From: Candidatus Bathyarchaeota archaeon
Lineage (GTDB): Archaea; Thermoproteota; Bathyarchaeia; TCS64
Direction of reading: 5' to 3'
Length of the DNA stretch: 64,000 nucleotides
Assembly: GCA_963780545.1 (NCBI GenBank)
Contig: CAWACK010000016.1
Coordinates: 8,908 to 72,907, forward strand
The translations under genes were made by a program, and so were the position numbers. The notes under the pieces are model-generated. The model was not told where the DNA came from, did not search any database, and was given only the letters and a program-made list of their open reading frames with translations. Positions 1 to 64,000 of this stretch are shown here, one piece after another. How positions within the stretch are numbered: the stretch's first letter is position 1; each line of letters starts with the position of its first letter.

Positions 1-1086
1 GACGACCCCAGCGAACTGGCGGGCTGTCGTCCCCTTGGGAACGAGGAAGCAGTCGGGGAGGATTCTACCCTTGCTGTCTGTGAGCTTCTCAGCATCCTCG
101 ACGGGGAAAACTACGATCATGTCGAGAAGACTGTGGAAAGCCTCGTTAATTGCGTCCTGAAGACCCGTGCTACCCCATTTCTTGAAGACCTTCTCGCGGA
201 TACTCTCTAGAGCCTTGAGCTGGTTGAGGTTGAGCTTTTCGGACTGGAGAATGGTGAAGTCCTTGTCCCCAGGGGTGTACTTTATGAGGCCAGCCTCGGC
301 TGCTCGGCGGAGTGCGAGTTCCGCTTCTGCGCATGTTGGAACGACTTTGTAGCCGGCTGCCTTGATCTTCTCGATGTTCTCGGTTGCCGGTTCTTTGTCT
401 GCCTTGTTTGCGGCTACGATGAGGGGTTTGGAAGATCTCCTGAGTTCGGTGGTGAAGCGGCGAAGGTCTTCTCGGGTCCATTGGGCAGCCTTGAAGGGAT
501 TAAGTTTCGCCTTTTCGCATGCGTTTTGGATATGTTGACGTGTTATGCCTAGTCCACTGAGCTTCTCGTCTATGTGTCTCCATATCTCCTCGTGTTTCAT
601 CTCAGCTGTGCGTGATAGGCGCTCCCAGTCCTTGATGACTATGCCATAGAGCCATGCGTCGAATTCCTCCTCGAATAGCTTGATATCGTCGATGGGGTCA
701 TGAGTTCCCGGTGCGCAGCTCTGGCCACCCTCGTCGGTGCAGCCGGCGGCGTCGCAGACTACGATTAGTGCGTCGGCGCGGCGGACCTCATCGAGGAACT
801 GGTTCCCTAACCCCTTTCCCTCGTGGGCTCCTCTTATTAGGCCTGGAGTGTCTATAAGGTCGATGGGGACTAATCTGACGCCATCTATGCAGGCCGAGTT
901 GTTTGGCTCATCCTTGACGTTGAACTCGCGGCAGACGCATGGTGTACGGAGGTAGCCGACGCCCCTGTTCGCCTTAATGGTGGTGAAGGGAAAGTTAGCT
1001 ATTTCGACGGGTTTGAGTGTTGCTGCGGCAAAGAATGTACTCTTGCCGACGTTCGCCTTGCCTACGAGTCCAACGAGTGGAGGCAT
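1..1086 (-). CDS. ychF: OBG-family redox-regulated ATPase YchF/Ola1, runs off the left edge (not in ORF track)
   Basis: Manual translation from ATG at 1086: MPPLVGLVGKANVGKSTFF (P-loop), NFPFTTI, DTPGLIRGAHEGKGLGNQFL; frame open to position 1. Confidence 0.92.
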   Translation of the reverse strand, partial: MPPLVGLVGKANVGKSTFFAAATLKPVEIANFPFTTIKANRGVGYLRTPCVCREFNVKDEPNNSACIDGVRLVPIDLIDTPGLIRGAHEGKGLGNQFLDEVRRADALIVVCDAAGCTDEGGQSCAPGTHDPIDDIKLFEEEFDAWLYGIVIKDWERLSRTAEMKHEEIWRHIDEKLSGLGITRQHIQNACEKAKLNPFKAAQWTREDLRRFTTELRRSSKPLIVAANKADKEPATENIEKIKAAGYKVVPTCAEAELALRRAAEAGLIKYTPGDKDFTILQSEKLNLNQLKALESIREKVFKKWGSTGLQDAINEAFHSLLDMIVVFPVEDAEKLTDSKGRILPDCFLVPKGTTARQFAGVV

Positions 1087-1175
1087 ATTGTACCGGATAT
1101 CCTGTTAGGGGCGTCGGTCTAAAACCCTTTTCGGCTCTAAACTTATAGTTGGCTATATAATCCACAAAGAATTAT

Positions 1176-1526
1176 TTATTTTTCGTAGAAGCCGGGGCCC
1201 TTATGGGGGCCGAAGCTGCGTAGGCCTTCCTCTCTCAACTGTTTTCGGAGGGCATTCGCCTCATCCTTCTCGATGTCTCCCTTCTTCTCAAGGAAACCGA
1301 TGATCTCCTCGGCTTCCTTTGTTTTCTTACATCGGCGGATGAAGTCGACGGCACCGGGCTGGTATCCGGCGTATTTCCTATCCTCCTTGTAGCTGGGCTC
1401 GGTGGAGGGCGGCGGCTCGTTAACCTTATTGAAATCGACTTTCGAGGTCCCTGACTCTATCTCGTCTATTATATGGGGGAAAAGCCTCTTGAAGTCCTTC
1501 TTCTCCATCGGGCTAGAACGTTGCAT
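1176..1526 (-). CDS. DUF2095-like conserved archaeal protein
   Basis: YQPGAVDFIRRC...EEIIGFLEKKGDI...GLRSFG..KGPGFY pattern. Confidence 0.7.
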   Translation of the reverse strand: MQRSSPMEKKDFKRLFPHIIDEIESGTSKVDFNKVNEPPPSTEPSYKEDRKYAGYQPGAVDFIRRCKKTKEAEEIIGFLEKKGDIEKDEANALRKQLREEGLRSFGPHKGPGFYEK

Positions 1527-1536
1527 ATGTTATTAA

Positions 1537-2805
1537 TTAATATGCCTTCGGCTTATCTCGGGAACCCTCAGCGGTTAGGAGAGCCCCCTCTGGGACATCC
1601 CTATCGACGGTGACACCGGGAGCAATCCATGCACCAGCTCCGACTTTGACCCCGGGATGGATGCTCACGTTGATGCCCGTTTGACAATCATCCCCCATAA
1701 CGATGCCGAGCTTCCTGAAGCCGGTATCGATACGCTCACCTTTTACTGTCATCTTGACGTTTTTATGGTCAAATCGGAGGTTCGCGGTTATGGTGCCAGC
1801 ACCGAGGTTACAACGCTCACCGATGATAGAGTCTCCGACATAGCTGAGGTGGGGAACGGCGGCTTTCTCCATTAGTATAGTGTTTTTGACCTCGCAGCTG
1901 GCACCGACGCGGTTACCTCCAACGAGCGTCGTACCCGCACGGATATAGTTGTTCGGTCCAACATCACAGTCAGGGCCTATGTAAACTGGTCCATCGATAT
2001 AGACGCCACTCCTTACCCTTGCAGTCGGAGCGATATAGACTGGTCCCTCGATGTGTACACTCTCCTCGATTTTTCCCTCTATTTTAGCTTCGAGTCTCGA
2101 TAAGGCCCTCGTGTTCGCCTCTAAGATGTGCCAGGGATGACCGATATCAAGCCAGTCACCGTCGTCCACCATGTGGAGGCGAGCCGAAACGCCTTTTGCG
2201 ATTAGGCTGTTCACCGAGTCGGTGACCTCGTACTCTCCCCTAGGGCTCAACTTTGTCACCTTGATTACATCAAAGATGGCGGCTGGGAAAATGTATATTC
2301 CCGCGTTGGTGACGTTGCTCGGTGCCGCTCCGGGCGAAGGCTTCTCGATTATACCTTGGACCCTATCACCCTGAAGCTTTAAGGCGCCATATAGGTAAGG
2401 GTCTCTTTCGAGCCCGGTGACGGTGAGTTCTCCTTTCTTGTGAGCCTTGACTATCTCTCTCAGGATGCCGGGGCTGAGGTACAGATCACCATTCATTCCG
2501 AGGAACTCCTCACCGTTTACAAAGCTCTCTGCAAACCTGAACGCGTCGGCAGTCCCCTTCATCTCCTCCTGAGTAACATAGCTGAGTTTCAGTCCGAGAG
2601 AGGAGCCATCCCCGAATCGCTTCTTGATTTTCTCCTCCATATAATGGGTGACGACTAAAACCTCCTCTACGCCGGCGTCGGCGACGCCCTTAAGGAGCCA
2701 CTCGAACTGAGGCCTTCCACCTATGGGGATGAGCTGTTTAGGCTTCGTTGATGTTAGTGGTCTAAGCCTCTCCGCCTTCCCAGCGGCTATTATGACTGCC
2801 TTCAT
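1537..2805 (-). CDS. glmU: Bifunctional sugar-1-phosphate nucleotidylyltransferase/acetyltransferase (archaeal GlmU)
   Basis: AAG..ERLRPLT..KPKQL NTP-transferase motif plus C-terminal hexapeptide repeats (HLSYVGDSIIG, NLGAGTITAN). Confidence 0.88.
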   Translation of the reverse strand: MKAVIIAAGKAERLRPLTSTKPKQLIPIGGRPQFEWLLKGVADAGVEEVLVVTHYMEEKIKKRFGDGSSLGLKLSYVTQEEMKGTADAFRFAESFVNGEEFLGMNGDLYLSPGILREIVKAHKKGELTVTGLERDPYLYGALKLQGDRVQGIIEKPSPGAAPSNVTNAGIYIFPAAIFDVIKVTKLSPRGEYEVTDSVNSLIAKGVSARLHMVDDGDWLDIGHPWHILEANTRALSRLEAKIEGKIEESVHIEGPVYIAPTARVRSGVYIDGPVYIGPDCDVGPNNYIRAGTTLVGGNRVGASCEVKNTILMEKAAVPHLSYVGDSIIGERCNLGAGTITANLRFDHKNVKMTVKGERIDTGFRKLGIVMGDDCQTGINVSIHPGVKVGAGAWIAPGVTVDRDVPEGALLTAEGSRDKPKAY

Positions 2806-4146
2806 TTATTTGCCTCCTTGATTAATTCTCTCCCGCTCTCTAACAAGATCTTGGTCACCTTCTCGTCCCTGCCCTCGGCGGTGAGCCTGATAATGGGCTC
2901 GGTGCCAGAGGCGCGTATGAGTATCCAACCCTCAGGGAGCTGAAGACGAATGCCATCGACACGGTTAATGCTCTGCACATCTCGAAAAACCCCTGTGTAC
3001 TGCTTCTCGACGAGTTTCATCGTCTGGACTTTGTCTTTGACAGGGATCTTAGCACTCTCGGTTGGGTACTCTGGTACATCAGCCACGAACTCTGATAGCT
3101 TTTGGTCGCGCTCCTCCAATGCTTTCAGGAGCTTAATGGCGCTTAGGATTCCATCGGGACACATGTTTACCTCTGGTAGGACCCAAGCGCCTATTGGTTC
3201 TCCACCGAATACTGCCTTCCTTCTCTCCATCTCCTCCGTGATATAGGCGTCGCCTACCTTGACACGTATAACCTTGCCCCCAGCTGCCTCAATCATTTCC
3301 TCCATGCACATGGAGGCACCGACGTGGGTGACGACTATGCCTTTTCCGACACGCCCGACGACGTAGCTTGCGTAGGCAGAGAGAAGTCGATCACCGCTAA
3401 CAGGTGTCCCCGTCTCGTCGACGGCCATCATCCTGTCGCCATCGCCGTCGAAGCCGAAGCCAACCTCCGCATCGGTTGCCTTCATATAGGTACCGAGTCT
3501 GCGGAGGTTCTCAGTGGTGGGCTCGGGATCGCCAGCGGGAAAATGGCCGTCTATGTGGCCGTTGATCAATGTTGGGTGGAGCCCAACGGTCATCAAAGGC
3601 ATCTGCTGCTATGGTACTAGTCGCCCCACAGAAGAGGTCACAGGCCACCCTCCACTCTCTCCCAAGCTCCACGCCTTCTTGGAGGGCGTCGAGGTACATC
3701 CATGTGGCCTCAACTTCGTCGTCAGAGCCCACGCCATCCCACGGTGCGTAGTCGAACTCACCACTCTCGATGAGTTCCTCAACCATTTTCTGCTCCTTCT
3801 CGGTGAGGCTCATGCCCCGAGAGTTGAAGACTTTGAAGCCGTTATATTGGGGTGGATTGTGGCTCGCCGAGATAGCTACCCCAACGTCTGATTCGAGCTC
3901 CCGCGTAAGCCAAGCTATCACAGGAGTCGGAAGGACGCCTATGAGCTTGGCGTCGGCCCCGCAGGAGGTTATTCCACTGGATAGGGCTGCCTCCAACATG
4001 GGCCCAGTGACGCGGGTATCCCTCCCAGCAACTATCTCTCCACCCTCATGGATGGTCGCTAAGGCGGATCCGAGTCGCTGAGCCATGATGGGAGTAATCT
4101 CGATGTTAGCAATACCGCGTATACCTGATGAACCGAAGAGCCTCAC
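2802..4146 (-). CDS. glmM: Phosphoglucosamine mutase/phosphohexomutase, split by one extra base near 3594
   Basis: LFGSSGIRG and SASHNP in ORF 3511-4146; FDGDGDR, GGE and IRASGTEP in ORF 2802-3602; span is 3n+1. Confidence 0.85.
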
Positions 4147-4736
4147 CTTGAACGCCTCCCGGGGACGAACTTGCGTAGGGGGTCAACCCTCAAAAGCCTT
4201 TCCAGCTCAGTGAGGGAGAGGCCCCTTTTGACGTCCCCGTATATGTCGCATCTCTCCTCAGTGTATTCTGCGGGGGATCGGACGACGACCTCCACCTCGT
4301 CATGGCCCAGATCAAGCTTGAAGTGGTAAGCGTGTACACCACCCTTGAATATGACCTCCTCCTTTTCCCTGATCCTATAAGAGGAGAGGACGGCTTCGAT
4401 TCTTACCGGGTAATCCGAGAGAGCGACGATGTCTATGTCGCTACCTTGTCTGGCTGTTCCCCTCCAGACGCTCCCTATGAGTCGTGGATTATAATTCCTA
4501 AGTGTGGTCATCACTTCAAGGGCGGTAGTCCTCATCTCCGTGAGTCTCCTCTGCCTCTCTCCACCTTCGAGCTCATCGGCGAGCCTGTCTAACTCGAGAG
4601 CTACTTCGTAGTTGCTAGGGGTTGCCTTGACCCCGAGACTTGAAGCTGCCATCTCCTTAGCCTGAATATACTCCTCGGCCATGCCATTGTAAAGAAGCCT
4701 CGCTGCTTCCCTAGCGACTGATAATCTATCGCCCAA
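4143..4736 (-). CDS. Pol-beta superfamily nucleotidyltransferase
   Basis: GSVWRG..R.GSDIDI motif; overlaps the glmM start (same operon). Confidence 0.8.
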   Translation of the reverse strand: MGDRLSVAREAARLLYNGMAEEYIQAKEMAASSLGVKATPSNYEVALELDRLADELEGGERQRRLTEMRTTALEVMTTLRNYNPRLIGSVWRGTARQGSDIDIVALSDYPVRIEAVLSSYRIREKEEVIFKGGVHAYHFKLDLGHDEVEVVVRSPAEYTEERCDIYGDVKRGLSLTELERLLRVDPLRKFVPGRRSR

Positions 4737-4795
4737 TCTGGGAAGAAAGATTGCTTGTGAAGGGTTAAACCCTCGTGTCGGATAAAAAACGATGT

Positions 4796-5354
4796 CTACT
4801 TGTTGTCCTGTAAAACCTTCTTCGTCACTGTGAGGAGACTATTCGGGCTAACCGGCTTCATCAGAACCTCCTTCACGTCGACAGGTTCGTCCTTAAGCCC
4901 CTCAGCAAGCTTCTCGTAGCCCGTGATCATGACTACCTTCGTCTTCTTCCCCTGCTTCTTAATGATACGGGCAACCTCATCACCATTAATGTCGGGAAGC
5001 TTGATGTCGAGAATGATCAAGATCGTAGCTCTTGTCTTTGGTCTTATGGATGGCTTGCATCCCTGTAGAGGCGACCTCAACTAGGTATCCTACGGTCTCA
5101 AGAATCACTTTGAAGGTCTCAGTTAGGAACTCGTCGTCGTCAACTATCAAGATGCTAGATTTACCGGAGATTACCTCTTCGGCTTCCTTCTTCGCCTCCT
5201 CCATGAGTACTTTGTCCTCGGGCTTCATCTCGCCGGACTCAAGTTTTTCAGAGAGCTTCTCCAACCTCTGGGTGATCTCGTAGAGGCTTTCCTCATGTTC
5301 TTTGAGAATGCTTATGAGAAAGTCTAGGACATCTATTTTTTCCTTCATGCCCAT
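4796..5354 (-). CDS. Response regulator receiver (REC) protein with N-terminal coiled-coil extension, one extra base near 5019
   Basis: ILIVDDD, (D)LIILDIKLPDING, VVMITG and VLMKP across ORFs 4986-5408 and 4796-5080; span is 3n+1. Confidence 0.8.
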
Positions 5355-5411
5355 TACTGAAACCCGATTCACATACGTAGCATGGAATAAAAGCCGTTGT
5401 GGTTCCATGAT

Positions 5412-5437
5412 TCATAAAACTTAAATAAGATTTATGA
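5412..5437. promoter_or_regulatory. Inverted repeat TCATAAA-N12-TTTATGA, candidate transcription-factor site upstream of the REC gene
   Basis: Perfect 7-bp dyad enclosing an AT-rich TATA-like sequence. Confidence 0.35.
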
Positions 5438-5476
5438 GGGTAAGTCCGTTTTCTTCTGTTAACGGTTAATAGAAAA

Positions 5477-5720
5477 GGGAGTGGGGGTTACCGCCTCGGC
5501 GGGTCTCGTCCATGGTCGAGTTTCCTGGGGTGCCCAACGACGGGTTGCAGGCTCCCATCGCCCCGGGGCTCGCGCAAAACTTGCTGCAGGTGGTCCAAGA
5601 CGCCGTATTCGGGTCTTCCCTTATCACAGCGGCTCCGGACGAGGCAGCCAAGTCGGTTGGGTTCATTCGTTGGCGGATGTTTCCTATCCCCCAATTATCC
5701 CAACCCCTATGTTCGCTCCC
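5477..5720 (-). ncRNA. Unidentified structured non-coding RNA, about 245 nt
   Basis: GC-rich island; TTTTAAAA box at 5742-5749; terminal GGGAG/CUCCC stem followed by UUUU; several 5-7 bp helices whose G-U pairs work only on the minus strand; K-turn-like motifs. Confidence 0.7.
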
Positions 5721-5741
5721 AACACAGCAAACTACATCTGC

Positions 5742-5749
5742 TTTTAAAA
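5742..5749 (-). promoter_or_regulatory. TATA box of the putative ncRNA
   Basis: TTTTAAAA about 25 nt upstream of the GGGAG 5' end at 5720. Confidence 0.55.
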
Positions 5750-5854
5750 CGATTCAGGAGCCACCATATAGATGCCTAAAGTGATAGCTGAAACGCGTAT
5801 CAAGGTAAAGTTGGGAAAACCTTATGTTTGCGCCACATCTAGCATTTGTTCATT

Positions 5855-6124
5855 ATGCCTCGTAGAGGTAAAGTCGAGATATACATCGAAGTCCTCGAGA
5901 TTGTTATGAAGGGTGAGGCCAAGCCGACTAGGATTATGTATAGCGCTAACCTATCATGGAAAGTATTTCAGAGTGTCCTAAACAACCTAATCAACCAGGG
6001 TCTCATCACGGAGAACGAAGAACCCGCGGGGAAGGAGAGAGACGTGAAGAGGTACGAGATAACAGAATCGGGAATGAACGTTCTCAGATACTTCAGGAAG
6101 GCTACGATGGCGCTCCCAAAGTAA
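5855..6124 (+). CDS. Small winged helix-turn-helix protein (DUF4364/HTH_45-like regulator)
   Basis: RRGKVEIYIEVL...KPTRIMYSANLSW...L...GLI...YEITESG pattern. Confidence 0.82.
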   Translation: MPRRGKVEIYIEVLEIVMKGEAKPTRIMYSANLSWKVFQSVLNNLINQGLITENEEPAGKERDVKRYEITESGMNVLRYFRKATMALPK

Positions 6125-6167
6125 GCAGCATTTCCTTTATATCACCTGACTTGTTGTAACCGTACTG

Positions 6168-6743
6168 GTGTCTTACGTTTTGTCAGGTCGGGTCGATGCC
6201 GATACGTTGTTTCAGGAGATCAACGCGGTCTTCAAGCGATATGGTGTGGAGAAAGGAATGGGCTTCGTCCCCGATAGGTTAGAGATCACTTTCGAGAGAG
6301 CAACTTCAAATGTATGTGCCTTGGTTTACAAGGAGTTCTTCACCTACCTACCACCAAAAGTTATGGAGATTGCGACCAGTAACGCTGTCGACTTCCTCTC
6401 CAATCTAGGGGTGCCAAAGGAGAAGATCACACTCTTGAAGAGTGGTGTCGAGGTTCACCTAGAGGGAGATGCACGGATCGCTTATTTTCCCATCCTCGAG
6501 ATGCTAATCCAGGATAGGGATATCTCCATGAACTTGGAGCCAGCTATCGACTCCCTTAAGGGTTCGATTAGGTCCCTCATGGGACTTTTCGACTTCAACT
6601 GGAGCTGGGACAAGGAAGCGGAGGAGAGGTGGAGGAGCAGCTTGGCTAAACTCGACGAGATCATCGAGGCCAACCCAGGTATGCAGTGTGAGATAGACGA
6701 GATCGTGAAGCGACATTCCTTAGCGAAAGAGAAGAGTATTTAA
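6168..6743 (+). CDS. Hypothetical protein
   Basis: 191-aa ORF with normal composition, no motif recognised. Confidence 0.6.
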   Translation: MSYVLSGRVDADTLFQEINAVFKRYGVEKGMGFVPDRLEITFERATSNVCALVYKEFFTYLPPKVMEIATSNAVDFLSNLGVPKEKITLLKSGVEVHLEGDARIAYFPILEMLIQDRDISMNLEPAIDSLKGSIRSLMGLFDFNWSWDKEAEERWRSSLAKLDEIIEANPGMQCEIDEIVKRHSLAKEKSI

Positions 6744-6991
6744 TCACTGATCTTACCGCCAAACCCAATCTATACAAAGAGTTCAAGAGTACAATATCCA
6801 TGGGATAGCTCAATGCTCAACATATACACGAGTATATATCATAAACATAATTATTTCGAGTATTGATGAATACTATGAAAGAAAAATTATCCATTAAAAT
6901 ATGGTGATTAAATAATGATTAATGGTGAATTTATGTGAATTTTATTGATAAGAAAAGTATCTCCTAAAGGTTTTTATCGAGTCTTCTCGCG

Positions 6992-8005
6992 TTGCTGTTG
7001 AAGGTGGCCAGAATAAATCCCCTCATCTGTCTGGGCATAGAGTCCACTGCGGATAACCTAGGGGTAGGTATAGCTACCTCCGATGGAAAGATTCTAGCGA
7101 ACGAGGTGAAGGTGCACGTTCCCGAACTCGGTGGCATCCACCCACGGGAGGCGGCGAGGCACCACTCTGAGAACATAGGCACAATGATAACGAAGGCTTT
7201 AGAAAAAGCGCAGATCACTAACAAGGACATCGACATCGTTTCCTTCGCTCAGGGACCCGGCCTCGGTCCTTGTCTACGAACTGGCGCGACATCCGCACGT
7301 GCTCTCGCAGGCTACCTTAAGGTGCCCCTCATCGGAGTCAACCACTGCATAAGCCACGTTGAGATAGGACGTCTCGCTACTGGAGCGATGGACCCTCTCA
7401 CTCTCTATGTAAGCGGAGGCAACACAATAGTATCCGGATTCGAGTCGGGAAGATACAGGGTATTCGGGGAGACCCTCGACATCGCCATCGGGAACTGTCT
7501 CGATACTTTTGCTCGCCTCGCTGGGCTCGAATACCCCGGCGGACCAGCCATAGAAAAATTCGCCGCAATGGGTTCGAAGCTGATCCCACTCCCCTACGCT
7601 GTCAAGGGAATGGACATGAGCTTTAGCGGTCTCCTCACAGCCGTCAGTAACGAGTTCAAGACAGGGAAGCATAGTATACCCGACCTCTGCTACAGTCTAC
7701 AGGAAACAGGCTACGCCATGCTTGGGGAGGTAACTGAGAGGGCGCTCGCTCACACTCGGAAACAGGAGGTTCTACTAACGGGTGGAGTCGGTGCCAATAA
7801 GAGACTCCGTGAGGTCATTAAAGAGATTGCTGAGGAGCAGGGGGCCAAGCCCTACTATGTCCCAATAAGCCTTGCTACAGACAATGGTGCAATGATCGCT
7901 TGGACCGGTATCCTAGCCTACACACACGGAATAAGAACGCCAATAGAAACAAGCTATGTTAACTCCAAGTGGAGGATGGATGAGGTGGAGATACCTTGGC
8001 GTTGA
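6992..8005 (+). CDS. kae1: KEOPS subunit Kae1, tRNA t6A threonylcarbamoyltransferase
   Basis: LGIESTA, GIHPREAARHH, GPGLGPCL, NHCISHVEIG, LYVSGGNT, TDNGAMIA. Confidence 0.96.
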   Translation: MLLKVARINPLICLGIESTADNLGVGIATSDGKILANEVKVHVPELGGIHPREAARHHSENIGTMITKALEKAQITNKDIDIVSFAQGPGLGPCLRTGATSARALAGYLKVPLIGVNHCISHVEIGRLATGAMDPLTLYVSGGNTIVSGFESGRYRVFGETLDIAIGNCLDTFARLAGLEYPGGPAIEKFAAMGSKLIPLPYAVKGMDMSFSGLLTAVSNEFKTGKHSIPDLCYSLQETGYAMLGEVTERALAHTRKQEVLLTGGVGANKRLREVIKEIAEEQGAKPYYVPISLATDNGAMIAWTGILAYTHGIRTPIETSYVNSKWRMDEVEIPWR

Positions 8006-8634
8006 CGCTCATAGCCAAAGGAGCCGAGGCCGATCTCCTCCTCGACATCGACTGGAATGGCAGGAAGGCTCTCCTTAAGCGCCGAGGGGTGAAGAAGTAT
8101 CGACACCCTCAGATCGATAGAGAGATCCGACGCTACAGAACACTTCACGAGGCCGATATCATCCACCGTGCCAAGGAGGCGGGTGTGCCAACCCCGCTTA
8201 TCTACCAGCTCGACCCCGAGGGTGCAACAATCATAATGGAGTTCATTGAAGGCGAGAAAGTCAGAGACTTGGTCCCACGTCTGAGCGAAGAGGAAAACAG
8301 GGCACTCTTTAAGCTCATCGGGGAGGAGTCAGGTAAGCTACACAGAGCTGGTATTATTCATGGCGACCTCACAACTAGCAATATCCTAAAGATCAACAAC
8401 CGTGTCGTCTTCATCGACTTTGGTCTCGGTGAGGTCTCTAAGGAGGTCGAGAAGCGGGGTGTCGACTTCAACCTTATGGTCAGGATGCTCGCAAGTACCC
8501 ACTACACCGTGATGGAAATACTCCTGGAAGCCTTTAAGGAGGGCTATAGGGAGACGATGGGTCCAGAGGCAGAGGAGGTCTTCCAACGTGCAGACGAAGT
8601 CAGACGTAGGGGGCGTTACATTGACAAAGAGTAG
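7996..8634 (+). CDS. bud32: KEOPS kinase Bud32
   Basis: KGAEA, IIHGDLTTSN, IDFGL; adjacent to kae1. Confidence 0.94.
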   Translation: MALTLIAKGAEADLLLDIDWNGRKALLKRRGVKKYRHPQIDREIRRYRTLHEADIIHRAKEAGVPTPLIYQLDPEGATIIMEFIEGEKVRDLVPRLSEEENRALFKLIGEESGKLHRAGIIHGDLTTSNILKINNRVVFIDFGLGEVSKEVEKRGVDFNLMVRMLASTHYTVMEILLEAFKEGYRETMGPEAEEVFQRADEVRRRGRYIDKE

Positions 8635-9179
8635 AATCTGGATGGCCACCGGCAACAGTCATAAAGTTCAGGAAGCCGCGCAGGTCATGGCATCCTATGG
8701 TATTATGCTCGAACACTATCCCTTAGAGCGTGTCGAGATTCAGGCCGATGATCCCGCCGATATCGCAGCATACAGCCTCAGTATGGTCAAAGACGAACAT
8801 CCCCTTATGCGTCGAGGACGCCGGCTTCTTCATCGACCGCTGGAGTGGATTTCCCGGCCCGTACAGCAGTTATATCCTTGAACACTTGGGTAACGCCGGC
8901 ATCCTCAAGCTCATGGAGAGCGAGCTAAACCGGAGCGCATATTATGTCTCAGCGGTCGCCTATCGGGACGAATCTGGTGTAAAAATCTTCCGTGGTACAG
9001 TTAACGGCGAGATAGCACACAGCATCAGGGGCACTAATGGATTTGGCTACGACCCCATCTTCATACCTTCAGAAGGAGACGGTCGCACATTTGGCGAGAT
9101 GGACGAAGCGGAGAAAAACAAGATCAGCCACCGCGCCCGCGCCTTCCGTGCCCTAGCCGAGTGGCTCACAGAAATTTAG
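8621..9179 (+). CDS. rdgB: Non-canonical purine NTP pyrophosphatase (RdgB/HAM1), one extra base near 8803
   Basis: ATGNSHKVQE, then VEDAG, GFPGPYS, GFGYDPIF, KNKISHRARA in the shifted frame; span is 3n+1. Confidence 0.88.
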
Positions 9180-9248
9180 TAAAGTTTTTTAAACCACACC
9201 TAGTCTTAAACTAGCGCATCCCGGGTAACACAAACAGGCGAAAACATT

Positions 9249-9695
9249 ATGGTCGGTAAGATGTCAAGCATGCGGGGGCGTTCCCTTTCCCAGAGGCCCG
9301 TCTCCAAGAGGCCGCCTACTTGGGTGGTCTACCAGCCAGACGAGGTCAAAGCCCTCATCATTAACCTTGCGAGGGAGGGAAGAAAACAGAGCGAGATCGG
9401 TAGCACCCTCCGCGACGAGCACGGCATCCCACTCGTAAAACCCCTAGTAGGCTACGGTATCCGAAAGGTACTCATCGAAGCAGGCCTCGCCACCACCATT
9501 CCCGAGGACCTCTACAACCTAATGATTCGTGCAACTCGTATGAAACGTCACATGGAGAGGAACCCGAAGGACTACGGCAACAAGAGAGGCCTACAGCTTA
9601 CCGAGTCTATGATCTACAGGATCACGAAGTACTACAAGAGCAAGGGTGTCTTGCCAAAGGACTGGAACTACAGGGACGAAATCGTCACCATTTAA
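9249..9695 (+). CDS. rps15: 30S ribosomal protein S15 (uS15, S13e type)
   Basis: S.IG..LRD.HGIP, IPEDLYNL, KD..NKRGLQL. Confidence 0.95.
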   Translation: MVGKMSSMRGRSLSQRPVSKRPPTWVVYQPDEVKALIINLAREGRKQSEIGSTLRDEHGIPLVKPLVGYGIRKVLIEAGLATTIPEDLYNLMIRATRMKRHMERNPKDYGNKRGLQLTESMIYRITKYYKSKGVLPKDWNYRDEIVTI

Positions 9696-9706
9696 CCTGA
9701 TCCGGC

Positions 9707-11134
9707 ATGGAGCCACCTCAGGAATTTCTATCTTCATTTAAACCAGCGGTCGATCTTTTCAAGTCACACGCTGATCAAGGGGATAATATTCGCATACTCA
9801 CCCATAACGACGCTGATGGTGTCGCCTCGGGTGGCATAATAAGCTGCGTAGCGAACCGGCTGGGGATTCCCTTCAAAACAACGGTGGAGAAGCGCCTCGA
9901 TGAGAAGATCCTTAGGAGCGTCGCGGAGGAAAAGCCACCTCTCGTTATTCTCACCGACTTCGGTTCGGGGTACCTTGACCTAGTTGGCAAGGTCCTCCTC
10001 GAAAATGACGTTATCCTCCTCGACCATCACATGCCCGTTGGCACGCAGTCGCAGAAGGTTATCCAAATTAATCCACTCCTTCATGATATTGACGGATCTC
10101 GGGACATCGCCGCCTCCGGTGTCTGTTACCTCTTCGCAATGCAGGTCAGTGAAAGGAACTTCGACCTCTCTCCCCTCGGCTTAGTCGGCGCCCTCGGCGA
10201 TCAGCAGGACAAAGGAGACAAAAAGAGTCTGAAAGGAGTCAATATACTCATCGAGGATGAAGCTGAGAAGAATGGGCTTCTCAGCAAGAGTATCGACCTG
10301 ATCTTCTACGGCCACGAGACCCGACCCGTAGCCCGAGCCATCGCCAGCACAACGACTCCTTTCATCCCCGGTCTCAGTGGAAGGGAGGACAGCTGTGTCG
10401 CCTTCCTCAACCACATCGGCATTTCACTTAAAACAGAGGAGAGACTGAGGAGCCTCAGCGACCTCGACGAGGAAGAAAAGCGAAAAATCTTCTCAGCCCT
10501 CAGCAGCCATATGGTGGCACAGGGTTGCAGCGCTGCCACGGTACACAATCTTATCGGTACAGTATATACCTTCACGAAGGAAGAGCCGACGACGCCCTTG
10601 CGTGACGGGCGTGAGTACTCAAGCCTCCTTAACGCCTGTGCTCGTATGAGGCGCCCCAGCATTGGGATCGGTATCTGCTTGGGCGACCGCGGCGAGGCTA
10701 TGCATGAGGCGGATCAGACCGTCGAAGAGTATAGGCGCCGTATAGGCGAATATCTTGACTGGGTCAGAACAGGGGATAGGATCAAGGAACTCAATAGTAT
10801 CTACATCCTCAATGCTGGCAAAGACATAGATGAGAACATAGTTGGTGTCGTCTCAAGTATTCTCCTCAGTCAGGGCATTTTGAAGGCCAATAAACCAATA
10901 GTCTCTGCAGCCAATAGCGATGATGGTACGGTTAAGATATCATCACGTATAGCGGAGGGCACTGCCTACATGGGGATCCACCTAGGTAAGATAATGCAAG
11001 AGGCCGCTGTTGAAGTAAATGGCACGGGGGGTGGTCACGATAACGCAGCCGGAGCCTTCATACCCCTGGGTCAAGAGGACGTGTTTATGAGAAGGGTAGA
11101 TGAGCTTGTCGCTAAACAATGGAGCAGAAGCTGA
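9707..11134 (+). CDS. DHH-family RecJ/Cdc45-like nuclease (GAN type)
   Basis: HNDADG, TDFG, LDHH and GGGH motifs; conserved rps15-RecJ-pcc1-rps3ae context. Confidence 0.88.
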   Translation: MEPPQEFLSSFKPAVDLFKSHADQGDNIRILTHNDADGVASGGIISCVANRLGIPFKTTVEKRLDEKILRSVAEEKPPLVILTDFGSGYLDLVGKVLLENDVILLDHHMPVGTQSQKVIQINPLLHDIDGSRDIAASGVCYLFAMQVSERNFDLSPLGLVGALGDQQDKGDKKSLKGVNILIEDEAEKNGLLSKSIDLIFYGHETRPVARAIASTTTPFIPGLSGREDSCVAFLNHIGISLKTEERLRSLSDLDEEEKRKIFSALSSHMVAQGCSAATVHNLIGTVYTFTKEEPTTPLRDGREYSSLLNACARMRRPSIGIGICLGDRGEAMHEADQTVEEYRRRIGEYLDWVRTGDRIKELNSIYILNAGKDIDENIVGVVSSILLSQGILKANKPIVSAANSDDGTVKISSRIAEGTAYMGIHLGKIMQEAAVEVNGTGGGHDNAAGAFIPLGQEDVFMRRVDELVAKQWSRS

Positions 11135-11363
11135 ACTCATTCTGAAGTATCCTAACGAGAAGACGGCTAAGGCAGTTGCCGAGGCAGTCAATCCCGACAA
11201 CATCCAGGCACCAGAAGGGCTAAAGTTAGTTGTCAATAGGAAAAGGGATGAACTCAACATCAAGGTCAGATGTTCAAAGGGTGTTGGCAGCCTCCTCTCC
11301 ACCCTTGACGATCTCCTAAGTTGCCTCAGCGCCGCAGAGAAGGCGCTGAACGGCCTCCAATAG
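11100..11363 (+). CDS. pcc1: KEOPS subunit Pcc1
   Basis: A.AV.PDN...SLLSTLDDLL pattern and gene context; start codon uncertain. Confidence 0.82.
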   Translation: MSLSLNNGAEAELILKYPNEKTAKAVAEAVNPDNIQAPEGLKLVVNRKRDELNIKVRCSKGVGSLLSTLDDLLSCLSAAEKALNGLQ

Positions 11364-11440
11364 TTCCATCTTTTTTAGAGAAAGGTATAAATTAGCGCCG
11401 AGGATGTTCATGGTGCTGAAAATAGGAGAGATTCAAACGC

Positions 11441-12040
11441 TTGTCTAAGGCCGTCAAGGATAAATGGCGCAGGAAGGAGTGGTTCGATATCATTCTCCCA
11501 CGATACTTCGGCGAGACAAAGGTCGGTGAGACCCCCGCCGAGGAGGGAAAGCTCCTCCAGGGCCGCGTCTTCGAGACCACACTCGCACAGATCACGGGCG
11601 ACTTCAGCCAGGAGTACATAAAAATGTACTTCCAGGTTACGGGTGTCGACGAGCACAAAGCACAGACAATCTTCAAGGGTCACGAGTACCTCCGCGATTA
11701 CCTAAGAAGTCTCGTTCGCCGTAGGAGCACTAAGGTAGATGGGATATTCCGTCTCACCACTACTGATGGCTATAAAGTCAAGATAATTGTCACCGCGATG
11801 ACACAGGTTCGCATTAAAACTAGCCAAGAGCACGAGATTCGTGTAATCATGAAGACTATAGTCGAAGAGAAGGCGAAGACCCTCACATTCGATCAGATCG
11901 CTCACGAGATGGTTCTCGGTAAGCTAGCCTCCGATGTCTACAACCAGGCGAAGAACGTAACGGCGCTCCGCCATGTAGGTGTCAGAAAGAGCGAACTCAT
12001 CGCAGCACCCATCACAAACCCCGAAGCCCCAGTAGCTTAA
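11441..12040 (+). CDS. rps3ae: 30S ribosomal protein S3Ae (eS1)
   Basis: KDKWRRKEWF, GRVFETTL, GHEY.RDYLRSLVRRR. Confidence 0.95.
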   Translation: MSKAVKDKWRRKEWFDIILPRYFGETKVGETPAEEGKLLQGRVFETTLAQITGDFSQEYIKMYFQVTGVDEHKAQTIFKGHEYLRDYLRSLVRRRSTKVDGIFRLTTTDGYKVKIIVTAMTQVRIKTSQEHEIRVIMKTIVEEKAKTLTFDQIAHEMVLGKLASDVYNQAKNVTALRHVGVRKSELIAAPITNPEAPVA

Positions 12041-12238
12041 AAAAGAGCCGATTTTTCAAGAGTTGGAAAGATTCTCTCCAAATCTAAAAATCCGAGGAAG
12101 ACCTAAAGAGGGGGAGATACTCGAAAGGAGTGTTTTTCGATCACCATTCGAAAAAATGGCTCGCTTAGAACGGTGGATCGAGATCATTAACGTGAAAAAA
12201 ATATCTAAAAGATGTTGAAAAGTTGCGTGTTAATGAAT

Positions 12239-15154
12239 CTAGGCGACATAGATTGCGGGCCTGTAAGGTTTAGCGCGTCCAGCCCTCTTCGCCGGGTCCT
12301 CGATCCAAGGATCGCTCTCCCCCGAGACCGTGATGTCACAGCCGAACTCCGCTCGCAAGAACCTCTCAGCATCCTGGAGTAACTTCGTCTCGTTGACGAA
12401 CCCCATCTCCCTGCGGAGTTTTAGGACCTTCTCCGGAATCTTCTTGACCTCCTCTACGAGGGTTCGGGCGTAAGCTGGGACCTCCTTCTGCTTCATCCTC
12501 ATCTCCTCATCCTTGAAGGCCTCACGGATCAGAGTGCTGACGTCGATGTTCCCTTTTGCCTGCATCTCCATCGCCTTCTCTAGCATCTTCCACTTCCAGT
12601 TGTCAGCCGTATAGAAGTGGACAGTTTCAGGCTTTATGCCAGTGACCCTGGTGATGTTAGAGACATCCTCAGTACATGTTTTAATGATAGTCTCCAGTTC
12701 CTCCGCATCCTCCCTGATGAGGGCACCGTCGACCTCCGGCCAAGGCGCGAACGCAACGAAGCCCTCGCCACCCATCTGCTCCCAAATCTCATCACATATA
12801 TGTGGCGTGAAGGGAGAGAGCATTCTGACTTGGGTGTTCAGCACCGTCCACTCGACGTGGTTAATTGCCTTCTTCCTCTCCGAATGGTCGCGGTCAAAGG
12901 CTACCCTCTTCAAGTACCAGTCGAGGTCGCCCTCAAGGTCGTAGGTAGTAGCGTGGATTGTCTTCCTAACACGTAGTTCGTGCATCGCCTCATTCGCATC
13001 GCTGATGTGGCCCTGTAGCCTACTCAGCATCCATAGGTCGATCTCTTGAAGCTCGTAGTCATCGTCTTGCTTCTCAGAGATGATCTTCTGGGCGCGAGCA
13101 TAGAATCTCTCTAGCATTTCCCCCATACTCTTCGCTAGGTCGGGGCTGAAGTCCGCATCTTTGAGAGGCTCCGCCGTGATCATGAGGCTGATTCGAAGCG
13201 GGTCCGCACCGAAGCGGTCTATTGCGTTAACGAGAGGGATGATATTATTCATGCTTTTACTCATCTTTGCCCCCTCCATCAATACGGAGCCGTTGACGAA
13301 GATACCCTGTGGCCAGAACTCTCGTCCCCAGATTGCGTCGTGGATAAAGATCATAAATGTTAGGTGGTTCGGAATAAGGTCCCTACCGCTGTGACGGGCG
13401 TCCAACGGATAGAAGTAGCTGAATTCATTCCGCAGCTCCTCCACCTTCTCCATCGGTATCTCCGTCGTGGCCTCGACCTTCACAGCTGACCCTATTCCGA
13501 GGAAGATGTAGTCCCAGAACGCCTCGGTTAGCTGCTCGGGCCTCGGCTTAAGCTCGTTTAGTCCCTTAACGACTGTGTAGTAGGCCATGTAGATCGTCGA
13601 ATCGCTTAGAGACTCGATGATCCAATCCGGCGCCCAGGGTAGACGCGTACCCATCCCTGCCTTCCGGGCACAGGCCTTCGCCTTCAGCCAATCCACGACG
13701 TTGAAGAACTCTTGCCTCAATTCTGGGGGTACGATCTCCATCTCCTCAATATTTTCCCTGGCAAGCTTCTTCCATGCCTCATCACCATAGTTGATGAACC
13801 ACTGGTTCTCGAAGATCTTTACGACGATCTCGGTTCCACAGCGGCACTCGACAGGCTCCATCATCTCGTACATCGTGGTGGCGTTACCAGCAGCTATAAG
13901 GTCCTGCTTGACCGCCTCCTTGGCAACTTGGACGTTTAGTCCCACATATTGGCCAGTGTTTCCCCTCATCTTGCCGCCGTGGAACTCGTCACTGTAGATC
14001 TCCTTCGTTGCCTTCTCAAGATCGGGGCTATTTTGATCGGTGATCCTCATCTTCTTCACGATGTAGACTGCCGGCGAATCTCCGTAGCCGGGGAGCTCTA
14101 TGACGCTTATCGGCTCAAGCTTAGAGACGTCGCTGGGTTTGACCTTGTAGGCCTCGGGGTTAGCCTTGATGTCATTTTTCAGCTGCTCCAGCGCGACGTA
14201 GTCGAATGGGGCATGAGCAGGCACCGACATGACAACTCCGGTGGCGTTCTTCGGATCGACGAAGGGTGCCGGCAGAATTGGTAGCTCCTTTCCCGTCGCT
14301 GGATTCGTTAGAGTCTGTCCGATGAGTCTCGATCCCTGGAACTCGGATGTAACTGAGATCTTGTGTCCCAGCATCTTTAGCTTCGACGCAGCCTCGGCGC
14401 TAACTATCCAGATCTCTCCATCCACATCTGCCTCGACGTAAACTGCGTCGGGGTTGAGCCACATGTTAGTGACACCGTAGACCGTCTCTGGACGTAGCGT
14501 CGCCGCTGGGAAGACTGTGTCCCCTTTCCTGAACTTGATCAACGTGAATTCCTCAATCTCAGGCTCCTTGTCGCCAATGGTGTCGTGTTGTCCCACAGGG
14601 TTACCGCAGTGAGGGCACCAGCCGACGGGGTGGCTTCCCTGCGTGATGTACCCTTTTTGCCGCAGCTTTGCGAACTGCCACTCAATGAATTTATGATAGT
14701 AGTCGTCGACGGTGGTGAAAGTGCGCCTCCAATCGATGCTGTAGCCTATTTTCTTCATCCCGGTTTTAATTTCGTTGGCGAAGTACGTCGCCATCGACAC
14801 GGGATCCTCTAGCTGATGCAGCTTTGACTCGGGTATCCCGTAGAGGTTGAGGAAGGTATCTATGAGGCTTGGGTCTTTCTCTTTGAGCCGCTCTACCATA
14901 GCGAAGAGAGGAGTTCCCGTAAAGTGCCATGCCATGGGTAGGAGAACATTGTATCCCCTCATCCTCATGTACCTTGCATGCACATCTGTGAGAGTGTACG
15001 TCCTCCCGTGGCCGATATGCTGCGGCGAGTTCGGATATGGATAGGCGACGGTCAGGTAGTACTTTGGCTTCTCCATGTCGGGGTCAGTCTCGAAGGCCGC
15101 GGCCTCCGCCCAGCGCCCCTGCCACTTCGTCTCTAAGCTCTTCCAGTCAACCAT
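12239..15154 (-). CDS. leuS: Leucine--tRNA ligase (archaeal type)
   Basis: YPYPNSPQHIGH, ATLRPET, ESLSDSTIY, KMSKS. Confidence 0.96.
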   Translation of the reverse strand: MVDWKSLETKWQGRWAEAAAFETDPDMEKPKYYLTVAYPYPNSPQHIGHGRTYTLTDVHARYMRMRGYNVLLPMAWHFTGTPLFAMVERLKEKDPSLIDTFLNLYGIPESKLHQLEDPVSMATYFANEIKTGMKKIGYSIDWRRTFTTVDDYYHKFIEWQFAKLRQKGYITQGSHPVGWCPHCGNPVGQHDTIGDKEPEIEEFTLIKFRKGDTVFPAATLRPETVYGVTNMWLNPDAVYVEADVDGEIWIVSAEAASKLKMLGHKISVTSEFQGSRLIGQTLTNPATGKELPILPAPFVDPKNATGVVMSVPAHAPFDYVALEQLKNDIKANPEAYKVKPSDVSKLEPISVIELPGYGDSPAVYIVKKMRITDQNSPDLEKATKEIYSDEFHGGKMRGNTGQYVGLNVQVAKEAVKQDLIAAGNATTMYEMMEPVECRCGTEIVVKIFENQWFINYGDEAWKKLARENIEEMEIVPPELRQEFFNVVDWLKAKACARKAGMGTRLPWAPDWIIESLSDSTIYMAYYTVVKGLNELKPRPEQLTEAFWDYIFLGIGSAVKVEATTEIPMEKVEELRNEFSYFYPLDARHSGRDLIPNHLTFMIFIHDAIWGREFWPQGIFVNGSVLMEGAKMSKSMNNIIPLVNAIDRFGADPLRISLMITAEPLKDADFSPDLAKSMGEMLERFYARAQKIISEKQDDDYELQEIDLWMLSRLQGHISDANEAMHELRVRKTIHATTYDLEGDLDWYLKRVAFDRDHSERKKAINHVEWTVLNTQVRMLSPFTPHICDEIWEQMGGEGFVAFAPWPEVDGALIREDAEELETIIKTCTEDVSNITRVTGIKPETVHFYTADNWKWKMLEKAMEMQAKGNIDVSTLIREAFKDEEMRMKQKEVPAYARTLVEEVKKIPEKVLKLRREMGFVNETKLLQDAERFLRAEFGCDITVSGESDPWIEDPAKRAGRAKPYRPAIYVA

Positions 15155-15233
15155 ACGGAGTAACCACTATCCTTGATGTTCACTAAGCGGCTTTGAGAAT
15201 AAAGGTTATGAGCAAAAAGGATTGCGCAATCAA

Positions 15234-17954
15234 TCAGCGGAGCTGGGATACTAGTGTTTTCCTGATGTAGGGTACAACCGCCTTAAACTTGGCGGCGTCC
15301 CCACCGCCGCCTTGGGCGAAGTGCTGCTGTCCCCCGCCGCTGCCGCCTAACGTCTTGGCAATCTCCTGGATTAGCCTCCCCGCATGAGCTCCTCTCGCCT
15401 GCGCTCCGTCGCTGACTTTAATGGCGATCCTTTTTTCAGTTTCACTGTACATCACCGAGACGAATAGTCTCTCTTTATCGGCGAGGGCGTTACCGACCTC
15501 GATAAGGTACTCGGTGGCGACCTTGTCGCTATAGATGATGAGCTTTACACCCTCGACATCATCTGCTGAGGCGAGGAGTTGTGCAGCTTTCTCACGGCTA
15601 GTAGCGAGCCTAATTGAGTCTAGCTGATCGCGTAGCTGCTTCACTATGGTTAGGTTATTGGTTATACTCTCCTTGATCTTATCCATGGGGCTTCCAAGAA
15701 TCTCTGCAGAGTCAAGTAAGAGCGCCTCGCGCCTCTGTACCTCCGCCAACGCATAAGGACCTACAGCGAACGTGATCCTCTCTATTCCATCTTGAATGCG
15801 CTCTGTGCCTACAATCTTGATTAAGCCAGCCTCATATGTATTGGCTAAGTGGGTTCCTCCGCATGCCTCTACGTCCCATTCGCCCATATCGACTACCCTG
15901 ATCTCCTTACCAGGTACCGCACCGCCTTGATAGAGCCGAAAACCATATTGGGCTTCAGCCTGATCGCGTTGCATCCACTTGCAAGTAACCGGTCGCCCCT
16001 CGCGGACTACCATGTTGGCGAGTTGCTCTATTTTCTCGACTTGCTCTCGAGTGAGTCGAGCGAAGTGACTTATATCTACTCGGCTCCTCTCGACGCCTTT
16101 ACTGGCGCCGGCCTGCCAAGCATGTTCGCCGAGAATACGACGTGCAGAGCCGATGATTATATGTGTCGAGGTATGCGCCCTCATCAGAGCCAGTCTACGG
16201 TCCCAGTCGACCACTCCATGGACAATATCTTCCTTCTTCAGGGTCGAAGATTTAATCTTGTGAAGTATGATCCCGTCAATATTCTGGACGTCCAATACCT
16301 CATAGGTATTACCTTGGTAGATGATCTTACCCTGATCACCGATCTGGCCGCCACCCTCAGCGTAGAAAGCCGTCTGATTAAGAATGATACAATCATCGAC
16401 GATATCGATGACCTTAGCATCGAATTCTTTAAGATAGGGGTTCTCATAGAAGAGGCGACGAGTCTTCTCCATCTTCTCGACTCTGTGGGAGATCTCCGCC
16501 TCCTTAGAGTCGACGACTTTGGGTGTCGCCTTCATATGCTTCCTACCGACAAGCGTATAGAAGTCGCCGGGAACCCTGACCAGTACCCCCTCCCGATCCG
16601 CAACCTCGCTTACATCTTCGGGGGTTAAGCCATGGCTATCGTAAAAGTCGATAAGTTGTTCCATGGGAACTGTTTTGTTCTTTATGAGGTAGCGTTTGAT
16701 GAGATCGTTTCCCCTCATGAGGGTGTCCTTGTATTTCTCGCCTTCGACTTTAATCATCTCGTTGATCTCGCTCCGCATCCTTTTGAGTTGCGGATAATCG
16801 TCACCCCAGTAGTCGACTTGGGCGTCGATGAGGTCAGGCAACTTATTCTCGATACCTGAGCGGCGCAGGAGCCTGTAGGCACGACGGTAGAGCATTCTGA
16901 CAAGATATCCCTCCTTGACATTGCTAGGGACTACCCCCTCACTAAGAATGAAAGCTATTGCCTTCGTATGGTCTAACGCAGCATAAATGCCCTCAACCGG
17001 GTTGAGTACTTTCTCGACCTCAGTGGGGTCGAGTCCAAGCTCTCTTGCTCTCTTGGCTTGCTCCTCAACCTTGTGGTTCAGGTCGACAAGGTAGCTATGT
17101 GTTGCCATGTCACCGAGAAGCTTTTCGTCGGGCATGATTCCCGCCCAGTTGAAAGTCTTTTTCAGGAGAGGTCCATATACGGCGTGTACACCACTTGGCG
17201 TTCCCTGGCTGAGCCAAGTCCACCTCTCGATGCCGTACCCTGTATCCACAACTCTAACGGGCATCGGCTCGAGCTTCTCACCGATTACCCTGTACATCAT
17301 GAAGACAAGTGTACTAATTTCGAGACCGTTGACTGTCCCCTCTAAGTCGAAACCGGCATTCCCGCCTCCCGACCAAAGCCCCTCCTTGTACTTCACAAGG
17401 TCGCTCTTAACCCCAAGATCATTTGTGAGGAGTTCGTGGTGTAGTGAGACTGTCTCATTTTTCCAATATATCTCTCTCTGGCCCCTATAGTTGAAGGCAT
17501 GGTGGCCCCCCATTTCGAATATCGTTCCGTGCCTACCTGCGGTGACCCCGACCAAGTCGACATCCTCAAACCTCAAGCAAGGTTGGCTCACTACAAGTGG
17601 GTTAGCGGGTGGGGGTAGTATTCCCTCGGTGACGTAAGGCTGAAAGTCTATTATGCTTGCTATAGTGAACATAAGGTCGTCTCGCCAACGTGCCACCACA
17701 GGGTAGGGAGCAACCCTCTTGTGACCGTGACGCTCAAAGAAACTGAGGAATTTCTCCCTCATCTCAGAGTAGGTATATTTCCGATTAATCGGCGAATGAC
17801 CAATAAATGAATAATCAATGCAAGGCGCGTCGCCACAATGCTGGGATTCGAGGTCCATAGTCCAATAGTAGTTGCCGCAACTCGGGCAGAGCTTGCGGAC
17901 GAAGCCGTTCTCCTTGAAAAATGGAAGATCAAACTCCTCTCGTGATATCTGCAA
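15234..17954 (-). CDS. alaS: Alanine--tRNA ligase (archaeal type)
   Basis: YPVVARWRDD, FEM.GHHAFN, DTGYGIER, HTSTH and CGGTH editing motifs, GGSGGG...AQGGG. Confidence 0.96.
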   Translation of the reverse strand: MQISREEFDLPFFKENGFVRKLCPSCGNYYWTMDLESQHCGDAPCIDYSFIGHSPINRKYTYSEMREKFLSFFERHGHKRVAPYPVVARWRDDLMFTIASIIDFQPYVTEGILPPPANPLVVSQPCLRFEDVDLVGVTAGRHGTIFEMGGHHAFNYRGQREIYWKNETVSLHHELLTNDLGVKSDLVKYKEGLWSGGGNAGFDLEGTVNGLEISTLVFMMYRVIGEKLEPMPVRVVDTGYGIERWTWLSQGTPSGVHAVYGPLLKKTFNWAGIMPDEKLLGDMATHSYLVDLNHKVEEQAKRARELGLDPTEVEKVLNPVEGIYAALDHTKAIAFILSEGVVPSNVKEGYLVRMLYRRAYRLLRRSGIENKLPDLIDAQVDYWGDDYPQLKRMRSEINEMIKVEGEKYKDTLMRGNDLIKRYLIKNKTVPMEQLIDFYDSHGLTPEDVSEVADREGVLVRVPGDFYTLVGRKHMKATPKVVDSKEAEISHRVEKMEKTRRLFYENPYLKEFDAKVIDIVDDCIILNQTAFYAEGGGQIGDQGKIIYQGNTYEVLDVQNIDGIILHKIKSSTLKKEDIVHGVVDWDRRLALMRAHTSTHIIIGSARRILGEHAWQAGASKGVERSRVDISHFARLTREQVEKIEQLANMVVREGRPVTCKWMQRDQAEAQYGFRLYQGGAVPGKEIRVVDMGEWDVEACGGTHLANTYEAGLIKIVGTERIQDGIERITFAVGPYALAEVQRREALLLDSAEILGSPMDKIKESITNNLTIVKQLRDQLDSIRLATSREKAAQLLASADDVEGVKLIIYSDKVATEYLIEVGNALADKERLFVSVMYSETEKRIAIKVSDGAQARGAHAGRLIQEIAKTLGGSGGGQQHFAQGGGGDAAKFKAVVPYIRKTLVSQLR

Positions 17955-18010
17955 GATGCTCAGACTCTGGAAACTGGAATAGGGGAAGAAATAGAATAAG
18001 GTTTAGGAGA

Positions 18011-18316
18011 TTAACCGAAGAGAGCGCCGAGACCTTGAAGGTCCTCTTCCTTCTTTTCCTCAACTTTCGGCTTCTCAGCTGCCTTCTTCTCCTCCTTCAC
18101 CTCAACAGCGGGGGTAACTGGAGCTGCAGCAGCGGCGAAGACTGGCGCTTTCAAAGCCTCATCGATGTTGACCTCAGCGAGGGCGGCGACGAGAGCCTTG
18201 ACGCGTACACCGTCGGCTTGGACACCGGCGGCTGCAAGTATGGCGGTGACCGCCTCCTCTGTGATGGGCTTTTTAGCGCTGTGGAGAAGCATAGCGGCAT
18301 ACATGTATTCCATCAA
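18011..18316 (-). CDS. rpl12: 50S ribosomal stalk protein P1/L12
   Basis: [11 protein letters not shown]...[12 protein letters not shown]; GAGGTG SD and ATTAAAAG TATA-like box upstream. Confidence 0.96.
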
Positions 18317-18479
18317 TTACACCTCAATTTCCTATTCTGGAACTGCTAGTGAAAAGCAGGGAGATGCTTTTAATCTTTCCTATCAGGATCAACATGAAAT
18401 GTTTAATACCGATTATTTTTAGGAAACATCGATAGATATGGTGAAGAGGATCAACAGAATCTTTTGAAAAACTCTCCTC

Positions 18480-18652
18480 CGAATCGACGCGCGTGAGGGC
18501 TTGTGAATTGGATAGTCACCAACTATGGCTGGGCGAGGGACACTGCTTACATGTTTCCTAGTCTAACCGCTAGGGCTAGGATAGCACAAATAGTCGATCC
18601 ACTCTACACCGTAGTAGCCAAGTTACCGAAGAAGTACTTGAATGGTGAATAA
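18480..18652 (+). pseudogene. C-terminal remnant of an acetamidase/formamidase-family gene
   Basis: Frame 18500-18652 reads LVNWIVTNYGWARDTAYMFPSLTARARIAQIVDPLYTVVAKLPKKYL*; the N-terminal bulk of the gene is absent. Confidence 0.55.
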
Positions 18653-18653
18653 G

Positions 18654-18944
18654 ATGGAGAGCAAGTGCCCAAAATGCGGAGGGAGTATGGTGGAGGGTGA
18701 GATACATTTTGACACCGACGCCATTATGCCAAATCAGATGAACTCTTACATGGCGGGGATACCTAGCAGCCCTATTCCGAGCGTCTACCAATCCTCAACA
18801 AGCAAGCCCTATTGGGAAGAGAAGACTGGTAGGAAAACTGGTTTCATCCTTAAGAGCGATGAGAAGAGAACGCTCAAGATCAAAGGTTCCCGATGCAGCC
18901 TCTGTGGATACGTCGAGCTATATGCTATAGACAAACGTGAGTAA
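18654..18944 (+). CDS. Small zinc-ribbon protein (PF20097-like)
   Basis: KCPKCGGSMVEG...RCSLCGYVELYA. Confidence 0.7.
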   Translation: MESKCPKCGGSMVEGEIHFDTDAIMPNQMNSYMAGIPSSPIPSVYQSSTSKPYWEEKTGRKTGFILKSDEKRTLKIKGSRCSLCGYVELYAIDKRE

Positions 18945-19382
18945 CTTACCTACCCCTACCGAGAAACAATGATCCATAAAAGCAACTTCCACTCAACAGG
19001 TCGCACACACGCTAACCATTGACGGGCATTCTTTCTATCAGTTTACATGTTAGAATGCCCTAATCTCATCAACTTGCTTTCTAAACATCATGGTTGACGT
19101 CGCAGAAATACATGAAGAGCTCCAACATAGAAGTCGCATATCGAACCGGGATTTTTAGAACTCTTTCATGGCTCCATCCCTAAATCGTTTCTCATTATGA
19201 CTCTTTTTTTCCGCTCCGTAAATTGATCTCATCACGCTATTGCCCTTTATAGAAGTGGAACCACTCGGCTAAACCTTTAAATTTGGAGGGCGTGGTTAAC
19301 AGTTGCTAAAAAGCGGGGAAGGGCACACGTATATATGCTGGAACCCGCACCGATAGAGTAGCATCTGGGAAAAGGAAACGAG

Positions 19383-19838
19383 ATGACGACCGCTTACGAC
19401 GTGCCTGCAGACGTACTAATAGGGAAACTAAGTAGCTACATCAAGGAAAACATCAAAGAAGTCAATCCGCCCGAGTGGTCCGCTCACGTTAAGACGGGCA
19501 GCCACGTCGAGAGAGTGCCACAGGAACCAGACTGGTGGTACGTCAGAACCGCCTCACTACTAAGGAAGCTCTATTTCAATGGACCCGTCGGGGTTCAGAG
19601 GCTGAGAAAGGAGTATGGCGGACGCAAAAGGAAGGGTAACGCCCCCGGTCACCATAGAAAGTCCGGCGGCAGCATCATTCGCATCTCACTCCAGCAGCTC
19701 GAGAAGGCAGGGCTAGTAGACAAGGTCGAGAAGTCCGGCCGTACAGTCAGCAAGAAAGGACGTAGCCTTCTCGACGCGATGTCGACCCAGATAAAAAAGG
19801 ACCTGGACAGGGAGAAGCCAGAGTTAAAGGTATACTAG
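19383..19838 (+). CDS. rps19e: 30S ribosomal protein S19e
   Basis: YDVPAD, PEWS..VKTG, DWWYVRTAS, GSIIR..LQQLEKAG. Confidence 0.96.
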   Translation: MTTAYDVPADVLIGKLSSYIKENIKEVNPPEWSAHVKTGSHVERVPQEPDWWYVRTASLLRKLYFNGPVGVQRLRKEYGGRKRKGNAPGHHRKSGGSIIRISLQQLEKAGLVDKVEKSGRTVSKKGRSLLDAMSTQIKKDLDREKPELKVY

Positions 19839-19850
19839 GCGGGGACGCCA

Positions 19851-20189
19851 ATGTCGTCGGACGAGGAGCTTGAGCGACTAAAAGCCCAGCGAATGGCCGA
19901 GCTTCAGGCCCGGCAACAGCAGGGCGTAGAGCAGCAGCGTGCAGCGGCTGAGGCTGAAGCCCAGAAGCAGGCGCTAATGCGTAGGCTTCTGACGCCCGAG
20001 GCACGGCAGAGACTCACAAACATAAAGATGGTACGCCCCGAGTTCGGACAACAGCTCGAACATGAGCTCATCCAGCTGGCCCAGGCCGGAAGGGTACCCC
20101 TCCCCATAACGGACGAACAGCTGAAGAAGCTACTCGTCCAGATAGAGGGACAGCAGCAGAAAAGGGACATAACTATAAGGAGACTGTAG
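19851..20189 (+). CDS. PDCD5-like DNA-binding protein
   Basis: [24 protein letters not shown]; conserved context. Confidence 0.9.
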
Positions 20190-20191
20190 CG

Positions 20192-20350
20192 ATGGCAAGA
20201 AACAAACCGCTGGCGTACAAACTTCGTCTAATAAAGGCGGGAAAGTCGAGCAAGTCTGTGCCTGCGTGGATAATAGCGAAGACCAATGGTAAGGTACGTT
20301 GGAGCCCCAAGAGTGTACGTGCCTGGCGCACTAGGAAACTCAAGGACTGA
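20192..20350 (+). CDS. rpl39e: 50S ribosomal protein L39e (not in ORF track)
   Basis: Manual translation [52 protein letters not shown]. Confidence 0.92.
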
Positions 20351-20356
20351 TGAGAC

Positions 20357-20626
20357 ATGTCTGAGCAGGAACGAATCTATACGGTCCCTCTAAAGGAGGC
20401 TTGGCACGCTCAGAGATACAGGCGTAGCGAGAAGGCGATGATGGTCCTTAAGGCATTCGCAAAGCGCCACATGAAGGCGAATGATGTCGCCGTCGACAAC
20501 GCTGTCAACGAAACCATCTGGGCCAGAGGCATCAAGAGCCCGCCCCACAAGATTAGGGTTAAGATGACGAAGGACGACGAAGGCAAGGTCACCATCACCA
20601 TGGCTGAGGTTGCGATCGGAGGCTGA
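20357..20626 (+). CDS. rpl31e: 50S ribosomal protein L31e
   Basis: ERIYTVPL, RHMKA, NETIWARGIKSPP.KIRV. Confidence 0.95.
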   Translation: MSEQERIYTVPLKEAWHAQRYRRSEKAMMVLKAFAKRHMKANDVAVDNAVNETIWARGIKSPPHKIRVKMTKDDEGKVTITMAEVAIGG

Positions 20627-20635
20627 GAATAAGGA

Positions 20636-20848
20636 ATGAGCGAAACCAAGATATTTCGTGTCACGGGCGAGATAAACAAACAGAAATTCTTCATCCCTAT
20701 GGCCTTCAGCCAAGAGATCAGAGCAGCAAAGATGGAGCACGCTGTGGAACGCGTCTATACAGAAATGGGTAGCCGCCACCGCGCTAAGCGCAACCAGATC
20801 ACGATCCTCAGCGTCGAAGAGGTCCAGATCGAGGAGAAGGCAGGGTAG
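20636..20848 (+). CDS. rpl18a: 50S ribosomal protein LX (L18a/eL20)
   Basis: FRVTG...A.E.VY.EMGSRH..KR..I.I. Confidence 0.92.
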   Translation: MSETKIFRVTGEINKQKFFIPMAFSQEIRAAKMEHAVERVYTEMGSRHRAKRNQITILSVEEVQIEEKAG

Positions 20849-20853
20849 AAGCC

Positions 20854-21300
20854 TTGGCTTCCCAAAGCAAAGAAGACCAACTTCGTAGGGTTCTATATGA
20901 GCTTCAGCTAATGGAGGGAACCGCGCAGATCCTTCAACAGAGGATCCAAGTACTCTCGAGTGCCCAAGCAGAGCTCCACATGAGTCAGCAGAGTCTTAAC
21001 GATATGAAAGATCTTAAGCTAGACACACCCATCCTAGTGCCAGTTGGCGGCTCGACATTCATACATGCGAAGACAGGTAGCCTCGACAAAGTCATCATAG
21101 GCGTTGGGGCCGATGTTTCAGTGGAGATGGAGTTGCCAAAGGCTCTAGAGGATGTCAACAAGCGCCTCGAGGAGGTGGAAAAGACATTAGCCTCGGTGGA
21201 GGAGCAATTGGAGCAAGTCATCGCCCAGATGCAGAGCCACCAGGAAGTGGGTAACAGGCTCTCAACCGAGCTCCAGGGTGAGGCCGCCAGTGTTCGATAA
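20854..21300 (+). CDS. pfdA: Prefoldin alpha subunit
   Basis: Coiled coils flanking ILVPVGG..F and VIIGVGA hairpins. Confidence 0.92.
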   Translation: MASQSKEDQLRRVLYELQLMEGTAQILQQRIQVLSSAQAELHMSQQSLNDMKDLKLDTPILVPVGGSTFIHAKTGSLDKVIIGVGADVSVEMELPKALEDVNKRLEEVEKTLASVEEQLEQVIAQMQSHQEVGNRLSTELQGEAASVR

Positions 21301-22201
21301 GCTTAAGCAAGGTCTCAAGGGCATAGTCGATAAGATTTCTAAGACAGGCCTGAGTGATAAAGACCTAGATCCCTTAATCTGGGACCTCCAGATTCAGCTC
21401 ATAGGAAATGATGTCTCCGTTCAGGTAGCAGAGAAGGTTTGTGAGGAGCTAAAATCGCGACTCGTAGGACAGGAAGCAAACCGCTTCGGTGGAAAATCCA
21501 ACCTTGTAAAGAACGCGCTTAAGGAGTCGATCGAAGTGGTGATGCACACCGAAAAGAGTATAGATCTCATCCAAGCGGTTACAGACGCGAAGAAGCAAGG
21601 CCACCCATACATCATCATGTTCGTTGGCATCAATGGCACGGGGAAGACTACGAGCATCGCCAAGGTCACTAGACTCCTCCAAAAGAACGGTTTCAGCGTC
21701 GTCCTCGCATCAGGAGACACATACCGAGCGGGTGCAATAGAGCAGCTTGAGGAACACGCGAGGCGCCTTAACGTCAAAGTAGTCAAACACCAGTATGGCA
21801 GCGATGCTGCTGCTGTAGGCTACGATGCTATACAGCACGCTAAAGCGAAGGGCATAGATGTCGTCCTCATAGACACCGCAGGTAGAATGCAGACAAACCG
21901 TAACCTCATGGATGAGCTCACAAAAATCAAGCGCGTCGTCCAGCCAGATCTCACCATCATGATTCTAGATAGCCTCATCGGTAATGATGCGACGGAGGAG
22001 GCACTCACATTTAATAAGGCTGTAGGATTCGATGCAGCAATTCTTACGAAAGTCGATGCTGACGCGAAGGGAGGCTCCAGCCTAAGTGTAAGCTACCTCA
22101 CAGGGAAACCTGTTATCTATATTGGCGTCGGGCAGGGTTACGACGACCTCCAGCCCTTCGACGCTGGTTGGTTTGCAGAAAAACTGCTCGGGGATTCGTA
22201 A
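21290..22201 (+). CDS. ftsY: SRP receptor FtsY
   Basis: GINGTGKTT, DTYRAGAIEQL, DTAGR, TKVDADAKGG. Confidence 0.96.
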   Translation: MFDKLKQGLKGIVDKISKTGLSDKDLDPLIWDLQIQLIGNDVSVQVAEKVCEELKSRLVGQEANRFGGKSNLVKNALKESIEVVMHTEKSIDLIQAVTDAKKQGHPYIIMFVGINGTGKTTSIAKVTRLLQKNGFSVVLASGDTYRAGAIEQLEEHARRLNVKVVKHQYGSDAAAVGYDAIQHAKAKGIDVVLIDTAGRMQTNRNLMDELTKIKRVVQPDLTIMILDSLIGNDATEEALTFNKAVGFDAAILTKVDADAKGGSSLSVSYLTGKPVIYIGVGQGYDDLQPFDAGWFAEKLLGDS

Positions 22202-22242
22202 AGATTTTAAAGCTTCTGCGTCCCCTCACTGGGCGATAAGAC

Positions 22243-22416
22243 ATGGGCGTACGTGATTTCATCGACAGCGCGAAGCGACTCCTAATTACCATCAACAGAC
22301 CAGACTGGAAGACCTACAGCCTTAGCCTAAAGGTAGTCCTCCTTGGTGTCGGCATCTTAGGCGCAATCGGCTATATAATTCGACTCGTTGCAGTCGTTCT
22401 ACAACCGGTTGGCTGA
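22243..22416 (+). CDS. secE: Protein translocase SecE/Sec61-gamma (not in ORF track)
   Basis: Manual translation MGVRDFIDSAKRLLITINRPDWKTYSLSLKVVLLGVGILGAIGYIIRL...; lies between ftsY and spt5. Confidence 0.9.
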   Translation: MGVRDFIDSAKRLLITINRPDWKTYSLSLKVVLLGVGILGAIGYIIRLVAVVLQPVG

Positions 22417-22502
22417 AAGCCACTTTTTAGCCAGAATATTTTATGGGTCACGGTTTTCGCTAATTCAGCAATATTAATATTAGCCATCTGCTATCGCATA
22501 CG

Positions 22503-22985
22503 GTGCAACCGGACGTGGCTAACGTGCCAGAGAAGCCCCAATCCCAGCTTTACGCAGTGAAGGTCACAAACGGCCAGGAGAGAACAGTAGCTGAGATGCT
22601 AGCCGATAAGGCAAAGATCGAGCACATAGCCATCCTAGCGATACTGGCGCCTTCCGAGCTGAAGGGCTACATAATCGTCGAATCCGCTAATCCTCACATG
22701 GTTGATGAGCTCATACGTGGCGTAAGATACGCCAGGGAACGTGTGCAGGGAACTGTCTCACCGCAAGAGGTGGAACACTACTTGGAAACGAAGCCAGCTA
22801 TCGAGGGTCTGGCGGAGGGTACACTAGTGGATGTCGTAGCAGGACCCTTCAAGGGTATGCAAGCCAAGGTTGTGCGCGTGGATACCTCCAAGGAGGAAGT
22901 AACGATAGAGATCCTGGAGGCGGCGTTTAGCCTGCCGATAACCGTCCACGCCGACTATGTCCGGGAGGTTAAAGGAGCTAATTAG
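22503..22985 (+). CDS. spt5: Transcription elongation factor Spt5
   Basis: YAVKVT.GQE, KGYIIVE, KOW motif GPFKG. Confidence 0.94.
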   Translation: MQPDVANVPEKPQSQLYAVKVTNGQERTVAEMLADKAKIEHIAILAILAPSELKGYIIVESANPHMVDELIRGVRYARERVQGTVSPQEVEHYLETKPAIEGLAEGTLVDVVAGPFKGMQAKVVRVDTSKEEVTIEILEAAFSLPITVHADYVREVKGAN

Positions 22986-22987
22986 AT

Positions 22988-23473
22988 TTGGTAGAAAAAA
23001 AGTTCAACTTTATAGTCCCCGGTGGGGGGGCGTCAGGTGGCCCACCGATCGGTCCCGCTCTTGGCCCTATGGGCGTCAATATTATGCAGATCGTCGCTGA
23101 GATCAACAAGCAGACCGACGAGTACAAGGGGACTCCAGTCCCCGTGGATGTATTCATAGACACTGACACTCGCGCATTCACTGTGAAGGTCGGGATGCTG
23201 AGCACATTCGCACTGCTGACGCAGGCTGTGAAGATTACGAAGGGATCAAGCACACCCAACTCCGTAAAGGTGGGTGACCTCGCATTCGACGAGCTCGTGA
23301 GCGTGGCGAAGAAGAAGAAGCCAGGCCTCTACGCGGCTAACCTCAAAGCAGCCGTCCGTGAGGTGCTCGGTACGTGTCACAGTATGGGCGTCACCGTCGA
23401 TGGGAAGTCTGCTGGTGAGGTCCAAGAGCTCATTAAAAGTGGGGCATTTGACGCCCAACTAAAGGAGGACTAA
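22988..23473 (+). CDS. rpl11: 50S ribosomal protein L11
   Basis: GPPIGPALGPMGVN, GTCHSMGV. Confidence 0.96.
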   Translation: MVEKKFNFIVPGGGASGGPPIGPALGPMGVNIMQIVAEINKQTDEYKGTPVPVDVFIDTDTRAFTVKVGMLSTFALLTQAVKITKGSSTPNSVKVGDLAFDELVSVAKKKKPGLYAANLKAAVREVLGTCHSMGVTVDGKSAGEVQELIKSGAFDAQLKED

Positions 23474-23475
23474 CA

Positions 23476-24120
23476 TTGTCCCTACAGAGGAAGGACATAT
23501 CTGAGGCTATCTTAAAGGCGCGCCAAGCATCTAAAAAGCGCCGCTTTGAACAGACCTTTGAACTCGCCATCAACCTCCGAGAGCTCGATATGAAGAGACC
23601 GGAGAACAGGGTAAACCTTCGTGTACAGCTTCCCAACGGGATCGGTGGTCAGAAGGTCCTAGTCTTCGCGGGTGGTGACCTCGCCTTAAGAGCCCGCAGG
23701 AGCGGAGCGGATGAGGTCATCGAGCCTGCCGAGCTCAGCGAGCTGGCAAAGGATAAAAAGGCGGCGAAGAAGAGACTCAAAGACTTCGACATATTCATCA
23801 GTGAGGCACCGTTAATGCCGACGGTGGGTCGAGTCGCAGGTCCAATCCTAGGTCCACGCGGCAAGATGCCTACTCCTGTGCCACCGCAGGCACCCGTCGA
23901 TAATGTCATCGAGCGCGAGAGACGTGCGATTGTTCTGAGAAGTCGCGATAAGATGTTTGTACATTGCATGGTCGGACGCGAGAACATGACCGACGAGCAG
24001 CTTACCCAGAACATAGAGACCGTCCTTAACAACCTAATTGGCGTTACGAAGAGGGGCTACGGCAATATCAAAAGTATCTACCTCAAGACCACGATGGGTG
24101 AGGCAGTGAGGCTTTTCTGA
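23476..24120 (+). CDS. rpl1: 50S ribosomal protein L1
   Basis: RRFEQTFELAINL, GPILGPRGKMP, KTTMG. Confidence 0.96.
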   Translation: MSLQRKDISEAILKARQASKKRRFEQTFELAINLRELDMKRPENRVNLRVQLPNGIGGQKVLVFAGGDLALRARRSGADEVIEPAELSELAKDKKAAKKRLKDFDIFISEAPLMPTVGRVAGPILGPRGKMPTPVPPQAPVDNVIERERRAIVLRSRDKMFVHCMVGRENMTDEQLTQNIETVLNNLIGVTKRGYGNIKSIYLKTTMGEAVRLF

Positions 24121-24130
24121 GGTGGTATGA

Positions 24131-24982
24131 ATGTCGCAAGTATCTGAACAGAAGGCAGGAGTCGTCGAACAGACCGTCGACCTGCTAAATAAATATAATG
24201 TCATAGCTGCAGCAAACCTCTTCAAAGTCCAGAGCGCAATGCTAATGGACCTCCGCAAAAGCCTCAGGGGTCAGCTCGAGATCAAGACAGTCAAGAATAC
24301 ACTAATGCGCATCAGCATGGAGAAGGCCCAGAAGCCAGGCGTGAAAGAGTTCATAAGGGCAGTCGAGGGACCAAATGTATTCCTCTTCACCAACGGTAAC
24401 CCCTTCAAACTGGCGATGAACCTTGAGAAGAGCAAGGTCGAGAGCTTCGCAAAGGGAGGCGACAAGGCGCTCAAGCAACTCGTCATCCCAGCGGGCAACA
24501 CAGGGATTAGCCCAGGCCCAATGATCAGTAAGTTTGGTGGGCTCGGGATCAAGACCCGTATCGAGGGTGGTAACATTTGGGTCGTCGCTGACACAGTCAT
24601 TGCCGAGAGGGGTGAGGAGATCACCGCTGACATGGCTGACCTCCTTCAGAGACTCGGAATAAAGGCGGCGCAGAGCGGTCTTAGCATCAAGGTAGTCTAC
24701 GAGAACGGTATGTTAATTCCCGGCGAGTCGCTGGTGTTGGACGTATCCAGCTACAAGAAGCAGTTCATGGACGCCTTTAGTGGGGCCTTCCAGGTCGCAC
24801 TAAAGAGCGAATACGTCACAGTTGCAACGGCGCCGACGCTGATCAGCCTTGCCCTCCAGAATGCGAAGACAGTCGCTGTGGAGGCTGGTTACGTCACTCA
24901 GGATACCGTAGCGGAGATAATTGCTAAAGCCAACGCCCAGGCGAAAAATCTTCAGGCGAAGGTCGACGCTAAGTCCACATAG
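24131..24982 (+). CDS. rpl10: 50S ribosomal protein L10/P0, no acidic C-terminal tail
   Basis: KNTLM, NPFKL, IPAGNTGISPGP; helical P1-binding repeats. Confidence 0.94.
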   Translation: MSQVSEQKAGVVEQTVDLLNKYNVIAAANLFKVQSAMLMDLRKSLRGQLEIKTVKNTLMRISMEKAQKPGVKEFIRAVEGPNVFLFTNGNPFKLAMNLEKSKVESFAKGGDKALKQLVIPAGNTGISPGPMISKFGGLGIKTRIEGGNIWVVADTVIAERGEEITADMADLLQRLGIKAAQSGLSIKVVYENGMLIPGESLVLDVSSYKKQFMDAFSGAFQVALKSEYVTVATAPTLISLALQNAKTVAVEAGYVTQDTVAEIIAKANAQAKNLQAKVDAKST

Positions 24983-25157
24983 AAGCTACCTTTTTTTCAC
25001 AAATCTTCTCAAGCGCAAATTTTTGTGCGGTTTCCAAAATATGGCGGATTCTTCCGATTATTATATTAAATAAACGCTTCGAGTTCATTGCAGGCTTAGG
25101 CTCACTACATACGGTTTTTTGAGGGATGCCGATTCATAGCCAATATAAGCCACGAGT

Positions 25158-25697
25158 TTGTCCTTAACGTCTATGGACGTCCTCGTGGCAATTGAGACGC
25201 GTAGGAGCGTCAGGAAGTTTAAGCCCGCCCCTATTCCGGACGGTGACCTCGAAAAGATCTTGGACGCTGGAAGGCTGGCGCCTTCCGCTGGCAACAAACA
25301 GCCGTGGGGCTTCGTCGTTGTCCGTGACGTGGAGCGGAGAAAGATGCTAGCCGAGGCAGCGAGAAACCAGATGTGGACCGCTGACGCTGGAGCATTCCTC
25401 GCCGTCTTCGGAGACCCAACTGGATCGCCAGGCGTTTATCTCCGGTGGCTGGAGCGGGACCCGATGATCGCAGTAGAGAACATTGTCCTTGCGGCCTGGA
25501 GTCTAGGCTATGGAACCTGCTGGATAGGTGCCTTCGAGGAGGAAAGAGTCAAGCTTCTCTTGGGGATACCAGCGGATAAGAAAGTGATCTGTCTGCTTCC
25601 GATCGGCGTCCCTGCGGAGAGACCTGATCCAAAACCAAGGCGGGTCTTTAAAGATGTCTTCCATGCCGAGGTCTACGGAAAACCCTTAGAACTCTAG
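25158..25697 (+). CDS. Nitroreductase family protein
   Basis: RRSVRKF, APSAGNKQPW, GYGTCWIG. Confidence 0.9.
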   Translation: MSLTSMDVLVAIETRRSVRKFKPAPIPDGDLEKILDAGRLAPSAGNKQPWGFVVVRDVERRKMLAEAARNQMWTADAGAFLAVFGDPTGSPGVYLRWLERDPMIAVENIVLAAWSLGYGTCWIGAFEEERVKLLLGIPADKKVICLLPIGVPAERPDPKPRRVFKDVFHAEVYGKPLEL

Positions 25698-26038
25698 GTT
25701 TTTTTCCTCTGCGTAGGCTCCACAGCGATGAACTTGAGTGTCTTATCTCCGGTGTTCCTAATTTGGTGTAGCTCGTTCGGCTTGATGTAGATGACCTCTA
25801 AGGGGTTTATCGGGCTCACGCCGTTCTCATCTCGGACTTCGCCTGTTCCCTCGAGGAAGAACATCGCGTGTTCATAGGGGTGCGAGTGCCGCAACGTGTT
25901 ACCACCTGGCTTGACCTCAACAAACATCATCGACACTAATGCCCCAGAATCCTGATCTACAAGCCACCGCCTTTTGGCGTCCTGTGCCTCATCACCTATT
26001 TCGACGAGCGGGACATCCTCATAGTAGAAGTGCTTCAT
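25694..26038 (-). CDS. Cupin domain protein
   Basis: PGG....HSHPYEH....EG.G, P..LH...N. Confidence 0.85.
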   Translation of the reverse strand: MKHFYYEDVPLVEIGDEAQDAKRRWLVDQDSGALVSMMFVEVKPGGNTLRHSHPYEHAMFFLEGTGEVRDENGVSPINPLEVIYIKPNELHQIRNTGDKTLKFIAVEPTQRKKT

Positions 26039-26114
26039 AGTTGAATAACAGGATTCGCTGGGAATAAGTGTGGCGGCTCGGAACGGTTTAATGGAGCCAC
26101 AGCGACTAATTTGC

Positions 26115-26771
26115 ATGCTCTGTGGGATCAAACTCATCATCTATGACCTCGATGGAACATTAATCGACTCCAAAGAAGCAATTGTTGAGACATTCAACCG
26201 CGTCGTAGAAGAACTCGGCGAAGAGGCCTGCCCTGCTGACGCGATAATGGAGATGATAGGGCTCCCCCTCACAGAGATGTTCAAGAAGGTCCTCCCGGAG
26301 GAGAAGCATGAAAAGATCCAGGCCTGCTGGGACAGGTTCGTTGTTATATACGCGGATGTGGGAAGTAGGAAAACCCACATACTCCCAGGCGTAGAGGAAA
26401 CCCTCAAACATTTCAAGGGAGCCGGCTACCTACAGAGCATCGCCACGACGAAGCGCGGTGATGTTGCTTCTCAGCTACTCGGCACCCTTGGTCTCAGGGG
26501 CTACTTCGATCTCGTCCTCGGGATAAACGACGTTGCCGCCCCCAAACCCGCGCCTGATATCATAAACCTTACCCTAAAGCGTCTCGACGTGAAACCCCAA
26601 GAAAGCGTCCTAGTCGAGGATACAACGATAGGGCTTGAAGCTGGCAAGAAGGCGGGTGTTCACACTATAGGTGTCACAACCGGGACCCATAACAGAGAAA
26701 AGCTGGCGACTCTTAACCCAAACTACATCGTGGACGGATTAAAGGAGCTGACGCGCCTTCTAGCGCGCTAG
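26115..26771 (+). CDS. HAD-superfamily phosphatase
   Basis: YDLDGTLIDS, KPAPD, EDT..G..AG..AG. Confidence 0.88.
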   Translation: MLCGIKLIIYDLDGTLIDSKEAIVETFNRVVEELGEEACPADAIMEMIGLPLTEMFKKVLPEEKHEKIQACWDRFVVIYADVGSRKTHILPGVEETLKHFKGAGYLQSIATTKRGDVASQLLGTLGLRGYFDLVLGINDVAAPKPAPDIINLTLKRLDVKPQESVLVEDTTIGLEAGKKAGVHTIGVTTGTHNREKLATLNPNYIVDGLKELTRLLAR

Positions 26772-27463
26772 ATCCTTATAGCGTACTGAAAAGCCGCTTC
26801 AGCATGGATCGTCGTCGTGTCGAAGACGGGAATCTTCGTGTGTTCCTGCTTGATTAGAAGGGGTATCTCCGTACAGCCAAGAATGACGCCCTGTGCACCC
26901 TTATCCTTGAGCTTCTCCATAATAGCGAGGTAGCCCTTGCGGCTCTCATCCTTCAATATGCCGAAGCTCAATTCCTCGAAGATCACTCGACCTATGTAGG
27001 CCTGGTCCTCCTCATCGGGAACCACAACTTTGATGCCATACTTCCCTAGGCCTTCCCTATAATAGGGCTTATTCATCGCGAACTTAGTGCCGATGAGTCC
27101 GACCTTCTTTATGCCCGCCTTCTTCACCTCAGCACCAGTGGCGTCTACGAGACTGAGTAGTGGAATGATATTCCTCCGGTCGAGCTTTTCGAAGAGGTTG
27201 TGCATAGTATTCGTAGCGATGACAGCGAAGTCTGCTCCTGCCGCTTGTAATGCGCGAAGACCCTTTGCAAGCTCAAGCTCCATGCTCTCCCAGTCTTCAA
27301 CATCCATCCAATCGTCGAATCTTTGGAAGCTTACGCTGAAGATGACCACCTCGGGGTAGGCGTGATTATGAAACATCTCCTCGTAGCGGTGGATTATGTG
27401 CATGTAGTAGGGAACCGTGGACTCTGGCGTGAGACCGCCAAGGATACCTATGCGCTTGTACAT
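26768..27463 (-). CDS. Aspartate/glutamate racemase family protein
   Basis: IGILGGLTPEST, ATNTMH, ILGCTEIPL. Confidence 0.88.
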   Translation of the reverse strand: MYKRIGILGGLTPESTVPYYMHIIHRYEEMFHNHAYPEVVIFSVSFQRFDDWMDVEDWESMELELAKGLRALQAAGADFAVIATNTMHNLFEKLDRRNIIPLLSLVDATGAEVKKAGIKKVGLIGTKFAMNKPYYREGLGKYGIKVVVPDEEDQAYIGRVIFEELSFGILKDESRKGYLAIMEKLKDKGAQGVILGCTEIPLLIKQEHTKIPVFDTTTIHAEAAFQYAIRI

Positions 27464-27501
27464 GCATCCAGAATATTCGACCGTATATAATACAGGTTTG
27501 G

Positions 27502-27990
27502 CTAGATTGAGACATCCACAAAGTCGCCGACGATGCTCTTTACTTGGTCGACAGTGAGGTTCATAACCGAATTTGGCGTCCCCGCTGCAGCCCACACCTT
27601 CTCGAACCGTGCTAGACTCCTATCCAGAAGGATATTCACATTGGAAGTGTGTGGGAAGGGCGGGACACCACCTATCGGGTAGCCGGTTAGCTCCTTAACA
27701 GTCTCAGCATCGGCGTTTACTACCTTGACACCGAGGTGAGCAGAGACTTTCTTCGCGTCGACGCGCCTGTCACCGCTAATCACGACAACTACTGCCTGCT
27801 CACCCGCCTTGAATGCTATGCTCTTAGCTATCTCTGCCACCGTGCAGCCGAGCGCATCGGCAGCGAGCTGACTGGTCCTCGTCGACTCATCGAGGGTAAC
27901 AACCCTCGCCTTGATGCCTTTCTCTTCGAGGTAAGCTGAGACACGCTTGGATCCACGGAGGTTGTTGTACACTCTTAGACGCTCCTCCAT
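27502..27990 (-). CDS. YbaK/EbsC aminoacyl-tRNA deacylase family
   Basis: AADALG...IAKS, TGYPIGGVPPF, WAAAG. Confidence 0.88.
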   Translation of the reverse strand: MEERLRVYNNLRGSKRVSAYLEEKGIKARVVTLDESTRTSQLAADALGCTVAEIAKSIAFKAGEQAVVVVISGDRRVDAKKVSAHLGVKVVNADAETVKELTGYPIGGVPPFPHTSNVNILLDRSLARFEKVWAAAGTPNSVMNLTVDQVKSIVGDFVDVSI

Positions 27991-28946
27991 TTCTCTATTA
28001 GTTCTAAAAGCTGAACCTTGGTAGGGCCTCCCCTAGTCTCCTTGCACGTCGCCTTGAAACTCCCTCCAGCGTTCCCCCAGCGTAGAGCCTCAGTATCGTC
28101 AAGTCCCTCCACTTTCGCGGCAGCGAAGCCACCGATGAATGCATCACCGCAGCCTACTGTGTTTACCACTGTCATACCTAGTCTGTCGAGAGGCACAGCG
28201 TTGATGTGGATTATTGCTCCAACGTTGTCTTGCGTCAGGGTACAACCCTCCGAGCCGTGCTTTATTATGCATTTGAGGTTCTTCACCTTCTCATGCATCA
28301 TCTTTGCGATCTCGTGAGCTGAGCTGGTGCCGAGTAGGTTCTCGTACTCCACATGGTTGAGGATGAAATAGTCGGCGTTCACTAGCGTGGAGCTTAGCGC
28401 ATCCATACCGAGCTCTGCATAGACTCCCGGATCCCAGATGACAGTGACGCCATGCTCCCTACAGAGCTTCGCTAGGCACTTCGCTGTCTCCAGTGGAGGG
28501 TCCATTATAACACATACCTTCGCCCCTTTAATGAGTCTTAGTCGTTCTGGGTCACGAAGGCATTGATCATCTAGCTTGAGGTTGGCGCCAAAGTAGGTGT
28601 GTATCTCATTCTCACCATCGCCACCTATGCTGATGTAGGCTTGCCCTGATTCCTCCCCCTGCACAAAGAGGAGTCCCGAATCCTCGACGCCCTCATCCCA
28701 GAGGATATTGCGCTGCTTGTCAGCTATCTCGTCTTTACCCAGAGCGCCTATAAAGGCGACTCTCTTCTTTCCCAAGAGCCTTGCTGCTGCGACGGCGACG
28801 TTCGCTGCAGTGCCGCCGCTGACTCGTTGTATCTCCTTAACAGGGACTTCCTCACCCACTCTAGGAAGCCTCTCCATGAAGAGGTTGACGTCCCAATTTA
28901 TAGCTCCACAGCTTATGAGATCTGCCAAACTAGCCACCATCTGCAA
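27975..28946 (-). CDS. PfkB/ribokinase-family kinase
   Basis: GGTAANVAVAAARL, NTVGCGDAFIGG. Confidence 0.88.
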   Translation of the reverse strand: MQMVASLADLISCGAINWDVNLFMERLPRVGEEVPVKEIQRVSGGTAANVAVAAARLLGKKRVAFIGALGKDEIADKQRNILWDEGVEDSGLLFVQGEESGQAYISIGGDGENEIHTYFGANLKLDDQCLRDPERLRLIKGAKVCVIMDPPLETAKCLAKLCREHGVTVIWDPGVYAELGMDALSSTLVNADYFILNHVEYENLLGTSSAHEIAKMMHEKVKNLKCIIKHGSEGCTLTQDNVGAIIHINAVPLDRLGMTVVNTVGCGDAFIGGFAAAKVEGLDDTEALRWGNAGGSFKATCKETRGGPTKVQLLELIEKWRSV

Positions 28947-29871
28947 CCCTGTCGATGATCATCTTGTGGAATCGAGTAGCGTCGACCTCGACGATTATCT
29001 CGTGTTTCGCTTTCTGGTTCTCCTCTCGGTGGAACATTCGGCGGTCCACGACCGTCATTCCCATGGTTTGCGTGCCCACCGTCTCGACTTCGACCCTGTA
29101 ACTCTCAGTTTTAAAGATGGTTGGGTCTACAACGTAGGCCAAGGCCATCGGGTCGTGGAGACTGAAGCCATTATATCTCTCCACGAGGACGCCGCAGAGG
29201 CCCTCGATGAGCTTAGAGCGTCTCGTTTTCTTCGCAATCATTTCGCCATACATAGCCTTGCTCATCTTGTAGTCAGGGTTGGTGGTGATGTCAAGGCCGA
29301 TGCAGGTGATAGGAATACCGCTGCCAAAGACGAGTTTTGCTGCGTCAGGATCATGCCAGATGTTAAACTCGGCGACTGCGTTAGCATTCCCGATTCCGTA
29401 AGGAGTGAGTCCGAAGGCTCCACCCATTATAACGAGGCCATTCACCTTCTCAGGGATTGTAGGGTCGGCGAGGATCGCCGTAGCAATGTTCGTCAGAGGA
29501 CCAATCGCTACGAGAGTCAGGTCCTTACCCAGCTCATCCGCCTCATCTATGATTAACTTTGCCGCGTTGCGATCATCGATCTTCATCTTCGTCGCGGGGA
29601 GGACTGCATCCATGAGTCCCGTCTCGCCATGAAAACTCTCGGCATGCTCCATCTGCCTGAACATAGGATGCTTTGCTCCTTGCGCCACTGGGACGTCGCT
29701 CCTGCCTAGGAACTCCAGAAGCTGCCTAGCGTTCCTTGTTCCCTTCTCCACGTCGACATTACCATCGACCGTTGTAACCGCTTCGACCTTGATCTCCGGA
29801 CTGGAGAAAGCGAGGAGGAAAGCCAAAGCGTCATCGACGCCCGGGTCAGTGTCAAGGATTATCCGATTCAA
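28930..29871 (-). CDS. Nucleoside hydrolase (IU-NH family)
   Basis: DTDPGVDDA, GPLTNIA, AEFNIWHDP, LHDP. Confidence 0.92.
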   Translation of the reverse strand: MNRIILDTDPGVDDALAFLLAFSSPEIKVEAVTTVDGNVDVEKGTRNARQLLEFLGRSDVPVAQGAKHPMFRQMEHAESFHGETGLMDAVLPATKMKIDDRNAAKLIIDEADELGKDLTLVAIGPLTNIATAILADPTIPEKVNGLVIMGGAFGLTPYGIGNANAVAEFNIWHDPDAAKLVFGSGIPITCIGLDITTNPDYKMSKAMYGEMIAKKTRRSKLIEGLCGVLVERYNGFSLHDPMALAYVVDPTIFKTESYRVEVETVGTQTMGMTVVDRRMFHREENQKAKHEIIVEVDATRFHKMIIDRVADGG

Positions 29872-29921
29872 CGGTTACCCAACCTAGGTTTAGACGAGTC
29901 TCCGTGGAATAAAACATCTAT

Positions 29922-30620
29922 TTAGCTCCGCGTGCCCCGAATGGTCTTCGCATAACCCTCTGTGAGAAGTCTCATTCTCTCACCTTGGGATAAATTACGA
30001 AGCCTAGCCAGCTCCATCCTCCTCTTCTCCGCTTTCATCTTCAGCTCTTCCGGGTTATCTCTCCACATCTGCTCCTCAAGGACCCTCTTCACGACGATTT
30101 CTGAGAGAAGTGTATCAGCTATCGGGCAACCGTCGAATGATTTGCCTTGTCCCATGTTCGCGAGGAGATCTTTGGTGGGGTAGCTACGGCATGTCCCTGG
30201 GCGCGCCGAGTAAACGACGCAGAGATTATCCTTCAGGAACCTGCAAGGCTGCGAGACGACGAAGGTCCCATCCCCCACTGGCACAGCCTTGAGCTGTTCC
30301 TTTAACCTCTTGTACTCGACATGTAGGTAGTTGGCTACTCCTTGGAGTTCGTCTTTTCGGAGCCGAATAGAGCCCCGTTCCCTGCAGCAGTCCCCGCATC
30401 GTCTACACAGGACCTCCTGCATTGCGAAGATCATCGCAACCTCCGTCTCGAGAACCACACCTAAGCTACTGACCGCTTTGAGGACGTCCTCAACACTAAC
30501 AGGTGGCATATTGAGCCTACTTTTAGACAACTCTAGGACGCGAAAGGCGTGGCGACCCGAAAAGGGCTTGAAATCGGGGCGCTGCATAAGCATATCGAGG
30601 GGTGACTTCTCCTCGCTCAT
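29922..30620 (-). CDS. YkgJ-family (CxxCxxCC) cysteine-cluster protein
   Basis: CRRCGDCC, PCRFL....C.VY..RP..CR.YP. Confidence 0.8.
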   Translation of the reverse strand: MSEEKSPLDMLMQRPDFKPFSGRHAFRVLELSKSRLNMPPVSVEDVLKAVSSLGVVLETEVAMIFAMQEVLCRRCGDCCRERGSIRLRKDELQGVANYLHVEYKRLKEQLKAVPVGDGTFVVSQPCRFLKDNLCVVYSARPGTCRSYPTKDLLANMGQGKSFDGCPIADTLLSEIVVKRVLEEQMWRDNPEELKMKAEKRRMELARLRNLSQGERMRLLTEGYAKTIRGTRS

Positions 30621-30689
30621 GGTAGGGCAACACTTTTGGAGGTTAATAACTGTAAGCCCTAAATCACCTCTCGCCCTTGGTTGTTTAGA

Positions 30690-30885
30690 AATTCTTTAGC
30701 CTACGCACGCGACTTGGATCGAAACCTGAGCATGCTTCTGTCATTGTGACTATTCAGTAGTAGCTACCCCTCGCCCGTACCAAACAGTCGTTCGATGCTC
30801 CACCGCTTCCGGAACAGCCCCAAGATCCACTTAGAGCACGCTACGAAGTCGTGATCCACACGTAGCGCCTCAACTCTTCGCTTAT
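30690..30885 (-). mobile_element. Degenerate DDE transposase fragment (IS4/IS5/IS1182-like C-terminus)
   Basis: Minus strand reads ...LFRKRWSIERLFGTGEG*LLL...; RWxIERxF is the catalytic-Glu motif; in-frame stop, no start or TIRs seen. Confidence 0.45.
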
Positions 30886-31017
30886 GCTGCTATACCGACG
30901 TCAAGCACGTGCCTTAGTGTGACTATAAACCTAGTTCTAAAATAATCGGGTATGTGTGGCCTAATTGTCTTTCCTAGGTGTCTAGATTATTATACAGTTC
31001 TGATTATATTTTCCTTC

Positions 31018-31971
31018 ATGGTTACACTGGGCGACGTTTACGCAGCCCGGAGACGGATGAGACAATGGATCAGGAGAACTCCCTCTGAGCCATCTACCCT
31101 CCTCAGCGAGCTCACTAACTCAGAAGTCTGGCTGAAACTGGAGAACAGACAACTCACAGGTTCATTCAAGATAAGGGGTGCGACTAATAGGATCGCACTC
31201 CTCACACTCGAAGAGAGAAAGAAAGGAGTGGTCGCTGCATCCTCAGGTAACCATGCCCAAGGTATTGCTTATGTAGCTCGTGAATTCGGCATCAAGTCCG
31301 TTATCGTCGTGCCAGGAAATACGCCAAAAGTGAAGAGGGACGCCATAAGGGCACTCGGCGCTAACCTAATCGTCCACGGCGACGAATACATGGAGTCTGA
31401 ACGCCTAGCCCAACAAATCAGCCATGAGAATGGTATGCCCTTCTTCAGCCCATATAACGACCCTGACCTCATAGCAGGTCAGGGTACAGTTGCACTCGAG
31501 ATGGTGGAGGACTGCCCCGAACTTGATGCAGTCCTAGTCCCAGTGAGCGGTGGAGGACTCATTTCCGGAGTTGCTATCGTTATGAACGGAACCTCGAATG
31601 CCGAAGTAATAGGCGTTCAAACCGAGGCGAGCCCTGTTATGCATGAGAGCATTAAGGCGGGGAAGATCATTGACATCCCCATGTTTGAGACCATCGCAGA
31701 GGGGCTCCATGGTGGAATAGAGCAGGGAAGCGTTACCTTCCCAATCTGCCAGAAGCTGGTGAAGGACTGGATCGATGTGAGGGAAAGCACCATCATCGAC
31801 GCTCTCCGACTCATGATCATTCGTCAACATGAGATAATGGAGGGGGCGGGTGCCGTTGGTGTCGCTGCCCTGCTGGAGAATCCCCGTCGATTCGAAGGGA
31901 AACGCGTTGGCATCGTTATCAGCGGAGGAAACATCGACGAGGGGCTCCTCCACCGTGTCGCCTCTCGCTGA
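31018..31971 (+). CDS. Threonine/serine dehydratase (PLP fold II)
   Basis: KLENRQLTGSFKIRGA, ASSGNHAQG, GGGLISG, SGGN. Confidence 0.9.
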   Translation: MVTLGDVYAARRRMRQWIRRTPSEPSTLLSELTNSEVWLKLENRQLTGSFKIRGATNRIALLTLEERKKGVVAASSGNHAQGIAYVAREFGIKSVIVVPGNTPKVKRDAIRALGANLIVHGDEYMESERLAQQISHENGMPFFSPYNDPDLIAGQGTVALEMVEDCPELDAVLVPVSGGGLISGVAIVMNGTSNAEVIGVQTEASPVMHESIKAGKIIDIPMFETIAEGLHGGIEQGSVTFPICQKLVKDWIDVRESTIIDALRLMIIRQHEIMEGAGAVGVAALLENPRRFEGKRVGIVISGGNIDEGLLHRVASR

Positions 31972-32009
31972 ACTCAATACATTTATAGCCTCCGCTTAGT
32001 CGGCTCCTG

Positions 32010-32210
32010 ATGGGGTCAGGTTTGCCACTCTGCGACGTATGCGGCATGGAGGCTCAAGAGCTCAGGGACTGTAAGGAGTGTGGAGCCAAATACTGCTTCG
32101 AATGCGGGGATACAAAGCGAGGTCTATGCTACGACTGCCTCGGTTGGGACGACGAGGAGATTGACGAGGAGTCTGGTGAGGAAGAGTGGGAACAAAACGA
32201 CCTAAACTAG
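32010..32210 (+). CDS. Small 8-Cys zinc-finger protein with acidic tail
   Basis: Four CxxC pairs; TTTATA box upstream. Confidence 0.7.
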   Translation: MGSGLPLCDVCGMEAQELRDCKECGAKYCFECGDTKRGLCYDCLGWDDEEIDEESGEEEWEQNDLN

Positions 32211-32333
32211 TCTATCAACCTTTAAAGATCGTAACTGAGGGTCTGGAGTCATAATAGCCATACGCGTGCGCGAAAGATCAAATAAATTTTGGTTGGAGCA
32301 TTTTAATACGAAGGTAGCTAATCTGCGTATAAT

Positions 32334-33179
32334 ATGAGCAGATTAGGCGGCTTCGTTAGGATACTAAGACCAATCAACTCATTTATGATGGGATTTGGAA
32401 TCCTCGTCGGCGTCGTTTTAGCTAACAGACTTCGAACCACGATCTCTCCATCGTCTCTTGTTCTTGCCTTCATGACAGGGTTCACACTCACGGGCAGTGC
32501 GATGGTTATCAACGACTATTATGATAGGGAGATCGATGCAGTTAATGAGCCAAAGCGACCCCTTCCCAGCGGAGAGGTGAAGCCTAGTGAGGCTCTAATC
32601 TACGCCGTGTTGCTTAGCTTGATTGGATTGGCCACCGCTTATCTCACCAGTATCCCAAGCCTAGGTATTGCCCTCTTCTCATGGTTTGTGATGATGGTGT
32701 ACTCTGCTTGGGGGAAGCGAGCGGGGTTCGTGGGAAACCTAATGGTTAGCACATGTATTGCCTTACCCTTCATTTACGGCGGTGTCATCGTTGGCAACGT
32801 TTCCACTTCGCTGCTCTTTAGCGCCTTAGCTTTTCTCTCCAACACAGGGAGGGAGGTGACGAAGGGAATAGTTGATGTCGAAGGCGACAAGATTAGTGGT
32901 GTTAAGACAGTTGCTGCCAGCTTCGGCTCCGATAAGGCTGCATACTTGGCCTCCACCTTCTATCTAGTGGCGGTGCTCGCTTCCATGGCTCCCTTGTTCC
33001 TCAACCTAGTATCAATTTGGTATATTCCATTCGTCTCAGTAACGGATTTGGGGCTAGTCTATGGCGCCATTACCATACTCAGGGATCATAGTAGGGAAAA
33101 TAGCAGAAGGGTGAAGAACCAGATCCTATACTGGATGTTGTTCGGTCTTCTCGCCTTCGCAGCGGGAAGTTTAGCGTAA
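32334..33179 (+). CDS. UbiA-family prenyltransferase (DGGGP synthase)
   Basis: NDYYDREIDAVNEPKRPLPSG, REVTKGIVDVEGD; multiple TM helices. Confidence 0.88.
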   Translation: MSRLGGFVRILRPINSFMMGFGILVGVVLANRLRTTISPSSLVLAFMTGFTLTGSAMVINDYYDREIDAVNEPKRPLPSGEVKPSEALIYAVLLSLIGLATAYLTSIPSLGIALFSWFVMMVYSAWGKRAGFVGNLMVSTCIALPFIYGGVIVGNVSTSLLFSALAFLSNTGREVTKGIVDVEGDKISGVKTVAASFGSDKAAYLASTFYLVAVLASMAPLFLNLVSIWYIPFVSVTDLGLVYGAITILRDHSRENSRRVKNQILYWMLFGLLAFAAGSLA

Positions 33180-33198
33180 AGAAGAAAAGAAAATTTAT

Positions 33199-33810
33199 TT
33201 ACCTTGAAGCAAACGCCACGCGCTCCATCTCGCGCTTGCGCCTAACAGCAAAGTTGTTTCCATCGTTCTGAGCAGCACCGATGAGCTGATCCGCAACAAT
33301 CTCCTCAAAGGTCTTCCTATTCCCAAAGGTCTGCTCCTTTATCCCCTTGGTAATAAACCTCAGTGCGAGGTCAATCCTACGCTGCGGGGAGATGTCTACC
33401 GCAAGCCTGTAGACTACGCCACCGTAGCCAATACGGGTCGTGTCCTCATTGGGGGCAGAGTTCTCGACGGCACGGACGAGAACTTCAATCGGGTTTCTCC
33501 CACTCTTGATGCTGATTATTTTAAATGCAGTCCTCACCGCATTCGTTACCCTTGGTTTATCGCCGCCGCTACTCCCAGGCTTCATAAGATCGTTGATGAG
33601 GCGCTCCACTATGCTCATTTCACTCTTCTGGAACTTACGGGCCTCGTGGCGACCACCTGTATGAGGCATGTAGACTGGCGTGATCTTGAGGTACCTCTTC
33701 AAACTGGGATCGCGTACCTCGATGTTCTCAAAAGTCCATTCCCCGAATAGTTTGATTCCGCCAGTGCCAGCAGTGGTGGCCTCAATTGTTATCTCTTGTT
33801 CATCGCTCAC
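33199..33810 (-). CDS. rps7: 30S ribosomal protein S7
   Basis: LFGEW, PHTGGRH, NPIEVLVRAVEN, AVDISPQRR. Confidence 0.96.
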   Translation of the reverse strand: MSDEQEITIEATTAGTGGIKLFGEWTFENIEVRDPSLKRYLKITPVYMPHTGGRHEARKFQKSEMSIVERLINDLMKPGSSGGDKPRVTNAVRTAFKIISIKSGRNPIEVLVRAVENSAPNEDTTRIGYGGVVYRLAVDISPQRRIDLALRFITKGIKEQTFGNRKTFEEIVADQLIGAAQNDGNNFAVRRKREMERVAFASR

Positions 33811-34048
33811 TTGGCCGATTCGCCTCGGATTGCAGAGGGGAAGAGTAGGTTCGGGAATAAAAGTCTTACCGAAGATAAGCAAACTTTCATTTCTCACCTT
33901 TTACGCATGTTGTCAATCTCCTCCAAGAAATTCAAAAACACTCTAAAGTTCCATATTTCACTTCAACCCTTTATGGCGACATTGAGACATTAACCAGACT
34001 GAAAAAATAGAAACGAAAACTAAGGTAGCTAAAAATTAAACCTTTTTT

Positions 34049-34477
34049 TTACCTTGCTGGCTTCTGTACTTTACCAATGACCAGCAGGTTGAGCGGAACG
34101 CCATTCACAGCGTTAACCTTGTAGCGGACACCAGGTATGTCCCCCATCGAACGGCTTCTGGGGCCACTGATGCCCTCGATTGTGACCTCATCGTGCTCAT
34201 CAACAAAATTGAGTGCGCCATCACCTGGCATGAATGCCGTCGCGAGTCTGCCATTCTTGATGATCTGGATACGAACACACTTACGAATCGCAGAGTTCGG
34301 TTGCTTAGATTCTACTCCCACCTTCTGAAGAACTATTCCTCTACCCATGGGAGCGCCCTGGAGAAGATCCTTCTTATCCGTTCTGCGCTTCCTCCGGAGG
34401 ACGTAGTCCTTACTCTTGTACCGCATGGCTCTTCTGTTGTTTTTGAGTCTACGGCCGGCAAACATACCGTTAGTCAA
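34049..34477 (-). CDS. rps12: 30S ribosomal protein S12 (uS12)
   Basis: [20 protein letters not shown]; start codon uncertain. Confidence 0.96.
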
Positions 34478-34649
34478 GCGATTCTCCACCTTCCGGTGTA
34501 GACTTACATGTTTAAACTTTACGCATCGCCTTGTGAGTGTGAAAAAAATCGGAGGATCAGAACTTCTACCCAAGATCAGTATGGTTTATAGATGTGAACC
34601 TAACCTTTTTATCCACCATCCTAGTCGGAATGAGTAGGAGATTTGAGAA

Positions 34650-35945
34650 ATGAGCGGGAAAGAGAAGCCACACATCAACCTGATCATCATCGGACACGTT
34701 GATCACGGTAAGAGCACGAGTATAGGCCACCTGTTCTACGACGCCGGCGCCATCGACGAAAAGTACGCGAAGGACATGGAAGCCGAGTCCAAAGCCATGG
34801 GCAAGGAGTCCTTCAAGTATGCATGGCTCCTCGACAGGCTCAAGGAGGAACGCGAACGTGGTATCACGATCGACCTCGCCTTCTACAAGCTTGAGACCGC
34901 GAAAAACTTCTTCACGGTTATCGACTCACCAGGCCACCGCGACTTCGTAAAGAACATGGTCACGGGTGCGAGTCAAGCGGACGGAGCCATCCTCCTCATC
35001 TCAGCCAAGAAGGGCGAGTACGAGTCAGGAACAAACCCCGGAGGCCAGACGCGTGAGCACGCCTTCCTCGCCTATACATTGGGAGTTAGGCAGATCGTCG
35101 TCGCAATAAACAAGATGGATGACCCCACGGTCGCCTGGAGTGAGCAGCGTTACCAGGAGGTCAAGGACGGCGTCACCACTCTCCTAAAGCTTGTCGGCTA
35201 CGACACCAACAAGGTCAGTTTCATCCCCACGAGTGGTTGGAGTGGCGACAACCTCGTCAAGAAGAGCACCAACATGCCCTGGTACAAGGGCCCCACACTT
35301 CTCGAGGCACTTGACACCTTCGTGATGCCTCCGAAGCCAACTGAAAAGGCTCTCAGGATCCCAGTTCAGGAGATCTACACCATCAGGGGCGTAGGTACTA
35401 CCCCAGTCGGTAAGGTCGAGACCGGCATACTGAAGGTCAACGATGACATCGTCTTCATGCCCAGCGGTGAGAAGGGAAAGGTCAACAGCATTGAGACTCA
35501 CTACACACGTCTTGACCAGGCTCTTCCAGGCGACAATATAGGCTTCAACGTTAAGGGTGTGTCGAGAGAGAAACTCAAGCGTGGCGAGGTCGCTAGCCAC
35601 TTGAATACCCCATGCTCGGTCGCGAAGTCGTTTAAGGGTAGGATCTTCATCATCCACCACCCCACAGCCGTCGGCCAAGGCTACACTCCAGTGCTACACA
35701 TACACACCGCACAGATAGCGGTCAAATTCGAGGCACTTGAAGCTAAGCTCGACCCAAGAACTGGTCAAGTGGTTGAGCAGAACCCCAGCTACTTGAGAAC
35801 AGGTGAGGCAGCGATAGTGAAGTTCGTCCCCCTACAGCCCATAGCTATAGAGGCCTTCAAAGACTTCCCGCAGCTCGGTAGATTCGCTCTGCGCGACATG
35901 GGTACGACCATCGGTGCAGGCATCGTCCTCGAGATTGAGAGCTAA
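34650..35945 (+). CDS. tuf: Elongation factor 1-alpha
   Basis: GHVDHGKST, ERERGITID, PGHRDFVKNM, NKMD, GRFALRDMG. Confidence 0.97.
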   Translation: MSGKEKPHINLIIIGHVDHGKSTSIGHLFYDAGAIDEKYAKDMEAESKAMGKESFKYAWLLDRLKEERERGITIDLAFYKLETAKNFFTVIDSPGHRDFVKNMVTGASQADGAILLISAKKGEYESGTNPGGQTREHAFLAYTLGVRQIVVAINKMDDPTVAWSEQRYQEVKDGVTTLLKLVGYDTNKVSFIPTSGWSGDNLVKKSTNMPWYKGPTLLEALDTFVMPPKPTEKALRIPVQEIYTIRGVGTTPVGKVETGILKVNDDIVFMPSGEKGKVNSIETHYTRLDQALPGDNIGFNVKGVSREKLKRGEVASHLNTPCSVAKSFKGRIFIIHHPTAVGQGYTPVLHIHTAQIAVKFEALEAKLDPRTGQVVEQNPSYLRTGEAAIVKFVPLQPIAIEAFKDFPQLGRFALRDMGTTIGAGIVLEIES

Positions 35946-36009
35946 ACGCTCTCTCCAACTTTTTCGATACCTTTAAGTTCTCGGCTAGCTGACAAAACGG
36001 GGAACAGGT

Positions 36010-36319
36010 ATGGCGCGACGAGCACGCATCAAACTCACCAGCACCGACACCGTGAAGCTTGAGGGTGTCTGCGATGAGATAAGAGATATAGCACAAAAAA
36101 TAGGCGTCAAACTTGTGGGTCCAATACCACTACCAACGAAGAAGCTCGTCGTCCCCACTACGAAGGACCCCCTGCGGGGACGGTAGTAAGACTTGGGATA
36201 AATATGAGATGCGTGTCCATAAGAGGCTCATCGAGATCGATGCCCGAGACCGTGTCATGCGTAGCATAATGCGAATAAGGGTCCCAAATGAAGTCTACAT
36301 CGAGATGGAGATCAACTAG
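36010..36319 (+). CDS. rps10: 30S ribosomal protein S10, one extra C in GTCCCCACTA (36151-36160)
   Basis: MARRARIKL...[10 protein letters not shown], then [24 protein letters not shown] in the +1 frame; span is 3n+1. Confidence 0.92.
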
Positions 36320-36418
36320 TTCTATTAGATCTTTTTTTAATTGAATTCGACTCAATTTAGGGCAACTGTTTTAAACGACCTTTGTTCAACGGTTAATCCT
36401 TCGAAAGGAGCGTAATAC

Positions 36419-37366
36419 ATGGTTAAACGTGTCCTAGTCGCTCTCGGCGGGAACGCCATCAAGCAACCCGACGAGAAAGGAACCTTCGAGGAACAGATGA
36501 AGAACGTCGAGATCGCCTCCTCTCAGATAGCCCAACTCGTGAGACGAGGCTACAATCTCGTCATCACCCATGGAAACGGTCCCCAGGTCGGTAACTTGGC
36601 AATCCAACAGGAGGCAGCAATGGATCAAGTCCCACCGCAGCCCCTGGTTGTTCTCGGAGCTATGACCCAGGGTCAGATAGGCTATATGATGCAGCAGAAC
36701 CTCCACAATATCCTGGATGGTGATGGGAAACAGGTTGCAACAGTCGTCACCCAGGTTTTAGTCAGCGAGAAGGACCCCGATTTTGAGGATCCGACCAAGC
36801 CGGTTGGACCGTTTTACACCGAGGAGGTTGCAAAGAAGCTTGCAACCGAGCGTAGTTGGGTCGTGAAGAAGGTCAAGCCAAGTGGTGATAAAATATGGCG
36901 GCGCGTCGTTCCATCTCCCGATCCACTCGCTATAGTTGAGGCGAAGGCGATAAAAACAATGGTAGATGCCGGGATGATAGTTATCGCCTCTGGTGGTGGC
37001 GGTATCCCCGTCTTCAGGAACTCGAAAGGGATGCTGGAAGGAGTCGACGCCGTAATAGACAAGGACAGGGCTGGCGCAAAACTTGCTGAGGAGGTAGCTT
37101 CCGATATCTTCCTCATCCTAACAGATGTCGAGTACGCCATGATGGATTACGGCAAACCCACACAATCTCCGATAAGGAACATGAGTGTAGCGGAGGCGAA
37201 GAAGCGACTTGCTGAGGGCCACTTTGGCGCAGGCAGCATGGGTCCAAAGGTAGAGGCGGCTCTGGGCTTCGTGGAGCGAGGAGGGGAACAGTCCGTGATA
37301 ACAAGTCTCGCAAAAGCTGTAGATGCACTAGAGGGTAAGACCGGTACCCACATTACGCCGAATTAG
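36419..37366 (+). CDS. arcC: Carbamate kinase
   Basis: ALGGNA, HGNGPQVG, PTKPVGPFY, RRVVPSP, AVIDKD, GSMGPKV. Confidence 0.94.
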   Translation: MVKRVLVALGGNAIKQPDEKGTFEEQMKNVEIASSQIAQLVRRGYNLVITHGNGPQVGNLAIQQEAAMDQVPPQPLVVLGAMTQGQIGYMMQQNLHNILDGDGKQVATVVTQVLVSEKDPDFEDPTKPVGPFYTEEVAKKLATERSWVVKKVKPSGDKIWRRVVPSPDPLAIVEAKAIKTMVDAGMIVIASGGGGIPVFRNSKGMLEGVDAVIDKDRAGAKLAEEVASDIFLILTDVEYAMMDYGKPTQSPIRNMSVAEAKKRLAEGHFGAGSMGPKVEAALGFVERGGEQSVITSLAKAVDALEGKTGTHITPN

Positions 37367-37395
37367 CGCGCCCCCTATGATTTTCGTCAAAGACT

Positions 37396-37929
37396 TCAAA
37401 TTAGGGTAAGCAAGGCACAATAAAGGGTCTCAAAGAAGAGATTTTCCTCCTCCAGTATCCTCCATTGATATCCATGTTGATCTATCTTGCCGGTTTCAGA
37501 GGAGTAGATGATAAGTATTGATCCGTTTAAGATAAGGTGTTTTTTGGCTCCGTTTAGAAAGCGTTCTATAGTTTCTCTGCCAGTTCTTCCCCCGTCCCAT
37601 GTCGGGTCAAAAATGCCCCTCTCGGAGGGAAGGTATGGTGGGTTGAATATTATCCAGTCGAAAACTCCTTCGATGTTATCGAAGAGATCGGTAATTAAGA
37701 AGTCGATCTTGTCAATAACACCCGCCTTTTCCGCCCTTCTTTTCGCAGCTTCGATCGCGTCGGGATTGATGTCGGCGGCTACGACGCGTATAACATCGGG
37801 CTTCAGGGCTGCCGTGACTGCCTGAATTCCGCTTCCTGTTCCTAGGTCTAGTACCCTCCCCTCCACGAGACGTTTCACATGCCTAAGGAGAAGATACGAA
37901 TCCTCAGCAGGAGTATATATGGATCCCAC
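37396..37929 (-). CDS. HemK2/MTQ2-type SAM methyltransferase
   Basis: Y.PAEDSYLL, LDLGTGSG, FNPPYLP. Confidence 0.9.
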   Translation of the reverse strand: MGSIYTPAEDSYLLLRHVKRLVEGRVLDLGTGSGIQAVTAALKPDVIRVVAADINPDAIEAAKRRAEKAGVIDKIDFLITDLFDNIEGVFDWIIFNPPYLPSERGIFDPTWDGGRTGRETIERFLNGAKKHLILNGSILIIYSSETGKIDQHGYQWRILEEENLFFETLYCALLTLI

Positions 37930-37986
37930 ACGTCAACAATGTCGAGGAACGATAAAATCATGTTCAACTGCATACGCGAAAATAGT

Positions 37987-39441
37987 TTAGTATGTCCTAG
38001 AGACGTAAGCGACACTCTTCGCCGAGTCTCCGCAGACTATGCAGGGACCATTGGGTTCCTCATGATAGTCCCATAGTGTACCTCTTATTTCGCCGCTTAC
38101 CTGCTCCTTAAGCCTCTCAGCGCAGTTAACATCGCCGCACCAATTGATGCGTGCGAGCTTCTTCTTCTCCATGTAGCCGCGGAGTTCCTCGGTAGTAGAA
38201 GCAGTGATAAGGCGTTCCTCGAGGATCTTCCTACTCCTCACGGTGAGGTTCTCTTGGATAGTAACAAAGAGACTTCTAGTCGCCGCTGGGAGATCCTTGA
38301 GTTCAGCCTTGCTCTTCTCGAAGGTGTCCCTGCGTACAAAGGTGACAGTCTTTGAATCAGCTTCGCGTGGACCTACTTCGATGCGAAGAGGGACACCGAA
38401 CATCTCCCACTTGTAGTATTTCTCTCCCGGACGAAGCCTATCCTCGTCGTCAATAGCTGTCCTGATGCCCTCTTTTACGAGTATATTTACTATCTCTTTG
38501 GCGTAGACCTTGGCGATCTCCTCCTTCCCCTTTACGGGTATGGGGATGACAACAACCTGCTTAGGGGCGATAACGGGCGGTAGGATTAGGCCATGGTCGT
38601 CTCCGTGCTGGCTGATGACTGCGGCGAGGGTCCTGCCGAAGCCCATGCCGTAGCAAGTGTTTGTAACGTTCACCTGCTCTCCCCTCTCGTTTTCGTAAGT
38701 AATCTCAAAAGCCTTACCAAAATTGTAGCCAAGCTGATGTACAGTGCCTATCTGGTTAGATTTGCCATCAGGGTTCCATGCATCGAAGGCGACGCTGTAG
38801 TCAGCTCCTGCGAATTTGTCAAACTCAGGGCGTTTAAGGCGAATGTAGGCGAGGCCGAGAGTGTTGAAAACCTCACTATAGATTTCGATGGCCATACGGA
38901 CGTTGCTCTCGGCTTCTTCATAGGTGGAGTGGGCGGTGTGTCCCTCGTTCCAGAGGAACTCGCGTCCCCTATATAGGGGGCGTGTGGCCTTGGTTTCGTA
39001 ACGGTATACATTGCAGGTCTGGTTCATCCTGATGGGTAGGTCGGCGTGGCTGCGAACCCAGAGCTTGAACATGGGGTAGATGGCGGTCTCGCTCGTCGGG
39101 CGAAGAACGAGCCTCTTCTCGAGTTCGTTGTCTCCGGCGTGCGTGATCCAGAAGACCTCCCCGCTGAAGCCTTTAATGTGCTCCTCCTCCTTCTGGAAGC
39201 TGTCCTCGGGTATTACGACCGGGAACTGCATGGGTTCGTGCCCCGAGGCGTCCAACTTTTCTTCGAGCATCGCGATGATCCGCTTGGCTATGCTGAAGCC
39301 CCAGCCCGTGTAAACCGTAAAACCTTTCACAGGGTAGCGGTCGTCAGCGATTTTAGCCTCAAGTAGGATGTTGTCATACCACTCGCTGAAATTTTCTTTC
39401 TTGATGAGTTCCTTCTTCTCTGAGGGTTGGTTCCCGGTCAT
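37987..39441 (-). CDS. proS: Proline--tRNA ligase (archaeal/eukaryotic type)
   Basis: FSEWY, LRPTSET, RYETKATRP, REFLW.EGH, C-terminal Zn site. Confidence 0.96.
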   Translation of the reverse strand: MTGNQPSEKKELIKKENFSEWYDNILLEAKIADDRYPVKGFTVYTGWGFSIAKRIIAMLEEKLDASGHEPMQFPVVIPEDSFQKEEEHIKGFSGEVFWITHAGDNELEKRLVLRPTSETAIYPMFKLWVRSHADLPIRMNQTCNVYRYETKATRPLYRGREFLWNEGHTAHSTYEEAESNVRMAIEIYSEVFNTLGLAYIRLKRPEFDKFAGADYSVAFDAWNPDGKSNQIGTVHQLGYNFGKAFEITYENERGEQVNVTNTCYGMGFGRTLAAVISQHGDDHGLILPPVIAPKQVVVIPIPVKGKEEIAKVYAKEIVNILVKEGIRTAIDDEDRLRPGEKYYKWEMFGVPLRIEVGPREADSKTVTFVRRDTFEKSKAELKDLPAATRSLFVTIQENLTVRSRKILEERLITASTTEELRGYMEKKKLARINWCGDVNCAERLKEQVSGEIRGTLWDYHEEPNGPCIVCGDSAKSVAYVSRTY

Positions 39442-39576
39442 GTTCTTTTCCTCAACCCTTCGTGAAGTTAGTGGGTGATTTAAAAGGTGTTGCGTTTTAG
39501 GTGGATTCTTTTCATAAAAACTTTAAAAAAACGATTCTGACGCGGGTTTGCCCCGCATACGGCTCACTTTTTGGGC

Positions 39577-39744
39577 TTAGTACCTTCTTGGTGGCCTGTG
39601 CTTGGCGAAGCATTCGTTGCAGTAGACGGGCCTTCCCTCAGTCGGCGTGAATGGAACTTCACATTCCTTTCCGCAGTCCGAGCAGGTCGCCTTATGCATC
39701 TCCCGTGGTCCACGGTCGAAGCTGCGCCTTTCGCGGTAATCCAT
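39577..39744 (-). CDS. CxxC-x17-CxxC small zinc-ribbon protein
   Basis: REMHKATCSDCGKECEVPFTPTEGRPVYCNECF. Confidence 0.9.
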   Translation of the reverse strand: MDYRERRSFDRGPREMHKATCSDCGKECEVPFTPTEGRPVYCNECFAKHRPPRRY

Positions 39745-39764
39745 TATTTCACTTCCTTTCTTCT

Positions 39765-39799
39765 GTATATTCGGCCACCTTTCGGGAGCCCAAATATAC
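39765..39799 (-). promoter_or_regulatory. 5'-UTR hairpin with GAAA tetraloop upstream of the CxxC-x17-CxxC gene
   Basis: GUAUAUUUGG/CCGAAUAUAC 10-bp stem capped by CC-GAAA-GG; TTTAAA box near 39825-39830. Confidence 0.55.
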
Positions 39800-40036
39800 G
39801 GGTTGATGGGGGACATTACTCGCCTTTAAATCTATGTATATGTTGGAACGGCTTTAATCTGCGACATTTCTCATCTTTTTATTTTGCGGGGGATTCCATT
39901 TTACATTGCGTGCGAGAAAGTGAGGGAAGTCGTCGCCTCCTCAGCTGTAGTCTTCTTGATATTGGATTGGTTTGATCCGGTTGAGTGTCCAATTTTATAA
40001 AAAAAACGTGTAATTTCAATCGAAATCCCAAATCGT

Positions 40037-42946
40037 TTGGAGATGTTTTTATCCAACCCAACTGAAGGTCTCTACGATTTGGCCGAGGAGAACGTCTTCC
40101 AACTGCTTTGCAGGCCTGTTCGGCGCCTCCTAGAGGAGCGTGGGTTCACTGAGCCAACGGAGCCACAGAGGAGGATCATCCCCCTAATTCTCGAAGGGAA
40201 GAACGTCCTATTGATCTCTGCGACAGCGACTGGGAAAACGGAGGCGGCTATGCTGCCGGTGATGGATCGTTTCCTCATGTCGGGGCAGAGGAGGCCGGGG
40301 ATAAGCATACTGTACGTCACCCCTCTTCGCGCCTTAAACAGGGACATCCTAGAGAGGATGACCTACTGGTGTAATAGACTGGATATCAAGCTCGGCATCA
40401 GACACGGTGACACTGGCGATCAGGAACGGAATAGGCAGAGGACGAGTCCCCCCGATATGCTCATCACGACACCGGAGACTCTCCAAGCTATCCTACTCGG
40501 GCGTACACTGAAGCAGTACCTTAAGAGCGTTCACTGGATAATCATCGACGAAATACACGAACTTGCCGACAATAAGCGTGGAAGCCAGCTAGCCCTGGGG
40601 CTAGAAAGACTTAGGGAGTTGACCCCAGAGCCACCTCAAATGATAGGACTAAGCGCCACGATAGGTAGCCCAGAAAAGGTGGCACGTTTCCTCGCGGGGG
40701 TAGACAGGCCCGTGGAGACGATTCAGGTCTCCGCTCTAAGAGAGACGAGTTTCGAGATCATATATCCTGAGCCAGAGGCTGAGGACTTTGAGACTGCGAC
40801 AACACTTTTCACTCACCCTGAGGTCTCAGCGCGGCTACGCGCCATTCGTCGCCTTATTGAGGAACACCAGACAACGCTAGTCTTCACTAACACCCGCAGT
40901 ACGAGTGAGATGCTGGCTAGCAGGTTCAACCTCTGGGACACCGAATTCCCAGTGAGTATCCACCACGGGTCGCTAGCTAAAACAAGCAGAATAGCGGCGG
41001 AACAGGGGCTAAAAGAGGGTAACCTTCGCACTGTCATCTGCACGAGCAGCCTAGAGCTTGGCATAGACATCGGTAGTATTGACCTCGTCATCCAGTATAA
41101 CAGCCCAAGACAGGTCACACGCCTACTCCAACGTGTGGGTCGAAGTGGCCACCGACTCGGCAGGGTCAGTAAGGGGGTCATAATCAGTTTGAACAGCGAC
41201 GACGCTTTCGAGTCGATGGTCATCTGCCGCCGAGCCCTTGGGGAGGTCATGGAGCCTCTCCGGGTGCCGGAGAAGCCCTACGACGTAATGGTCAACCAGA
41301 TGACTGCGGAGCTCATGCAGAGGGGACGCCTCTACTTCCTCCAAACCGTTAACCTATTCAAGGGAGCCTACCCGTTCCGCGACCTCTCTGTGGAGGACGT
41401 AAAGTTCGTCGCAAGCTACATGCACAACCGGTTCCCACGCCTCGCGTGGGTTTCAGCTGAGGATGAGGTAATAATCCGTCCCCGTGGGAGCAGAAAAACT
41501 ATCTACACCTACTTTTTCAACAACTTGAGTATGATCCCCGACGAAAAGGATTATCTCGTCCTCGAGGCGAAGGATGAGTCGCCTATCGGTGTGCTTCAGG
41601 AGGCTTTCGTGGCTGAGTACGCCAAACCCGGAGTCAAATTCACGTTACGAGGGAGAGCCTGGAAGATACTAAATGTCCATAACGATAAGATATATGTAAA
41701 AGCGGAGGACGACCCGACAGGAGCGATCCCGAGCTGGATAGGGGAAGAGATACCCGTTCCTCTTGAGGTCGCTTTAGAGGTAGGCAGGATCAAAGCAACC
41801 ATCGAGGACGAACTCAACAGTGGAGAGTCCTCGAAGGCCATAGCTACTAGCCTCGCTGATATCTATTCAGCCTCCCAATCGACGATTGAGCGAGTAATCA
41901 GAGAGCAAGTAGATCACCATCAGGCTGGCTACCTTGCACCGACAGATCGCCGCGTATTACTCGAAGAATGGGAGGACAACGTACTAATCCACGCCAACTT
42001 CGGAACGCTAGTGAACCGTACCCTCGCCCGCGTCATCGGTCATATAATCAGCGAGGAGACCGGCTACCCTGTCGGCGTACAGCAGGAAACCTATATGATT
42101 GCGACTCAGACAGTTGGCGAGATTGACACACGCTACGTCGCCAGGATGTTGAAAACACTCGCCGACAAGGACATGGAGAAAATCGTAAAGGACGCCATCA
42201 CCAAGACGGGACTCTTCAAACGCCGTCTTATCAACGTCGCCCGTAAGGCTGGAGCACTAAGCAAGTTTGCTGACTTTAGTAACGTCACCCTAGGACGGCT
42301 CTTGAAGAGTTTTGAGAATACTGTAATCTACGAGGAGGCGCTTAAGGACGCCTATAGGCTCGACCTCGATGTCGACGCTACCATCGACCTACTTAAGAAG
42401 ATGGCCTCGGGGGAGATCGAGGTTATCGTCCTCGAAACGGAGGGACAGCTTACACCTCTGGGGAAGATGGCAGTCGAAAACATAAGCATGAAAACCGACA
42501 TCGTGCCACCGGAGAATATGGACAGGATCATACTCGAGTCGGCGAAGGCCCGTCTATACAGCGAGACTCGAGTGTTTGCGTGCCACGGCAAGAACGACTG
42601 GGCTGAAACAAGGCGAATCAGGGACCTCGATGAGAAGCTTGTCTGCCCAGTCTGCGGCTCGACCGCTCTAGGTGTCTACGATAGGAGCCTTGAAGAAGTC
42701 CAGGAGCTTCTTAGCCAGGAAAAGAGCAGGAGCGTGAAGGAGAAGCCGAAGTGGTGGGATCGTGGCAGAGACATATCCAAACTCGTGTCAATGTACGGGC
42801 GAAGAGCAGCCATCATTGGCGCTGCGAAGCGCGTCGACTTAGCAGCCGCCTGGGACATCCTCGCCGAGACCGAGGACGAATCAGACGAGTTTTTCAACAA
42901 AATCGTCGAGGCTGAACGAGATTCCCTAAAGAAGCGGTTCATATAA
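40037..42946 (+). CDS. lhr: Lhr-family SF2 helicase
   Basis: TATGKT, TPLRALNRD, TTPETL, DEIH, HHGSL, TSSLELGID, QRVGRSGH. Confidence 0.9.
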   Translation: MEMFLSNPTEGLYDLAEENVFQLLCRPVRRLLEERGFTEPTEPQRRIIPLILEGKNVLLISATATGKTEAAMLPVMDRFLMSGQRRPGISILYVTPLRALNRDILERMTYWCNRLDIKLGIRHGDTGDQERNRQRTSPPDMLITTPETLQAILLGRTLKQYLKSVHWIIIDEIHELADNKRGSQLALGLERLRELTPEPPQMIGLSATIGSPEKVARFLAGVDRPVETIQVSALRETSFEIIYPEPEAEDFETATTLFTHPEVSARLRAIRRLIEEHQTTLVFTNTRSTSEMLASRFNLWDTEFPVSIHHGSLAKTSRIAAEQGLKEGNLRTVICTSSLELGIDIGSIDLVIQYNSPRQVTRLLQRVGRSGHRLGRVSKGVIISLNSDDAFESMVICRRALGEVMEPLRVPEKPYDVMVNQMTAELMQRGRLYFLQTVNLFKGAYPFRDLSVEDVKFVASYMHNRFPRLAWVSAEDEVIIRPRGSRKTIYTYFFNNLSMIPDEKDYLVLEAKDESPIGVLQEAFVAEYAKPGVKFTLRGRAWKILNVHNDKIYVKAEDDPTGAIPSWIGEEIPVPLEVALEVGRIKATIEDELNSGESSKAIATSLADIYSASQSTIERVIREQVDHHQAGYLAPTDRRVLLEEWEDNVLIHANFGTLVNRTLARVIGHIISEETGYPVGVQQETYMIATQTVGEIDTRYVARMLKTLADKDMEKIVKDAITKTGLFKRRLINVARKAGALSKFADFSNVTLGRLLKSFENTVIYEEALKDAYRLDLDVDATIDLLKKMASGEIEVIVLETEGQLTPLGKMAVENISMKTDIVPPENMDRIILESAKARLYSETRVFACHGKNDWAETRRIRDLDEKLVCPVCGSTALGVYDRSLEEVQELLSQEKSRSVKEKPKWWDRGRDISKLVSMYGRRAAIIGAAKRVDLAAAWDILAETEDESDEFFNKIVEAERDSLKKRFI

Positions 42947-43153
42947 TTCTAATAATTAGTTTATTGCATGTAGGTGGAAGCATTTTCTCAAGAAAGCCCC
43001 GTTTACGAGGCATCCACTTATTTAACAGGCCATACGCTCGCGTCTTTTTAAACAGCAGATCCTTATTTTAGACCTCATGTTAGTAATCGCGTGTGTGATT
43101 TTTTTTGAACCTCCAAAGTACCTAAAAAGGCGCAGCATCCTTTCTATTACTGT

Positions 43154-43819
43154 ATGAAGAAAATCGGGATGCTGACCATAGGGCAGTCGCCTCGAAACGA
43201 TATCCTCCCTGGCCTCAAAGAGATTCTAGGGAAAAACGTGGAGATCGTCGAGGCTGGTGCCTTGGATGGCAAGACCATGGAGGATGTAAATAAAATCCAT
43301 TTGAATCTCGAGGACTACATCCTGGTCAGCAGGATGAGGGACGGCACCGAGATCAAGATCACGAAGAAGTACATCCTTCCCCTGATGCAGGAGAAGCTCG
43401 ACTTGATAGAGTCCCAAGGCATTAGGGTCACAGTTGTAATGTGCACCGGTAAGTTCCCCCAGTTCAGGAGTAAAGGCCTGGTCGTAACCCCGATGGAGAT
43501 CCTGAAAGGCGTCATCGAGGGCTGTCTTAAGGAGGGGAAACTCGGCGTCGTCTACCCCACCGCTGAGCAAATACCAATGGGGGAGAAGGAGTGGAGCCGC
43601 CCAGGAGTAAATGTATATTCTGATACTGTGAGCCCATACGAGCCCAAAGACGTCGAGGGCCTCTGCGACCGCCTCTCGAAAAAGAACCTAGACCTGATCC
43701 TTCTCAACTGCTTCGGCTTCCCGACGGAGATCAGGAGGAAGGTCGCCGCTAAGACAGGTAAACCAGTGGTGCAGGCGAACACGATGGTCGCCCACGTGCT
43801 TGCTGAGCTCCTCAGCTAG
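43154..43819 (+). CDS. AroM family protein
   Basis: TIGQSPR.D, EAGALDG, LVSRMRDG, CTGKFP. Confidence 0.85.
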   Translation: MKKIGMLTIGQSPRNDILPGLKEILGKNVEIVEAGALDGKTMEDVNKIHLNLEDYILVSRMRDGTEIKITKKYILPLMQEKLDLIESQGIRVTVVMCTGKFPQFRSKGLVVTPMEILKGVIEGCLKEGKLGVVYPTAEQIPMGEKEWSRPGVNVYSDTVSPYEPKDVEGLCDRLSKKNLDLILLNCFGFPTEIRRKVAAKTGKPVVQANTMVAHVLAELLS

Positions 43820-44559
43820 ACCTTCTTCCCGTATTCCTGAGGCTCGCCATAGTCGGGAAGTTTGTTACCTGGGAGGGGCTCCTTATCCTCTTTCTCCTCG
43901 ATGGGTAGCTGTGGCTTGTGATCTTTCCTGAACTCCTCTGGGAGGATGCGGTCCACTCGGAGGTTTTTAGCGACTACGTAGACCTCAGCGCTTCCCTTCC
44001 GGGAAGCCTTCGGTTTCACGATGTTAACATTCTCAAACATCGCTCTCATATCATGGATGAACGCCTCATGTTCCTTCCCCTGAAAGACCTTGACTACCAT
44101 CCATCCGTCACGCTTGAGCAGCTTGTCAGCGATGCTTAAGGCGGTCTTGGCGAGGTAGATCTGTCGGAGGTCGTCCAACTCCCAGACTCCCACGACGTTG
44201 GGCGCCATATCACTCATCACGACATCAGTCTTCTCACCTTGGAATCTACCGAGGATTTCATCCTGAACTTCGGGGTCGGTCACGTCGCCGACGATCGTCT
44301 CGACGTTATCCATGTAGAGGGGAAAGATCTCCTTCAGGTCGACGCCGACAACGAGGCCGCCTTTAATCGACTCTCCAGCCACTTGGAGCCAGCCACCAGG
44401 GGCAGCCCCCAAATCGAGAACCCGCTTCGCACCCTCGAAGAACCTGAACTCCTCGTTCAACTGCTTCAACTTATAGCTAGCCCTACTTCTGTAGCCCTCT
44501 TCCTTAGCCTTGTTATAGTAGTGTTCAGTCTTACGCTCATGGAGCCATCTGCTGGGCAT
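43816..44559 (-). CDS. rlmE: 23S rRNA Um2552 methyltransferase RlmE
   Basis: GYRSRASYKL, DLGAAPGGW, SDMAP, KPKASR..S.E.Y. Confidence 0.93.
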   Translation of the reverse strand: MPSRWLHERKTEHYYNKAKEEGYRSRASYKLKQLNEEFRFFEGAKRVLDLGAAPGGWLQVAGESIKGGLVVGVDLKEIFPLYMDNVETIVGDVTDPEVQDEILGRFQGEKTDVVMSDMAPNVVGVWELDDLRQIYLAKTALSIADKLLKRDGWMVVKVFQGKEHEAFIHDMRAMFENVNIVKPKASRKGSAEVYVVAKNLRVDRILPEEFRKDHKPQLPIEEKEDKEPLPGNKLPDYGEPQEYGKKV

Positions 44560-44583
44560 AGCTTCTCGACACCCTTCGCGGGG

Positions 44584-45768
44584 TTATCCTTTAATAACAT
44601 TTACCAAATCGGTTACATTTGCCGTGGTCTTAACGCCTCGTGGGTCGAAGTGGGTTCGGGTTGCTGCGAAACCCGCCATCTTTAACTTCTCAATGATCTC
44701 CTCTATACTAAGTGACGACCTTTTGACGCGTGAGCTTAACTCGTCGAGGTTATAGAATGTTGGCGGGAACCCGATTTCACCTTTGATCGTCTCGACGAGG
44801 CGGATGAGCCTCGTCTCCCATCCGCTGACACTGTGAGCCTCCGCTAGCATCTCGCCTGTGAATGCTTCGTCTGCGAGCTCCCCCAGCCACATTGGGCCAC
44901 CGACGGTTAGCTGCCCACTACAGCTTGGGCACGTCCTTGAGGCCTTCAAGTAAGACCCCTTAAACACGGCACGGTAGAGACACTTCGGGCAGTGGAGTAT
45001 GTATCCCATCTCAGCGAGGGCTGCATCAGCCGGCTTCGCGCTGTGTGTGAGAGAGAGATAAACGCGGACATAGTGGTCGGCGTAGAAGCTGAAGAGAGGC
45101 TTCACCCCCATCTCATGGATCGCCGCGGCGTGGACGGCAGCCCCTACAACCAGGCGGAGGGCGACCTCATGCGTATATACGGTACGGAGTGGTCGCCCAC
45201 CATATTTACGGAGGCAGGCTGAGGGGCTAACACCACAGAGAGGCGCCATATCCGTAGCCGTCAAAGCGATAATCCCCCCATCCCTCGTTGCCCTCACCGC
45301 AGAATCTAGGAACTGAGAGGGTGATCCAAAGGGGTCAACATCTACGTAATCGAACCGGTTCATTGGGCTGCTATGGAGGTTCATCATCAGATTGGCATCC
45401 ATGAAGCGGACGCTAACCTTGTCTGAGACGCCGTTCCTGCGTGCGTTCTCCAAAGTAAGCTGGACTCCACTAGGGTTAAGATCCCCCATTAATACCTTCT
45501 TCACCCCCGCCTCGAGGACGAGCCTTACCCCCCTTACCCCACAGCCGCACATTGGTTCACATGCATCTGCTGGCCTCCCAAGCCGCGTACCCTGAATCGA
45601 GACGACGAGGATAGCGGTATCCCTGTTGAGTCTCATTAATGGGTTGTAGAAAACCGCTGACCTACTTCGGGCATGGTCTAGTGGTTCTCCTTGCCCTCTA
45701 CAAAGTGATGGGACGAGGAGCCTAGCGGCTCCCTCATCTGTCTCCTCAACGGGGAACCAGAAGTCCAT
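44584..45768 (-). CDS. trm1: tRNA (guanine26-N2)-dimethyltransferase
   Basis: VFYNP.M.LNRD, DVDPFGSP, TATDMAPLCG, RTHF. Confidence 0.94.
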   Translation of the reverse strand: MDFWFPVEETDEGAARLLVPSLCRGQGEPLDHARSRSAVFYNPLMRLNRDTAILVVSIQGTRLGRPADACEPMCGCGVRGVRLVLEAGVKKVLMGDLNPSGVQLTLENARRNGVSDKVSVRFMDANLMMNLHSSPMNRFDYVDVDPFGSPSQFLDSAVRATRDGGIIALTATDMAPLCGVSPSACLRKYGGRPLRTVYTHEVALRLVVGAAVHAAAIHEMGVKPLFSFYADHYVRVYLSLTHSAKPADAALAEMGYILHCPKCLYRAVFKGSYLKASRTCPSCSGQLTVGGPMWLGELADEAFTGEMLAEAHSVSGWETRLIRLVETIKGEIGFPPTFYNLDELSSRVKRSSLSIEEIIEKLKMAGFAATRTHFDPRGVKTTANVTDLVNVIKG

Positions 45769-45796
45769 AGCGGTTGAAGAGAGGAAGCTATATCTT

Positions 45797-46843
45797 TTAT
45801 CTCTTCTTCAGGGCAATCTTCGGATCGAGGCCGAGCTCGATACTGATCTTTGAGATCTGGTCCCAACTATCCTCGGGAAGAGGAATGCCGTCGTGTAGTC
45901 TCTGCTTCTTGGATATCCTCTCGGGGTCACCGGGGACAAGAACAATCTCGCCCTTCTCCGGCTTACGCGACTTGACAAAGTTGATAACCTCGGTAGACTT
46001 CTCCTTGAAGGCATCGAGGCCGACAAAGGCCTCGGGATTAATGGCTATACAGAAAACGCCATTGGGGCTAGGCGGATTCTTACTATCTTCCATACTCGTC
46101 CTGCTGCCAGTTAGTACAGCGCCGAGGAGCTCGGATGCCATCTGAAGGCCATAGCCCTTATGCTCACCGAAACCGAGGAGGTACCCATCGTCATAGAAGG
46201 CGTTAGGGTCATCGGTTGGATTACCATTCTTGTCCCTTATCCAATGTGTAGGAACCTTAGAGTGCTTTGCCCGCGCGACGCTGACCTTACCAGCTGCGGC
46301 GAGACTGGTCGCGTAGTCCATAAGAAAGTTCTCCCCCGTGGCAGTGGGGGTGCTTATGCTGGCAGGATTTGTACCGAATGTCCTGCCAGTGCCATGGAAG
46401 GGCGAAACGAGGGGGTTTCCAACGTTAGCATACATCATACCAATCATATCATGTTCCGTTGCCCATGTCGTGTAGTAGCCGAGTCTACCGATGTGGTTGA
46501 TGTTGAAGCCACCGACGGCAGCGACCATACTCATCTTCGCCTTCTCCACAGCGATCTCCATCATCTTCATGGCTGTGACTTGGCCGAATCCCCAGCGCCC
46601 GTCGATGTAGGCTGAAGCTGACGTCTCCTTAATGATGCTAGGGTTTTCTTTCGGGTGGATGTATCCCTGCCTTATCCTCTCCCCGTAGACTGGGAAGTAA
46701 TAGACTCCATGGCTATCGTGTCCGCATAGGTTCGCCTCGACAAGTGTACCTGCGACGAAATCCGCCTTGCTCTTAGGCGCACCTAGGGCGACGAATATCT
46801 GGGTCCCGAGCTCCCTGAGCCCCTGGGCCTCGGTGATGATCAT
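45797..46843 (-). CDS. Type-2 malate/L-lactate dehydrogenase (Ldh_2) family oxidoreductase
   Basis: GHDSHGV, HIGRLGYY, FGTNP, HKGYGL, VPGDPE. Confidence 0.88.
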   Translation of the reverse strand: MIITEAQGLRELGTQIFVALGAPKSKADFVAGTLVEANLCGHDSHGVYYFPVYGERIRQGYIHPKENPSIIKETSASAYIDGRWGFGQVTAMKMMEIAVEKAKMSMVAAVGGFNINHIGRLGYYTTWATEHDMIGMMYANVGNPLVSPFHGTGRTFGTNPASISTPTATGENFLMDYATSLAAAGKVSVARAKHSKVPTHWIRDKNGNPTDDPNAFYDDGYLLGFGEHKGYGLQMASELLGAVLTGSRTSMEDSKNPPSPNGVFCIAINPEAFVGLDAFKEKSTEVINFVKSRKPEKGEIVLVPGDPERISKKQRLHDGIPLPEDSWDQISKISIELGLDPKIALKKR

Positions 46844-46881
46844 AGGAGAGAAAACGGATGCAGGTGGTAAAAAAGGGTTGG

Positions 46882-47910
46882 CTACTTAACTAGCTTGCCG
46901 AGACCTTCTACGAACTGTTTGATGTCCTCACGTTCTATTCCGTAGTGGGTGCATAGGCGAGTACCGATACCGTGGGCTTCACTTTTCCAGCCCAGCTTGC
47001 TGCATGCCCTGTTCCAATCCGTGTCCTTCCAACCGATTGTTGTGTAGTCGATGTAGAGCATGTTTGTTTGGACGGGGTTTAGGACCCTAATACCCATCTT
47101 CTGAATCCCCTCAGCAAGGAGCTTGGCGTTGTCGTGGTCATCCTTGAGTCTGTCAACCATCTTCGTAATGGCGATGATGCCCGGCGCTGCGATTATTCCC
47201 GCTTGCCTTAGGCCTCCGCCTAGCATCTTCCTATACTTTCTAGCCTTCTTCATCAGATCCTCAGTACCCACAACAACGCTTCCGACTGGTGCAGAGAGCC
47301 CTTTACTGAGGCAGATTTGAATAGTATCCGCATACTTCGTCAACTCCTTCACATCGACGCCCAATGCGATGGATGCATTGAAGACCCTCGCGCCATCCAT
47401 ATGGACGCTTAAGTTGTGGGCCTTCGCCACATCCCAGTCCGCCTTGAGCTGCTTTGAAGTGATAGCGATACCTCCGGCTGAGTTATGTGTGTTCTCAACG
47501 CAGACGAGGCTGGTGGGTGGATGGTGAATATCCTCTGTCCTGATCGCCTTTTCAATGTCCTCTGGCTTCATCCACCCAAGTTCACCAGGGACTGTTCGTG
47601 CCATAAGCTGGCCCATGACTGCCAGTCCGCCAACCTCGTTAACATAGATGTGGCTCCGAGACTCGAGGATGATCTCGTCGCCACGCTTAGTGTGGGCGAG
47701 AACGCTCACTGCGTTACCCATCGTGCCACTTGTGACGAACAGCGCCGCCTCCTTGCCCGTAATCTCGGCAGCGATCCTTTCTAACTCGTTTACGGTGGGG
47801 TCCTCCATGAAAACGTCGTCCCCCACCTTGGCCTTGTAGGCCGCCTCCCGCATTTCTGGCGTTGGCCAGGTGACGGTGTCACTTCTGAAGTCTAGGTTCT
47901 TCTCGACCAT
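46882..47910 (-). CDS. ltaE: Low-specificity L-threonine aldolase
   Basis: DFRSDTVT.PT, SGTMGN, ENTHN, DGARVFNA, CLSKGLSAPVGS. Confidence 0.92.
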   Translation of the reverse strand: MVEKNLDFRSDTVTWPTPEMREAAYKAKVGDDVFMEDPTVNELERIAAEITGKEAALFVTSGTMGNAVSVLAHTKRGDEIILESRSHIYVNEVGGLAVMGQLMARTVPGELGWMKPEDIEKAIRTEDIHHPPTSLVCVENTHNSAGGIAITSKQLKADWDVAKAHNLSVHMDGARVFNASIALGVDVKELTKYADTIQICLSKGLSAPVGSVVVGTEDLMKKARKYRKMLGGGLRQAGIIAAPGIIAITKMVDRLKDDHDNAKLLAEGIQKMGIRVLNPVQTNMLYIDYTTIGWKDTDWNRACSKLGWKSEAHGIGTRLCTHYGIEREDIKQFVEGLGKLVK

Positions 47911-48009
47911 GAAGATTCGAGTATCAACGTCACATAAGTAGCTTAAGGGATTTGGGTCCGAATCTGGACAAGCCTTATCAGATACAAGCTCGCAGGGAAC
48001 CTGATAGCT

Positions 48010-48900
48010 TTGGCGGAGAAAAAGAAACGGCTGCCACACTTGAAGGGTACGACTATAATTGCAATCATCTTCGTAGGCATCTTCATCGTCAGCCTCGCCG
48101 CTGTTTTTATCACCCCGAAACAGACGACCCAGACGACGCAGACGGGCTACATCAACGTCAGCCGCGAAGAGCACTACTGGATGAGCCAATCTAACAATAC
48201 ACTGGTATCCAGATACCTTGTGAACTACGGTTTCGCTGCGCTCCAGGACACACCCAACGTGACTGTCACCGATAAAACAGACCCCAACCTTACCTGGATT
48301 CCTATTGTGCAGAGCAGCTCAAACGTCCAGGTAAGCTACAACAATGCTACTGGGGAGATCATCGTGGTGGCGACGAATATGAAGGCTGGGGACAAAGTCT
48401 TCGCCCAAGTTGCCTTTAAGATGGACCCCGTCAACATCTTCGCCTCTGGACAGAGTCCTTCAACACAGGTTAGCCCCCCGATCCTTAATTATGGTGACGA
48501 AAAGGACGTCACAATCACTATAAGCCCATTCACAATACAGAAAACGAGTAACATCACTGAGGTGGGCGTCTACGCCTGGTTCACAGAGGCGGCCGCCAAC
48601 ATCACAAGTATCTCAACGACACCTCACGTGGATGTTGAAGTCCCACAATACCAAGCGATCTGGCAGTACAAATATCCTACGACATTCAACTACGATTCCC
48701 ATACAGCTGTGTATCGTGTAAAAGTCACATCGTCCACGGCTTTAGGCGACGTAATCCTAAGGACCTGGGTCGAGGCACGCTACGGTTACCCCCTTAGAAT
48801 GAAGGCCGATGGGAAGATTGAAGGAGCGGGGGGGCAATTCTTCAGGGGCGACTCGGGTATAGACTATCAATACCAACACTTGATTGGGGTATCAAGCTAG
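48010..48900 (+). CDS. Membrane-anchored extracellular hypothetical protein
   Basis: Basic N-terminus plus one TM helix; Thr/Ser/Asn-rich body with NxS/T sequons. Confidence 0.65.
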   Translation: MAEKKKRLPHLKGTTIIAIIFVGIFIVSLAAVFITPKQTTQTTQTGYINVSREEHYWMSQSNNTLVSRYLVNYGFAALQDTPNVTVTDKTDPNLTWIPIVQSSSNVQVSYNNATGEIIVVATNMKAGDKVFAQVAFKMDPVNIFASGQSPSTQVSPPILNYGDEKDVTITISPFTIQKTSNITEVGVYAWFTEAAANITSISTTPHVDVEVPQYQAIWQYKYPTTFNYDSHTAVYRVKVTSSTALGDVILRTWVEARYGYPLRMKADGKIEGAGGQFFRGDSGIDYQYQHLIGVSS

Positions 48901-49497
48901 CTAGGCGTAGAGTTCCGCGTTCCTCAGAGCGATCTTGATGTTTTCCTCAGCGCCCGTCAAAACGGGGACGCCATGTCCGGGGAGCATAACGTCGACCTTT
49001 AACTTGGTCAGTTTTCGAATCGACTCGATTAGAGCCCCTAGATTCCCAGACTCACCGTCGAACCGGCCAAAGTAGCCGTCGGGGAAGACCGTATCACCGG
49101 AGAAGAGGACCCTCAACCCACGGGCATAGAGACACATACCACCCTCAGTGTGGCCGGGCGTCCAGATCACCTCTAGGGGTGAGATCTCCGTCTCTATGAT
49201 GTCCCCTTCCTTTACCTTCACGAGGTTTTCCCCTAGACTCGAGGCGATGTATCTAGAGTCGATGTCGTGTATGTAGACCCATGGGTTTGCCCTCTCTAAA
49301 ATAAGGAACGCCCCCATAGCGTGGTCATGATGGGCATGGGTGATGACAATTTTATCGACGTTCCCAGGCAGTACGCCTATCTCCTCCAGCTGTGGCCAGA
49401 CGGGATTAGCTCTGTTCCCAATCCCAGTATCGATTATGGTGGCCTTTTGCTTTCCGATCACGTAGATATTGCTGCAGAGTCCATCCCCCAGTATCAT
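48901..49497 (-). CDS. Metallo-beta-lactamase fold hydrolase
   Basis: THAHHDH, TPGHT, FSGDT, PGHG. Confidence 0.9.
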   Translation of the reverse strand: MILGDGLCSNIYVIGKQKATIIDTGIGNRANPVWPQLEEIGVLPGNVDKIVITHAHHDHAMGAFLILERANPWVYIHDIDSRYIASSLGENLVKVKEGDIIETEISPLEVIWTPGHTEGGMCLYARGLRVLFSGDTVFPDGYFGRFDGESGNLGALIESIRKLTKLKVDVMLPGHGVPVLTGAEENIKIALRNAELYA

Positions 49498-49595
49498 GTG
49501 AACGCCGTTGAGTTTAGGGGTGTCCTTGCCGAGGTTGGAAAATCTGGGGCAAACCTGATCGCCTAGGTGAGGTGTTTCCTTTCGTTAAAAGGCTT

Positions 49596-50255
49596 CTAGG
49601 GAATCCTGATGAGGTGGAGTCGAAGGACGAGGTAGCCCTCCTCGTAGTCGTAATCGAGTCCCTCTAGGTCATGCCCCTCCGGTATGCGGTAGCTGCGGTT
49701 GAACTCTTTATCCAATGTGCTGTGGAGATGAATTAAGGGACCATTTGCCTCGACCAAGATACTTTTCTCTAGTCTCTTCGGCATCTCCGCTGTTATGACG
49801 TACTCCATATGCTCAAATACTTCGCCGCCTGGGAGGTTGCCGCCCGTAACGGTGAAGTCCTCATTCTCGTAGTAGATCTGTTTATTACGGGTGTGTAAGT
49901 ACCAGGGGAACAATGAGGCTACCGCTATCGTTACGAAGAAGAGGAAACTGTAGAGCCCCGCGATCCATGGGCTGACCTCACCTACTATGAATGGGAAGAC
50001 AACAGTTATACCCGTAGTTGGGAGACCTGCGACGAAGCCAGCAGCAGCTGCGGAGAGCCCAACGACGATCATCAATAATCCCCCAACTAACATGATCGTC
50101 CTCCTCCTGATCTTATAATCCACAACCTCCTCCGTGCAGTCGAGGCACATCTCAGTCTCTACGTCGAAGCAGCCACGGCAAACTAGGTGCCCACACCTTG
50201 GACAGAGAATATCTGCGTCCTCAGCCCCACAGACCCAGCAGTTGTCGTTTCCCAT
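49596..50255 (-). CDS. Zinc finger + 2 TM + Hsp20-like C-terminal domain protein
   Basis: Four CxxC pairs, two hydrophobic segments, tail resembling alpha-crystallin strands. Confidence 0.6.
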   Translation of the reverse strand: MGNDNCWVCGAEDADILCPRCGHLVCRGCFDVETEMCLDCTEEVVDYKIRRRTIMLVGGLLMIVVGLSAAAAGFVAGLPTTGITVVFPFIVGEVSPWIAGLYSFLFFVTIAVASLFPWYLHTRNKQIYYENEDFTVTGGNLPGGEVFEHMEYVITAEMPKRLEKSILVEANGPLIHLHSTLDKEFNRSYRIPEGHDLEGLDYDYEEGYLVLRLHLIRIP

Positions 50256-50260
50256 GTTCC

Positions 50261-50503
50261 TCACCAGGTTATTACACCCATCCAAGACGCAGCGTACAAA
50301 CTGGCTGTGATGATTATCCCCAAGATGATGATAAATTTGATTAATCTCCTGCTGTCATTTGCCTTTGCAAATGGACCGCTGAGGAAGCCAAGACGCCGCT
50401 GCTCGAGCTGAGCTGGCTCCGATCGTAGGCTGAGGTAAACCATTATAACACCTAACCACGCTATGAGGAAGCCTAACCCGATTATAGCGATGGATGTACT
50501 CAC
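50261..50503 (-). CDS. Small 2-TM membrane protein
   Basis: Two hydrophobic segments; directly upstream of 49596-50255. Confidence 0.6.
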   Translation of the reverse strand: MSTSIAIIGLGFLIAWLGVIMVYLSLRSEPAQLEQRRLGFLSGPFAKANDSRRLIKFIIILGIIITASLYAASWMGVITW

Positions 50504-50547
50504 CTTGAATCTCTCACAGTAGGCTTTCTCGGTTATTTTAAACCTTT

Positions 50548-51198
50548 CTAGGTGCCCCAGAGAGATGCCTTACCCATGTACTCGTTGACCTCCCACTCCC
50601 TGACTGCTACGTTGTCAATATCTACGACATAGATGGCGTGGAGTCTCGCGTTTCTTATCTCCTCCATGCTGACGGGTGGGTTGCTATAGTAGAGGTCGCA
50701 GAGTCGTTTAATGTAGTTGCACTCCTCCTCGGTGCGGAACCGGGGAGGCTTGGTAAGGCAAGGCGGTGTCTGGAGGACATAATATGGGGGAGTGGCTAGG
50801 ACGAACTTGCTGGCGTATCCACTGTAGCGGGTAATCTTGCTCGCCGTCCTTGCTCTGAGGTAGACGAGGGGGTCGATTGCATTCTCGGGAGGCACGAAGC
50901 CTGTCTCAGCCTCAACTATTAGGCTGCCTAGTCCCTTCTCGGCGTAGACATCTGTGCTCACCCCGTCGACAGCGGTCTCAAGCTTCACATCGAAGCCCGC
51001 CTCTATGAGGTGGGCGGCGCAGACGAGCTCCATGACCGAGTGGTTGATCTTCACCCTGTTTTGGCGGTGCATCGCCTCGAGGTCGTCCCTGAGGACTCGG
51101 ATCTGATCCCTGTGATTGGGGTCCAACCTCTCGAGAATCTTGGACATAACCGAGTCAATGTCCCTCATGAACTCCTCGGTAGACCCTTTTGCCCCCAT
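50548..51198 (-). CDS. Conserved archaeal protein, possible PD-(D/E)xK fold
   Basis: HSVMELVCA...DVYAEKG...VEAETGFVPPE. Confidence 0.55.
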   Translation of the reverse strand: MGAKGSTEEFMRDIDSVMSKILERLDPNHRDQIRVLRDDLEAMHRQNRVKINHSVMELVCAAHLIEAGFDVKLETAVDGVSTDVYAEKGLGSLIVEAETGFVPPENAIDPLVYLRARTASKITRYSGYASKFVLATPPYYVLQTPPCLTKPPRFRTEEECNYIKRLCDLYYSNPPVSMEEIRNARLHAIYVVDIDNVAVREWEVNEYMGKASLWGT

Positions 51199-51306
51199 TT
51201 ATGCACCGGAGCCCTTACTCTCATTCAGTGAAACTAACTATTAAAGTGAACCGGTGACCCACCGAGGAGATAAATACATCGATAAAATACGGTTAGGCGA
51301 CCCAAG

Positions 51307-51612
51307 ATGCCTGAGAAGAGCGTATGGGAAATATTCTGTGAGGAGTGCCCCGGCGTCAGCGACGCCTACTCGAAGCTAAGCCAATCTATTGCCTCTCATG
51401 GAGGCATAGACGAGAAGACCCGGCTCCTCATCATGATAGGGATCTATTCAACAACCCGGGACCCTGTGGCGCTGCGTCACTTCGTTAGGATGGCGATGAA
51501 GGCGGAGATACCTAAGAAGCAGATAGAGGCAGCTGCGCTGATGGCATTCAATACCGGTGTGACGAATGCGGAGCTTTCCATCCCAATCATAGCAGAGATT
51601 ATGAAGAAATGA
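51307..51612 (+). CDS. Carboxymuconolactone decarboxylase (CMD/AhpD-like) protein
   Basis: IDEKTRLLI...H...A....I....I pattern. Confidence 0.75.
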   Translation: MPEKSVWEIFCEECPGVSDAYSKLSQSIASHGGIDEKTRLLIMIGIYSTTRDPVALRHFVRMAMKAEIPKKQIEAAALMAFNTGVTNAELSIPIIAEIMKK

Positions 51613-52030
51613 GTTCGCCGAGATCCATTTTCTCTAAACCTATTTCTTTTAGGAAGCCAAACTCCTCGACGCGGTAGAGGTGACTAGGGCAGCCGCAGTC
51701 GCTGCAGCCGAATCGGGGGACGGATTCACCCCTCTCCGCCACCTTTTTCGCTATCTCGCACTCCATCCTGATCGACCTATCCGTGGCGTATATCTCCTCC
51801 ACCTCGACCTCGGGGCGACGAAGGAGATAGTCGATGTGCCAATGAATCGCCCTACCCTGACCCCTATTGGTCTTCAGGTGCCTACTAAGGCGAGGCATCA
51901 AGCTGTTCAGCGCCGATCCCACGTATACGTATAGTCCCTTCGGGAATGATATCACGCCGAGTGCGCCTACATTTACCTCCACATCCTCATTTACACGCAT
52001 GCAGAGGCAGTAGCTTCCCCGTATGACCAT
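51599..52030 (-). CDS. GIY-YIG/Uri superfamily nuclease (DUF123)
   Basis: GSYCL, GLYVYVGSA, HWHIDYLL, FGCSDC.C.SHL. Confidence 0.85.
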   Translation of the reverse strand: MVIRGSYCLCMRVNEDVEVNVGALGVISFPKGLYVYVGSALNSLMPRLSRHLKTNRGQGRAIHWHIDYLLRRPEVEVEEIYATDRSIRMECEIAKKVAERGESVPRFGCSDCGCPSHLYRVEEFGFLKEIGLEKMDLGELISS

Positions 52031-52062
52031 TGCTGCAGATAGGAGGCGCGGTGAATAAATTG

Positions 52063-53987
52063 CTATTTTAGGTGCTGGTTGAACCAGTCGATCATGTCGT
52101 GAAGTCTGAGCTTCCTTATGGTGGGGCGTGCAAGGTTACGGAAGCTGTGGCTTCCCTCCATGTAGAGGATGAGCATTAGCCTCCTTTCCAAGGTATTTTA
52201 GAGCAGTATACATCTGGATGCTTTGATCGATCCAACATCGATTGTCGTTGTAGCTATGAATTAACATACGTAGGTGTGGTAACGTTCTTCACGTATGTCA
52301 GCGGTGACTTCTCAGCGTAGGCGGCTGGGTTACTCCAAGGGTCACCGCCGATCTGGTCAGGGCCGAAGTGGAATCCTATGTCAGTGGTTCCGAAGAAGCT
52401 GACCCAGTTGCATATGCTGTTCTGGCTCAGGGCACACTTGAAGCGGTCAGTATGGCCGATGACCCAGTTAGTCATGAAGCCGCCGTAGCTGAGGCCCGTG
52501 ATTGCGATCTTTGTCTCATCAATCCAGTCGTAGGCGCTTAAGGCATGGTCTACGACCTCCATGAAGTCCCGGTAGTCACGGGTGCCATAGCGGAACCTGA
52601 TGTCGGCAAACTCCTGGTCATAACCGTCGCTGCCGCGTATGTTAGCGTAGACAACTACATAGCCTTCGGCGGCGTAGATCTGGTGCTCGAACATCGGAGC
52701 GTAACCGTACTTGCTCTTAGGGCCGCCGTGGATGTCGAAGATGGCGGGGTACCTCTTCCCATTCTCCCACATATAAGGTTTGAGGAGCCAACCCTCGATA
52801 GCAGCGCCATCGCTGGCTTCGAAGGTGAAATGCTCGCCATTGATCATAGGCGCCTCAGCCAGTGGGGCCTCCGTGAAGTGACTGATCTTCGTCTCCTTCT
52901 CACCATTCTTAACGTAGACCTCCATCGGCTCAGCGATGCCTGTACGGGTATAGGCAACGTATCCTCCCCTAACCGAGAATTCCTCCACGCAGAAGTCGCC
53001 AATGGCCACAGGAGTGATATCACCATCGTCGGGTCTAATACTTTGGAGAACATACCTACCACCGTCACTGAGGGGGAAATAGATCCTGTCGCCATCCCAG
53101 ACGGGGTTCGGGGATCCAGCCACTTGGCTGCGCAGGTCGTTATAGACAAAGCGGCCGCTTCCTCTGCTGAGCTTCGCGGTGAGATCAGTGGGTTCGCCGC
53201 CTAAGGACGGGATTACCCAAACTGTTATGTGGGTCGGGTAGCCGTGGCTCAGGTCGTTGCCAGAGAAGTATAGTAGATCATCATCAGGGGACCAACCGAG
53301 GCTGGCGATGGTGTGCTTCTCGAGTATCCTCCTGCAGTCGCTCATTTTCAGGTCAATTACGTAGAGGGTGGTTTCACGTGGGGCGAGCTCCGTCTCGGCG
53401 ATTGCGTAGGCAACGCGCTCACTTTTGTTTGAAGGGGCGTAACATGCGACATCTGCTTCACCATCCGTGATCTGCTTAACCATCCCTGAGGCTATGTCCA
53501 CAAAATGCAGGTGCTTTCTCCTGTAGTGTGTCCAGCCAACTGCATCGAACCAGAATGGGATGTGCTCCATTGTGCGTTTGTCCTTCGGCTCCTCACCAAC
53601 ATAGCTAAGATAGTAAATTCTTTTGCCGTCGCCACTCCATGCGGGTTGCTCGACACCCCCCGGTGCCCTACAGACTAGGCGGGGCTCCCCACAGAGAGTA
53701 GTGACCAAAATCTCTGCCCCATTCTCCCCCTCTTTCAGCCCCCTGTTTGAGACGAAGGCGAGCTGCGATCCATCCGGGCTCCAGGTGGGGCTTCGAGCAT
53801 TCTCCCAGAACTTCTTAGGCGAACCATCTTTGGAGTCGACGAGGTATAAGGTTGGGATATAGATGTCTCCCTGCACCCTCGTCGCGACATAAGCTAAGCT
53901 CTCACCATCGGGTGATAACTGAGGTTGGGAGACCATTACAAACTTATCCAGATCCTCTATCTCTAGCCTTCTCGGCATGTTAATCAC
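52063..53987 (-). CDS. S9-family acylaminoacyl peptidase, two extra bases near 52268 and 52176
   Basis: Beta-propeller repeats, IHGGP, GLSYGG; corrected tail LIHSYNDNRC...EGSHSF...DWFNQHL* restores the catalytic Asp and His; span is 3n+2. Confidence 0.88.
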
Positions 53988-54073
53988 TGAACGTAAACTA
54001 TCATGGGACCGGATTTAAGATTGGGCAGATGGACCTGCAAAGTTTTTTCTCTATTATGCGCTGACACTGTACC

Positions 54074-55249
54074 ATGGTTCTCAAGTTAAAGGACGAGTTC
54101 CCACTACTGAGGGGGAAGATACACTTCGATACCGCGACTACAGGAGTCGTGCCTGCCTCAACTCTCAAGGTGATGGAGGATTACGTCGCCGATGTAACCG
54201 CAATGTTCCGGGGGGAATGCCCTTGGCAGAGCGGTACCGCGGACTGGGCGAAGCGCCGCCTTAACTCGAAGAAGCTATTCGCCGAGGTCATTGGTGCCCG
54301 GGAGGAGGAGGTCGCCTTTATACCTAATGCCACCGCCGGCATCAACACAGCCCTTAATATGGTTCCAATGAAGAGGGGCAGCAACATCGTCGCAACGAAT
54401 CTTAGTTACCCTATGACCGCAACAGTCGTCAATAGGCAGAGGGATAGAGGAGCCAAGCCAAAGTTCATCAAAAACAAGAAGGGCATAGTCACATTAGATC
54501 AGTTCGAGAAGGCTGTCAATGATAGGACAGCCGCCGTCGTCGTAGACCAGCCAAGCTGGTTCAATGGGTACCTCCATGACCTCGACGGCCTCGCCGAGGT
54601 ATGCCACGCCCACGGTGCCAAGCTCGTCGTCGATGGTACACAGTGCGTAGGCAGTCTCGCCTGGGAAGCCGATCACTGGGGAGTCGACTTCGTAGCCACA
54701 AGCACATATAAATGGCTCATGGGCGGCCACTACGGTCAATCCGCTGGGTTCCTCTTCGTCTCGAAGGTTAACATCGACGCCACTCAGCCCATCTACGTAG
54801 GCGAAAAGACTCTCGAGCCCGAGGTAGGGGAGAAGAACACCACCGACGAATTCACACTCTACGATTTCAAGCCCCGTAAGGGTATAGAGCGCATAGAGGT
54901 TTTCCCCCGACAGGAGATTAGCTATGTAGCCGTCGAGAACTCCATGAAGGTACTGTTAGCCTACGGGAAGAAGGCGGTGGAGAGACAGGTGAAGGATGTT
55001 GACAACACCCTAATCGAGGAGCTTACTAAAAGACACTTCAAACTACAGACACCAAAAGAGGAGGAGAAGAGGATATACATCAACGTCCAAGTTCCAGATT
55101 ATAAAACGGTCGCTGAGAAGCTGCTCGCTAGAAACGTGTACATAGCTCCGAGGATCGGTGGATTACGTATGAGCCCACACTTCTACAACACCGAGGAGGA
55201 GGCCGTCGCACTCGTCAAGACCCTCCGCGAGATCACCAAACCCCGGTAA
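54074..55249 (+). CDS. Class V aminotransferase/cysteine desulfurase-like PLP enzyme
   Basis: VDGTQ, STYKWLMG, LRMSPHFYNT. Confidence 0.85.
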   Translation: MVLKLKDEFPLLRGKIHFDTATTGVVPASTLKVMEDYVADVTAMFRGECPWQSGTADWAKRRLNSKKLFAEVIGAREEEVAFIPNATAGINTALNMVPMKRGSNIVATNLSYPMTATVVNRQRDRGAKPKFIKNKKGIVTLDQFEKAVNDRTAAVVVDQPSWFNGYLHDLDGLAEVCHAHGAKLVVDGTQCVGSLAWEADHWGVDFVATSTYKWLMGGHYGQSAGFLFVSKVNIDATQPIYVGEKTLEPEVGEKNTTDEFTLYDFKPRKGIERIEVFPRQEISYVAVENSMKVLLAYGKKAVERQVKDVDNTLIEELTKRHFKLQTPKEEEKRIYINVQVPDYKTVAEKLLARNVYIAPRIGGLRMSPHFYNTEEEAVALVKTLREITKPR

Positions 55250-55297
55250 ACCCTTTTCTTCCCGACCCAGATATCTCTCCTAAGTCGAGGTGTTTGC

Positions 55298-56536
55298 ATG
55301 AAGGTTCTGGTAGTCGGAAACGGTGCCAGGGAACATGCCATCGCCAAGAAACTCCGTGAGGACGGAACCGACATCGTGGCCGCGATGGCGAAACGTAACC
55401 CCGGCATCGCTTCTATCTCAGAGCGTTTCGAGATCATGGATATCAACAAGCCAGAGGACTACAACCGCTTCAGGGGCGTTGATATCGCATTCATCGGCCC
55501 TGAAGCCCCCCTCGCAGCTGGGATAGCCGACCACCTCAACTCTATGGGGATCCCAACTGTGGGTCCGGTGAAGAGCCTCGCCCGCCTCGAGTGGAGCAAA
55601 AGCTACACTCGTCTAATCCTCCGGGAGTATGGGATCCCCGGGAACCCCGACTTCAAAATCTGCCGAGACCTCTTCGAGGTCAAGAACTTCCTCAAAGACC
55701 ACCCCAGCGTAGCAGTCAAACCAGACGTGCTAACAGGCGGGAAAGGGGTGAAACTTACGGGAGAGCACCTTCACTCGGAAAAAGAGGTGGAGCAGTACGC
55801 AGCGGAGCAGATAGAGAAAGATGGACTCGTCGTTTTAGAGGAGAAGCTAAAGGGGAAGGAGTTCACCCTACAGGCCTTCGTCGATGGAAAGCACGTCGAG
55901 GTGATGCCCCTCGTCCGCGACTTCAAGCGAGCCTACGACGGTGACAAAGGGCCAAACACCGGGAGCATGGGAAGCTACAGCAGCCCAGATCACAGCCTCC
56001 CCGACATCCCAGCTACTGTGGTGAAGAAGGGGGTCGAGATTATGAGGTCGACGGTCTTAGCACTCACAGAGTCCGTAGGCGAGTACCGCGGCTTCCTATA
56101 CGGCGGATTCATGAACACAGAGAAGGGTGTCTATCTCATCGAGTACAACGCGAGGCTAGGAGACCCCGAGGCCATCAACGTTCTAGCCCTCCTCGACGAC
56201 TCCCTCGTCGAGACCGGATTCAAGATTGTTGATGGAAAACTAAGCAAACCATCATTCAGGAACGAGGCGACGGTCTGCGTCTACATCGTACCAGAGGGAT
56301 ACCCGGAGGCCCCGAAGAAGGACAAACCACTTACGGTCGGCGCCTTGACTTACTCGGAGCCCTACTACGCCTCGGTGTACGAGGACGGTGGCATAATAAG
56401 GACCACAGGAAGCAGAGCCGTCGCCCTACTCGCGAAGGGGAAAACGGTCTCCGAGGCCCGCGATAAGGTCTACTCAGACGCCTCCGCGGTTAGAGGAGCA
56501 CTCTTCTACCGCCGCGACATAGCCGCCGGGGTCTAA
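55298..56536 (+). CDS. purD: Phosphoribosylamine--glycine ligase
   Basis: VGNGAREHA, IGPEAPL, GPNTGSMG, EYNARLGDPE. Confidence 0.95.
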   Translation: MKVLVVGNGAREHAIAKKLREDGTDIVAAMAKRNPGIASISERFEIMDINKPEDYNRFRGVDIAFIGPEAPLAAGIADHLNSMGIPTVGPVKSLARLEWSKSYTRLILREYGIPGNPDFKICRDLFEVKNFLKDHPSVAVKPDVLTGGKGVKLTGEHLHSEKEVEQYAAEQIEKDGLVVLEEKLKGKEFTLQAFVDGKHVEVMPLVRDFKRAYDGDKGPNTGSMGSYSSPDHSLPDIPATVVKKGVEIMRSTVLALTESVGEYRGFLYGGFMNTEKGVYLIEYNARLGDPEAINVLALLDDSLVETGFKIVDGKLSKPSFRNEATVCVYIVPEGYPEAPKKDKPLTVGALTYSEPYYASVYEDGGIIRTTGSRAVALLAKGKTVSEARDKVYSDASAVRGALFYRRDIAAGV

Positions 56537-56553
56537 CATACAAGTTAATAGGA

Positions 56554-57156
56554 ATGATAGAGCAGGACATTAGATATCAGGTGGGTACTTTGAGCAACGG
56601 AGAAAACAACAAGCTGGCGCGCCTCGAAGCAGTACTTTACGCTTCGGGGAGGCCGCTCAGCTTAGCCACGATCGTCGCCCACCTCAAACTCGAAAATGAG
56701 CAAGAGGCGAAGGCACTCTCCGTTCACTTGGGGGAAATCTACGAACAAGATGGGAGTCCCTTAGAGGTCAAGCACCTCCCCGAGGACAGGGTCGTTATTC
56801 AGCTTAAGACTGATTACACGAAGGAGGCGCGTAAGTTTAGCATACGCCCCCTACTAACCGTGGGCCCCCTCCGAACCCTTAGCTACATAGCATACAACCA
56901 GCCCATCGAGCAGAGGGAGGTCGCCATAGCGCGAGGCAGCCAGGCATATCAACACATTAAACAGCTGGTTCAGATGGGACTCATCGAGAAGGAGAAAGGG
57001 AAGGGGAGGACCAAGCTATTGAAGACGACGAACGACTTCGCCGACACACTTGGCTTGAGCCGCGATCGCTCCGCGATGAAGCGACAACTCCGCAGTCTAT
57101 TCCACAGACTCGAGGCCGAAGATCTCCAGGGAAAGACGGAGAAGAAGGATCATTAA
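56554..57156 (+). CDS. scpB: SMC-Scp complex subunit ScpB
   Basis: LEAVLYASGRP, LRTLSYIAYNQPI, RG......IK.L...GLI. Confidence 0.88.
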   Translation: MIEQDIRYQVGTLSNGENNKLARLEAVLYASGRPLSLATIVAHLKLENEQEAKALSVHLGEIYEQDGSPLEVKHLPEDRVVIQLKTDYTKEARKFSIRPLLTVGPLRTLSYIAYNQPIEQREVAIARGSQAYQHIKQLVQMGLIEKEKGKGRTKLLKTTNDFADTLGLSRDRSAMKRQLRSLFHRLEAEDLQGKTEKKDH

Positions 57157-57196
57157 TGATTTATTCATATGCGACAGAAATTGTCTAGGTGAACTT

Positions 57197-58279
57197 TTGC
57201 CCGGGCCCTTCCCCTATGTGAAAGTCTCCGGTACTCCTAAAGAATGCGGTGTGATGTATGGGAAAGCCGCGAAGAAACAGATCCATGCCAACGTCAACTA
57301 CTACCTCGGCCTATGGAGCCGAATATGTGGCATGACGAAGAATGAGGCTTTAAAGAAGGCGGCCTCAACGGCGAACCCGATAAAGAAATACGACTCCGAA
57401 ATCTACAAGGAGATCGAAGGGATAGCCAAGGGCTCAGACTCTAAACTGGAGGAGATCTTGGCACTCAACACTAGGTATGAGCTTCTCTTCAGCCAGGTTC
57501 AAGATTCCCCCGGTGGCTGTACTGCCCTAGCCGGTCTCAACAACGCGACAATGACTGGTCACACAATCCTCGCCCAAAATTGGGACTATCGACCAGGGAT
57601 GAAGGAGGGGAGCGTCACCCTCGAGATCCATCAGGAAGGAAAACCAGCCATTTTGCTGAACACGGAAGCGGGGACTGTTGGCCATAAGGGTCTGAACTCG
57701 AACGGCATCGGCGTCGTTCTAAACGCCCTCGTCAGCGACAAAGACTCATTTGAGCCCTATCCCCCAATCCTAGTTCAATGCAGGAAGATCCTCAACAGCG
57801 AGACACTCAACGAGGCGATGATCTCAGTTTTGTCGGCGAAAAGGAGTGTATCAGCGAACGTCATCGTTGCTCAAGCGGGCGGTGTAGCTGTAGACTTCGA
57901 GATGACTCCATTGGATACCTCCATCATGACGCCTGAGAATGGCTTCATAGTCCACACTAACCACTTGATCGGTCCACGAAGTCTCTCAGTCAGAGATAAG
58001 TTCGTCTCCCAGATACCAAACAGCGTCTACAGGCTCAGCAGGACGAACTCTAATCTCCACCAATGGAATGGTCGCATAAGCATCGAGGGGATACAGGAGA
58101 CTCTCAGAGACCACTTCGGGAAACCCTATAGCGTCTGCACCCATCCCAATCCAGAGGTCAACGAGGACCTCCAAGGTGAGACATTAGCCTCTGTTATAAT
58201 GGACTTGGATGAGCGGAGCCTCTACATCACAAAGGGGCCACCGTGCCTGAGTGAGTACGAAAAACTCACTCTAAGTTAA
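57197..58279 (+). CDS. C45-family Ntn-hydrolase/peptidase
   Basis: LNTRYE, GCT autoproteolysis site, AQNWD, HTNH. Confidence 0.87.
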   Translation: MPGPFPYVKVSGTPKECGVMYGKAAKKQIHANVNYYLGLWSRICGMTKNEALKKAASTANPIKKYDSEIYKEIEGIAKGSDSKLEEILALNTRYELLFSQVQDSPGGCTALAGLNNATMTGHTILAQNWDYRPGMKEGSVTLEIHQEGKPAILLNTEAGTVGHKGLNSNGIGVVLNALVSDKDSFEPYPPILVQCRKILNSETLNEAMISVLSAKRSVSANVIVAQAGGVAVDFEMTPLDTSIMTPENGFIVHTNHLIGPRSLSVRDKFVSQIPNSVYRLSRTNSNLHQWNGRISIEGIQETLRDHFGKPYSVCTHPNPEVNEDLQGETLASVIMDLDERSLYITKGPPCLSEYEKLTLS

Positions 58280-58329
58280 GAACGATCAAAATCCTTTATA
58301 GCAGCTTTTGCGTGGGGACTTCGATTGCA

Positions 58330-58464
58330 TTGAGCGAACAAGCAACAAATCCTATCTATCTGATAGCAGCGATTGTTGTGCTATTACCCGGCGCTTACTT
58401 CGCTTGGATGGTGATTAAAGGTCTCTTACTCACCCTCAGACAGAGCAAGGACGATGACCTCTGA
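58330..58464 (+). CDS. 44-aa single-TM small protein (not in ORF track)
   Basis: TTG-MSEQATNPIYLIAAIVVLLPGAYFAWMVIKGLLLTLRQSKDDDL*; TTTATA at 58295-58300. Confidence 0.55.
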   Translation: MSEQATNPIYLIAAIVVLLPGAYFAWMVIKGLLLTLRQSKDDDL

Positions 58465-58583
58465 TAATGTACGAATACGCTAGTTTCTCACGTGATCTAC
58501 GCCCAGACCCAAGAACATCGAGTAGTGGGGGACTGACCCTTGGAGGCTAATAGAGTTCCACATCCAAATACGGGGTAGTTAGG

Positions 58584-59301
58584 ATGATCGACACTATACT
58601 ATTCGACAACTGGAACACCTTGGTAAAGGCGCCAGGTCTGATGAGAAGCGGTTCATCGGTAGAGATTTTTCAGCAAAGCTTCCAGTGCAGGGGACTTAAA
58701 TACGACTGCGACGGCTTCGTTGAAGCCTACAGAGTTGTTGCTAGGCAACAGATAGCCGAAGCTGAGGCAAACGACTGGACTGAGATCGACTATCTTGGGC
58801 GACTTATACTGGTTTTAGGGCAGCTCGGGGTCCAGGAGCCGTCGAGGAGTCAAATGGCTGTTAGGGCTTGGGACGACTACCTAGCCGAGTGGCCCAGGCA
58901 GACAAGCTTCTACCCAGAGACCCCCGCGGTCCTAGAGCGGCTACGGGGCGAGTATAAACTGGGTGTTGTCACAAACTTTATGGACGGCCCAACCGCCCGA
59001 AAGGTCTTCCACAAACTCGGCTATGAAGCCATTTTTGATTCTCTCGTCGTCTCATCCGAGGTCGGATACATGAAACCCTCCAGCATCATTTTCGATAGGG
59101 CGCTCAAGGAGTTGAACTCCAAGCCTGGAAACTGCGTAATGGTTGGTGACAGCTATCCGGCCGACGTGGTCGGAGCCCACAGATCGGGGATGAAGGGGGT
59201 ACTCATCGATCTGGGGGGTGTCCCAGAGGAACAGCGAAGTTGCTCGGACGCCGTCATCGAGAGGCATCAGTGAATTCCCCGATGTCCTCAGGAGACTATG
59301 A
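58584..59301 (+). CDS. HAD-superfamily hydrolase, probable extra base near 59263
   Basis: FDNWNTL, MKP...IF, MVGDS..ADV.GA; corrected tail ...ISEFPDVLRRL*. Confidence 0.82.
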
Positions 59302-59347
59302 AGAGTCAATCTTTTTAGCTCAACCTCCTCAAAGACAGGCGATACCG

Positions 59348-60355
59348 ATGACGACTGAAGGAATATGGCGGTTCGCACACAGATTACCCCGAATAAAAGA
59401 GGAATACAGACAAACCCTAGGCGAGGGCGGTACACCTCTAATTAGACTCAGCGGGATGAAAATCTGGGCCAAGGTCGAGGCAATGAACCCGACATCTAGC
59501 TTCAAGGATAGAGGCGTCGCCTACCTAATCAGCAAAATAGCTGAGGAGGGCGCTAATCGAGTCGTCATCGACTCCAGCGGAAACGCGGCAGTCAGTACAT
59601 CCGCCTACTGCGCACGGGCAGGAATCAAGCTCATCGCCGTGATGCCCGGATATAGCCACGCTGAGAAGAAGACGCAGGTCCTCTGGCACGGCGCAGAAAT
59701 AATTGAGGTCGCCAACAGGGACACGGCCCGCATCTACGCGCGAAGGATCTCGAAGGAGCTAGGTATCAGGTACATAGGTGTAGCTCTTGAACCCGCCGCC
59801 GTCCCAGGGTTCAAGACCACCGCCTACGAGCTTAAGGAGGAGCTGACTGCGGAAGCAGTCTTCATCCCCACTGGAAGCGGCACAAACCTCGTCGCCATCG
59901 GTCAGGGCTATAGAGAACTTGAGAAGGCCGGAGAAATGGATCAGGTCCCAGAGATGCACTGTGTCCAGTCAGCAGCCTGCGCTCCCATATCCAGCGAATT
60001 CACCGACTACAAACCCATAACAAGCACCCTGGCAGAGGGCGTCATCGTACCAATCTCAGAGAGGAAGGACGACGCGGTGAAGACTGTTAAAGCCACGGGG
60101 GGGAATGGGTGGGTCGTAGACGACGAGGATATCTATAGGGCCCTAAACATCTTAGCGACCAACGGCATCTACGCGTCCCCCACAGGAGCTGTGGGCATCG
60201 CCGGCGCCATCAAGGCGAAGCATAGAGGCGACGTCGTCTGCATAGTCACAGACAGCGGCCTCAAGTCGAACCTGATGCTCGACGGATTCAAGGATAGGAT
60301 GACCAGAATCACAAACGACGCTGAGCTGGAAAGATTCATTGCGAGGCCAGGTTAG
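59348..60355 (+). CDS. thrC: Threonine synthase-like PLP enzyme
   Basis: TLGEGGTPL, NPTSSFKDRG, SSGNAA, PTGSGTNL. Confidence 0.8.
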   Translation: MTTEGIWRFAHRLPRIKEEYRQTLGEGGTPLIRLSGMKIWAKVEAMNPTSSFKDRGVAYLISKIAEEGANRVVIDSSGNAAVSTSAYCARAGIKLIAVMPGYSHAEKKTQVLWHGAEIIEVANRDTARIYARRISKELGIRYIGVALEPAAVPGFKTTAYELKEELTAEAVFIPTGSGTNLVAIGQGYRELEKAGEMDQVPEMHCVQSAACAPISSEFTDYKPITSTLAEGVIVPISERKDDAVKTVKATGGNGWVVDDEDIYRALNILATNGIYASPTGAVGIAGAIKAKHRGDVVCIVTDSGLKSNLMLDGFKDRMTRITNDAELERFIARPG

Positions 60356-61023
60356 AAGCTCTCCGCCACCTCGACGAGGTCAATGAGGTCGTCAACCATT
60401 CTATTGCACCCCGCCTCAGCGAGCCTCTTCCCCCACTCCTCGTCACGCTTATACCCAATGAACTTGACCCTCGCCGCCTCGGCGGTCTCAAGATCGGTTG
60501 AGGTGTCCCCGACGAAGATGACTTCGGAGGGATCCGACTTTAAGTGAATTATTACATCGAGGAGGTGACGTGGATCCGGCTTCGGATAAGGGGTGTCATC
60601 CCTTGCGAGGCATTTATCAACATATCCATTTAGGCCAGTGAGCCTCATGCTCTCGATGGCGTACTCTCTGCATCCCCTCGTAGCTACCCCGATGGCGAGG
60701 CCACGCTGCCTCAGAGCTAAAAGCGTCTCCCCCGCATTCCTCATGGGTTTCGAGAGGTGAGCGCCTTCAAGCTCGACCCTGTTCATGATCTTCACCATAT
60801 CGGCGGTTATCACTGGGCGCCTTTCTGGGTCGACACCCATCTCAGCGAGGACCCTATCCCCTCCCCTGATTATCTGATAGATCTTACGCCTGTCGCTGAG
60901 GTGCTCATCAGCCACTCCCGCGGTGGAGAGAACCTCCCTGATCATCCCCGCCATCCTCTCGTAGTCAATCTTCGAGTCGATGAGGGTACCGTCGAGGTCG
61001 AAGACCATAGCCTTGAGCCGCAT
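60352..61023 (-). CDS. HAD-superfamily phosphatase
   Basis: FDLDGTLIDS, PKPDP, VGD...D. Confidence 0.88.
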   Translation of the reverse strand: MRLKAMVFDLDGTLIDSKIDYERMAGMIREVLSTAGVADEHLSDRRKIYQIIRGGDRVLAEMGVDPERRPVITADMVKIMNRVELEGAHLSKPMRNAGETLLALRQRGLAIGVATRGCREYAIESMRLTGLNGYVDKCLARDDTPYPKPDPRHLLDVIIHLKSDPSEVIFVGDTSTDLETAEAARVKFIGYKRDEEWGKRLAEAGCNRMVDDLIDLVEVAESF

Positions 61024-61102
61024 GCAGAGGACTGTGGATCAAAGGTTTATCAACCATCCGGCGACCCCAACAAATTAATGCCAAATACGACGATCCAAGC
61101 CC

Positions 61103-62137
61103 ATGGCGATTGAGAGGCGTCCCTTTGGGAAGCTGCCCGACGGGCGCGACGTCGATCTCTTCACACTCTCCACAGGTGAGGTTGAGGTCCAGGCGACCAA
61201 CTATGGAGGAATCATCACATCGATCAAAGTACCTGACGCGAGGGGGGAGATCGGCGACATCGTCCACGGCTTCGAGACGCTAGAGATGTACCTCCGAGGA
61301 TGCCCATACTTCGGCTCTCTAATTGGGCGCTACGCCAATAGGATACGGGGAGCGCGCTTCATCCTCGACGGCGTCGAATATAGACTAGCCAAGAACGACG
61401 GAGAGAACAGCCTCCACGGGGGCTTCAAGGGATTCGACAAGGTCCTGTGGGACGCCGAGATCCACGGTGGCGCTCTCCGACTCAGATACCTCAGCCGAGA
61501 TGGGGAGGAGGGGTTCCCAGGGAGCTTGGAGTCCACCGTCACATACAAATTAGGTGAGGGAGGAGCATTCTCCATCGACTACGAGGCGACGACTGACAAA
61601 CCCACGGTGGTTAACCTCACCAACCACACATACTTCAACCTCTCCTGCGGCGGCGATGTCCTCGGTCACGAACTTACACTCGATGCGGACTACTTCACAC
61701 CTGCGGATAAAGACCTGATATCCACCGGTGAGGTGAGAAGCGTCGCGGGGACCCCCATGGACTTTAGGAATCCCACTAAGATAGGGGCCCGCATCGATTC
61801 CCGCGACGAGCAACTCATCAACGGCCACGGTTACGACTGCAGCTGGGTAGTCAACGGCGAGGCGGGGAAGCTGAGAAGAGCGGCTATGGTCCGAGACCCA
61901 GAGAGTGGACGCGTAATGGTCGTCTCAACCACACAGCCGGGGATCCAGTTCTACACGGGTAACTTCCTCGACGGTAGCCTCCGAGGAAAGGGGCGCATCT
62001 ACGCCCGACGGAGCGGCCTCTGCTTGGAGACTCAGCACTACCCAGATGCCCCCAACCAACCCGAGTTCCCATCTACTGTCCTCCGCCCAGGCGAGAAGTA
62101 CCACGAGAAGACCCTCTTCAGGTTCCACGCGGGGTAG
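61103..62137 (+). CDS. galM: Aldose 1-epimerase (galactose mutarotase)
   Basis: GRYANRI, LHGG, NLTNHTYFNL, QFYTGNFL, CLETQHYPDAPN. Confidence 0.93.
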   Translation: MAIERRPFGKLPDGRDVDLFTLSTGEVEVQATNYGGIITSIKVPDARGEIGDIVHGFETLEMYLRGCPYFGSLIGRYANRIRGARFILDGVEYRLAKNDGENSLHGGFKGFDKVLWDAEIHGGALRLRYLSRDGEEGFPGSLESTVTYKLGEGGAFSIDYEATTDKPTVVNLTNHTYFNLSCGGDVLGHELTLDADYFTPADKDLISTGEVRSVAGTPMDFRNPTKIGARIDSRDEQLINGHGYDCSWVVNGEAGKLRRAAMVRDPESGRVMVVSTTQPGIQFYTGNFLDGSLRGKGRIYARRSGLCLETQHYPDAPNQPEFPSTVLRPGEKYHEKTLFRFHAG

Positions 62138-62141
62138 ATGA

Positions 62142-63269
62142 ATGACATCTGAAGCGGAGATGCGAGGCATCTTCAGGGACATCTATGGTGAGGGTCACTG
62201 TGTTGTTGCCAGCGCCCCTGGTAGGGTCAACATCATCGGGGAGCACACCGACTATAACGAAGGCTTCGTCCTTCCTACACCAATAGGGAGTCGACTCTTC
62301 GTCGCGGGAAGGAGAAGGACCGATGAAGAGTTCCACATGTACGCCTACGACTATAGGGAGAACTACAGTTTCATCCTCAAGGAGCAGGTGTTCAACGAGG
62401 ATCACCGATGGGCGAACTATCCGATGGGCGTAGTCGAGGCCCTACAGGGGAAAGGCTACCCTCTGAGAGGAGCTGACCTCCTATTCAAAGGCGATGTCCC
62501 TCAGGCTGCGGGACTCAGCTCCAGCGCCGCCCTCGAGGTCGCGACCGCGCGAATCCTCATGGAGTTGTTTAACATTAAAATTAACCCTATTGAGCTCGCA
62601 TACCTAGGGAAGGCCGCGGAGAACGACTTCATAGGCCTTCAAAGCGGCATCATGGATCAATTCTGCGCCTCCATCGGGGAGCATGGCCAAGCCCTCCTCA
62701 TTGACTGCAGGTCCAACGAACATAGGAGCGTAAAGATCCCCGCAAGATACGCCCTCGTCGCGATCCACAGCGGGATCAGGAGAAAGCTCGACTCCTCCGC
62801 TTACAACGAGCGTGTTCAGCAGTGCAGGACCGGGGTAGAGGCCATCCGTTTGAAAAACCCAGCTGTCAGATCACTCAGGGACGCCAGCATAATGGACTTA
62901 GCCAATTCGAAGGGGGACATGTCCGATGTGGTCTACCGTCGGTGCCGCCACGTCGTTACAGAGAATGAGAGGGTTCTCTCCGCCGTCGAGGCCATGGAGG
63001 CTGATGACGCAGCGAGGCTCGGCGCCCTGATGTTTGAATCCCACAAAAGCCTCCGCGACGACTACGGCGTCAGCTGCAGGGAGCTTGATGTCCTTGTAGA
63101 GATAGCGTCGGCCACAGGCTACGTGCTCGGCGCTAGGCTGACGGGCGCGGGCTTCGGGGGATGCACCATAAACCTCCTCACGAGGCGGAATCTCCCCAAT
63201 TTCGTCGAGGAGATCGGGAAGAAATACATGGATTCTACGGGGATCAAGCCAGAGATTTACCTCGTCTAG
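62142..63269 (+). CDS. galK: Galactokinase
   Basis: APGRVNIIGEHTDYN, GLSSSAALE, GIMDQ, GARLTGAGFGG. Confidence 0.95.
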   Translation: MTSEAEMRGIFRDIYGEGHCVVASAPGRVNIIGEHTDYNEGFVLPTPIGSRLFVAGRRRTDEEFHMYAYDYRENYSFILKEQVFNEDHRWANYPMGVVEALQGKGYPLRGADLLFKGDVPQAAGLSSSAALEVATARILMELFNIKINPIELAYLGKAAENDFIGLQSGIMDQFCASIGEHGQALLIDCRSNEHRSVKIPARYALVAIHSGIRRKLDSSAYNERVQQCRTGVEAIRLKNPAVRSLRDASIMDLANSKGDMSDVVYRRCRHVVTENERVLSAVEAMEADDAARLGALMFESHKSLRDDYGVSCRELDVLVEIASATGYVLGARLTGAGFGGCTINLLTRRNLPNFVEEIGKKYMDSTGIKPEIYLV

Positions 63270-63310
63270 CCCAATAGGTTAAAATCTTGACATCTTGCAG
63301 TATCTTCGGC

Positions 63311-63383
63311 GGGCTGGTAGATCAGTGGTATGATCGCCTGACTTGCAATCAGGAAGTCGGGGGTTCAAATCCCCCCCAGTCCA
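63311..63383 (+). tRNA. tRNA-Ala (anticodon UGC), intronless, CCA not encoded
   Basis: GGGCTGG/CCAGTCC acceptor with G3-U70, CCTGA-CTTGCAA-TCAGG anticodon arm, GGTTCAAATCC T arm. Confidence 0.96.
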
Positions 63384-63549
63384 CTAACAATTCTATTCCA
63401 AAGGTAATTATAAACCTAGAAAACTAATATGCGTGCACAGTTTTGTCATTTTCCTTCTCATGGTTTGTCGCTTGGAACCGTGTAGATACATGTGTGTCAG
63501 TGAACTGCATTTTTAGTAGACTAATTCGATGTTGATTAGTTTCCCGTTT

Positions 63550-64000
63550 CTAAGCACGTTGAGCTCTGATCTTTGTGCCCGGTATGTGGTATTTGCTAAG
63601 GTAGTGCTTCAGGTCCTCTGTGTTTTTAAGGGGTATGTCTTCGATGCCGTTGATGATGTCTCCGCCGACCATACCCTTTGTGCCATCAAATACTGCGGGG
63701 GTTGTGCCAGTTTTTAGCCCCGCCTTCTCGGCGATGGAGTTCGGGAATACGTCGATTACTAGTACTCCCCATGTTTCTTTTGTCACCTCCATGTAAGAGG
63801 TTATTTCGTCATTTAATGTGAATGTGGTTATCCCAACTCTTTTGTCTTTTGGGATGCCCATTTCCACCTCTAAGTTGTCTAAGCGTGCGTCGTGTATTGG
63901 CGTGCCCCGGGGTATTTCTGGGACGCCGCTTGTGCGTGTGTGAAAGACAGGCATGACCATCGGTATTTCTGAGGTGTGGTTTTGGTTTGAAATGGTTGAA
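63550..64000 (-). CDS. PDZ-domain protein, C-terminal part; frame open to the window edge
   Basis: GVLVIDVFPNSIAEKAGLK...GGDII as in HtrA-type PDZ domains; no stop upstream of 63960. Confidence 0.65.
   Translation of the reverse strand, partial: STISNQNHTSEIPMVMPVFHTRTSGVPEIPRGTPIHDARLDNLEVEMGIPKDKRVGITTFTLNDEITSYMEVTKETWGVLVIDVFPNSIAEKAGLKTGTTPAVFDGTKGMVGGDIINGIEDIPLKNTEDLKHYLSKYHIPGTKIRAQRA

Follow-up and report, generated by a model that had tools for sequence, protein, structure and literature searches.

A predicted structured non-coding RNA gene outside the recognised RNA families in a sub-lineage of one Bathyarchaeia genus

The window analysed here, a stretch of 64,000 nucleotides from a Candidatus Bathyarchaeota archaeon, contains a gap of 490 nt between a receiver-domain (response regulator) gene and a divergent gene for a winged-helix protein. 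Within this gap lies an island that a sequence-only reading had taken for a standalone structured RNA with its own promoter and terminator. Therefore, we investigated whether the island is an RNA gene, which strand it would be read from, and whether it belongs to a known RNA family. To our knowledge, very few families of structured non-coding RNA (ncRNA) have been described in Archaea beyond the universal ones, and we are aware of essentially nothing about the RNA biology of the uncultured Bathyarchaeia; a full-text search for literature on Bathyarchaeia ncRNAs yielded no such paper, as far as titles and the openings of abstracts tell. The features of the locus, in window coordinates, are as follows.

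5473–5720, minus strand: predicted ncRNA of about 245 nt, from 5' GGGAG to the U-tract (fold, homologues, covariation)
5742–5749, minus strand: TATA box, the palindrome TTTTAAAA, presumed promoter of the RNA (A/T box kept in the five folded homologues)
5716–5720, minus strand: helix P1, 5' strand GGGAG, partner 5477–5481 (invariant in four of five homologues)
5477–5481, minus strand: helix P1, 3' strand CUCCC, then U-tract 5473–5476 (U-rich tract directly after it in five of five homologues)
5703–5707, minus strand: helix P1b, 5' strand, partner 5484–5488 (double changes at two of five positions, U-A/C-G/A-U and G-C/C-G)
5658–5702, minus strand: hairpin PA, outer stem of 3–4 bp and a variable inner stem-loop (fold and homologue reading)
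5647–5656, minus strand: helix P2, 5' strand, partner 5491–5500, including CUUGGC/GCCGAG (two double-change and two one-sided positions)
5636–5645, minus strand: helix P3, 5' strand, partner 5503–5512, including CUCGUCC/GGACGAG (two double-change and three one-sided positions)
5601–5631, minus strand: hairpin PK, lower stem of 7–9 bp, internal loop, short upper stem and apical AAGAC (fold, covariation)
5587–5598, minus strand: hairpin Ph, 4-bp stem with a conserved ACCA loop (two outer pairs co-vary)
5514–5575, minus strand: domain PD, comprising PD1 (5569–5575 with 5514–5520), an inner stem and hairpin PD3 (5538–5560) (covariation)
5387–5436, minus strand: A/T box (about 5421–5436) and 20-nt leader (5387–5406) of the receiver gene (conserved at all syntenic loci)
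4796–5355, minus strand: receiver-domain gene, downstream of the RNA and read in two frames (PF00072, 86.3 bits on the intact orthologue of genome G006)
5849–6124, plus strand: winged-helix protein of the Sso10a family, divergent neighbour (PF14947, 74.1 bits; NF053610, 67.4 bits with a cut-off of 60)

The outline of the proposed transcript was as the sequence-only reading had described it: a 5' GGGAG (5720–5716) faces a 3' CUCCC (5481–5477), which runs directly into UUUU (5476–5473). The box TTTTAAAA was also found where it had been placed, at 5742–5749, but its distance to GGGAG measures 21 nt instead of the claimed 25 nt or so. A distance of 20–21 nt from the 3' end of the A/T box to GGGAG or GAGAG is found in all five well-folded homologues, and the sequence of the spacer between them is not conserved. 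The U-tracts are short, with only three or four U, so that read-through into the receiver gene is possible. The closing helix P1 carries one A-C mismatch in the related genome G008 and shows no covariation, and it is therefore neither supported nor refuted. The GC richness of the island was borne out but is modest (0.61, against about 0.40–0.50 in the immediate flanks). The absence of a credible open reading frame was confirmed by comparison with G006, from which the element differs by indels of 1, 2, 2, 3 and 3 nt; no frame is open throughout the homologues, and the translated similarity among them is fragmentary and switches frame.

We then compared the helices that had been folded by hand with the minimum-free-energy fold. 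The helices 5647–5652 with 5495–5500, 5637–5643 with 5505–5511 and 5554–5560 with 5538–5544, together with the hairpin at 5602–5630, all lie at the positions given for them and are all present in that fold. The helix 5699–5705 with 5655–5661 can also be drawn at its given positions, but it appears only partly in the minimum-free-energy fold, and its outer GG more likely pairs in P1b. As a continuous stem of 7 bp it was rejected, since it breaks in two metagenome copies (M1 and M2, see below) and in G008, and P1b co-varies instead. The sequence of the window by itself is weak evidence for a structured RNA: the minus-strand fold gave a z-score of -1.78 (-1.85 in a repeat), and 11 of 200 dinucleotide shuffles folded as well. 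The real support is comparative.

A blastn search of 61 relatives found one clear homologue, in G006 (75% identity over 186 nt), as well as a 34-nt piece at a contig end of G017, the remaining matches being noise. A covariance model, R1, was built from the window and G006; its span on the window is 5470–5722, and it matched in 4 of 71 genomes of the family, all of them in the window's own genus (g1). When 185,579 species genomes were scanned for a pattern of three motifs, four stretches emerged; three, all from MAGs of Candidatus Bathyarchaeota, were confirmed by the model, and the fourth was a chance match. Metagenome contigs, scanned with two motifs, yielded 23 stretches, of which the model and orthologous flanking genes confirmed five; one of these is of the G006 type, another (M2) is close to G017, and the remaining three contigs carry a new type, M1. 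An improved model, R3, run on 151 genomes from 79 genera of the class, recovered only the window's own genome, with 13 candidates scored per genome, a depth at which weak matches may escape. Phage and plasmid collections and a pattern scan of IMG/VR contained no relatives of the element. The three M1 contigs (L074, L084 and L087) are identical base for base over 287 nt.

Within the genus, 9 of 18 genomes carry the winged-helix orthologue facing the receiver gene, with 88–92% amino-acid identity, and at all nine of these syntenic loci the long spacer holds the element or a remnant of it. Well-folded copies are those of the window, G006, G008 and G017/M2, in addition to the metagenome type M1. 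The copy in G002 is recognisable, and those in G016, G003 and G012 are diverged and AT-richer; none of these four gave a folding signal (z from -0.33 to +1.39). These results demonstrated that homologues are detected only at the syntenic locus between the receiver and Sso10a-family genes, in a sub-lineage of one Bathyarchaeia genus. A natural deletion variant was seen in G013 (L049, about 1790–2001, plus strand), where the copy is truncated at its 5' side, only the 3' third is kept (22.5 bits with R3), and a new A/T-rich stretch precedes the remnant.

The decisive question was whether the helices are maintained by compensatory changes. In the five well-folded sequences, nine helices were set by coordinates, in part curated by hand, which gave 62 pair positions. 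Among these, 25 are invariant, 12 show one-sided changes via G-U, and 17 show double changes that keep the pairing, so that compensatory changes are indeed present across five syntenic copies. When all 298 pair cells were counted, 246 were Watson-Crick, 28 G-U, 3 A-C and 21 other, so that standard pairs make up 274 of 298 (92%). In a model-fitted alignment of six sequences, 90.8% of the cells pair, compared with 43.1–48.5% when the partners are slid by one to three columns, and double changes occur in 27 of 65 pairs, compared with 4–11 when slid; none of 500 shuffles reached the observed values. All of these covariation figures lean towards structure, as they come from five or six related sequences, hand-curated helices and a model-fitted alignment. 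The pairwise identity of the RNA is 59–70%, against 54–71% at third codon positions of the neighbouring gene, indicating that the helices persist although their sequence changes at a nearly neutral pace.

Apart from P1 and the outer PA stem, all helices contain double changes. These include C-G/U-A and U-A/G-C in P2, where an internal A.G also becomes A-U in G008, and C-G/U-A, A-U/G-C and G-C/U-A in PD1, where three of seven positions are doubly changed; in PD3 the count is four of nine. P3 contains many G-U pairs in M1 and G008, and the lower stem of PK shows two double and three one-sided changes. The outer pairs of Ph change as U-G/C-G/U-A and G-C/A-U, one of them being a U.U mismatch in the window, which also has two mismatches in PD1. 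Each homologue rebuilds the inner stem of PA from sequence of its own. Because the PD1 strands are displaced by one or two columns between sequences in MAFFT and model-based alignments, PD1 was scored by coordinates only and is absent from model R3. The best-conserved sequence of the whole molecule is found in the apical loops, AAGAC in PK, ACCA in Ph and CCUGCAA in PD3 (5545–5553), the last of which is retained in 8 of 10 syntenic copies.

Three further pairings were examined and dropped. RNAalifold proposed a helix between 5573–5578 and the region after PD3, as well as GAG/CUC (5633–5635 with 5518–5520), and both were given up because Ph and PD1 co-vary instead. A pseudoknot between UGCAG after Ph and the PD3 loop has 5 bp in the window, M1 and M2 and 4 bp in G006, but in G008 the loop is changed without a matching change.

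We consider it probable that the island is an independently transcribed, structured ncRNA gene of about 245 nt, forming a new family in a sub-lineage of one Bathyarchaeia genus; its product may act in trans as a scaffold. The proposal of a standalone structured ncRNA of an unrecognised family thus held up in its main points, with no Rfam match, a conserved TATA spacing, a U-tract after the closing helix and compensatory changes. Transcription would start about 21 nt downstream of TTTTAAAA, at GGGAG, and would stop at the U-tract directly after the closing helix. The RNA is predicted to fold into the closing helices P1 and P1b, followed by the side hairpin PA and the long stem P2–P3, which would open into a multiloop with three hairpins bearing AAGAC, ACCA and CCUGCAA. 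Acting in trans, the fast-evolving helices may hold these three conserved loops in a fixed geometry, in which a partner, most likely a protein, could recognise them. We favour a trans-acting scaffold for two reasons: sequence is retained in the loops but drifts in the helices, and the genome shows no enrichment for the complement of the main loop. The complement of the 10-mer of the CCUGCAA loop occurs 9 times in the genome, compared with 14 for the reversed control, which gives no support for pairing in trans, and the only exact match for the A-variant in this search is the RNA gene itself. Long antisense pairing is probably not the mode of action.

The main alternative is that the RNA serves the receiver-domain gene in cis, as a leader akin to a riboswitch or attenuator, in which the closing helix beside the U-tract would decide on read-through. 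At every locus the receiver gene comes directly after the RNA in the same orientation, the three or four U of the tract would probably terminate transcription leakily, and a multi-helix junction with conserved loops is also typical of ligand-binding aptamers. However, the start codon lies about 120 nt beyond the 3' end of the RNA, and at all syntenic loci a conserved A/T box and the 20-nt leader are found in between. In G007 the receiver gene (70% identity) is retained, and its promoter and leader can be recognised, but the AT-rich spacer is unrelated and contains no RNA. We infer a separate transcript because the conserved A/T box and leader precede the receiver gene and G007 has both without the RNA. 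The element also matches no Rfam riboswitch family, and in the window the receiver gene is frameshifted while the RNA is intact. A leader acting in cis is therefore an unlikely reading, although it is the one that competes most seriously with a separate RNA gene.

The leader itself, GGAACCACAACGGCUUUUAU (5387–5406, minus strand), is near-invariant at the syntenic loci, where it is better conserved than the RNA, and has a recognisable variant in G007. It occurs once in the genome, besides one chance-like match with three mismatches. RNAduplex runs of the RNA against the receiver-gene leader returned full-length duplexes that are physically meaningless and were discarded.

In the window, the two frames of the receiver gene overlap (4986–5408 and 4796–5080), with the break near 5019–5050. 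Comparison with the intact 185-aa orthologue in G006 revealed one extra base just past the codons for Y-D-L, and the gene could be a genuine pseudogene or carry an indel introduced by assembly. On the same strand, at 2802–4146, a gene that is presumably phosphoglucosamine-mutase-like, judging from its translation, is also split into two overlapping frames (211 and 266 aa, overlap 3511–3602). That two genes are frameshifted in a span of about 2.5 kb points to indel errors in the assembly, which comprises 28 contigs. Such errors may have affected the RNA of the window too, perhaps explaining its two mismatches in PD1.

Another possibility is that the element is a relic, a structured element that once functioned or was acquired horizontally and now drifts with no present function in this genome. 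The narrow distribution (1 of the 151 class genomes sampled and 4 of the 71 family genomes) would fit such a history, as would the decayed or truncated copies in G002, G012, G016, G003 and G013, a primary-sequence divergence near that of third codon positions, and a window copy with mismatches in Ph and PD1 and a weak z-score. However, the 17 double and 12 one-sided changes spread over five lineages are not expected under drift at 59–70% identity, and the promoter box, its spacing and the three loop sequences are all conserved. We therefore give a relic little credence, less than a leader in cis. The decayed and truncated copies in sister species bear on the favoured RNA gene in another way, as they suggest that it is dispensable or young. 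The function of the RNA appears not to be essential, given the eroded copies of G002, G016, G003 and G012 and the truncated copy of G013.

To determine the strand, we examined wobble pairs, folding scores and models in both orientations. The sequence-only reading had fixed the orientation by G-U pairs that would become A-C mismatches on the plus strand, and this argument extends to the homologues, in which the minus strand has 28 G-U against 3 A-C; four sequences outside the derivation of the structure gave 33 against 8. The minus strand also gave the better folding z-score in four of the five folded homologues, with minus and plus values of -4.68 and -3.81 for G006, -2.23 and -0.22 for M1, -3.86 and -1.42 for M2, and -1.03 and -0.47 for G008. 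The window was the exception (-1.85 and -3.03), its plus strand folding better at -108 kcal/mol (z = -2.76; -3.03 is the repeat). Models were less clear-cut. A mirror-image plus-strand model, R2, scored 51.6 bits on M2 against 42.5 for R1, and 37.0 against 38.2 on G002; R1 exceeded R2 by about 15 bits each in M1 and G008 only, and the RNAalifold energies of the two strands were similar. It is highly probable, judging from these comparisons, that the functional RNA lies on the minus strand.

A functional RNA on the plus strand would draw on the better plus-strand fold of the window and the R2 score on M2, and also on the palindromic nature of the TATA box and on two mismatches, an A-C in P1 of G008 and a C-A in P3 of the window, that would become G-U. 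Set against the wobble counts and the z-scores of four homologues, it is very improbable, and a reading of the sequence upstream of a plus-strand start found no conserved A/T box at a suitable distance. Moreover, the start codon of the divergent winged-helix gene is closely preceded by a separate conserved box resembling a promoter, which leaves the TTTTAAAA box free to serve the RNA. At about 5813–5832 on the plus strand, some 20–28 nt before the start codon of the Sso10a-family gene, all nine loci share a purine-rich box and, after it, a box of the TTATGT type, consistent with a promoter for a leaderless mRNA.

It remained to be asked whether the element belongs to a known class. A covariance-model scan of the whole window against the 4227 models of Rfam 15 gave no match on the element at the gathering threshold, with riboswitch, ribozyme, group II intron and C/D-box models included, in agreement with the failure of the sequence-only reading to recognise a family. 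The window's sole match at that level is a tRNA gene (63311–63383, plus strand, 71.2 bits). When the region 5350–5850 was searched at E ≤ 10, two chance-level matches appeared, with 14.4 and 10.2 bits (gathering scores 43 and 62), and the same search of the four homologous loci gave nothing on the RNA, both weak matches there lying outside it. A resemblance to domain V of group II introns or to a cobalamin riboswitch box was discarded, since no Rfam model supports either. The element belongs to no recognised RNA family, a statement that covers family membership alone.

RNase P and SRP RNA had already been doubted on motif grounds, and we can now confirm that neither model matches the element at E ≤ 10. 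The genome's canonical RNase P RNA lies on contig C20 (182.6 bits with RF00373, gathering score 84) and its canonical SRP RNA on contig C10 (129.4 bits with RF01857, a model that covers the helix-8 motif, gathering score 96.5), and blastn of the element against both found no similarity beyond words of 7–11 nt. Archaeal SRP RNA resembles the element in size class (about 250–310 nt), paired ends, a long central stem ending in hairpins with conserved loops, and, in the manner of a housekeeping gene, an own promoter, which for the element is predicted; in contrast, SRP RNA is universal, whereas the element is confined to part of one genus and decayed in some of its members. Archaeal RNase P RNA likewise shares a length of about 250–300 nt, long-range helices and, by prediction, an own transcription unit, but its model has no match on the element and only those short words are in common.

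The hairpin at 5602–5630 had been likened to a box C/D K-turn bound by L7Ae, and this likeness did not stand. We defined a K-turn as a canonical stem, a 3-nt bulge and then tandem sheared G.A/A.G pairs opening a non-canonical stem, and this layout was found in none of the five homologues. A pattern scan inside PK left four of the five without any candidate that has both strands in the hairpin, and the sole candidate, in G008, would require a hairpin loop of 2 nt and is not admissible. Read by hand, the internal loop of PK contains conserved purines, but the bases in excess are not on the side of the G-A where a K-turn would have them. The window's heptamer resembling box C lacks conservation and is changed in G006, M1 and M2. 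With K-turn RNAs bound by L7Ae (box C/D and H/ACA), the element shares an archaeal host and one hairpin with a purine-rich internal loop. We rejected a box C/D sRNA, as the element has about 245 nt with long-range helices compared with about 50–70 nt, roughly four times the length, its heptamer varies and no C/D-box model matches; a string of independent H/ACA hairpins is excluded because the long-range helices co-vary. It is hardly credible that the element represents a highly diverged form of a known class, for example another SRP-like or RNase P-like RNA, a K-turn RNA bound by L7Ae, or an RNA derived from the box C/D type, since its loosely SRP-like layout (paired ends, long stem, terminal hairpins) and the G.A-rich internal-loop sequence of the 5601–5631 hairpin are outweighed by the failure of all 4227 Rfam models on the window and four homologues, by the canonical SRP and RNase P RNAs elsewhere in the genome, and by the missing K-turn layout and unconserved heptamer.

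Closer company for the favoured new RNA family is found among the orphan structured ncRNAs discovered by comparative genomics, such as the archaeal Hgc RNAs and the bacterial raiA, OLE, ROOL and GOLLD RNAs, which are lineage-restricted and often suspected of binding proteins or ligands. Like these, the element was recognised through covariation and conserved loops and junctions and is restricted to one lineage. It differs in having no sequence or structure match to those in Rfam 15, in its much narrower distribution and in the decayed copies visible in sister species.

A bolder interpretation, tentative and in our view doubtful, is that the element is the first representative of a new archaeal class of functional RNA, which would serve as the RNA component of an unknown ribonucleoprotein or sense a ligand. 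The conserved loops AAGAC, ACCA and CCUGCAA would then be its active or binding surface, and the gene would have been caught in birth and decay within one genus. If this were true, the locus would provide a natural series for the origin and loss of complex structured RNAs. In one genus the same locus occurs in well-folded, eroded, truncated and empty form, which offers a rare view of RNA-gene turnover, and the element is a candidate for a new Rfam family and a candidate ribonucleoprotein or sensor RNA, with a narrow distribution that limits its general importance.

Several minor observations were made at this and neighbouring loci. The Ph region of the G002 copy (L044) has 12 identical nucleotides, GAUCACCUCCUA, in common with the 3' end of 16S rRNA (L094, 1495–1510, minus strand), the anti-Shine-Dalgarno sequence included. 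The folded homologues match only the first 8–9 nt of GAUCACCUCCUA, and mimicry of the 16S rRNA 3' end was rejected because the anti-Shine-Dalgarno core is not conserved in them; the match is probably a coincidence. Co-oriented with the Sso10a-family gene is an open reading frame of 191 aa (6168–6743, plus strand), which is conserved in G006 and whose product fell into no family of Pfam or NCBIfam and gave no usable Atlas match. On the other side, at 4143–4736 on the minus strand, lies a gene that is syntenic with the receiver gene in G006; its 197-aa product contains a minimal nucleotidyltransferase motif (PF01909, 23.6 bits) and exceeds typical MNT antitoxins in size.
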